From contig CT868185.1 in assembly GCA_000165425.1 (NCBI GenBank), positions 496,001 to 539,671 of the forward strand: a stretch of DNA of 43,671 nucleotides, in the 5' to 3' direction. Below, in pieces: positions 1 to 43,671 of the stretch. How positions within the stretch are numbered: position 1 is the stretch's first letter; every line of letters begins with the position of its first letter. Below the pieces are notes generated by a model that was given only the letters and a program-made list of their open reading frames with translations, was not told where the DNA came from and did no database searches. The translations under genes were made by a program, and so were the position numbers. Source of the stretch: Paramecium tetraurelia. Taxonomy: Eukaryota.

Positions 1-1258
1 ACAACTTGAACCAACTGAACCTGTCCATGAACGCATAAATTACAATCCCCTTAGAAAAGCCAAAGAGCAGGTCCTAATCAATGATCCCATTCACATCTAA
101 TGCCCCGAAGGAGTCTAAAAACTGAAACACATTATCACATTTAATGCCTCTAAGAAATAAATCACCAGCTTATCCTATTTACAATTGGACGAGAGATTTC
201 TGCTTATTACATCAATCGATGGAATCATTAAGATATTTGATCTCAATGGAGAGTTGATGGCAGCATACAATATAAATCACCCATTGCCAATTAAGTGGGA
301 AGTTAGATATACGAAGCAATCAGAACTCAAAAAAAGAATCATCTATGGATTCAAAGTTATTGATATTCTTAGAAAGTAATCCAAAACAGAAAAAGAAGCT
401 GAAATATATAGTCTAACAGATTCATTATAGGTTAAGAGGTAGAACTCATTTTCCTTATAAAATCTAAACAAAAAACCATTAATCATGAAGGATGAGTTTA
501 GTCCAAGGGATTTAAAATTTGAAAAGATTAGACACTTGTATCAGAATGAAGTTCAAGGACCAACACTTAAATAAATGGAAGCACAAAGAAGATTGCAAGA
601 AGTCTAAAATATGTTCAAGAATGACATCAGAGATCCTAAGTTAGATGAAGTGTTGAAACTAAGGGAAAAAGAAAGATAAAAGAATTTAGATAGAGCTGCC
701 AATCTTAATTTCTTGGATCCTGAATTCAGAGACAAAAGCATCTTGAATCAAAAATTGTTAAGCAAAAATGACTATCTAAAAGAATTTAACACCAAACTCG
801 AAAATAACGATTAATCTTCAATTCTACAAAGGTAATACCAATCTAATCAAAACCAACAATCCCAAGTTAATCTTCAAGTTCAAACCAAAAAGAAGCAGAA
901 CTCATCATCCGATTTTTATAAATATGCAGCCTAAAGACATTTGCTAAATGAGGCCAGTATCTTGGAATCCTTCACTTCATAGAATACTCAATTAAAACCA
1001 ATCAACAAATAATTGATTAACATCTAATCTACTTAGATTTCATAATTAAAATCCTTTGGATCTCAGGATTTGACTTGGCATGGATAACATAGGAAACAAT
1101 AGAAGGATTTGTCATAGGTCCTAACAAGTCTTAATATCAAACTGAGACAAAGCAAGAATTCCCTTGGAGGAGAGACTATTTTGAGAGACATCACAAAGTC
1201 AGACATCACATTTGAAGATTAATTAGATGAATTCACTAAGAAACACAAACTAAAATGA
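1..1258 (+). CDS. WD40-repeat protein, C-terminal part (5' end outside window)
   Basis: Frame from position 2 reads through to TGA 1256-1258 under the ciliate code. WD-like segment QITSLSYLQLDERFLLITSIDGIIKIFDLNG is followed by a low-complexity/coiled tail. Confidence 0.65.
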
Positions 1259-1302
1259 TTGTAAAGTGATAACAATTAGTCTTTTTATTAATATATAAAA
1301 TA

Positions 1303-2492
1303 TCAGTTATAGTTATAATGTAGGCTTGAATGTTTTTTGATAATTGATTTAACTTTATTATCAATTGGGTTTTTTTTATTATTACTTTAACTATTTTATG
1401 TATTAACATTTTATTGTGGTTTGAGCACCGAAATCTTATTGATAGAATGAATGGATGAAGTCTTTGTTTTCATAACTGACTGCCTGTTGTTATTATATTA
1501 GGAGTAATTAATGTTCTTATTCACATTATTACTTTGTAATTAATCTTGTTCTTATGATTATTAATTCTTCAATAGAATTTTTTCACGATGAGTGTCTTCA
1601 TCATCCCAATCATAGATGTATTCAATTCTTAATTCATTTTCCTTCATTATTGACATGAATAAATTTTTAAGATAGTGGTAATCTGGTTTTTCATCAAATT
1701 TGAGATTCTTGGTATATTCAACATAATGCAATAATTATTTGGGATAATTCTTACATAAGGTTTCACTTGATGTGGCTAATTTCTTCTCCATAATTCTGTC
1801 ATATTTGTCTTATTAAGTATTTGCTCTTAAATTTTACCAAGGTAATGTGCCTCTTAAGAAGTACATTATTACGTATCCAAGAGATTCTAGATCGTCTCTC
1901 CTAGATTGCTCAATGCCTAGATGAGTATTTATGGATGCATATCTGGCAGTTCCAGTTAGAGCCTTGTTATCCTTATATGGAATATGCGTGTCTTTGTTGA
2001 TGTACTTTTTAGCCAATCCGTAATCGACCATGTAGACTCTGTCTTTGTGTGATTTGCCCAATAAGAAATTGTCGGGTTTGATGTCCCTGTGTAGGAATTA
2101 TTTGCTATGCAGGAACTCAATGCATTCTAACATTTAGAGTGCTAGTACAGTGACTGATTGCAAGGAGAAGAGGCGATTATTGTCTGTGAAGATGTCTTCG
2201 AGGCTTTTGCCTAACTGTTCCATGACCAAGAAGTTGTAGGCGTCTTGTTGGTAGTAGCCATAATATTTGGGTATGCCAATAATAGGGGAGTTGTTTAGGT
2301 ATTGATAGAGCTTGGATTCAAAGAGCAATTGGGGATGTTTGGTGTCGGATCGCTCTATTTTGATTGCATAATCTTGTCCATTGGCTGTGGCTGAGTAGAT
2401 TTCACCGAATGCTCCAGCTCCCAGTTTTTTGAGTAGCTTATATTATCTAGGGGATAGGAGTAGGCTTACTTATTTAAGAGGAATTCACTCAT
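1303..2492 (-). CDS. CK1: Casein kinase 1 family Ser/Thr kinase
   Basis: ATG 2492, 23-nt intron 2447-2469, TGA 1303-1305. Motifs [66 protein letters not shown]. Confidence 0.97.
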
Positions 2493-2534
2493 ATCCTTAA
2501 TAGTATATTCCATCAGTTAATTAATTATTAAATC
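2493..2534. promoter_or_regulatory. Probable bidirectional promoter (42 bp) between CK1 and the karyopherin
   Basis: Head-to-head ATGs at 2492 (-) and 2535 (+), separated by AT-rich sequence. Confidence 0.55.
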
Positions 2535-5500
2535 ATGGCTGAATTTTCGATTGATAAAGTGTGTCAAGCAATCCAGGTTTTCAATTAAGGACAAGTCGAA
2601 TAGGCTGATAGTTTTCTGAGGAGCTTCTCATAATCAAATGAGGCTTGGGGAATTTGCATTCAAATATTGTAATCGAATCCAGACCCATCATTGGTGTTTC
2701 AATTGTTGCGTATTTTGCAATCCAAAATTCTGTATGACTTCAGTACTTCTAATCTAATCATTCATTAGTTTCACTCACTCCCTCCGAAGTGCAGCAAATC
2801 TATCAGAATTGCATCCAAATCATACTTCACTACAGCGTATAAAATTAAAAATCAACTAGAATATAATGTGTACTTATGTTCATCTATTTATACTTGTACA
2901 CCTACTCACAGCAAACCAAATCGATACTAGAGTAATCACATTATTAATCATTTAGAGTCATTGCCCAAATCCTTGATTACTCTCAAAACAACAGTCCTCA
3001 TCAGAAGTTTCTATTTGATGTCTTGGAGACCCTCCCTGAAGAATTGACCGAAAACAAAAAGATCATCATAGACGATGAGAAGAGGAAGTTAATTGCTCAA
3101 GACATCAAAAACAAACAAATGCTAGACATCCTAACCTACCTCCAAACTCAATGGAATGCAGTCCCAGACGATTCGATTAAGTATCACATTCTGAGATCTT
3201 ATAAAAAGTGGTTGGAATTCATGAAATCTAGTATCACAGAAGAAGAAGTAATTAAATTTCTTAAATTAGGCTATTCAATTTATGCAATTGAGCTGTCAAA
3301 CTACCCTATTCAAAGGTACACTCGATTCCATAAATAACGAGGAATTGTAGAGCAAAGCAGTAGAAGCAATATGCACATTTGTTGGTATTATCCCTAAAAC
3401 AATATGTGAATAACCTCAATTAGAACCTTAGGTTTTACAAGTGTTATTCGATGAGATGTATAAGACATTTCCAAAATGCAAAAAGGCATTGGATGAAGAA
3501 GCAAGTGAAGAGATTCATAACTTAGTTAAATTATATTCTAAGGCAGGTAAGAAATTTATCCACAAAATTCTACTCAACGCATAATTGGAACCATTTATAC
3601 AGACCCTCCTTTGGGTGTTCTGTCATGACAATTCATTTACTGAGAGTGACATCCTGACTGATTTTTGGATTAAAATGATCAAGACCATTAGGATTATGAA
3701 TGATTTGTAATTGTAGAACAAGTTCTCATTAACATTTGAATAGCTTATCAATGGATGTGTTTAAAAGAGTAAGGTGAATAAAATACTGTTGGCTGAGTAT
3801 GGCATTTCCCCTCAGATTAAGGATGAATTTGAGTAGCAATTGGATACAAGATCATAAATGAAAGAGATCATGGAGGAATTAGTAACTATCATACAACCAA
3901 ATCTAATTATTCAACATTTGGGAGGCATATTAAAGACAGAAAACTTTCCTCAAATGAGTGAAAATGGTTGGATTACGTTCGAAGCCTGTATGAATTTAAT
4001 CAGCGGAATTATTAAATAAATTATATTGAAGAATGACTAGGTTGGAGTTTAATACTTAATGGAGATTATCAAGTTGTATTTGGACGTGTATTAGTAGTAA
4101 CCATTAGCCAGCAACAATTTCATAATGAAATCAGGTATGAATTAATTCTAAGTTAGTTTTCAAAACAATATCTTAAGGTTGTGCTTAGTTGATTTCCTCC
4201 AATGAATTGTTGCCATCTCTATTTAATTTCATAACAATAGGAATTCATCATTAAGTATCCTCTGTTTAAAAGAAAGCAACTAAAGCATTCTAATTGATTT
4301 GCTAATAAAATCAAAATTTTGTGTTGCTTCATTTGAATCAATTTTTAGATCTCATATTTAAATTGCAATCAGTGTAATCTATAACTTTTATCATTTAGAT
4401 CTAACTATGACAATTTAATAAAAGGAGTAGCAAATGCAATTTGTTCAAGTTAAGAGACAATGTAAAATTATTATTTAAAGTTGTGTTCAATCTTTGCTTA
4501 AAATTTGGTTCAATTGTAATAGTAAATCGAAGAATTGTTAGTGAAATCTGTTGGATCAGATACGCTGGAAGACAAGATTAAACAATTCAGTAAAAACATC
4601 TCTAGTTTGGCTTTTGTGAATAGCTAAATTCCTGCAAATGAATCGAATGAGTATTTAACAGTTAGAGTTTTAATTGTTAATGTTTATTAATAACTTTGGC
4701 CAATGTTAAAATTTGGCATGGAGAGAATAGCCATATTTGAGCATGGAGTAGCTGAGAAAATAGTGAGATACACAAAACACACTTTTAGAAAAACCTTTAA
4801 TCAATTTTCTGTTGAGTTACTCACCTAGGTCTTTTAGAGTTTCTTGAATGTCTATAGATAGGTTCCAATAACAGCTTGTATCTATGTAGCAGAGGTATCA
4901 GCAACTGTATTTTATAAATACCCTGAATATCGTAATCTGTTGTCAGAGGCCTTTGAGAATCTCTGCAATATTACATTCCAACATTTGCCTCAATTGTCAA
5001 GTTTCGAAGAGAATCCTGACTTGACAGAAGATTTATTTGGAATGCTTGTAAGATATGGTAGATACACACCAGTGTTATTGTTACAAAGTTCAGCATTATA
5101 AACAATTTTGTAATTGACTTTGATGGCAATTGGATTGGAACATGTAGGTGCTGCGAAAGTATTTTACTCGTGGTTAGAAGTGACTTTCTTGATGTTGAAA
5201 CCCCAAGATGAAGCATTCAAAGTGCAAATCCCTTAGGAATATAAAGACAGTATTAATTAATATATAAATGATTAGAATTCCAATAAATCATCACTCCATT
5301 TATTCCTCAATTCACCTCAAAGTTATTTGAAGCTCTGAGAAAGGGACCGACTGATGAAGAAGTAGAAGATTACATTGAGGATTGCATCGTAGCCTTATCC
5401 AAACTCTCCTTCATTGAATATCACAAATTGTTGAGTTAGGTCTTGGAGGAGGGACCCTAAAACATCTTGACTTAATCCGAGAAAAAAACATGGATAGAAA

Positions 5501-5580
5501 ATAATTAGGATGTTGAAAAGTAATAGCAATTTTTACGATTGTACACAAGGAGATGTATTTAGAATGCTTTAAGAGGGTGA
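2535..5580 (+). CDS. Importin-beta family karyopherin, transportin-SR/Mtr10/importin-13-like
   Basis: N-terminus QADSFLRSFSQSNEAWGICIQIL...LQSKILYDF (IBN_N-like), LETLPEEL, and later ENPDLTEDLFGMLVRYGRYTP. Several short GTA..TAG introns (e.g. 2743-2768). TGA 5578-5580. Confidence 0.85.
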
Positions 5581-5648
5581 TAAAAATGTAAAGTGTAAAA
5601 TTAATTATATATTTATTTTATGGTAAGTATTTCTAATGAACATATTAT

Positions 5649-7040
5649 TCAATAATATTTCTATTAATATTCATAATTCCCAATGATGGGATGAAACTTT
5701 CCAATTCCAACTTGCTTAAGTTTCTCGACTTCTTCCATAGTAGTTGGGATTCTGAATTTTAATATGAAATCATGGAAATTATAGGCAGTGCTTTTGGGAT
5801 CATCTTCCTAAATGCTATGACCAGTATTCTACAACACAATCAGTCTAAACTTTCCTTGCATCTAAGCCACTGTGAGATCCTTGTCTAATCTCTCTTTCTC
5901 AGCCAACATTAAAATCTTTGGTATTCTAATTTGCAAGAATTGATTAGTTAATCCTTCAAACCATCCCATCCAAAAAGGTGCAGTCTTCAATAGATCAACT
6001 CTCCAATCCAAACTTATCAAATTCCCATTCTAATCTTTGACTTCTTTCAATTAGGCTGGCATTGATACTCTGGCTGAAGACAAAGTCATCAAAGTTGAAG
6101 TATTCAAACTCCATTGAATTGCTTGTTCATAAGATTTAAAATGTTTGGGTCTGTTATTTACAATTTGTTCCATAAATGGTAATGCTTCAATTGCACTGCC
6201 TTCCACCACATCGATCACTATCAAACCTATTGGATGAATATTCATCTTAGATACCCTAAACCTTGTCTGCTTTTTATGAAGTTATCAATAAATTTGCTGA
6301 TTTAGCTGCTATAGCTCCTCCCATAGAATGGCCAACTATTATCACTGTCTATTTTGGCCATTATGTAGTCACGTAATCGAATATTTCAACCACATCATCC
6401 AATAGCTACTAAACACTTAGGTTTGGATTCTCAAATTCAATTTTCGATTGCCCATCTATTATTTTAGTTAGATTTTTTTACGTCCTCTAAAATCAAACGA
6501 AATCAAGGTTGCATATTGTTTCACTTCGTTTGCCAAATTCGCAAAGGACATTGCAGAATGCCCAGCTCCGTGTAAACACAAGTATATGGGCGCTTTATTT
6601 TTTCCAGCGATGTATATTGGTGTTCCCTATTGTATTGTAACTGCCTTACATTTGGATGAAATATCATCTCATCATAAAACTCATTCCAATGCTGAGGAGA
6701 ATAATCATGAATCTTCTTAGTTACTTTTGCCTATTAAGGATTTTAATGATGGGCTTATCATATTTGTAATCATACAATGAGTAATATTATGATCTGCTTT
6801 TATTGGTTATGGTTTAGATCCTTGTAACTTAACAGGAATCGTATTCTTGCTATGAGTTATTTGATCATTCACTTTACTTAAAATCTACATCAAATTAATC
6901 TTATTCCTCCTCCTTCTCATCAGCGTCATCCTCATCTTCGTCTTCCAATATTAAGATAAAATACTCTGCATCTATTTCTTTGGGACTGGTGGTTTCTGCT
7001 TTTGCTACCCTTTTAGAGTTTATTTAAGCAAATCACTCAT
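5649..7040 (-). CDS. PPME1: Protein phosphatase methylesterase 1 (PME-1, alpha/beta hydrolase) with acidic N-terminal extension
   Basis: LHGAGHSAMSF, nucleophile motif GHSMGG, DVVEGSAIEAL, SARVSMP, LAEKERLDKDLTVAQMQGKF, GHSIQED. TGA 5649-5651. Several short introns. Confidence 0.93.
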
Positions 7041-7383
7041 TTTAAATTTTATTTTTAATAATATAAACTAACAATATTAATAGGCAAATACTTATAATTG
7101 TTTATTTTTTAGAAATAACTATGAGAATCAATTATCAATCCATTGTTTTTATTCCAGAAAATATTATTACTTTTATATTGATATTCTAAATAATCTGTTT
7201 CCTTGGATTTCTGGATTCTATAGGATATAAAATTGTATTAATTGCAATATTAGATCTCAAACAAGGTTGTAACTATATATCATAAGTTCAACATAATTAT
7301 TTAAAATTGTAATTTAAATACTGATTATGATTATTTTGAACAAGAGTTTTAATAATAATGAAATTGGTATTAATAATTTAGAG

Positions 7384-8760
7384 ATGAATAAATATAATTA
7401 CTAATACAGATGGAGTATGTTGACATTTTGCATTTGGATTCCTATGGGGAATTATTACAATTATGATATTCCGACATCGTTATACAATTCTTTTAAGAGT
7501 TATTTGGCTCCAATACTCTCTGATAATCAATTCGAATTTTATTATGGATTGCTGTTTAGTATTACCTCCTTTGTCAATATATTCACTCCTTTCATCAGTG
7601 GAAGTACTATTTCATCAAATTAGTTAAGAATTAAGAGATTAATATGGAAATAGAATTGCCTTATTCGTTTTGTTATTTCTAGTCTCTTTGGGATAATTCA
7701 TCTTCATCCAAGGCTTCATTCACTATAACCTATACTATATCATAATTGGTCGAATCCTCATCAGTATAGGAATTGAACCATGTGGAGCCATCCAAACTAG
7801 TCTGCTTTCCTAATACTTCAAATTCGACCATATTGTATATTCAAATCTCTTATTAGGCCTTAGTTGTTGGCTTGTGTGAGCTATTTGCTTCTTTTGGAAC
7901 CATCTCGGTGATGTATTTCGCACCCAAACTAGCCGCTCAATATGATCTGATATTTGCAATATAGAGTGGTAGCTTTGCAATTGCAATGAGCGTAGTATGC
8001 TGTATCATCACCATCGTTTATGATTTGAATGCAGAATATGTATAATAGGAAAATTAAATTTAAAATGTTGAAGTAAGTAAGCAAATGAAAGCATAAGACC
8101 ACTTCCCTTTTATATATTGGATGATCATTCTCTACAACATGTTGCTCTTTGGATCTTTACTCACTTTTAGCAATTTTTCAGTCGGAATATTGACTGAACG
8201 ATGGTATGCAGATGATGAATCCGCAGAAGAAAAGGCAGGTAAACTGATGGCCATTATGTGGGCGATATCTTCTTTTCTCACTCCCGTGTTTGGTTACTTA
8301 ATTGACAAATATAAGAATAGAGCCATATTTGTAATCCTATTGTGCATATCATTAGAATATTTGTGCATCCTGTCTTGGTTGTTTCGGTTTGGTGTAACTT
8401 TGGTATTATGCACCTTTTATAGCAATTAATTTATTGGGAATTTCTTATGCAATTATGTGTGCCAGTGTTTGGTCCAGCATTGTCTACATCATTGATGAAG
8501 CAAGTCTGGGTACAGGCTATGCCTATCTATTATCGTCATGCAATTTCTTATTGTCCATTTTGCCTCTATCTATTAGCTTGATTAAAATAAGAACAGCAAG
8601 CTTTTTCATTTCAGTGATGATGTTGGCTGTCTTAATTTTTATTACAGTCTTACTAGGAATCTACATTTATATCGTAGATAACTAAGAAAACAATAGTCTG
8701 GATGGTAAAATACTACCCATCAATTAATCATATGACCAATTAGAACAAGAGGAAATTTGA
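7384..8760 (+). CDS. Major facilitator superfamily transporter (MFSD1-like)
   Basis: Multiple hydrophobic helices, GNYYNYDIPTSL, GRILISIGIE, TPVFGYLIDKY. Three short introns. TGA 8758-8760. Confidence 0.85.
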
Positions 8761-9314
8761 GATCTAAGATATTAATCAAATATTATCATTAAAAGTGATT
8801 TAGAATTATTATATTAAACTATTCATTAGAATTATGAATCATCATTGTTTATTCTTTGATTTTCTCGATTTAATTTAGATTTTGACAAGTATTATTTTGA
8901 TTTAAAGAGTTTTATTTTAAAGAGCATTTTGAATCTGAATTCTCCTAAATTTATAATGAGTTGCAACAAATGAACTTGAATTAAGAAAGATATTCTGATA
9001 TCCTTTTTAGGTTTCTAAGATTCTATTGAATGAGAATTTCGACTTGTTCAATTAACTTTCATAGAATTTAATCCATTAATTTATATGAAAATAACTGTGA
9101 TTATATTGTTGTTAGCCTCAATTGAATCTTTTGGTAAAGATTAAATACATTTTATAATAAACTTATTAGGGATATCTATACTTCTAAGTTGATTTTAAGA
9201 GTAGATAATTTATTAAAATTATTCTTAATTTTTATAATGTGTGTATATATTCTTATATTCATTTTTGAGGACGACCTAAATATATAAAAATATTGAATTT
9301 AATAATTTACATTC

Positions 9315-10575
9315 ATGAATCAGACTCCTTCAACAATTGATATTTCTGAAATACTCTAGGATGAAGAACAACAATACCAATCCTACATAAGACAGGAAAG
9401 CACCATGGAAAAGAAACTGTAGTACTCAATTTCAGCTAATAATCAAATAAAGGGCATTCATTTATAGGATATACATAACAAGGAAGGATGGCTAATGAAA
9501 AAGAGTCCCAAGTTACTTGTAGGATGGCAAGTAAGATTTGAATTTTATGATTAAATCTATAGAAACGATACGTTAAGATTCAGGATGGAAAAATGTAATA
9601 TTATAAGGGCTTAGACAAATTCAAGGGATGCGTTGACTTTCATTTGATTTCAGTTACAATAACTCCCATTGTGAAGAACAACGAAATCCATGAAATACGG
9701 TAATGACATACATTCTATAAGTGAAACAGACTGGAACTGAAAGGAATTAAAAAGATATTTTAATTTAAGAGTCTGGAACGCAACGACTTAGAGGATTGGT
9801 ATCGCTGTATTCAATAACACATTCTAATGACGTAATTTTATCCTAAAATTACGCCTTTGAATCACGAATCCATGTGGAGATTCGAGAGAATATCTGAAAC
9901 ATATTTCAAAAAGAAGGCCGATACTGGTGACATTCTATTGTTTAGGTGAGCATACGAGTTAAACGAATTTAGGGGTCAGTCTCCATTAAGTAAAATCCAA
10001 AGAGCATTCACTGGGGACAATTTTGATCACGTAGCCTTATTGCTTAGATACAACAATGGAGAATTGTTCTTATTTGAATCCATGGGATAAACAGTAACAA
10101 TCAATTTAGAAGATCTAGGGTGTTAGTCTGTTGAGCTGGGATACTTTTATGAGGAACAATTGGCACACCTTGTATTAACAAATGGTATATAGATAATTAG
10201 AAGTAAATAGATCAAACGAATTTCTTGAAAAACTAGAATTATTTGTTAAGGTTTGCCATTTATATATATATAATAATAAATAGGGATCAATCGGCAAAAG
10301 ATATCAAATGTCTCCAAGTAAATTGATTAAACGATTTACAAAGTCAAGTGAATCTATCGATGACCTTGAGAAAGAAGATAAGACCTTCTTTTGTTCTGAA
10401 CTTATAGCAGCAGCGTAATATCTTCTGTGAATTTAGTTATAAGAAGATGGGGATCATTGATGCAAACAGATGCGCTGCGTCTTATTGGCCAGGTATTTTT
10501 GCATAAAATTCTAAACTCCAATTAACAAAGGGATATCTAAAGCAAGAACTACTCATAGATTTTTCTTTAGTTTGA
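9315..10575 (+). CDS. PH domain plus permuted papain-like NlpC/P60 (YiiX/YaeF, peptidase C92-like) protein
   Basis: PH: KEGWLMKKSPKLLVGWQKRYVKI...LEDWYRCI. Then DTGDILLFRG...FDHVALLL...FES...GKRY...FFCSELIAAAYKKMG, i.e. His before Cys. Multiple short introns. TGA 10573-10575. Confidence 0.82.
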
Positions 10576-10628
10576 AAATAATTGTGATAGATTATTTAAT
10601 AATTAACAAACTTTTTTTAGAAGTTAAA

Positions 10629-12523
10629 TCAATATAAACATTCCAATTGATGTCTCATTTCTTCTTAAATCAAATTTATTTCCCTCTGCTAAAAGTAATT
10701 CCACGTTCTCAATGAATATGGTCCAATTCCATACAGACTCTGATTTAATTGATCCAACACTATCTTTTACATATTAAAATTAGGCGCATACAATTCATCA
10801 CTATATTTCATCTTTGATTATGAATTATTATAAATTTTAACCAAAGAATCATTCTTATCCTAATGTAAGAACAGGATCTCCTTAGTCTCCTTAGAAATTA
10901 TCATATCCAAAGGGTTACTTTGCAATTTCTTATGGAACAGTACCTCATTTCTTTACAAATTCCATAACAAGCATTCATCAGAGCTTGAACTTGAGTATAC
11001 AATGTTATTAGTATTACTGGGAGTGAATAAAGCTTTTAATGAACTATGAGTTATTTATTCGTAGCTGAATTGTTCAATCTTTGGATTTCTAATATCCAAA
11101 TGAATAAAACCATTAGTCATAGTAACCAAAACATTGTAGTCATTCACATCAATGTATTTGATCATCTAAGTGTCCTCCAAACATAATTCATCCAATTACT
11201 TAAAAGTGGGAAATTCTTCTTCCATATCCCCTTTTATTTCATCAAATTCTTCATCCAATTAAAAGTTAGTTTCATTGAACAGGTTTGGATCTAATGGTTT
11301 TGCCAATGGACTTTCTATTATAGATGTTCCAAATCTAGGTAACATTGGAGATTAAATTGAGCTTGCCCTGAGAAATTGCTTGTTTTTATTTTTTTACAAA
11401 GTAAGTGATAAGCATTTAGTTTCATTCATTCTTTCATCTAGAATTAATAATTCCTAATTTTAATATACAAATTTACGTTGTTTTTAGTGCCAACAAATAT
11501 ATTTTGCTTAGATTGAGTGATGAATATTGGTTAGGAATGCTATTATAAATTACAATTGTATTAATTATTCAACCCATAATAATGATAGACTTGATTCTTA
11601 AAATAGTTCCACCCCATCACATTACCCTTGTCTGTACCTGTGATAATCATCTCATCTGAAAACTCCTTATCACAAATACACATTGATAGAAACTTTGAAT
11701 CATGTTCAGGCAAATCGCAAATCCTCTCAGTTCTAAATGTGTCATTTATGAGTTCTATTCTTGATAGGTGATTCCCATTATTGATCAAAATACCATTTTA
11801 TTATTTCAAGGCCACAAAGTTATTGAGATCTTGTCTACATTGGGAATATGAACCATCAAAAGCAGAAAAATATTAAATATTCTATTAGATAAGTTAAATT
11901 ATTACTTTTCTAATAATTCTTAATTCATCCATCAATTAATGAAATTTTTTATTCACTTTTGGATCCAAGTTCTTTTATTTCGGTTAATTCTCATTCCTTA
12001 AGACCAGACCCTCAATATGATTATGATCTTATAATTTTTTTGGAGTCTCCTCACTAGATAATATGTGCAATGGCTTTTGATGACTTTTTTTCTACTTCTC
12101 CAGAAATTTCTCAAGCTTAGATATCTTCCTCAAACTCTCCTCTGTGTACTTAGATTATTTGATTAGAGCATCAGAAAATGTTACAGGCTCATGATTGGCT
12201 GCTCCAACCCTATTACTCACTTAATATCCTTTATTCATGGGAGTTTTCGATAGAACTTCGTCTCTTTCCTAAAAATATGAATAAAAGATAGATACAATTT
12301 CTTTGAATGGAACTGCAAGACATCTTGGAGTGTTAAAGATTATATTCTACTAATTGTAAATAGATGTTTTGTTTAATTTTGCTGAGATTGTTTACGCATG
12401 AGTAAAGCTCTAATATTAAAATGCATTAGGCATAGGTGATTCTTCACATGAAAATTCAGATATCACAGATGTAGTTGATGATTTTGGCACATTATGCTTA
12501 AATTTCACAGAATTATTCTTCAT
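10629..12523 (-). CDS. WD40 beta-propeller protein, divergent Cdc20/Fizzy-like
   Basis: Disordered S/T-P-rich N-terminus, then IITGTDKGNVMGWN, FIHLDIRNP, SSSSDECLLWNL, KETKEILFLH, SLRTWNYF. TGA 10629-10631. Confidence 0.6.
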
Positions 12524-12913
12524 TTTTATTATTCTTAATCAAAGTCCAAAATTCAGCAAAGAGTAATCTTGAGAGTGAAAATTAGCATTTTTCACTAAAA
12601 AAATGTAAATATAAACTATTATATTTTGATAATTTAAATTTCTTAATTTATGCAAAATATATTATCATTAGAATTGCTATTATTATTTTGATTGCCCATT
12701 ACCGAGAAAATCTTATAAATATTTTAATAATTAGAAACTACCATTTTTAATTTCTTGATTAATGAATATCATGATATACTATTGTCAAAGGATATCAAAA
12801 TATCATTTTAACTAAGAAAGAGAACTCTATTGAATTTTAGCCAATTCTTATTCCAAAAACAATATTACAAACAAAATATAAAAATAATAATGTTTTGATA
12901 CTAATATTCATTT

Positions 12914-15743
12914 TCATTCTAACTCATCACATTTATCTTTGATAGCTAATAAAGCTTTATTTTTCCCTACTTTTTCTGTCTAATTCATTTCAATCATATT
13001 TTATTCAATATATTCCTTTTTTGTCATTTATTATGGAATATACCCGAGTGATTTAGACTATTTTATGAGCTCATCAATTAATTATTTGCAATTTAGTTGA
13101 CAATATCTCTCATTTTCATCTAATTTCTTCTTCATTGGTACCCTTATTATATTGAACTTCCTGCATCATTTATCTCTTCTCATAACGATATCTGTCACTT
13201 TTATGCTCTTCCCAACCTCATTTACCTGGACACTTCATACAAACACCATTATTCATTGCATCACAACTACTTTTTTAATCTGATTCAGCAATTGAACATG
13301 GGTAATGACAAGTAAAATGGCATTTTACACAATTCGAAACGTACTCACCTGGTTATATATTAATCTTCACATTTTCTGTACAAGCAATCATCTTATTCTA
13401 AATTTCATCTTATGCCTAATTTTCTTATATAAATTCTTTTTTTTATTAAATTACATCAATTTCATTTAACAATTAATCTATCTATATTCTTAAATCAAAA
13501 ATGGTATTCTTTATTGATTTTTTATGTATATAACTGAGGTTGAGGCTCTTTGTTTCTAGTACTTTTTCTTCAAAAAATTTCTTAAATGAAAAATAAGCTT
13601 CATTCCATAATTATCGAAGAGACTTTTGTTTTTCGAAGCTTTGAAAGGCTGAGTTATTAAATTTGAACCAAAATGGTTCCTTTGCTAGGTGTATAAAATC
13701 TGCTATAGGGCTTTTTAAATGGTTTGAATCTCCATAAAAATGTAATGCTTAAAGTGCTAGAGGGTCTTCAAAATCTGCAAAAGTAAATAGAAACATGAAC
13801 TACTCTACAATACTATTACCAAATTATTTCAATAAATGATTCATTACATTCATTTGAGAAATCGATAATCTAACTAAACTTGATTTAACTACAAAACAAA
13901 TTAAAGTTATTGAATCTAAATTCTTTAATGCATCTAAAATTAATTTCGATATATCATCATGCTAATCTTTATCAGTTTCATTAAAACTAGGAGTGTCTAT
14001 TATTCTTAATGCAGGTCTTCCATTAATTCCTTCCAAGTAATATTCCTTTATATTGGAAGCTTAACCTTTCTGCTACTATTGATAGAAATTCTTTCCAATT
14101 GTATCTGTAATTACCAATCTGAATGGATCTTCAAATTAAACACCAAAGTAATAATTGCAAAACAAGTTTATCATTGTTGATTTGCCTGCTCCTGAATCTC
14201 CTATTAAAACTAATGTTTTCATTTCGCTGATATCATCTATTTGCAAGGGTATTTCAGTAGGTAATTTATAGAGTTAAAATGAATTAGCGTTTTATAGATT
14301 CTACTTTATGAGATTACATTTCTTTAGAAGTTCCTAGAGCTGATCCCTATCGACTGAATCATTAAAATCTACATCTGAATCATTATATAAATTTTATCCA
14401 GGTTTTGGGATGCTTGGGATGAATGGACTCACTGGATAATTTTGCTGATGTTACTAGGGGTTATATGACGAATGATTTCCAATTATTTGGGCTATAGGTT
14501 TATTCTAAAATCCAAAGTAATTATTGTAGATTTGCTAATTTTTTTGAGCTATTATTTTCAATTCAAGTTGTTAAAAATTTTCTAAAGTTTTTTGAAAATA
14601 AACTGGGGCTGTCTAATTTAATGACTTCTTCCCTTTAACTAAGGATGCTCCGTTAAATTCAAGATGCCAACTATTAGATAAGTATCTATAAATCTCTTAA
14701 AATGGACTATCTTACTATGCTAAATAAGAAAAATCAACTTGTCCTCCTGAATAAAATGTACGAGCTATTAGCAATTTATTGGAATCTTATATGTCTAGGA
14801 TTTTAGCAATTGAAGATAATATTTATTTTGCTACTTCAGTTAATCGTGAGTGTGTTGCTTTCAAACATATTACAATTATATCAATAGACTATTTAAATTC
14901 TTCTATGAAATTGAATATCTTGTCAAAAATATCCTAATCATCCTATCCAGAAATTGATGGTGTATCCATCAAATGTATCCCATATGGACGATTATTGTAA
15001 GGCTCAAGATAATAACTAGATATTTCAGTGATTGGTTCTTCATCTGCAACAACTAATTTAGATAGTTAATCCCATGAAGTTTCAAAATAATAATTAATGA
15101 ATGCATTCAACAATGTTGTCTTTCCTTCATCTTCTTATCCGATAAAAATAATATTCTTATAGTCAATAGAGTTATTTCTTACGTTTACATAATGATACAA
15201 GTCTTAATCATATTGTGAATCTAATTGAATAACTGATACACTTAAGTCTTATTTTAAATTAATCTAGCGTGTTTGATTGCTAGTTAATATATAGTTAATT
15301 TATTCCAATTAAGTCTAATTACTATTTGAAGATGGTAAATAATTTATTTATTATTTTTATTACAGGATATAATTCTAAGCTAGCTAAATGTATTTGTAAA
15401 ACTATTCTCGATCGTAAGAGTCGTGCCATTGAATTTGGTTAAGAAAGAATTTTAAATCTTAATCAACCTTCAAATTTCTATTTATTAAACTTAACTCTTA
15501 ATATTTTCCTAAAATCCAACAATAATTTATATTTTTAATCCATCTTAACAGCTCTTCAATTGAATTACATTAATTTTCTACTAAATTTTAGACAACCTCT
15601 ATTGAATAAAAATCATCGTCATACAGTATCCTTATAAAATAATATAAATTCTTCAAATCTTCACTCCCAAATATAGTATCCATCAATTTTTTGACTCCAT
15701 GTAATTTACACCCTCCACCATATTAGCGATTGATATTGTACAT
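12914..15743 (-). CDS. Tandem P-loop (TRAFAC, AIG1/septin-like) GTPase-domain protein with Cys-rich C-terminal region; contains an in-frame TGA
   Basis: 841 uninterrupted codons from ATG 15743. Walker A GQEDEGKT (15117-15140) and GDSGAGKS (14178-14201), DTPS twice, WFKFNNSAF, CVKCHFTCHYPC...CMKCPGK*GWEEH. In-frame TGA 13218-13220, putative 22-nt intron 13120-13141, final TGA 12914-12916. Confidence 0.8.
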
Positions 15744-16103
15744 TAAATAAATTATAAGAATATACTCAAAAATAATTTCATCTATATAGTTAATTTGGTA
15801 GAATTATATTTCTACTAAAATTCTTAATTTAATCCATAAAATTTTTAGTAGAAAAACAAAATTTAATATTTTAATTATTAATGAAAATCACTTTAATTTA
15901 AAAACTTATTAATTGATAAGCTTGAATATACATTTAGTGAATAATCTATATTTCTATTTGCACTTTCAAATAAACTATTCGTCTATGTAATCAAAATTAG
16001 GATTTTACAAAATAAAGTCTAAACCTTTTAAAATTAATAAGAAAATAAATCTTATATATTATAATGTTATTTATTAGATATTGTAAAAACTAATTAAATT
16101 GAT

Positions 16104-18940
16104 TCACTTTTTTTATTTTATTTTAATAATTCCTTTTCGTTGTGATTCTGATTGCTACTAAGGTTGCTTAATCGATGAAAAAAAGTCTTTTTAAGAAGTA
16201 AAATAATTAAATTAATCAGTATTATTGTCATTATTTTAAATTTAATTTAATTTTTGTTGATTTAATGCAGAATTTACAATTTGATCATCAACTTATGCTT
16301 TATTACTTTGAATTTAAATTTTGATTTTGTTTTTTGCTTAAGATGGAGTAAAATTGATTTCTGATTATTCGAATTGCTATTTTTCCTCAGTCTCACATAC
16401 CTATTTAGATTCTATCTATTAATATTCAGGTTTCTCTTATCCTTCAATATCATTATAGGAATCAGACTTAAGTTTTTCTAATTACTTTTAGCATTTCAGA
16501 CCGAATAGTTTAAGATTCCTCTTCTTAACCTCTGACTATTGACTACTCTTCTCTTCAGTCATAATCTTTTAGCTTGGAGTTTGAAAATTATTATCAGTTC
16601 TATTGTAAAATGCTTTGGTCTATTTAAGGACTTCATCATCATTCGCCCAAGGTTTGAGTGCTGTTTTCACCCATTCAGAAAATCCTTTCCTAATATCTGT
16701 ATACTCAAATCTCTTGTCACACAAAAATACGATTCTTAATAATAAAATTGTAATACCCATAATCATTTACATGCCTAATGACTCTGCCCAAGGCTTAATT
16801 AGTAGCTCTGATTGCTTATTGGCAATACCATTCCTAACTCTTTAGTCTATCTTAATCATTAAATTCAGGATCGTTGTATATTTTTTCTAAATATTCCATC
16901 TTCTATGATACTTTATGATCCTGTTTTGGAGGATAAGGAACTCCAACTAGAAACACAGCTCTGCATAATTCATCAGAGAAATCAATTCCTTCAGCTACCT
17001 TTCCTCTTTGAACAGCAAACATGATGGCTCCCTTCTTGGAATGTTGTTTATACAACTCAAACACATTTTGCATTTCAACTGTCTATTACGGTTCCCATAA
17101 ACAATGTTTGATTTCATTTAATCTAAACAATAATTTACTGGTTGTCAATTTGCTCCTGAATTTAAACATAAGACTGTATGATGAAAAGATAACTAAAATT
17201 CCATTTGGAATAACATATGAGTAATTTAATAGATTTTACCCAAGCCTATTAAATTACTCGTCATTGTTCCTTTGCTAATAGGAGAAATCAAACTATTTAT
17301 GTTAAAACACGATAAGATTTTATTAAATGTTGATAATGTGTGGACTTGAAAATTAAGTTTAGAAGTTCATTCTTAATTCGCATGTCCATGATTACAAAGG
17401 GGAGAGTGTGCCTGAAGTCAAAAGCACAGAATGAATGTTCTTTGACAGTATTCTTTGAAATGCTAGGGATGGTTCTAAACACCACATGTAAATGGTTATT
17501 TAATTAGCTACATCGATCATGAAGGATAATTTATATTGATTGAATTAATTTTGCAAAGAGGATAGAGATTGCTTCTATTTTTCTCTTTCATCTTCTACTC
17601 TAATTAGATCATAGACATTCATGATGAATTTGGTCCATGATTCAAAGTGATGAGCTGGAAATTGGGATAACTCACTCATGACATCTATTAAGATCATACA
17701 ATGTGATAAGTATCTGGCAATATTATTTCTTGTGATTCCTTTTGCGTAATTGGTCAACATTGAGTCATTCCATAATCTGAAGGTATTATCCTGATCTGAG
17801 GTGTATTGGAAGATTAAACTTTGAATTTAGCGAGCATCTAGGATTTGATATTTTTCATTTGTATCCTATAATGTGAAGATTGGCTGTTATTTTAGTTATT
17901 CTAAATATTATGAAAAGGTTCTGATTGTGACCACAATAGATCGATATTCTTTCAATTCATAAACAAGTTTTGCTTGATTGAGTTTCACTTTTAATTGTTC
18001 ATAGAATATGGGGACAGTCTCCAATTCATCAATCCATTTTTCCAGATCCTTCTCAGCCTCAATAATAATGTTTTGTGTGATAAAAAAGGATGATCCCTCT
18101 TCAGCTGTTGATTATACATTATGGGCTTCATCAAATATCAGAATTGAATTATCAATGTTTACGTAATCTTAAAAATCTTTTTCTAATAGGTAATTGTAAG
18201 GGAGGAGTATAATGTCAGCCTCATCCATTCTCTATCTCTCAAAGTAATAGGGACAGATTTTATTTTTATATCCAAATTATTTTGCCTCTTCTAAATTATT
18301 TATCAAGGTCTTGTATTGTAATGCCATGAACATTACGACATCCTTTTTAAAGTATTAGCATTGATTGGCCTTTACTACTTTTCGACAATTCTAATTCAAA
18401 AGATTCCCTTTGATATTATAGAAATCCCCTCTTAAACAATATTGATCCCTTGAACCCAAAACTGATACGTTGGGTTTGTAAACTGTCTTCTTTAATTCTT
18501 GGGCCACCTACTTTAATTGTGCATGAGTTCTTGAAGCGTAAATGATTCTCAATTTTGTTGGGTTATTGGCTTTCTATTATTCCTTTCTGTGTTTCGAGAG
18601 CCAACCTAGAGAGGCGCATAATAAGGAGAGCGTCTTTCCTGTTCCAGTGGGTGATTCTAATCTAGTTTTAATATTGAAGTATGTAATTATACAATGCATT
18701 ATGTTTCCTATCCAAAGATTGAACAACGCTCTCCATATACTTTAATTAGACGTCATAGGGTTTGTGTGGGAAGTATATTTCAGTATAGGCGAGAGACAAT
18801 GTTTATTGCTTTTTGCATAATTCATTGTCGAGTTCTATTTCTGATATTTTACCTCTTGCTGTGAGTTCAGACTCGTCATCAATCAATTAGTGGTGTGACT
18901 TACTTTTGATATTCTATGACATTGAAATTGGAGGATTCAT
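16104..18940 (-). CDS. XPD-family Fe-S 5'-3' DNA helicase (RTEL1/FANCJ-like)
   Basis: [41 protein letters not shown] and further Fe-S cysteines, [40 protein letters not shown] 16104-16106. Confidence 0.93.
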
Positions 18941-19010
18941 AATTAAAATAATTCATTTATTTTTTTGGTTCAAACTAACAATATATATTTAACAATTACA
19001 AATTTAAATT
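18941..19010. promoter_or_regulatory. Probable bidirectional promoter (70 bp) between the helicase and a hypothetical gene
   Basis: Head-to-head ATGs at 18940 (-) and 19011 (+). Confidence 0.5.
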
Positions 19011-19817
19011 ATGAATTAAACTACTCCTAAATCCATAGGAATCAATTATGCAAGTAAGCAATTGATATTGAAGATTAGAATTGAGAAAACACAAGGGCAA
19101 GGAAGAAACTCTACCAAAATCAATGAGCACCAATCTAAAATTTGACATTAATCAGAATCATTAACATGGCATACTGAAACACAGAAGCACTTCGCAACAC
19201 AATATCAATGAATATGCGCAATAACAACAATAAATGCAATTATTTGAATAATATTTCAATCATTCCAAAGTTTCATAATCTTTTATTGAATTTGTAACCA
19301 AACAAATACAGTATCATAACTAACCAATCTAAGTATAGCATTGTATTAATTGAGAAATTGATCAATCCAAGCATTTTCAAGAATAGTCAAAGAAGATGGG
19401 AAGAGGACCGAAGAAAGATTCTCTACGAATTAAATTAATAAAAGGAAGACAATTGCATTTTGTAAACTGAATTGCATGACCTCAAAAGACAAAAAAATGC
19501 ACTCTCAAAATAATGTGATAATTTGTAGGTTATTATCGTGCAAGAGAGACTGGGAAGACAACAAAGACACCAGCAGTTTTATTAGCACAAATTTCAGGAA
19601 CTTACTAAAAATTTTCACATTCCCACCCAAGAAACCATATCCTCATTAACTGATGAAAGAGTACTCTCTATAACAATCATAGTTCGAAAGCAACGAAACT
19701 TCTCTTGACTCCTCCTTGTCCAATGAAGACAACGACCCTCCAATCTACTCCAACCAACTGTTCGAAATGCTCAAGACTGGTAAACACAGATATCAGTTTT
19801 CCAAAAAACTCAATTGA
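19011..19817 (+). CDS. Hypothetical coiled-coil protein
   Basis: ATG 19011, short GTA..TAG introns (e.g. about 19661-19682), coiled segment RRWEEDRRKILYELNQQKEDNCILQTELHDLKRQ. TGA 19815-19817. Internal exon structure uncertain. Confidence 0.6.
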
Positions 19818-19859
19818 TATTAATTTAATTAAATATATACATCAATACATACTTGACTC

Positions 19860-22757
19860 ATGACTAATTTGAAATTATTTTACCTTACTGCATATCAAAA
19901 TGTCATCATTGTATGTGTAATCTTACTCCTATTAGATTAAAACAGAATTGCCCCAAATTACAACTTAATTGAAGATTCATCGCAATTCTTAAATAATTGA
20001 AGAGTGCCCCAAAAATCAGAATGTGAACGAGAAACTCAAGGGCGACAAAAGGGTCTCCTACATTTTAGGGATATTTAAAACGTTCAATAAGTCATTTCTA
20101 GTATTGGTGGAAGAATGTACAAAAGCTGCAACAATTAGAGAGCAAGTCATTTATCACATAGATCAAATCTCATATTATGCTATTGAAGTATTATTTTAAT
20201 TGATTCCAGGAGCAAAACACTCAGAATAAGGATATCTTGGAGAGTTTGGGAAATTAGAAGAAATTATTATAATAAGGATTCTATTTTTCTATCAATGGCG
20301 ACATCACCTTAGCTAGACACTTTAACAAATTTGAAAATAGTTTTGTCTGGAATCAGAAATTGTTAAGTGGATTTAGGGAAAATAAGATCTCGTCCCATTG
20401 GTAATTCCCTATGATTTAAGGCTATGTAGAATAAATAGAATCATATATAGACAAATAATTAGTGACAGTGGTTTTGATTTCTAGAAGAAGTAGATTTATG
20501 GGTGGCACACGGTATTACTCAAGAGGAATCAATGATGATGGGCATGTCGCTAATTTCATTGAAACTGAGCAGATTCTCATTAAAGGAGACACAATAATTA
20601 GCTTTGTTGCTATTCGAGGTTCAGTACCCATATTTTGGAATCAAGATGGAGTCTCAAGTGTTAAATTGACCAGATCTAAAGAACTCACATCTGCTGCTTT
20701 TATCAAGCACTTCAACTTGCTGAGAAGATATGGTAAAATATTTTGTGTCAACCTGATGCAAAATAACAAACCAATCGAATAGTTGTTAACCGAGAATTTC
20801 TACCATTAGTTTTAATCAACTTAATTGGATCATGTCAGGTACTAGTAGATTGATTTTCATGCTCATGTTAAGAATGGCAAATCTACAGGACTCAATCTGT
20901 ATATTCAATAGTTTGAAAAAACACTTGAATAATTTTCATACTATTATGAAAAAGACAACTAAATCATCTCGGAATAATAGGGTGTATTTAGAATCAATTG
21001 TCTAGATTGTTTGGACAGAACTAATTTATTTATGAGTAAACTGTTTTTGTTTAGTTTAAATTAGACTTTGATAAGTCAGAAATTATAATTGAACAACATT
21101 GACAATAATGGTATTTTAAATTAATTTGATGAATCAAACAAAAAGCTATTGCATGATCTCATCATCAAATATAAGAACATGTGGGCAAACAATGGTGATC
21201 AATTGAGTTTCCTATATTCAGGATCAGGAAGTACGATATCAGAAATGGCAAGAGAAGGCAAAAGGGGATTTATGGGCATGCTTAAAGATGGATATAATAA
21301 CATAGAAAGATTTTATAATCGCTAATTTGAAGATGACACCAAATAAAATACAATCAATCAATTGTTAATAGGATCAGATGCCAATACACATTTTGATAAC
21401 TGGATAATAGAATAGGAAAACTAATACTGTGTAAATCGCGAAATATCTGTGCTTTTAGTAACTTGGAATGTTGGAGGAAATCACCCTGTAACAACTGATT
21501 TTTCTAATAATATCTTAAATTTCTAAGATAATCAATTATCGAATCCAGATATCATAGTATTTGGACTGTAAGAAATTGTAGATTTAAATCCGCAAAACAT
21601 TGTTATCATGAGTAATGAAAAAACCATTTAATTGTGGAATAACATATTTCAATAAAATCTAGAAAAATTAGAGTCTTATGCTAAAATTGCTGAATCCGAT
21701 TTGGTAGGTCTATATATTTCCATCTTTGTTAAAACATCGCAAATTTCAAGAGTAACCAAGATTGAAACAGATGTAGTCAAAACTGGATTAAGAGGAACAT
21801 TAGGTAACAAAGGAAGTGTTCTTGTTAAATTTAAGTTTGATGATTCATTAGTAAATTATTAATCATATTTTGTAGATTGGATTCAATTGCTGTCATATGA
21901 CTTCTGGAAATAAAAAGAATCAGTATAGATTATCAGATATAGAAGAAATTCACTCTAAAGCATTTCAAAATTCTAAATATAAAACCAATTTGAATAATTT
22001 AGATTATTCATTCTTTTTTGGAGATATGAATTTCAGAATTGACTTGTCTTATCAGGACACGGTTGATAAAATTAAATCATATTAATCCTACATTTCAAAA
22101 GATAAAAATCATATATAAGCCAAACAAATTTTAAGTTATTTGATTAATTAAGATCAATTAATGAAATGCAAAGCATAAAATCAATATTTACAATAATATT
22201 AAGAAGGCCTGATAGACTTTTTGCCAACATATAAATATGATAAAAATAGTTAGACTTATGATACCTCCAAAAAATAAAGGACACCCTCTTGGTGTGATAG
22301 AATTTTGGCCAAACACAAAGAAGAAACTAAGCTTGAATAAAAATTTTACAGAAGAAATGAATGTTTAGACAGCGATCATCGACCTGTGTCAAGTTATTAT
22401 GTGATTGATGTTAAAAAAATTGATAAAGATAAATTAGATTTAGTAAAAGCATAGTATTGTCTCTCAAAAATGCAAAACTCAAAATCAAATTCATAAATTT
22501 CTAAAGAAACAACAAAACCATAATAATAGCAACAACAACAATAATATCCTTATTAAGATTAATAGGAGGAAATTGAAAACATTATTTTCTAATAGTAATC
22601 TGAAAATTAACAAATTGGTATTTAATAATAATAATAAATACAACAACAACAACAACAACCTTAGTAATAATAATTAGACAATGCTTAAGTTTAACAGAAC
22701 TAAGATAATGCAATTTAGAATTAACTAGAATAAATTACAAAAGAGTAACACCAATGA
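19860..22757 (+). CDS. Synaptojanin-like phosphoinositide phosphatase (SAC domain plus inositol 5-phosphatase) with poly-Q tail
   Basis: SAC: LISRRS, GTRYYSRGINDDGHVANFIETEQ, RGSVPIFWNQ, RINCLDCLDRTN (CX5RT). 5-phosphatase: TWNVGG, GLQEIV, GNKG, GDMNFRI, PTYKYD, RTPSWCDRIL, SDHRPV. TGA 22755-22757. Confidence 0.96.
22520..22675 (+). repeat. (TAA)n/(CAA)n/TAG trinucleotide runs encoding poly-Gln in the synaptojanin-like tail
   Basis: For example taa taa taa taa ata caa caa caa caa caa caa cct tag taa taa taa, in frame. Confidence 0.8.
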
Positions 22758-23080
22758 TTTTGAAACATAATAATTTATTTATTTTACCCATCATTTTTAT
22801 ATTCTTCAATGTAATTCAATTATAATTGGTTTTATTTTCTATTCAAAGAGTAATATTACTTAAATTCAATTTATTCAGGGTTCTTCATATACAATCTAAT
22901 TACATTTAAAGAATTGTCATAATTCAAAGTTAAAATTTATTCATTTGCCTATTTTTTAATTGCTTAACAAACACAAAACTGGCTTCTGTAGTAATTTCTT
23001 GTTAAGACTTCAGTTTCATTTAAAATTTTGATTGAAGTTTATATAATAAATTAAGTAATAATTTATTATTAAAACTACGT

Positions 23081-25565
23081 ATGACTTAGGTCTCTCAAGA
23101 ATATAATTTAGAATATTTGGGTAGGTAAATGATTCATTAACTTAAGACAAGGCTTCAGACATTACCAAAGTGCAAATTTAGTAATAAAGACAATTAATTA
23201 CAATCATAAGTGTAAATGATAAGGATGCAAGGGATATAATATATTACCTTTAAGATAGACAAACCATAGATTTGTCACAAATATCTCTTAAGAAAAGAAT
23301 TAAAGAATTGATCTTGAGCATACCAAAAGTTTCCAATCCAAATTCAACATTTAGACTTATTTGGGAATTGATAAGTATGATATTCATTTTTGTCCAAATG
23401 ATTTAAATTCCATTAGTTTTAACATATTCAGTCGAGTTAAGCTACGGATTTTAGATATTCAATTAATTCATGGATGTGTTTTTTTATATAGATATGGCTT
23501 TGAATTTTAAATTTGCTTATTATTATAGGTATTCCTATTTGCATATTATAGAGGTGAAATTATTTATGATAGAAAGAAAATTGCGATCAATTATTTAAAG
23601 TTATGGTTTTGGTTAGATTTTTTAGCAGTTTTGCCTTACGATCAAATGTTCAATGCTGAAGATTCTCAAGCATAATTAATAAAAATAGTGAGATTGTTTA
23701 AGTTCATTAAAATTGTGAGATTATTAAGAGTACTTAAGATCAGTAAAATACTTTAAAAATTAGAGGGTAAATCCATTTATAAAAATATTGATAGAATCTG
23801 TAACATTGGCCTAGTCATTTTAAGAAGTGATATAGTTTTTAAAGATAGCATGCTTAATTTTGAGTATTGCTCATTGGATAGCTTGTATTTGGAATATCAT
23901 AGAATACACCGATGAATAAGTTAATTTAACATGGATGCACAAATACGGCATTGATAATGCAGATTGGGAAATCAAATACATTTCTGCCTTTTATTTTAGT
24001 GTAACCACGATGATAACAGTGGGTTATGGAGATATTAATGCCAATACGCAAATTGAAATGGTATTTGCAATATTTGCTATGGTTTTGGCATCAGCAATAT
24101 TTGGTTATAGCATGTCTAGTTTTATGCTCATAATAGAGGGAGAAGATGAAAAAATCTAAGAGTAGAGGATTCAGAATTCTAAAATCATTAGGTATATAAC
24201 GAAATATAAACTCATAGATATATCAAATAGAAAAGCATACCGAAGGAATTGTAAAGCAGAGTTAAAAATTATCTAGAATGGTTGGCAGGATCGGCTCAAA
24301 TAGCTAGAAATTATGAGTAATATGTTTTAAGAAGTCTATCTGCAAATCTGAAAACTGAAATTATATGTCTAATGAATGGAAGAATTCTGCATAAGGTTTA
24401 GCTATTTAGTAAAGAATTTACTCCTTAATTAATAAACAAACTTGTTTATGTTTTAAATGAATAGATTTTAGGACCTGAAGAATATGTATTCAAGGAAAAT
24501 TCATTTGATAATGATAAGATATATTTTATCTAAAATGGTTAAATTAATATTTGTATCACTTAAAAGGAAACACTCTTAAAGACATTGTAAAAAGGAGACT
24601 ATTTTGGTGAAATAGGTTTCTTTGGGAGAAAACCAAGAAGTGCTTCAGCAAAATCAATTGATTTTGTTAATGTTATGAGTTTAAATAGGATTGATTTATG
24701 GGAAGCAGCAAAACCTCTTGAGAGTGATCTATTGAAGCTTTATTTTATGAAAGATTGTCTTGAGGTTGAAAATAATCTCAAACCATTAAAATTACGGTGT
24801 TACATTTGCGATAGACCTCATCACATAGCCAAAAATTGCACTGTCTTTCATTACAGAGTAAGTAGAAAAAATATCATACTAGAGTATTTTAATCATGAAA
24901 ATATCCGATAAAATTAAGATAGAAAAATTAATAAAAAAGTTAAAGTGAATTTACACAAAATATAAGAATCTGCTCTTAAATATTAAAATAACTAAAATAG
25001 ATGTGAAAAGCAAATTAAAATTATATCGAATGATTATATTATTTAAGATGTAAAAATCGCCTTCGATATTGATAAACAAAAAGAATACTCAGATTTCTTT
25101 AATGAATTTAATATTACTAATGTTGCAAAAAATATTAATCTCTTTGCTGAATTGATCTTAACTGAAATTGAAGAAAAGAAAAAATTGAAATCTCAATCTA
25201 GACAAACTCAAAAAAGACTCAAAAATTAAACTATTGCTCCCAGATAATCAAAAGCTACTATTGGTAATATGGAATATTTACTGAATAACAAATCATTAGA
25301 AAACTCATCCTGTTTGTCTTCCGAAAATTCAATACGTTGTATTGATAGAAACAAAAGTAAATCCAAAAGGCTACTTGATCTGTAATCATAATATCAGTAT
25401 GTAAATATTATATATTCTAAATAGTTTTGCAAGAAGATCTTTAACAAATACTACTCCCAAATTATTCGAGTTCAATAATCTTACAATTCTTGCAAAAAAG
25501 ATAAAGAATCCAAAACATAATAGAGTATCGTCAGTAACTAGATTTACCTAAAATTATAATGCTGA
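23081..25565 (+). CDS. Six-TM K+ channel with cyclic-nucleotide-binding domain (EAG/KCNH/CNG-like)
   Basis: S4-like IVRLFKFIKIVRLLRVLK, AHWIACIW, pore TTMITVGYGDI, CNBD GDYFGEIGFF..PRSASA, then CYICDRPHHIAKNC. TGA 25563-25565. Exact 5' exon uncertain. Confidence 0.93.
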
Positions 25566-25730
25566 ATTATATATTTTAAAGTAAGAAACCTTTATGAGCA
25601 AATTCATCCCTCAATTATTGTACAACACAAAATTCAACTAATTCAAAAATTGATTATAATATCTTTTTTCACATATCTCCTTATATTATTATTAATATTT
25701 ATAATACTCAATATTATCAAATAAATAGCT

Positions 25731-28700
25731 TCATTCAGATTTTTCTTAAGTTTAAGACACTTAACTACTAACAAGATTTGCTATACCAGAATGCATTAAT
25801 TTCATAGTCATATGAGCTTTCTCTTTCTTTAATTTTGCAACTTAATCCGAGAGTGTTTTATTTTGTTCATTCGAATCATCAATTTAACATCTCAATTCAG
25901 AATTTTCATTTTTCAAATTGTTAATCTAATCTTACAATTCTTTAATTTTCTACTCTAAATTTGATATTTATTTCTTGAAACTATCTTAAAGTTATTAGTT
26001 TTCCATCTTAACTTTATTGATTTGACTCAAATTACTCTAATTCTATGATTACAATAAACTTATTTAATTATCATAACTTTGGGACATCGTTATTTTCTCC
26101 TTTTTTATTTAATTTGCCTACTCTTATAATCTTAAGTTATCCTCTTATAATTTTTATAGTTCTGCATTATTATTAGGTTAAGAAGTAGGTCTCATGGAAC
26201 TTGATTTAGCAATATGGTTTTCTAAATTTTAGTTTATATCACTCAATCTTTGTATATCATCTTCACAAGTTAATAATTAGGATTCTAGATTCTTTATTTT
26301 TGCCAATTAGATATTATTCTATTTATTGTTGATCTTAATTTGATCTTCATAAGTAGTTACTCTCAATTCTAATTCCTTTATTTTGATTTCATAATGCTAA
26401 ATCATTTACTTATTTTAGTTCTAAATATCATCACTAGTTTTTTATTTCAACTCGTAGTCCTTCAATTTCTTCTCATTTTCTTTTAGTCTTTATTCAAGAG
26501 TTTTAATTTAATAATCCTTATCTGTGAAAGATTTATCCGTTTCACTCGATTTGATGTCTCTTTTCATTTAGTTAACTATTGGTGGTTGTTCTTAATTTTT
26601 TTTTTGAAGTGATTGAATTTACTATTCAATTATAAGTTTTTATTCCTCAAAACGCTTTTTATATTAGAAATAAAAATACTTATTGCTATTCTTTTTATTC
26701 TCTTAAGGCCTAATCATATTTATCTTTAATTTCCTTTGAATTTGACTCTAAAATCTCATTTTGATTGATTAATTCAACATTTTTAATCTTTAACTGTTTG
26801 ATTTGCTAAATGATATTTTAATAGAATATACATCCAAAAATTATTATTTTTCATTCGATTAGATTTAATCATTTTATTTTCTTTTTAGAACTTCCTCTTC
26901 AAGGAGCTTTTACTAAAGTTCTTTAACTTATTAGTCTTTTTGTTATTCTATTTGAATGCTCACTTCTACCCTTTATTTCAAGTCTTCATTTTATTATTTT
27001 AGCTGTTTTATCTAATTATTATATTGATCTTATTCTCTATTACTCTTTTCTTCCATTAATTCAAGCTGGGCTTACAATGTTTTAATCTTGTTTTCAAAAT
27101 CTCTGTTAATTTCAAATACTTAATCTAAATGATGTAAAAGCAAGTCCATTTCTTCCTTTTTATAAGCCAACTATTGCTCTAATTATTAATTCTTGTCTGT
27201 CAATTCAGGATAATCCGACCTTCTTGTACTCGCTATTTGATTGTTATTGTTCTAATTGAAATTTCCGATCATTGAATTCAAATCTTAAATCTATTTTGTC
27301 ATTGATAAAGTCTTAGATTATGAATCCTTTGTTAAATTCTAATACGCTGCTTCTTAGTTCATCATAATTTGTTCAAGATTTTCTGCTTTCTTTTTTGCCT
27401 TATTTAACTAATCTACCAAGGTTTTGTTTTCTTGAACCAATATTGCTAACTTTTATTCTAAATATATGATCTGTTACTATTATTAATTAATTTATGATTC
27501 TTTCTAAGATTTAATTATTATATATATATTACATCACAATTCAATTTATTTAGTTTTACTTCATAGTGCTATTGAATTTATTGTTTTTCAATAATACTCA
27601 TTTTTTATACTTCTTCTAATTTACCATTTATATGATGCTGTGCCTTTAATTGTTGATTAGATATAGATTATTTATGAGTTTAATCTAATTCAACAATTTA
27701 TTGACTTAAAATATCATTATGTTATTTTAATTCGATTATCATCTTCTCATATTGTTGCTATTTTTCCAAATTTTAATTTATCATTTATTTTGTATTAGCT
27801 TCATATTTTTCCAAAGAATTATTGTAATTATACTACAACTAATCAAATTCTTTCTACTTTTATACCAAGGTTTGCTAAACAAAACTTAAATCCGTCGTTC
27901 TGATCTCTAAATTGAAAAGAATAATTACATAAATTTTATTAGAGTTCTTTATTTGAAGCCACAAGATTATTAATGAGATCCTCTTGGCTTTAATTGTCTT
28001 TTGATGTAATTGCTAATTTAGCGTTCAAATTATTTATAACAGCCTCATTTTCTGTTCTCAAAAGCACATATTGTTATTTCCAAGTAGATTCTAAAGCATT
28101 TAAATTCTCTTGTGCTTAAAATCTTATTGCTTGCATTTCTCTTTAATGAATCAATGAAGTGTTTGCCATAATTTCATCAAACTATCTTTTATTGTTTACT
28201 TTTTCCTACTCAATAATAATCATTTATTGCTTCAATTAAATGTTGTCTTGTAGGATTACATCGATTTACTTTTGTAACTCTCTAACTCGATCATTAGACT
28301 GTTATAATAACAGTTTTAGCTATTCGAATTACAATTATATTTACATCATTTGCTACCTATTGTAATGGCTACAATTATGCAATCTATCTAAGCAAATCTA
28401 CATTCTATTCTTTTAGATTTCTGTACTGTTGATCATTAATTGGGCTATTTTATACAAATAATTGAATTGGTTATGGAGGTGGGGCAGGTGTCCCTTATTT
28501 AGGTAAATGGGATACACTTTGAGTCATTCTATTATTAGGAGTTTAGTTCTGACTCTATTCAAAAGGTTGTGGGCTTTGTTATTGATTGATACTTGAAGTT
28601 TTAGTGTTTGGTTAAGGATCTTATTCCTGCGCCTTCCCCAATCTATTCAAAAGTTTCGAAATATCACTAAAAAATAATAGTTTTATAATAAGATACTTTT

Positions 28701-28941
28701 GAAATTGCTTTTATTCCTATATAATGGATTATACTTAAAAAAGTTTATCAGAATCCTTTAACTAATTTTTTTCAGCACTTTCTTATTTATTCATGTTTGG
28801 AAAAATCATCTTGTATTGTTTCATTTCATCTTGGTCATCTTGCGAACTAGATCAATCAAATGAATACTCTTTTGGTTTTTGCTGTTTTTAGATTAAAGCA
28901 CTAATATTACTGAGTTTTTCTCCAATAGGTTTTCGTTCCAT
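25731..28941 (-). CDS. Large Q/E/K-rich coiled-coil protein
   Basis: ATG 28941 (MERKPIGEKLSNISALIQKQ), long heptad-like Q/E/K/L stretches, several short introns. TGA 25731-25733. Confidence 0.7.
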
Positions 28942-29029
28942 TTTGAATATCAATTTATTTAAATTAATTATTATGTATTTTAAAATATTGTTATAAAAAT
29001 AAAAGATGATAAATAGTAAATTATTTTTA

Positions 29030-32000
29030 TCAAAATATATCAATACTTTTGATACTTTAGTATCTGTTAGAACTTAATTATTTTAATTAGTTATACATGT
29101 GTGACAATTATTAATCAGATTGTTATTTATTGTAATTAAGAGAATTCTAAATTTGTAATAATATAACAAATTAATTACATTGTCTCGATACTATTCAGAT
29201 TGAAAGTCAACTGAATTTCTTTATTAAGCCATTTCACCAAAAAAGGAATTTTTATGTCTTGTTAGAGATTGAATTGGTAACAATTTTTTTATTTATCTTC
29301 CTTAAGCCTAAAATAACTTAAAAACATACTCTTTCAGGAGAAAACTATTAAATAGGCTGCTATTCTTTGGTTCCTTCAGCTATTTTCTCTAATTTCTTCA
29401 AAATATAACTATCTATTGGAGATTGCAACAAACCTTCGTCACTCTTTTTCAAATATTGAGATGATGACTTCTACTTCAAAGGCAATTTTAAGGGGGAGTA
29501 TAAGTTTACTAAATTGCTTTGAATGGGTTTAATTTACAAAGTAGACATTATATCTGTATCCTATAGTAATTGTTGCGATTCGTTAATTAAGTTCATTTTC
29601 TCCTTTAATTTTTGAATTTTATTGATGCTATCATTTTCAATAGAACTTTCATTTTTACTCTATGTCTTCTGCAATAGTACATTTGGATCAAGATTTCTGA
29701 TATTTCTCCTCTTTCTACTGATGACCCCATTATTAATGGAAGATTTTTCATTCCCAATATATAACCCCAAATTTTAATCAGAAAACATCAAGCCCTAAGA
29801 CTGTAGTTGCTATCTCTATATTTTTTTTTCCTCAATTAAAAAATTATAATAATTCTCTCCCTATTTTGCTAACTCTTATTTATTTTACAATGTGCTGTTA
29901 TTCTTCTTCTATAATTCTTTATTCAACTTCTATATAGAGGTTTATTCCTTTAATAATTTTTTCTTTTTCTAGAAATACAGGGATTCTATTAATGTTAATT
30001 ATTATTGATGATTTTTCATTATTTATATATATTTATTTATACATTTCTGAATAAATTTATGAATAAAATTACAATTGTAATTAAATCAAGTTTCAAATTC
30101 ATTTCCTATCCTCTCATTTTTAAATTCATTTTGCAATATAGGATTAATAATCTACTAATCATTCAGTTTGATTGTATTGAGTTGGTATTTCATATTCTAA
30201 ATCTGTAATTCCTTTTATTGTTCAACACCCTCTTATTAATTAATTTTTCTTTATTGATCCTTAATCTAAGCAGTCAACTCATTAATTCTCTTAGTAAAGA
30301 ATTCAAATTAAGCGTCAGCCTAATATTGAGGTGATGTATTTTTTAATTAAAACAGTTATAATTCTAATTATTTGTTTTTCTTATCCGCAAGATTTAATTT
30401 CTACTCTAATTCCTCAATCAATTACTTTTAAATCACCAATTAATCATAACTATCTAAACATTTCTATTTTATTACCTCTTTATTTGTATTCATTTAAAAT
30501 GTCACTCAATTCTTCCACTCTCTATCTTAAGGCCTTGATTAAAGATGTGACATTAGTTCCGTCAGGGATTATGTATTCTTCTTTCTTTAGTAGTTCTAGT
30601 TCTGTGATAATCTCTTATCTCGACCTCAATAGTTCTTCTACTTCAACCAAATACACTCTTCTTTCCTCAGAAATAATGGCAATTTGTTAGACTAGAAAAG
30701 AAGCAGCTTCCTTTTATTGCTAGTCACCCTGAGCATCAATTATTTGAAGTATCCTTTTATTTAATTCATGGTTTTTCATATCAAATTCTTGATGAAGAGA
30801 TTAAATATTTTGTGTTAATCGGTCGATTTAGTATTTTAAAGCTCTAATTTATTCTTCCTTTCTAGCATTATCCTATAGCAATTGAGTCCATTTCCTATAA
30901 CATTCATTATCTCTGCCTTCCCACTCTATTAATTATTTTTTTAATTAAGTAAGTTCTCTAGAATTCTGTTCAAGCATTTAGATGTGATGTTGAGGACTAT
31001 TAATATTTATAAGAATATTACTTTCCTGAAACATTGGATAGTAATTAAGTAATTTGCTTTTTTTATCCTTAAATTTCTTCATCTTTTAATTATAGTATTT
31101 TCCTTAATTATAGGATTTCAGCCTTCAATATAAATTATTCATTTACATTCTATATTGCTATCTTCTTTCCAATATCTGTAATTTTGTATTCTTCTATTTC
31201 TGCCAATCTAAGTTCATTTTCTTTTCTACATTATTCAAGTTTGGCCTATAAATCCTTAGTAAATGGTTCTACAGATTGGTACTTTGCCTAAAGATGAGTA
31301 TAACTGTAATATACTTATATATTTGAAAACTCGCTTGATAATTTCTCGTATCTGAATTATAAATCAAGAAATGCCTATGACTTTTTATCATAATCTGCCT
31401 ATTATTACAAAACCTATGTCCTTAAATCATTATTTTCTCTGTCTAATTAGGAGATGATTTATTAAGCTGTTTCAATATTTTTATTTTTAATCAGATCCTA
31501 AGTAGTTTCATCAATTTTTTGTTTATCTGCCATCAAAATAGAATCAGGACTGAAATGCTTGATTTGAAATGGAATTTATTATGATGATTATTATTAAATT
31601 ACCGGTGTTTGTTAATTTTGGAATTCTTAATTTTTTTATTTTACGAAATCAACAACTGATATTTTCATGTCTTTAACTGGCTGATTGGGTTTCTTTTATT
31701 TGTATGCCATCTTTGTATCGCTATAAAATGTGTAGAGAATTGGGTATTTTCCAAATTGGATTATGTCTCCACTAAATATTTCAAATTATTGTCCTTTTCC
31801 CACATTAACTCCGTTTACAAATGTTCCATTCAGAGACTGCTTATCAACGATTAAGATTTTATCCTGCACTAATATTTCACAATGTTGTTTCGATATTGAA
31901 GGATGCTATTTTACATAGGATGGCAATTACATCAATCTTGAGGTGACATTTGTCTACTCTGCCAACAACATACACTTTAGATTGAATTTAAATTGGTGAA

Positions 32001-32032
32001 CCGTCTTCGGGCATTAAACATGGATAACTCAT
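29030..32032 (-). CDS. N-terminal FHA domain plus long coiled-coil protein
   Basis: VVGRVDKCHLKID..HPSISKQHCEI...DKQSLNGTFVNG...GDIIQFG is the FHA G-R/S-x-x-H/N-G signature. The 3' end near 29030 assumes a 32-nt terminal intron. Confidence 0.8.
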
Positions 32033-32079
32033 AAAAATAAAATTATTGAATTTATTAAAAAGAAAAAAGAAATTAAAAT
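32033..32079. promoter_or_regulatory. Probable bidirectional promoter (47 bp) between the FHA gene and a hypothetical gene
   Basis: Head-to-head ATGs at 32032 (-) and 32080 (+). The spacer is almost entirely A/T. Confidence 0.5.
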
Positions 32080-33039
32080 ATGTTGAGACCTAGATATATA
32101 TCATATAGTTCAAACATTACTTAAGGCGGATTATAAGCAATCTAACAGTCAGTGAATCAAGAATAATTTAGTAATGTTTAATATTTATCAAGGAAATGGT
32201 AGTAGTACTAAATAGTTAGCATAAAAGTTCGTACCATTTATCAAAGAGAGGGATAGCATGAATCGGTTGGTGACAAAATTGCAATCAATATCACCAGAAA
32301 GGACTGAGAGAAAGAGTTCATGCGGAGTAGTTAACAATAGCAAGGAGAAGTGGAAATAAAATTAGTAGGTTAGGATAAAGAGTCCAACTAAGAAAGTTCT
32401 TATATAGAGTGAGCTTTCATTAAGTAATCTCTAATGATTATATAAGGTAAACAGAGAAGTTTTTCTAATGTTGATAATAAATTGAAATTAATATAGGCCT
32501 ATACGGATAGACTTCATATCAATTAAGATGAATCGATTCAACAGATTAATATGAATCAGGATGACATAAACTTTTAGCTTCAAATGAACAATCAAGAGAA
32601 CATGAAAGTTAATACTCAGAGATCTCCAATTAAACTCAGAGTTGTCAAATAGGATAGTTTACATAGTGATATACTAAACAAGAAGATTTCACATTAGAAT
32701 TCAGAAAAATTGAAATTGTACAACCAATTAGTTGAGAAGCAGAAATTAAATAATAACGGAGAAATTAGAAAAAGCGATATCAAGTTGCCAGCTTTGTTGT
32801 TTAAGCAATACATGAAGGAAATCCTGGATGGGAACCAAAAAATTAAGGAGGTGATCAATTCTTAGGATGAAATTAAATACGAATTTCCTGCTGAATTTGA
32901 ATAAAAGATTATTTAAATGAAGAAGGATGTGAGAAAGATGAAAAATAAATTGAAAAATTGGGAGAAGGACAGAAGAACATCAGAAGACCTAAGGCATTTG
33001 AAAGAAGTTGCTGATTCTATCATTCAAAGGAATGAATGA
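32080..33039 (+). CDS. Hypothetical protein, low-complexity/coiled-coil
   Basis: ATG 32080, short introns, last exon open to TGA 33037-33039 (…DLRHLKEVADSIIQRNE*). Confidence 0.6.
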
Positions 33040-33173
33040 TTTTTTATTTATTTATATATTTATTTATACCGAATTCCCCTTTATTATACAAATAATCATG
33101 AATAAATTTTGTTAAATTAATTACAAATGGATGGTATAATTGCATTTAATCTTATTATTAATTATTATTTGTC

Positions 33174-36100
33174 ATGTCCGACATTGATGAAGAGTCTTCG
33201 AAATTATTCTCGTAAGATTCTATGCAGCAGGACGATGACGACGAACATTAGAGATTAGACAACGATGACATTTGGAAGGTCCTTCAAATGTTTTTTTAAA
33301 CTCATGGATTGGTCTCATAGTAAATAGGCTCGTATGAAAGCTTCGTTGAAAATGTGATCAAATTTGTAAGAGGACATGAAGGTACTTTTGTTGTCAGAGT
33401 CAAACCTCAATACAAAGAAGAAGAGCGGCAAGAAGGTATTATGAAATAAATTCTACTTTAGCTTATCTTGAATACCTATATCAATTCTAAATAACAAGAT
33501 GTTTCATGGGAAAAAAGAATATTCACGTGGATAAATTTGAGGAAGAAATCTTTCCTATGATCGCTCGATTAAGAGATCTTACCTACTCAAGATAACTAAA
33601 AATAGACTTAGAAGTCACGATGTAATAAAGAAATAAAAGGGATGGCACAATAGAAGAGAAAAGTAAACAATAATTTAAAGGACTACCTTTTTTCAAATTG
33701 CCCATAATGGTAAGAAGTAGGTTTTGTTCATTGCAAAAAGATCCGAAGGATGCTGAACTAATATAGCTGAGAATATAAAATGGGGAGTGTGGATTCGATC
33801 AAGGAGGATATTTTATATTAAGAGGATCTGAAAAAGTTATTGTTGCTTAGGAAAGAATTGCAAACAATGTGGTGTTAGTTTTCAAAAGCAAAATAGTCAA
33901 TAAACCATGGGTGGCTGAAATTAGATCATAACCAGACTTATTTTCCAATCCAAATGTCTTTAAAGTTGAACTTCGATATATTTAAAACACTCCTGTTATC
34001 AGATGCAGTGTTAAACAATTCAATTCAACTCAAGGAATACCACTTTTTACTTTATTCAGAGCCTTGGGCATCAGTAGTGATTAAGAGATTTTAGAAAGGA
34101 TCGTTTACAATTTAGAAGATGAATTTATGGGTCCCATGTTAGAAATGTTGTATGGGTCTTTGCAGGAAGGAGGTGAATATGAAGATGAAGAATTATGTTT
34201 GAGATGGATAGGAAATAAAATAAAGAAGGCTGAAAATTAAGATCCTGAAACTTTGATTTAGGAGGCTAAAAAATTGATTAATAAAAATATCTTACCACAT
34301 ATTGGAGTCTCAACTGAAAGTAGAGACAGAAAAGCTTATTTTTTGGGATATATAGTTCATAGACTATTGAATGCATCATTGGGAAAAACAGATTAGGATG
34401 ACAGAGATCATTATGGCAAAAAAAGATTGGACATGGCCGGAGCTATGATGATGGGAGTGTTCAAGACATCATTCGAATAATTTAAATAGAATTCTAAAAA
34501 GGCCTTAGAGAAATACATCAATGGGGGAAGAAGAGGAAGAGGATAACAAACAAAAATAGAGAATATGAGACAGCCCGATGATATTAAATCCTTTTTTGAT
34601 GGAGAATAAATATCCAAAGACATCGACAATGCATTAGCCACTGGAAATTGGGGAAGAAGTAAGGAAGGTTAAGTTGTTAAGACAGGAGTGGCTTAAACTT
34701 TAAAGAGAGAGACATCATTATTTGCAACTCTTAGTCATTTGAGAAGGATGAACGCACCAATTAATCCATAAATGAAATTGAGTAAACCTAGACAATTACA
34801 TAACACTCATTTTGGATTCATCTGTCCAGCTGAAACACCTGAAGGATAAAAAATTGGTATCGTCAAGAACTTATCTTTAATGACTACTGTTTCAAATGAT
34901 TTATAATCAAAAGACAAAGAAACATTGTTAAAATTGATTATGGTTTCTTAATAAAATGACTTTGACTTTATCTTGCTTCAAGGAGATTTCTAAGCCTAAG
35001 ACATACCCAGAATGACGAAAGTATTAGTCGATGGTAATTGGATAGGATTTACTAGAAACCCTGAATAATTCATTCATGAATTCAAAAACCTTAGATCCGC
35101 TGAAGAATCTTACATTCCTATTGAAGTATCCATCAACTTCGATTACGTGAATAAAGAAATTAGAATCTACACTGATGCTGGAAGATGCATGAGACCTTTA
35201 TTTATTGTCCAGAATAATAAATTAAAGTTGATGAAGGGTGTTCTAAATCAAATAAATGATTGGGAAGAATTATTGAAAAATAAATGTGTAGAATTATTGG
35301 ATGTCGAAGAAGAGGAAGGTTCTTTAATAGCCATGGACATAGATATTATGATGAGAGGTACACAGAACTTTAAGAGATACACTCATTGCGAAATACACCC
35401 ATGTATGATGTTTGGTGTTTGTGCATCAGTTATTCCATTTGCTAATCACAACTAAGGGCCAAGGAATACTTTATAAAGCGCTATGGGTAAATAGGCTATG
35501 GGATTGAATTCAACAAATTTCAATATCAGATTTGACACATTGGTTCATATCTTACATTATCCTCAAAAACCCTTAGCATCATCAAGAGCAGTAGATTTTA
35601 TCACAGTTAATGAAGTTCCCATAGGCATAAATTGCGTTACATCAATTGCATGTTTTACAGGGTATAACCAAGAAGATTCAATTATTATCAATTAGTATGC
35701 AATAGACAGAGGATTCTTCCGATCTGTCTTCTATAGAACATATAAAGAATCAGAGGATAAGGATCCTGATAATTTCACTGAAACTAAAATAACAAAACCT
35801 ATTGGTGACAATTTTGCAGGCAAATTATTTATCAAATTAGATAGTGATGGAATTGTACCACCAGGAACTAAAGTAGATGAAGAGGAGCCTATTATAGGAA
35901 AAGAATTAATTATAGATAATATAATGTTGAACACAGCAAACGGTTAAAAAAATACAAAGGAATGTTCATTATTAACAAGGAGAGCAGAAAGAGGAGTTGT
36001 TGATTCTGTTTTGATTAGCGAAAATCAGAAAGGATATAAATTAGTAAAAGTAAAGGTGAGGTCATTAAGAATCCCACAAATCGGAGACAAGTTTTGCAGC

Positions 36101-36893
36101 AGACATGGACAAAAGGGAACTTGTGGAATGACTTATCGACAAGAAGATTTACCTTACACTCTTGTAGGCATTTCTCCAGATTTAACTATCAATCCACATT
36201 GTATTCCATCAAGAATGACCATAGGTAATATTATGTAATGAATGTAGGACATTTAATTGAATGTTTGTCATCAAAATTAGCTTCCATCAAGGGGTAGTTC
36301 AATGATGCTACACCATTTGCATAGATATTAGTAAATGATATTGCTAATGAATTGCATAAAGTTGGATGGCAAAAATGGGGTAATGAGGTTATGACGAATC
36401 CCTACACGGGTAATATGTTTTCAATTCCTATTTTTGTTGGACCTACTTATTATTAGAGATTAAGACATTTAGTAGATGATAAGATGTATGCAAGATCGAG
36501 AGGACCTGTAACTGGAATCACCAGATAACCTACTCATGGTAGGAGTAGAAAGGGAGGATTAAGATTCGGTGAAATGGAAAGAGATTGCATTATTTCACAT
36601 GGTAATATACATTAAATTTTATTATAGGCACTGCTAAATTTTTAAAGGAAAGGACATATGATGTATCAGATGCATTCAGAGTTCACGTTTGTTCTAAATG
36701 TGGAATGTTTGCTGTTGCTAATTTGGAAAATCAAGAATTCTACTGCAATTTATGCAAAAATCAAAATAATCAAAATAAAATTTATTAAGTTCAAATGCCA
36801 TATGCAGCAAAGACCCTAATTTAAGAGCTGATTTCAATGAATATTGCTCCGAGATTGAAATTTGATTAATCGAAAATGAAACATGAAATTTGA
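33174..36893 (+). CDS. RPB2: DNA-directed RNA polymerase II second-largest subunit, divergent
   Basis: [96 protein letters not shown]-terminal CSKC..CNLC zinc site. Introns 33436-33461, 36225-36247, 36602-36627. TGA 36891-36893. Confidence 0.97.
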
Positions 36894-36921
36894 TATATTA
36901 TTTAGATAAATTGATATATAA

Positions 36922-39332
36922 TCAATTATGTTTTAGTAGTTGAAATATTTAATTAACATTTATAGGCTTTTATAGATACCCATCAAATAATGATAACTAA
37001 GATATTTCAGTTTTAGAATGAGCTGAGCATGCAATGATTTGTGTATTCACTCGCTCTCTAATCATAGATACAGCCTAATAACCATTAATGATTGGCATTT
37101 CAATATCCATAAGAATATAATCATATGTAGAATGTAGATTACATCCATTATAAGCATCAATCTTTGCGATTGCCTCCTTCACCGAGTATGCCTTAAAAAA
37201 TACTTTAAATTCAAAATGAATACTTTGTCAATTATCAAATCATATTGTTTCAGCTAACTCTCAACAATTGAAATGTTAAAAGGCATATCATCCACAATTA
37301 ATATTTGTACACATTTACATATACTAATATTACTCGGGGATTAAACCATTTCATTATACTTGCACATTTAAGGTATATTCCTAAGCTAATTGACAATCCC
37401 TTCGTTATCTTCATCATATAAGATACACACACTATCGTCAATATCCTTCTTATTGTGAATCTTAAATGAAAATGTCGATCCCTGGTTTTCCCCCTCTGAG
37501 TACACTTTGATCTCTTATCCTAATTTCTAAGCCAATATATTCGATATCATCAATCCTAAGCCAACTCCAGTAATATTATCACTATTCTCCAATCTACCAA
37601 AAGCTGTGAATAGTTTGTTTTATTCATTCTTAGGTATCCCTATCCCGGTATCCTTCACTTTTATTTCAACACAATCTTCGTCTAAATCTAAATAAATAGT
37701 AATTCCACCTGTTTCTGTAAACTTAATTGCATTTGATAACAAATTTAAAATTATTTGCTTAACTCTGTTTGGGTCTGTTGTTATCCACTGAGGAACGTGT
37801 TTCTATTATTCTAATTTCATATACAGTCCTTTTGAATTCGCCTATATTTTCATTATCTCAATGATTTCATTTATTAACTCAGTTATCTTAACTTATTAAA
37901 ATTATAAATTAAATTTCCCAGCTTTCAACTATGCTACATCCAAAAGATCATTTACTAAACTTAACAATGAAGAAGCCATAGATTTAATGGGTTACATTGA
38001 CTTTTCTAACTATTTTACACACTAATCGTTTGCGTTATGATTAGGGTTTAAAACAGTTCCAACGCTTTGAATGATTATATTTAAAGGTGTTTTGAATTCA
38101 TGTGCTACCTTATATAGCATTTGGGATTTATTAAAATTAGTTTTTTCTAGAGCGGCTATTTAATTCACATGAGTAATATCTCTTATTATAAATAAAATGA
38201 ACCCTTTATTATATGCGATGTAAGGTTTTAAAATTACTTAGAATATCTTTTGCATCTCTCCTTAGCATATGATGCTAATGTCCTAGAAGAACTTTAATGT
38301 TAATGAATTTAAATCACATTTAGGTTCTCTTTCCAACATTTGTTTAAAAATTTACTTAACTTCATCAATTATTATTGGAGATTATGATAAGTTATTATAA
38401 TGCTATTCATTATCTTGATTATTTTAATCCTCCTCTTCTTATTCTACAGAGCTCTTCAATTAGATGTAATCTGATTTTTCATTACCCAAGCTTTTTGATC
38501 TGGATTTCAACTTTTTATATAGAATCAAAAACAATTATTAATAATTATCTTATTCCGAATTTATTGCATTTCTTAGAGCTAACAATTTCTATTTTGCAAC
38601 ATCAGCAAAGGTTTCATTCATCAAACTTCTAAATGCTGCATTATTAAATTAAACATGAAGTTATTCATCTAATATTAAAACTCCATCAGGAAATGCAGTT
38701 AATAATTTTTTGAATAAATTGTATTCTGTTTGTTCAATTTCCTTGTTCGGTGATTATTAACCAATTTCCAAAACATGCTGTTTATATTATATTGAATCTC
38801 TTTTTGTTATCATGCTGAGAATTTCAGATTTTGAGGTTTCTTTTATTTTGGTTTTGTTTTTATAATGAGTGTAGAACAAATAAGCTGCACTTGTTGATAG
38901 GAATGCCAAAATCTCACAAATGGTGATGATATCAATTTTTAAACTAATCACTACAATACCAATTGCACTAATGAAACATGTCCACCATGATTTCATAGCC
39001 ATAATAATTGAACAACCAACAGCCACATACATTATTGGCGATTACAATAGCATAGCATTCAAAATCATTATTATTATTGTGCTCATATTTATGATTGAAA
39101 ATACCAAATTATTTTCTTTTAACAATCTAGTTGACAATATTCCTGCTGATAAACAAATCAGTGCAATTGAATAATCAGAACTACCTACAAAGCTCATATA
39201 TAACACATGATCTAATATTCCAAACACCAAAAGATTTCTCATTTTTTTAAACCTATTAAACTATAAAATAATAATCTTATAAACTTTATAATTAACATAT
39301 ATGATATCATTGTTGTATTTTTAATGTTTCAT
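36922..39332 (-). CDS. Membrane-bound hybrid histidine kinase (TM region, PAS-like, HisKA, HATPase_c, receiver)
   Basis: Hydrophobic N-terminus, AFPDGVLILD, H-box VAHEFKTPLN, N-box QIILNLLSNAIKFT, DTGIGI, GVGLGLMIS, receiver LIVDD..MDIEMP..KP. TGA 36922-36924. Start at 39332 or 39242 (same frame). Confidence 0.93.
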
Positions 39333-39449
39333 AATTTATATATCAAATTGTAAGACTTTTTTCCATTATAAGTGATAGGTTCATTTGTTATTGCATATTA
39401 GTTTTGATTAATATTATAAGTTTACCTTAAAGCCATAGATCATAATTTA

Positions 39450-41250
39450 ATACATCAGCGAAAGAATGTTAGAACTTAACTGTACCATAGAAAATTTCTC
39501 TGATGGAGTGGGAAAAATTGTAAAAATAGGCAATTCTATGGCAATTATCTCTGAAATATGGATTTAAACTTATTTAAGAAATTTAATATGCATATTAATA
39601 AAAAAAGAATATAAATCCAAGCAGCTCAACATGAGAAGGAATAATGTAACTTAAATTAAAAATTTGGAACTAACCAAAATGTAAATAATTCTAGTTTAGT
39701 GAAAGAAATTATAGAATTGAAATCATTTGAAAAATTATACCAGGATTGTTTATCCTATTAATTGCTTATGGATTAAGCCAATAAGAGGAGGATTGATTTG
39801 TCTTAGAATTCAAAAATCTACAGATTGAATCCTCATATTTTAATCATAAAATTAGTTTATTAAAAAAGCATTACAAATGTTATGGGTATCATATTGTTTA
39901 ATTATTGTTTATTAAATTTACATGAATGGAAGATAACAACATTAGTGTACTTAACTTTAAAATAAATATGGCTACTAAAAAGTATATGCTAAGTAATATT
40001 ATTTAATTTTTTGATCTTTTTTGACAGTTAGAGATATCATAAGCTTAGAAATTTATAGTAACACCTTATTTGCTATTCTCTTTAATTATGTCTTCTACAT
40101 TACATAAACTTAAATATGATAAAGATAGGCAATATCTAATAAATAATGGCTTTAAGGCATTTAGTTTAATAAAAATCTTTCGAATTGTTGACTGAGATGG
40201 ATTTTATTGATAAGGAGTAAATAATATTTCTAAGCTTTGAAAAGAATGCTAATGATTATGTGTAACCATCTATTTTTGATGAACATCAATTTCGAAAAAA
40301 TAAATACAAACTAAATCATTCTATTTTTGACAGCATCATTCTCTATAATTCTAATTGGAACAATAAAAGTCGTTAAATGCACGATATATTTATTTTAATA
40401 AAATAGATTGAGAAGAATAATATTTTTAGGATGAATAAAAATGAATGCTGGAATTCCAAAAATACATGAAAAAAGAGAAAGGTAATTTCAATTTTATAGG
40501 ATTGGTGGCTAGCGATGAAAAACTTATAAAAATGCAGAATATTAAGCAAAATGAATCATCGGAAGGTTTAGTAGCTCATTAATATTTAATATATGTACTA
40601 GCTAATCTCAAGACTGCTTTTATTAGCCTTTGGCATCTTAAAAGTGGAGAATTTGCAGTTCCTATTATAATTTAAATGTAGGATCTAAAAGGATAAAAAG
40701 TTAATTGCCCAATTAACAGTTATAACAATTCTATTAACTTTTGTATTATCTTATTATTATAGAAGCCTAATTTCAGGATTAAATGATAGAACAATAATCT
40801 TTTGGAATAATGACTATTCACAAATTTATATTTTAAGTAAAAGATTCTACGAAATAGGGATAATTACTCTTTTGGATGCAGTTTCAAGCAAATTTAGAAC
40901 ATACATGATTATTTAAAACTCTAAGGTGTAGAATCTAGAGTAGATTATAAGTTTGATGCATCTGAATTTTCTAAATATTGCTCTTTCAATTGATTAAGAT
41001 CGAACAGCAAACTCAAATCTTAATAAATTCAAATAAGCATCTAAGATTGTTTGGCTTAATCAGATATAGAACTAATTATATATGATCTAATGGAAAAGGA
41101 GAACCACAAGATTTAACATCCTACCAAATTTACTAAGAAGGGCAATTATGATATTAAGGAAAAGATATTATACCTTAAATGGATGTAACTCCTTCCTTTT
41201 CATTCTCCTCAAATATTTATATCTTCAAACTTTTTTTTGTTTCTTAAAAA
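39450..41250 (+). pseudogene. Decayed WD40-repeat gene remnant
   Basis: Broken frames with TGA stops but WD-like fragments: VASDEKLIKMQNIK, LVAHQYLIYVL, ISLWHLKSGE, and SLISGLNDRTIIFWN in another frame (about 40765-40810). Boundaries approximate. Confidence 0.4.
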
Positions 41251-41987
41251 CAGAAAATAATTAAAAGCACTGACTTATAAAATTATCTAAAGGGGGGACA
41301 ATTTGAAACTTTTTGAATTAATAAAGTCTAAATTTTTAATCATAAATTCAATTATTTGAAATTATATAAGCTATAGATTGAAATGTTCTTATTAATATAA
41401 TGAAATAATATAAAATAATTGAAGATTTTCTAAAAAGAATTTACTTCCAAAAAGTAGAATTATTCTTTCCTAAATCCTTTAGAGTAAGAGTTGATAAAAT
41501 TCTTCGATTAATTATGTCACTTTATATCTATTATTCTAATTTATCCTTGCAGATATACTTGTTATTGTCTTGATGGGATAAAGGAATTCTTTCAATAAAG
41601 TACTAATAATCTTTTCTATAACGCAGTAGTGTAGGATGCCGACATTTGAGATTGGCTATTAATATCAAATATTTTAAATCAAAAGCCAGACGACAATATT
41701 TTTATGAAAAATATTTCATTCCCTAACCTCACAAATGAAATACCAATGATTGAAAACTATTCATAGGCTAATCTTGCAAAAGATGTTTGATGACTAATTA
41801 ATGTCTCATAACTTCGCTCCAATTGTTTAAATATAATATGAGTAATAAAGTTTTTAAATATTCATGAAAAAGTGGAAGGGTTTGGCTTATTCATAATAAA
41901 AATTAATAATTTTGATAATTTTTTTATTTCATAATTATTCACTCTTATTTTCTAAAATTAAATATATAAAGGCGGGTTTATAAAATT

Positions 41988-43603
41988 ATGCATCATCAAA
42001 AAAATGCTAATTGTGTCAGTTCTCACGCTGACAGAAAGAAGATGAAAGTGTGGATATTAACTACAATAAAAAGGGGTAGTTCAATTGACTTAAAATAAAG
42101 TAACAATTCAAATAAATCACATGCCATATAAACTTCAATTTCTAAGAAGGATATGAAATTAAGAAGAAGAAGTTTTTCTAATTCGATTTCTACTTATGAT
42201 TAAGATTCAAATTGGAAAGAGCAAAAGAACTAAAAAGATGGTTCAAATCAATTCTTTTATAAGCAGGAGAAAGTATAAAATGATAGTAATCAATCATCAT
42301 AAAACAATAAGAATGATCAGAATAATTATAATAATCAGAATGATCAGAATGATATTTATGAAAAAAGAAAAAATGAAGTAAATTTTCAATAATTTCATTA
42401 CAACTTTTAGTCTGATGTGCTATAATTGGAAGCCTTGTATTATTGGCTTTCAAGTTTTGGATTTCAACGATCTACTCCTTTTTAACTTCCCCCTCTTCTA
42501 AGCTACTATATATATACTTTGATTTTGTATAGAAATGATATGCAGGAACTATCTTTATAATTTTTAGAATCCTCTTTTAAGGATGAATATTACAACAAAT
42601 TAAGGGATATGTAAAGTTAGTATTTTCAATAACAACTTTAAAATTAAAGCATCTCCTAAGTTTTATTCCATGATGTTCCAAATCGAGTGTTTAATTACGA
42701 GTATATTTTTATACAGCATCTGAATAAAATTATTGCTAATATGAATTTAGATTATAACATTCTTTTGGATGACTTTTTTTTATACTTCAAATCTGTTCAG
42801 CCTTTAAAAGAATTAATATAGAAGCATCTTTAAGCGATACATATGTTTTCAGAAAAAGTAATATTGCATTCGGAAATATACGATTTGTCTTCAGATAAAA
42901 CGATGGATAACTAATTGATTTTAAACAACCAATAGGGAAATTTTTAGATAAATAATTTGTAGATTATATTTAGTTCCAGGAGGGGTTTGGCAAATAAGTA
43001 TAATCAGCTGAACCCATTATGTATTTTAATTAATATCGCTCTGAACCTCATAGCGAAAGGACAATGATTTTGTTTCTTTTAGCCGATATTTACCTAGATA
43101 AATCAATATTTAATAATTTACAAATTGATTTAATACATTATAACAAATTAGATAGCCTCTCCTAAATTCACTTGGAAATAACAAGTGAGAATAGATTTTG
43201 TAATAAATGTGTAGGTATGTTTTAGATGATTCCAGTTCAATTTCTTTGTGAAAAATGTAAACAAAAATTTAAATTGAATGTGGATAAAAGATCTTAATTT
43301 ATTATCACATCATAGTATTTATTGGATCCATAAGTATCTACAAAATAATAAAGATATTAAAGAATTTGGAACATAACAGACTCAAGAAAAATAAATTAAC
43401 AATAATAATAAAATTAAATAAAGAAGGAAAACATTTAAAGAAAAAATGAAAAAGAACTTCCCTATGATTATGAGTAGCCAAGTACTGAATAGTAAGAAAA
43501 CATTCATTGTTAACTAGTACAACAACAAGATTTATCATAAACAGACTCCAGCAAATCACTTTAGTAAGAAGATTTACAATAGGAATATTATAATTTGCTA
43601 TGA
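41988..43603 (+). CDS. Orphan protein with putative Zn-dependent deaminase-fold domain; reading frame switches near 42774-42782
   Basis: The ATG 41988 frame is open to TGA 43065. A second (-1) frame is open from 42773 to TGA 43601-43603 and encodes KSNIAFG...EPHSERTMILFLL...IHLEITSENRFCNKC. Confidence 0.5.
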
Positions 43604-43671
43604 AGAACAAGAACCCACTGGAACGGGCTAACAGGAGAACTTGGTGTCGAGTACGAGGACTCGTACTACCT

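Follow-up and report, generated by a model that had tools for sequence, protein, structure and literature searches.

The gate residue in described polymerases

In yeast RNA polymerase II (Pol II), Tyr769 of the second subunit Rpb2 stacks on the base that is frayed or first to be backtracked, and it has been proposed to limit further backtracking (PMC7132196, accessible sections). The available text of a second study likewise describes stacking of Tyr769 on the frayed base and reports that Y769A promoted the backtracked state in simulation (PMC4838855), and excerpts of a third place the residue next to metal C and predict reduced activity for Y769A (10.1101/2023.09.22.559052). As far as the accessible portions of PMC7132196 and 10.1101/2023.02.27.530048 go, Y769F is a gain-of-function allele that yields a faster Pol II and interacts with trigger-loop residues, its genetic partners including the trigger-loop allele F1084R. 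Support for the gating-tyrosine model comes from yeast structures, from simulation and from a few engineered alleles.

The closest engineered counterparts of the gene described here are yeast rpb2-Y769F, A, W and G and Arabidopsis NRPB2-Y732F, in which the same site is altered and growth is supported. In the available material of PMC7132196, growth of the F allele is stated in the text; that of the A, W and G alleles is taken from the figure labels, where W and G appear, and from a referee comment that yeast Y769A has no MPA/Mn phenotype. The aromatic ring thus seems dispensable for growth, and the change from Tyr to Phe alters speed in both yeast and plants according to the same partial source. 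All of these are single changes in a Tyr background, and Y769L is absent among the yeast alleles found in that material, whereas the ciliate change arose naturally, is fixed and goes with changes in neighbouring residues.

Outside Pol II, tyrosine occupies the column in the Pol III subunit C128/RPC2 of yeast and human, in agreement with a preceding sequence-only reading of this DNA, and the column corresponds to positions 717 (yeast) and 687 (human) of the Pol I second subunit, both of which we take to be tyrosine. The beta subunit of E. coli RNA polymerase, otherwise distant in sequence, has Met681 there and is likewise non-aromatic, an equivalence that follows the R-x-x-[YLM] register and not a structural superposition; bacteria use Gre factors in place of TFIIS. 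Non-Tyr gates also occur in giant-virus RPB2, with Leu in one locus (L242) and Phe in nine others caught by our pattern, which picks out Phe/Leu codons and so gives no frequency. These cases are independent, viral and mostly still aromatic. A further parallel is Oxytricha RPB2b or plant NRPD2, with a divergent RPB2 in a lineage whose genome undergoes RNA-guided rearrangement, as here; those proteins coexist with a canonical paralog, whereas in the ciliate clade described below all copies seen in the named genomes are of the Leu type.

RPB2 of Paramecium tetraurelia

The window, the whole stretch of 43,671 nucleotides that was analysed, contains a P. tetraurelia RPB2 gene with the following parts.

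33174..36893, + strand: RPB2, Pol II second subunit (spliced model equal to P0002; seven Rpb2 Pfam domains; RNA reads from one strand)
33174-33435, 33462-36224, 36248-36601 and 36628-36893, + strand: RPB2 exons (joined translation checked against P0002)
33436..33461, + strand: intron 1, 26 nt (26-nt deletion in an RNA contig; model check)
36225..36247, + strand: intron 2, 23 nt (23-nt deletion in RNA contigs; model check)
36602..36627, + strand: intron 3, 26 nt (GT..AG candidate; needed for identity with P0002)

The 1214 residues encoded by the four exons match P0002, the annotated P. tetraurelia RPB2, letter for letter, and all seven Rpb2 Pfam families lie above cut-off, giving complete Rpb2 domains 1-7. 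Ranked against PDB chains, the product scores 165-149 bits with Pol II, compared with at most 103 bits for Pol III and at most 79 bits for Pol I. It carries the QSAMGKQ motif and nests, in a 110-row tree, among ciliate Pol II rows and apart from the Pol III rows. Introns 1 and 2 are spliced out in RNA contigs, and oligo-dT reads on the gene come from one strand at a depth of ~120 near the Leu codon (one RNA run). The genome holds a second, 93% identical copy with a similar share of reads (e.g. 72/128 at 35146); both copies have Leu at column 769 and both appear in oligo-dT RNA reads. Four runs were compared with the gene, and the small-share metatranscriptome runs X19 and X20 carry no weight here; at least half of the sampled words were present in 18 of the 24 listed sequencing runs, three of which are marked as a possible source.

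A FLAG-tagged Paramecium Rpb2 (construct RPB2k, which may be either copy) was located in the somatic nucleus and the meiotic germline nuclei, in the part of the source available. This nuclear localisation points, indirectly only, to Pol II assembly and mRNA transcription in vivo. The best explanation of 33174..36893 is an ordinary working Pol II subunit of Paramecium.

Eleven residues at 34523-34555 are absent from P0130, the protein annotated for the second copy. They probably reflect a mis-called intron, since the second copy's DNA and RNA contigs cross the interval ungapped. The neighbouring genes, a histidine kinase (37179-39380, - strand; HisKA + HATPase_c) and an FHA-domain gene (30970-32028, - strand), show no link to RPB2.

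Leucine at the gate column

35471..35473, + strand: Leu758 (TTA), site of the yeast gating Tyr769 (code 6 translation; ungapped alignment)

Under code 6, the codons CCA AGG AAT ACT TTA TAA AGC GCT ATG at 35459-35485 translate as P-R-N-T-L-Q-S-A-M, exactly as the sequence-only reading had given them, and 35447-35488 as H-N-Q-G-P-R-N-T-L-Q-S-A-M-G. Positions 2-34 of a 34-residue query align without gaps, 33:33, to yeast Rpb2 747-779, where the yeast protein reads HNQSPRNTYQSAMGKQAMG. P. tetraurelia Leu758 therefore occupies column 769, and the equivalence with Tyr769 that had been proposed is borne out by this ungapped alignment. The tyrosine in that yeast stretch is named Y769 in the source data of Leng et al. 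2020 (PMC7132196, as accessible). An aromatic residue able to stack on a backtracked base is absent from this position of P. tetraurelia RPB2.

That a read error was unlikely, as had been argued from the codon, agrees with contigs of two runs, each from a different study (X12 record 6, X18 record 13), which span the Leu codon with no other letter at contig level; for X24, the read-level comparison covered 40 of 591 difference rows. Orthologs agree as well: among the 15 of 24 members listed for the P0002 cluster, all ten full-length Paramecium proteins have Leu and none has Tyr (two each from P. tetraurelia, octaurelia, pentaurelia, sonneborni and primaurelia), the other five being fragments that lack the site. 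The alignment and the Tyr-to-Leu reading have thus stood, but not the picture of a point change in the P. tetraurelia gene alone, for Leu is a fixed trait of a clade and comes with Ser764→Gly.

Distribution of leucine and tyrosine

Among the best 120 of 4233 homolog matches, 116 have Tyr and four have Leu, the latter from P. tetraurelia, T. thermophila, Ichthyophthirius and one Logan protein. A wider sample of 174 diverse homologs holds Tyr in 153, Phe in 16, Leu in three and Cys in one, with one unaligned. This tally has been corrected for P0231, a candidate Leu carrier rejected as an alignment artefact (its motif reads PRNTYQ). Leu is also found in all three full-length Tetrahymena proteins, in both Ichthyophthirius copies and, encoded by TTA, in another Paramecium-type RPB2 that is 67-78% identical to P0002.

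A metagenome motif scan, with Gln763 restricted to TAA/TAG and codons 764 and 769 left free, returned 118 loci, of which 88 were Pol II-type, 29 Pol III-type and one neither. Twelve Pol II-type loci (seven distinct DNA motifs) combine Gly with Leu, 76 combine Ser with Tyr, and none is mixed; the Pol III-type loci are Ser+Tyr in 28 cases and Gly+Phe in one. In Paramecium, Tetrahymena, Ichthyophthirius and the environmental Pol II loci, Leu is always paired with Ser764→Gly. The Leu codons of the clade are TTA, CTT, CTC and TTG, a variety that fits selection acting on the amino acid. Ser and Tyr are kept in Platyophrya (Colpodea), Climacostomum (Heterotrichea) and telomere-capped loci typical of spirotrichs. 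Leu769 is neither an error nor specific to Paramecium.

The exceptional Pol III-type locus, L102, is the sole non-Tyr case in its class, and its Gly764 and Phe769 parallel the Gly/Leu pair. Another scanned record, a bacterial MAG, includes an 80,860-base contig of Paramecium type that uses code 6 and carries an RPB2 (L249; G001:C11:10654-13817), probably through host contamination.

A single origin

The 16 Leu rows form a single clade with support 1.0 in the 110-row tree, from which five short Leu loci (L055, L081, L094, L104 and L107) were left out. A 47-row IQ-TREE phylogeny gives the clade a support of 100 (support type unspecified) and a stem of 0.45, and places a Tyr-type ciliate clade as its sister. 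Mean root-to-tip distance in that tree is 1.50 in the Leu clade versus 0.80 in other ciliates, a rate about twice as high. Three fragments with Leu, P765→T and R766→K join the clade (0.986), where long branches could attract. The named members (Paramecium, Tetrahymena and Ichthyophthirius) all belong to the Oligohymenophorea. Leu probably arose on the stem of that class, whose boundary is drawn here from the named members, scuticociliates and peritrichs not being identified by name. The substitution is real, ancient and clade-wide.

RPB2 fragments in which Leu769 goes with P765→Thr and R766→Lys are P0170, P0317-P0319, P0322 and P0249; they fall with the Leu clade, on long branches.

A full-text literature search, in which subscription journals are largely uncovered and a notice within an alignment figure is possible, returned no paper describing Tyr769→Leu in ciliates. 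The accessible text of the Duan et al. preprint (10.1101/2023.02.27.530048) names no Paramecium, Tetrahymena or ciliates, and the readable supplements of the journal version contain none of the five ciliate genera searched, with ciliate Rpb1/Rpb2 rows possible elsewhere in it. The available portions of PMC8934623, PMC11724296, PMC5416832, PMC11723920, PMC12082453 and PMC1635734 say nothing on residue 769. The Leu769 clade is apparently an unreported variant of a known enzyme.

Accompanying substitutions and kept residues

Compared with the canonical yeast Rpb2 link domain (757-776), the ciliate protein is the same subunit, aligned ungapped, with seven domains and with R766, E529, E836/D837, K979, K987 and R1020 kept. 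It differs in Leu769, Gly764, Asn/His760, Asn781 and an altered fork at 500-506. The changes map as follows.

34754..34861, + strand: fork region, yeast 500-535, clade-wide changes (row comparison, yeast chain)
35441..35446, + strand: Ala748-Asn749 for yeast Pro759-Asp760, start of the link domain (row comparison, yeast chain)
35456..35458, + strand: Gly753 for yeast Ser764 (with Leu in 16/16 Leu-clade rows, in 0/74 others)
35507..35509, + strand: Asn770 for an aromatic residue (yeast Phe781; Tyr in 73/74 other rows)
35582..35617, + strand: Ser795 (for Thr), Val798 (for Met) and Val806 (for Leu), clade-wide, in the hybrid-binding region (row comparison)

In all, 31 diagnostic columns separate the Leu clade from 74 other Pol II rows, a comparison set from which 11 Pol III and nine very divergent rows had been dropped. 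In the fork, these changes are T500→A, R504→P/S/A, G506→M/A, W519→F/Y, C533→I and L535→I/M, with E529 kept; the yeast segment TPIGRDG at 500-506 reads APINPQM in P. tetraurelia. At column 760, Asp is replaced by Asn or His across the clade.

A clade-by-clade test (86/90 rows) found that the Leu clade has lost 14 of 267 columns that are invariant elsewhere, and that each of seven other groups has lost 0-4 of 233-242. Of the 14, seven fall among the 47 conserved columns of the hybrid-binding domain given by Duan et al. (p=0.004) and three among the 17 columns of the link domain (p=0.05, marginal). The 757-817 interval of the enrichment test was picked post hoc, after the data had been seen, and a pooled Fisher test of lost columns, being blind to branch length and clade size, was not relied on. 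As the clade evolves about twice as fast, some losses at invariant sites are expected. Faster evolution accounts for part of the excess, though not obviously for the clustering.

Around these changes, every Leu-clade row with coverage retains E529, Q763, P765, R766, Q776, E836, D837, K979, K987, S1019, R1020, H1097 and K1102. For E529, R766, E836, D837, K979, K987, R1020, H1097 and K1102 this means 15 or 16 of 16 rows, any exception being a gap, and we take these nine residues to contact the NTP, the metals or the hybrid. Their numbering was read from the yeast chain within 487-546, 739-792 and 1088-1141 and is assumed elsewhere. Q531 is replaced by Gly in two rows of the clade.

A proposed re-tuning of the gate and its alternatives

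We favour, with a probability of roughly 0.5, the view that the backtracking gate was re-tuned in the Leu clade long ago, with compensation. The link/hybrid-binding segment would have been re-tuned once on the clade stem, through Y769→L, S764→G, D760→N/H, F781→N and changes at neighbouring positions, with the NTP- and metal-side residues retained. Leu would present neither a ring on which the frayed or first backtracked base could stack nor a hydroxyl close to the trigger loop or the metal C site, so that a one-nucleotide backtrack may be less stabilised and longer backtracks easier, and the gate would behave like an aliphatic, bacteria-like one. Neighbouring changes, and probably changes in RPB1, would offset the catalytic cost. 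On balance, pausing and the reliance on TFIIS-stimulated cleavage would shift to a real, though moderate, degree, with no loss of fidelity. To the narrower prediction, made from the loss of ring and hydroxyl, that a weaker one-nucleotide backtrack and easier longer ones go together with a catalytic cost offset by Gly764 and its neighbours, we assign an even chance. The altered backtracking, proofreading or TFIIS dependence suggested by the sequence-only reading is plausible on chemistry, but weakened by the referee's remark that Y769A has no MPA/Mn phenotype, by E. coli Met681 and by the TFIIS counts given below.

TAR-coded RPB1 trigger-loop patterns had no match in viral and genome contigs, and a general trigger-loop pattern matched 119 viral loci. 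The MAG with the stray Paramecium-type contig yielded, for RPB1, only a bacterial rpoC match, and the ESM Atlas returned generic Rpb2 clusters and no model for RPB2.

A natural, fixed non-aromatic gate in tractable model organisms would provide a direct test of the proofreading gate, and the strict pairing of Gly764 with Leu769 names a specific candidate compensating pair. The combination also makes RPB2 of this clade recognisable in environmental data. Should the substitution have no functional effect, the gate would be dispensable, and the conservation of Tyr would reflect its contacts with the trigger loop or metal rather than backtracking. A more far-reaching form of the re-tuning, which we regard as doubtful, is that the only Pol II of a whole ciliate class would work without an aromatic backtracking gate, with a bacteria-like link and fork, deeper backtracks and TFIIS-reliant proofreading and rescue. 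If true, this would amount to a naturally occurring Pol II whose proofreading regime differs, and it would help to explain the essential TFIIS paralog in developmental non-coding transcription of Paramecium.

Two possible correlates of Leu were considered and found to lack support. According to the available text of PMC4503560, Paramecium has four TFIIS families with the DE dipeptide, with three TFIIS listed for Oxytricha and one for Leu-type Tetrahymena, which gives no support to a tie between Leu and TFIIS expansion. The same goes for a tie to the flat Pol II profile of Paramecium, the profile of Tetrahymena, also Leu, being closer to that of yeast than to that of Paramecium (PMC8997361, in part).

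Near-neutral drift is a strong rival in view of the absence of an MPA/Mn phenotype noted for Y769A, the bacterial Met, the TFIIS counts and the Tetrahymena profile. Leu would have been fixed in a fast lineage, compensated by neighbours and locked by epistasis, with backtracking and fidelity essentially unchanged, a course of events that is quite possible though short of probable. Several residues have changed in this fast-evolving subunit, Leu769 among them, at a site where yeast tolerates substitution. The long branch of the clade, the apparent viability of non-Tyr yeast alleles (accessible parts of PMC7132196) and the occurrence of Met in E. coli, of Phe in 16/174 diverse homologs and of Leu in one giant-virus locus all favour drift. 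The title of a study in which Paramecium is mentioned 11 times, 'A Narrow Range of Transcript-error Rates Across the Tree of Life', points the same way. Opposed to it are the presence of Leu in 16/16 clade rows over several codons, its pairing with Gly764 (16/16 versus 0/74), the clustering of lost invariant columns around the site and the finding that even Tyr to Phe changes speed (PMC7132196, as accessible). Entrenchment also yields invariance, however, and so invariance, pairing and clustering leave drift standing.

It is less likely than either re-tuning or drift, and on the whole unlikely, that the Leu-type protein is a specialised paralog, Pol IV/V-like or akin to Oxytricha RPB2b, that serves developmental non-coding transcription next to a Tyr-type RPB2 unseen in the genomes. 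The long branch, the clustered active-centre changes and the existence of a Tyr-type ciliate sister clade would fit such a role, as would the name RPB2k of the Paramecium construct in its partial source. The annotated Tetrahymena RPB2, TTHERM_00077230, which we infer to be P0003, is strongly up in conjugation (PMC2636879; PMC5312943), but it is expressed in growth too, as far as these sources are available. Tagged Paramecium Rpb2 is likewise found in the somatic nucleus besides the meiotic germline nuclei. No second Paramecium or Tetrahymena RPB2 cluster appeared among the best 120 of 4233, 30 of 32 and best 120 of 4208 homologs, although the cut-offs might have hidden a Tyr paralog, and no canonical paralog at ≥80% DNA identity was seen in the reads of four runs. 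Moreover, both P. tetraurelia and both Ichthyophthirius copies are Leu, both P. tetraurelia copies occur in oligo-dT RNA reads, and the catalytic-side residues are intact.

An error of sequencing or assembly, or a mutation confined to the strain, in favour of which nothing was found, has a negligible chance and is already refuted by the orthologs, with Leu recurring in independent assemblies and species.

Apparently unusual genetic codes among the scanned loci

Four ciliate-like RPB2/RPC2 loci, L040 (483-3869), L006, L110 and L050, read TAA and TAG as Gln and have in-frame TGA opposite Arg. L040 contains 17 TGA codons, and nine of the ten at conserved columns stand for Arg, including the Arg of PSRMT; in L006 it is three of three. 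The literature found by full-text search, available in part, contains nothing that obviously describes UGA as Arg.

A second type is represented by L028, a gene-sized 3.7-kb contig capped by C4A4 telomeres with RPB2 at ~127-3609, which seems to read the three stop codons in three ways. TAA and TAG seldom differ in meaning. At conserved columns of this one gene, TAA corresponds to Glu in 15/18 cases, TAG to Gln in 6/7 and TGA to Cys in 5/7.

What the first reader, a model, noticed from the sequence alone, without database searches (positions are those of the whole stretch)
42782..43330. Hidden putative nucleic-acid/nucleotide deaminase domain in an orphan ciliate gene
Invisible in the ORF track. 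Seen (ciliate code): ...FRKSNIAFGNIRFVF...RSEPHSERTMILFLLADIY...SQIHLEITSENRFCNKCVGMFQM...SQFIITSQY. HSE (43049-43057) starts a hydrophobic helix-like stretch, and 50 residues later a strand-like run precedes CNKC (43199-43210). Established: HxE plus strand-xxxCxxC is the Zn-binding signature of the cytidine-deaminase fold (AID/APOBEC, DYW, bacterial polymorphic-toxin deaminases). Inference: a toxin-like or editing/defence deaminase, perhaps acquired from a bacterial endosymbiont, sitting in a fast-decaying region. Caveats: no Pro before the first Cys; a second CxxC (43247-43258) allows a simple C4 zinc-finger reading; a possible 33-nt GTA..TAG intron (43021-43053) would remove the His.
Basis: partly seen in the sequence, partly recalled or inferred. 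Interest (0 to 1): 0.75.

Follow-up and report, generated by a model that had tools for sequence, protein, structure and literature searches.

The report
Paramecium-only gene with deaminase-like zinc motif
The flagged stretch is real coding sequence of a roughly 920-residue protein found only in Paramecium, whose central domain keeps the His-x-Glu and Cys-x-x-Cys zinc signature of cytidine-type deaminases and is predicted, weakly, to adopt that fold, so it is a plausible but unproven new deaminase family.

Summary
Read with the ciliate code, 42773-43603 (+) gives the quoted peptide, with HSE at 43049-43057 and CNKC at 43199-43210. The frame is true coding sequence: seven full-length unnamed Paramecium proteins (843-935 aa) match it. 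The window holds about the first 545 codons of the gene (ATG 41988 to 43622). Three single extra bases (42793, 42810, 43590) break the frame in the window but are missing from contigs of two public runs of the same organism. They are probably assembly errors.

H-x-E is kept in 9 of 10 sequences that cover the site, and C-x-x-C in 9 of 9. The second CxxC occurs only in the window, so the C4 finger reading fails. The proposed 33-nt intron lies inside conserved codons and is unspliced in the one contig that spans it.

Verdict: a probable new, divergent deaminase-like domain family (about 0.6). Activity and substrate are untested.

The parts
41988..43622 (+). Partial CDS (about the first 545 of about 920 codons) of a Paramecium-specific gene with no intron in this part. 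It reads in frame 3 over 41988-42792, frame 2 over 42812-43588 and frame 3 over 43590-43622.
   Evidence: tblastn of P0002, P0003 and P0005 with table 6. RNA-guessed contigs are colinear over 42147-43015 (X17), 42762-43315 (X19) and 43347-43622 (X17).
42793..42793 (+). Single base present in the window but absent from contigs of runs X17 and X19. It is the first of two that shift the frame.
   Evidence: table 4. With both bases left out, the reading matches the homologs' YF-LFS-QK-IE segment (my reading of the codons).
42810..42810 (+). Second window-specific single base, 17 nt after the first.
   Evidence: table 4.
43590..43590 (+). Third window-specific single base. It creates the apparent stop at 43601-43603.
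   Evidence: table 4. After it, frame 3 reads IICYEEQEPTG, as the homologs do.
42336..42790 (+). Conserved N-terminal region upstream of the domain, apparently helical by its residue pattern (not modelled) and of unknown family.
   Evidence: Alignment conservation in A1 and A3. No Pfam hit.
42860..43369 (+). Deaminase-like domain (residues 17-186 counted from 42812): predicted strands 22-29 and 34-36, an inserted set of helices, helix 80-94, helix 98-108, strand 116-124, helices 131-137 and 142-153, and poorly modelled terminal strands.
   Evidence: AlphaFold model m577231b788fa, pLDDT 64.8, pTM 0.66. Fold searches.
43049..43057 (+). H-S-E: the putative zinc ligand His and catalytic Glu at the N-terminus of a predicted helix.
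   Evidence: H and E are invariant in A1. HxE is present in 9 of 10 sequences covering the site.
43199..43210 (+). C-N-K-C: the putative two Cys zinc ligands, placed after a predicted strand at the N-terminus of a predicted helix.
   Evidence: Invariant in A1. Present in 9 of 9 sequences covering the site.
43247..43258 (+). C-E-K-C: the second CxxC. Only its first Cys is conserved, so it is not a zinc-finger half.
   Evidence: The other six rows of A5 have C-x-x-F.
43021..43053 (+). GTA..TAG stretch of 33 nt proposed as an intron. It is coding, not spliced.
   Evidence: It encodes residues that align with homologs, including invariant F72, E78, P79 and H80. X19 contig 22 spans 42990-43315 with 0 gaps.
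43623..43671 (.). The last 49 bases of the window, which are not the natural continuation of the gene. They hold an 8-nt hairpin (43650-43657 / 43660-43667).
   Evidence: Contigs of X17 and X19 run on unlike the window after 43622, with letters that encode the homologs' next residues. Hairpin.

Best explanation
The window holds the 5' three-fifths of a gene for a roughly 920-residue, Paramecium-restricted protein.

Its central domain of about 170 residues (42860-43369) is a divergent member of the deaminase-like (cytidine deaminase / JAB) fold that keeps the deaminase-type active site. His80 and the two Cys of C130-x-x-C133 would hold one zinc ion. A zinc-bound water, activated by Glu82, would hydrolytically deaminate a base (cytosine or adenine) in a nucleic acid or nucleotide.

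Two helical insertions make it atypical: one between strand 2 and the HxE helix, and one between that helix and strand 3. The second gives a 47-50 residue motif spacing.

Shown: the frame is coding, the family exists, the four residues are conserved, and the secondary-structure context fits. Inferred: the fold (weak scores), zinc binding, catalysis and substrate.

The frame breaks in the window are most likely errors of this assembly rather than decay of the gene.
For: Coding and family:
- Seven full-length Paramecium homologs were found (E 2e-109 to 1e-50; sequences).
- tblastn maps them colinearly onto 41988-43622.

Conservation:
- H80, E82, C130 and C133 are invariant in 8 of 8 rows.
- HxE is present in 9 of 10 and CxxC in 9 of 9 sequences covering the sites.

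Secondary-structure context: helix 80-94 starts at HxE. Strand 116-124 is followed by helix 131-137, which starts at CxxC.

Fold:
- Iyer et al. 2011 (PMC3239186, passages and section 12 read) state that JAB and deaminases share this fold with a metal in a similar position. [quoted passage not shown]

Other leads:
- ESM Atlas features for P0002 250-470: nearest named clusters after a ciliate one are PF14424 Toxin-deaminase (0.81, 0.80), OTT_1508_deam (0.80) and SsdA_C (0.77) (all under 0.9, so leads only).
- hhalign against a 4-sequence PF14424 sample: P 0.028, and 1 of 200 column shuffles reached the score.

Assembly-error reading: three indels against only 0-2 substitutions per contig. All 16 runs that hold at least half of the words hold only 0.87-0.89 of them.
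Against: - No known deaminase family matches by sequence. Pfam gave none at E up to 1 for all 8 members, and NCBIfam none. PDB sequence profiles gave 0 rows or one chance row at E 1.1.
- phmmer over 1.84 billion representatives found only 9 proteins, all matching members or fragments of this family.
- Models are of middling confidence (pLDDT 64.8 and 58.4). The last strands and the segment around CxxC are at pLDDT 49-68.
- The E-to-C spacing is 47-50 residues. In OTP86 DYW the spacing is 25 (H892, E894, C920). By recall it is about 23-35 in classical families.
- There is no Pro before the first Cys.
- One divergent P. pentaurelia fragment (P0015) has Pro in place of the His.
- The hhalign signal rests mostly on CxxC: the reversed profile scores 16.84 against 19.55, and it aligns the toxins' DxE with a non-catalytic D92. 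hhalign against 79 TadA sequences gave P 0.11 and was misaligned.
- I could not obtain model coordinates, so H/C/C proximity is untested.
Confidence: 0.6

Rival explanations
1. The domain has a deaminase-like or MPN-like alpha/beta fold and binds a structural zinc through H, C and C, but it is not a deaminase. It would be a scaffold or nucleic-acid-binding module, or a hydrolase of another kind such as a JAB-like peptidase or nuclease.
For: JAB/MPN chains are the best structural neighbours in both models. No profile link to deaminases was found. The motif spacing is unusual and there is no Pro. Iyer et al. 2011 discuss hydrolytic activities other than deamination in this fold.
Against: The JAMM motif (E...HxH...SxxD, recalled) is absent: H80 is the only invariant His in the domain. 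The invariant Glu two residues after the His is the catalytic feature of deaminases and is not needed for a structural zinc site.
Confidence: 0.2
2. The H, E, C and C residues are conserved for reasons unrelated to a shared metal site. The aurelia-complex sequences are simply too close to one another, and the true fold differs from the model, so the resemblance to deaminases is coincidental.
Against: The second CxxC and many neighbouring residues do vary while these four do not. Two separate models and two search methods converge on the same fold class. Helix and strand placement of the motifs is as in deaminases.
Confidence: 0.15
3. The copy in this window is a true pseudogene: the frameshifts at 42793, 42810 and 43590 are real in the assembled strain. 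On this reading the domain is a relic here, even if functional elsewhere.
For: As written, the window's frames are broken. Broken or truncated family members exist: P. tetraurelia gene models P0013/P0014 plus P0012 lack the catalytic core, and P0010 and P0015 are truncated. True RNA reads (X24) gave none on 42306-43671, but only 12 reads lay on the whole 5.2 kb.
Against: Contigs of two runs of the same organism lack all three bases and otherwise differ by 0-2 letters. The encoded protein keeps every invariant residue. The window also ends in 49 foreign bases, which fits a poor contig end.
Confidence: 0.2
4. The two CxxC pairs form a small C4 zinc finger or zinc ribbon.
For: The window's sequence has CNKC and CEKC 13 residues apart. 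Weak sub-threshold Pfam rows for HypA, DZR, DUF4428 and HNH_5 appear for the window sequence only (E 0.06-0.13).
Against: The fourth Cys occurs in 1 of 7 rows of A5 (the window alone); the others have Phe. None of the 7 homologs gives those Pfam rows.
Confidence: 0.02

Closest known systems
Deaminase superfamily, C-terminal-hairpin toxin clades (BURPS668_1122 / Pfam PF14424 Toxin-deaminase, SCP1.201/DddA-like, YwqJ)
   Same: A metal motif at the start of helix 2 and CxxC at the start of helix 3. [quoted passage not shown] 2011 describe for these clades. An N-terminal strand motif of the form N-[ILMV]-[AG]-x-[AG]-x-[IV] is visible both in the family (NIAFGNI) and in the four sampled PF14424 sequences (my reading). 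These are the nearest named clusters by Atlas features.
   Different: No Pfam match. hhalign gave only P 0.028. The motif here is HxE rather than the clade's DxE, there is no Pro before Cys, and an extra helix gives a 47-50 residue spacing. The domain is internal to a long eukaryotic protein rather than a C-terminal toxin tip. No bacterial relatives were found.
DYW-type cytidine deaminase domain (OTP86, PDB 7o4f)
   Different: Spacing is 25 residues in OTP86 against 47-50 here. There is no terminal DYW motif or second zinc site, because the domain is internal. There are no PPR repeats. Pfam DYW_deaminase does not match.
JAB/MPN (JAMM) domains (Rpn11, CSN5, BRCC36, RadC)
   Different: The JAMM ligands (HxH, SxxD; recalled) are absent. 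The conserved residues are of the deaminase type.
Classical CDA / dCMP deaminase / TadA family (Pfam PF00383)
   Same: The H-x-E ... C-x-x-C signature and the predicted helix/strand context.

Membership tests
Deaminase superfamily (cytidine deaminase-like) | [H/C/D]-x-E at the N-terminus of helix 2 | tested here: met
   H80-S-E82 is invariant in 8 of 8 rows and present in 9 of 10 sequences covering the site. Predicted helix 80-94 starts there.
Deaminase superfamily (cytidine deaminase-like) | (P)-C-x-x-C after strand 3, at the N-terminus of helix 3 | tested here: met
   C130 and C133 are present in 9 of 9 sequences. Strand 116-124 is followed by helix 131-137. Pro is absent; OTP86 DYW (C920, C923) is recalled to lack it too.
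Deaminase superfamily (cytidine deaminase-like) | Motif spacing of about 20-35 residues (classical signature, recalled) | tested here: not met
   47-50 residues from E to the first C in all 9 sequences, with an extra predicted helix at 98-108.
Deaminase superfamily (cytidine deaminase-like) | Three-layer alpha/beta/alpha fold with sheet order 2-1-3-4-5 | tested here: inconclusive
Deaminase superfamily (cytidine deaminase-like) | Significant sequence or profile similarity to a known member | tested here: not met
   Pfam and NCBIfam gave no deaminase row at E up to 1. PDB profiles gave none. hhalign gave P 0.028 against a PF14424 sample and P 0.11 against TadA. The test has low power: the PF14424-versus-TadA control reached only P 8.7e-4.
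Deaminase superfamily (cytidine deaminase-like) | One zinc bound by H/C/C, and hydrolytic deamination | not testable with these tools
   This needs coordinates and biochemistry.
JAB/MPN+ (JAMM) metalloproteases | E...H-x-H-x(7)-S-x-x-D metal motif (recalled) | tested here: not met
   There is only one invariant His (H80) in the domain, followed by S-E. No conserved HxH or SxxD is seen in A5.
JAB/MPN+ (JAMM) metalloproteases | MPN fold | tested here: inconclusive
C4 zinc finger / zinc ribbon | Four conserved Cys in two CxxC pairs | tested here: not met
   The fourth Cys is present in 1 of 7 rows of A5; the others have Phe.
Pfam PF14424 Toxin-deaminase (BURPS668_1122 clade) | Match to the family model above its cut-off | tested here: not met
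   No row at E up to 1 for 8 of 8 members. The Atlas feature scores of 0.80-0.81 are leads only.
DYW deaminase | C-terminal DYW motif with a second zinc site, and a PG-box gating domain | tested here: not met
   The domain is internal and is followed by a Gln-rich linker. Pfam DYW_deaminase gave no row. Only the H-S-E and CxxC resemblance holds.

The most novel reading that the evidence does not exclude
A lineage-specific, catalytically active nucleic-acid deaminase of a previously undescribed clade, embedded in a large Paramecium protein. It would edit or mutate DNA or RNA in a ciliate-specific process, such as defence against intracellular bacteria, viruses or transposons, or a step in germline-to-soma genome processing. 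With its long helix-2 to strand-3 insert it could have new substrate or context specificity of use for base editing.
Probability: 0.3. Interest if true: 0.8.

Novelty: new variant of a known kind. Interest (0 to 1): 0.58.

Why it matters
New eukaryotic deaminase clades are few. Each one so far (AID/APOBEC, DYW, ADAR/ADAT, the toxin-derived clades) has turned out to underlie an editing, immunity or conflict system, and several became base-editing tools.

This family is unnamed in every source seen ('unnamed protein product' / 'Uncharacterized protein'). It has no Pfam domain. It was not found in the literature searches run here: gene ids gave 0 papers. Iyer et al. 2011 do not mention ciliates, Tetrahymena or Paramecium. 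A search for Paramecium with deaminase terms gave nothing on such a family.

Paramecium allows RNAi by feeding and has a rich biology of genome rearrangement and endosymbionts, so the hypothesis is directly testable. If the domain proves inactive, it is still an example of how far the deaminase-like fold can drift while keeping its metal motif.

Tried and rejected
- RNA evidence: no listed holder is on record as RNA. The one true RNA run (X24) gave only 12 reads on 38500-43671 and none on 42306-43671, too few to speak on expression of the domain. Runs X17-X19 are only guessed to be RNA.
No whole genome is held for the window, so paralogs and the gene's 3' part in the same assembly could not be sought.
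- Profile searches for more distant relatives found only the known Paramecium proteins or fragments: full-length profile A3 and domain profile A5.
- Scans of genome contigs and metagenome contigs with A5 matched patterns (101 and 519 stretches), but none was confirmed.
- A PDB sequence profile with A5 gave one chance row, a proline dipeptidase at E 1.1.
- Foldseek against PDB gave no match at E 0.001 or better.
- The second model, with an upstream helix added, was worse (pLDDT 58.4).
- hhalign against home-made profiles has little power. The PF14424 sample had only 4 usable sequences, taken from the 5 above-cut-off matches in 401 genomes. PF14432 (DYW) gave 0 of 401 genomes, so no DYW profile could be built.
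- The Atlas search on the C-terminal half (540-925) gave no usable feature hit.
- Rejected readings: C4 zinc finger, intron at 43021-43053, and antisense ORFs 42016-42786 (-) and 43305-43670 (-) as genes. The antisense ORFs have no Pfam hit, and the + strand is shown to be coding by homology.

Full report
**What the window is.** The window is AT-rich (GC 0.24-0.35) and has almost no long ORFs under table 11 (6 of at least 100 aa). Under the ciliate code it opens clear eukaryotic genes: Rpb2, a histidine kinase, an XPD-like helicase, a synaptojanin-like phosphatase and a cyclic-nucleotide-binding protein. The frame change in Rpb2 at 36225-36247 is a 23-nt GTA..TAG mini-intron. All relatives of the target are Paramecium proteins. 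So this is Paramecium nuclear DNA from the aurelia group. The nearest homolog is from P. octaurelia at 71% identity.

**The observation.** The open frame runs 42773-43603 (276 aa, 29 TAA/TAG codons read as Gln). The HSE, CNKC and CEKC coordinates are as stated.

A long frame means little when TGA is the only stop: the window has 51 such frames of at least 200 aa. The motif alone is also expected by chance about once every window or two (my arithmetic from the composition). Even so, in this window it occurs only at this locus.

**The frame is coding.** A search of longer proteins found seven Paramecium proteins of 843-935 aa (E 2e-109 to 1e-50). phmmer over 1.84 billion representatives found only nine proteins, all aligning to this family's full-length members or to fragments of them.

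tblastn with table 6 maps the homologs colinearly. The start codon is at 41988. The reading runs in frame 3 to about 42790, frame 2 from about 42800 to 43588, and frame 3 again over 43590-43622. No intron is needed in this part.

**The frame breaks.** Contigs of two public runs of the same organism (X17 and X19, same study, guessed to be RNA) lack one base at each of 42793, 42810 and 43590. Otherwise they differ from the window by 0-2 letters per contig.
- Leaving out the first two bases joins frame 3 to frame 2 through a hexapeptide that matches the homologs at that place (my codon reading).
- Leaving out the third gives the conserved ICYEEQEPTG segment.
- After 43622 the contigs continue with letters that encode the homologs' next residues, whereas the window ends in 49 unrelated bases with an 8-nt hairpin.
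- All 16 runs that hold at least half of the words hold only 0.87-0.89 of them.

Three indels against almost no substitutions, at a contig end, looks like assembly error. A real, very recent pseudogene is not excluded (about 0.2).

- The 33-nt 'intron' (43021-43053) encodes aligned, conserved residues including E78, P79 and H80. It is spanned without a gap by X19 contig 22 (42990-43315). It is not spliced.
- The second CxxC is peculiar to the window. The other six rows of the domain alignment have C-x-x-F. The C4 finger reading therefore fails. The weak HypA, DZR and HNH rows in Pfam belong to the window sequence alone.

**Conservation of the deaminase signature.** H80, E82, C130 and C133 are invariant in the 8-row alignment. 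Counting every sequence that covers the sites:
- H-x-E is present in 9 of 10. The exception is a truncated, divergent P. pentaurelia model, P0015, with Pro-Ser-Glu.
- C-x-x-C is present in 9 of 9.
- The spacing from E to the first C is 47-50 residues.

The sequences are close to each other: 66 of the 193 residues of the window row are invariant. Invariance alone is therefore modest evidence.

**Structure.** AlphaFold2 on the window's own 193-residue fragment with 14 rows gave pLDDT 64.8 and pTM 0.66. It predicts strands 22-29 and 34-36, three short helices, a helix at 80-94 beginning at HxE, a helix at 98-108, a strand at 116-124, a helix at 131-137 beginning at CxxC, a helix at 142-153, and poorly modelled terminal strands.
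- Foldseek against PDB found nothing at E 0.001 or better. Among weak rows were a DYW domain (rank 8, E 0.5) and DddB (rank 27).

JAB and the deaminases share the deaminase-like fold, with a metal in a similar position. In JAB and the CDA clade, strands 4 and 5 form a hairpin (Iyer et al. 2011, PMC3239186; passages and section 12 read).

So the models point consistently to this fold class. Every score, however, is below what the tool calls typical for the best row of an unmatched model. I could not read coordinates to check the metal site.

**Sequence-level links.** None is significant.
- Pfam (8 of 8 members, E up to 1), NCBIfam and PDB sequence profiles gave no deaminase.
- The ESM Atlas, queried with P0002 residues 250-470, listed a ciliate cluster first (0.85). 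Next came two PF14424 Toxin-deaminase clusters (0.81, 0.80), OTT_1508_deam (0.80) and SsdA_C (0.77). Its structure rows included SNAD3, XOO_2897 and MafB19/dCMP deaminase clusters at TM about 0.3. The tool rates scores under 0.9 as leads only, and such features may simply echo the motif.
- I built a small PF14424 profile from 4 of the 5 above-cut-off matches in 401 sampled Pseudomonadota genomes. hhalign against the family's domain alignment gave P 0.028, centred on the strand plus CxxC. One of 200 column shuffles reached the score, and the reversed profile scored 16.84 against 19.55.
- Against 79 TadA sequences, hhalign gave P 0.11 and was misaligned. As a control, PF14424 against TadA gave only P 8.7e-4 over 18 columns. 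The test therefore has little power.
- By eye, the family's NIAFGNI strand resembles the N-[ILMV]-[AG]-x-A-x-[IV] start of the four toxin sequences.
- The H-S-E and Pro-less CxxC resemble OTP86 DYW (H892, S893, E894, C920, C923). That domain also carries a large insertion just before HxE (PMC7611903, passages read).

**Origin and distribution.** No relative was found in bacterial or archaeal genome contigs or in metagenome contigs. The full-length and domain profiles recovered only Paramecium proteins. Nothing supports a recent bacterial or endosymbiont origin.

The domain sits in the middle of a long protein. In order, the protein has a basic Ser-rich N-terminus, a conserved region that looks helical, the domain, a Gln-rich linker and a conserved C-terminal half that lies beyond the window. 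Some copies are broken: P. tetraurelia models P0013/P0014 and P0012 flank a missing core, and P0012 partly reads an off-frame translation of the conserved ICYEEQEPTG region.

**Expression.** RNA-guessed contigs cover 41923-43315 and 43347-43622 but not the flanking intergenic parts. The one certain RNA run gave only 12 reads on the 5.2 kb laid. Reads at 41960-42305 have the opposite mate orientation to those on the minus-strand kinase gene, which fits a + strand transcript. This is thin evidence.

**Verdict.** The core of the interpretation, a deaminase-type zinc domain, is the best-supported reading at about 0.6. It would be a new, divergent, Paramecium-restricted family with an unusually long motif spacing. 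Catalysis, substrate and biological role are inferred, not shown. The toxin and endosymbiont ideas are not supported, and the zinc-finger and intron alternatives are refuted.

No paper was found on this family. Gene ids gave 0 papers. The listing for Paramecium with deaminase terms held nothing relevant. Iyer et al. 2011 have no occurrence of ciliate, Tetrahymena or Paramecium. Supplementary tables of Paramecium expression papers were not searched and may hold data on GSPATT00037985001.

Noticed in passing
window 43623-43671: The last 49 bases are GC-richer and hold an 8-nt perfect hairpin (43650-43657 / 43660-43667). Public contigs, which continue the gene, do not share them. This looks like a chimeric or adapter-like contig end.
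   Followed up: partly
window 42793, 42810, 43590: Three single extra bases relative to contigs of two runs break a conserved ORF. If this is typical of the assembly, other genes in it may carry false frameshifts.
   Followed up: partly
P. tetraurelia proteins P0013/P0014 and P0012 (not in the window): Neighbouring gene models on a 3,027-bp contig (P0014, P0012), with a near-copy of P0014 elsewhere (P0013), are the two ends of a family member whose catalytic core is missing. P0012 partly reads out of frame. This looks like a decaying paralog.
   Followed up: partly
P0015 (P. pentaurelia, 265 aa; not in the window): A divergent truncated family member with Pro in place of the putative zinc-binding His, while Glu-Arg is kept. 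It is either an inactive paralog or a gene-model artefact.
   Followed up: no
window 36225-36247: A 23-nt GTA..TAG mini-intron in the Rpb2 gene, typical of Paramecium. It shows that frame changes elsewhere in the window can be true introns.
   Followed up: yes
C-terminal half of the family (P0002 residues about 750-900; beyond the window): In the Atlas's own low-quality model, this region's nearest structures include RadC and MPN-like clusters (TM 0.22-0.26 by query). It could be a second deaminase-like or MPN-like domain. This is very weak.
   Followed up: no
window 39555-41273 (+): Two adjoining table-6 ORFs (304 and 267 aa) upstream of the gene have no Pfam hit. They are partly covered by RNA-guessed contigs (40318-40695) and by a few true RNA reads (40749-41267). 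This is probably another uncharacterised gene.
   Followed up: no
window 41684-41789: One contig of run X18 skips 104 bases here (ends GC..TT, side 25) and has loose ends at 41650 and 41813. It lies upstream of the start codon and is probably a chimeric contig rather than an intron.
   Followed up: no
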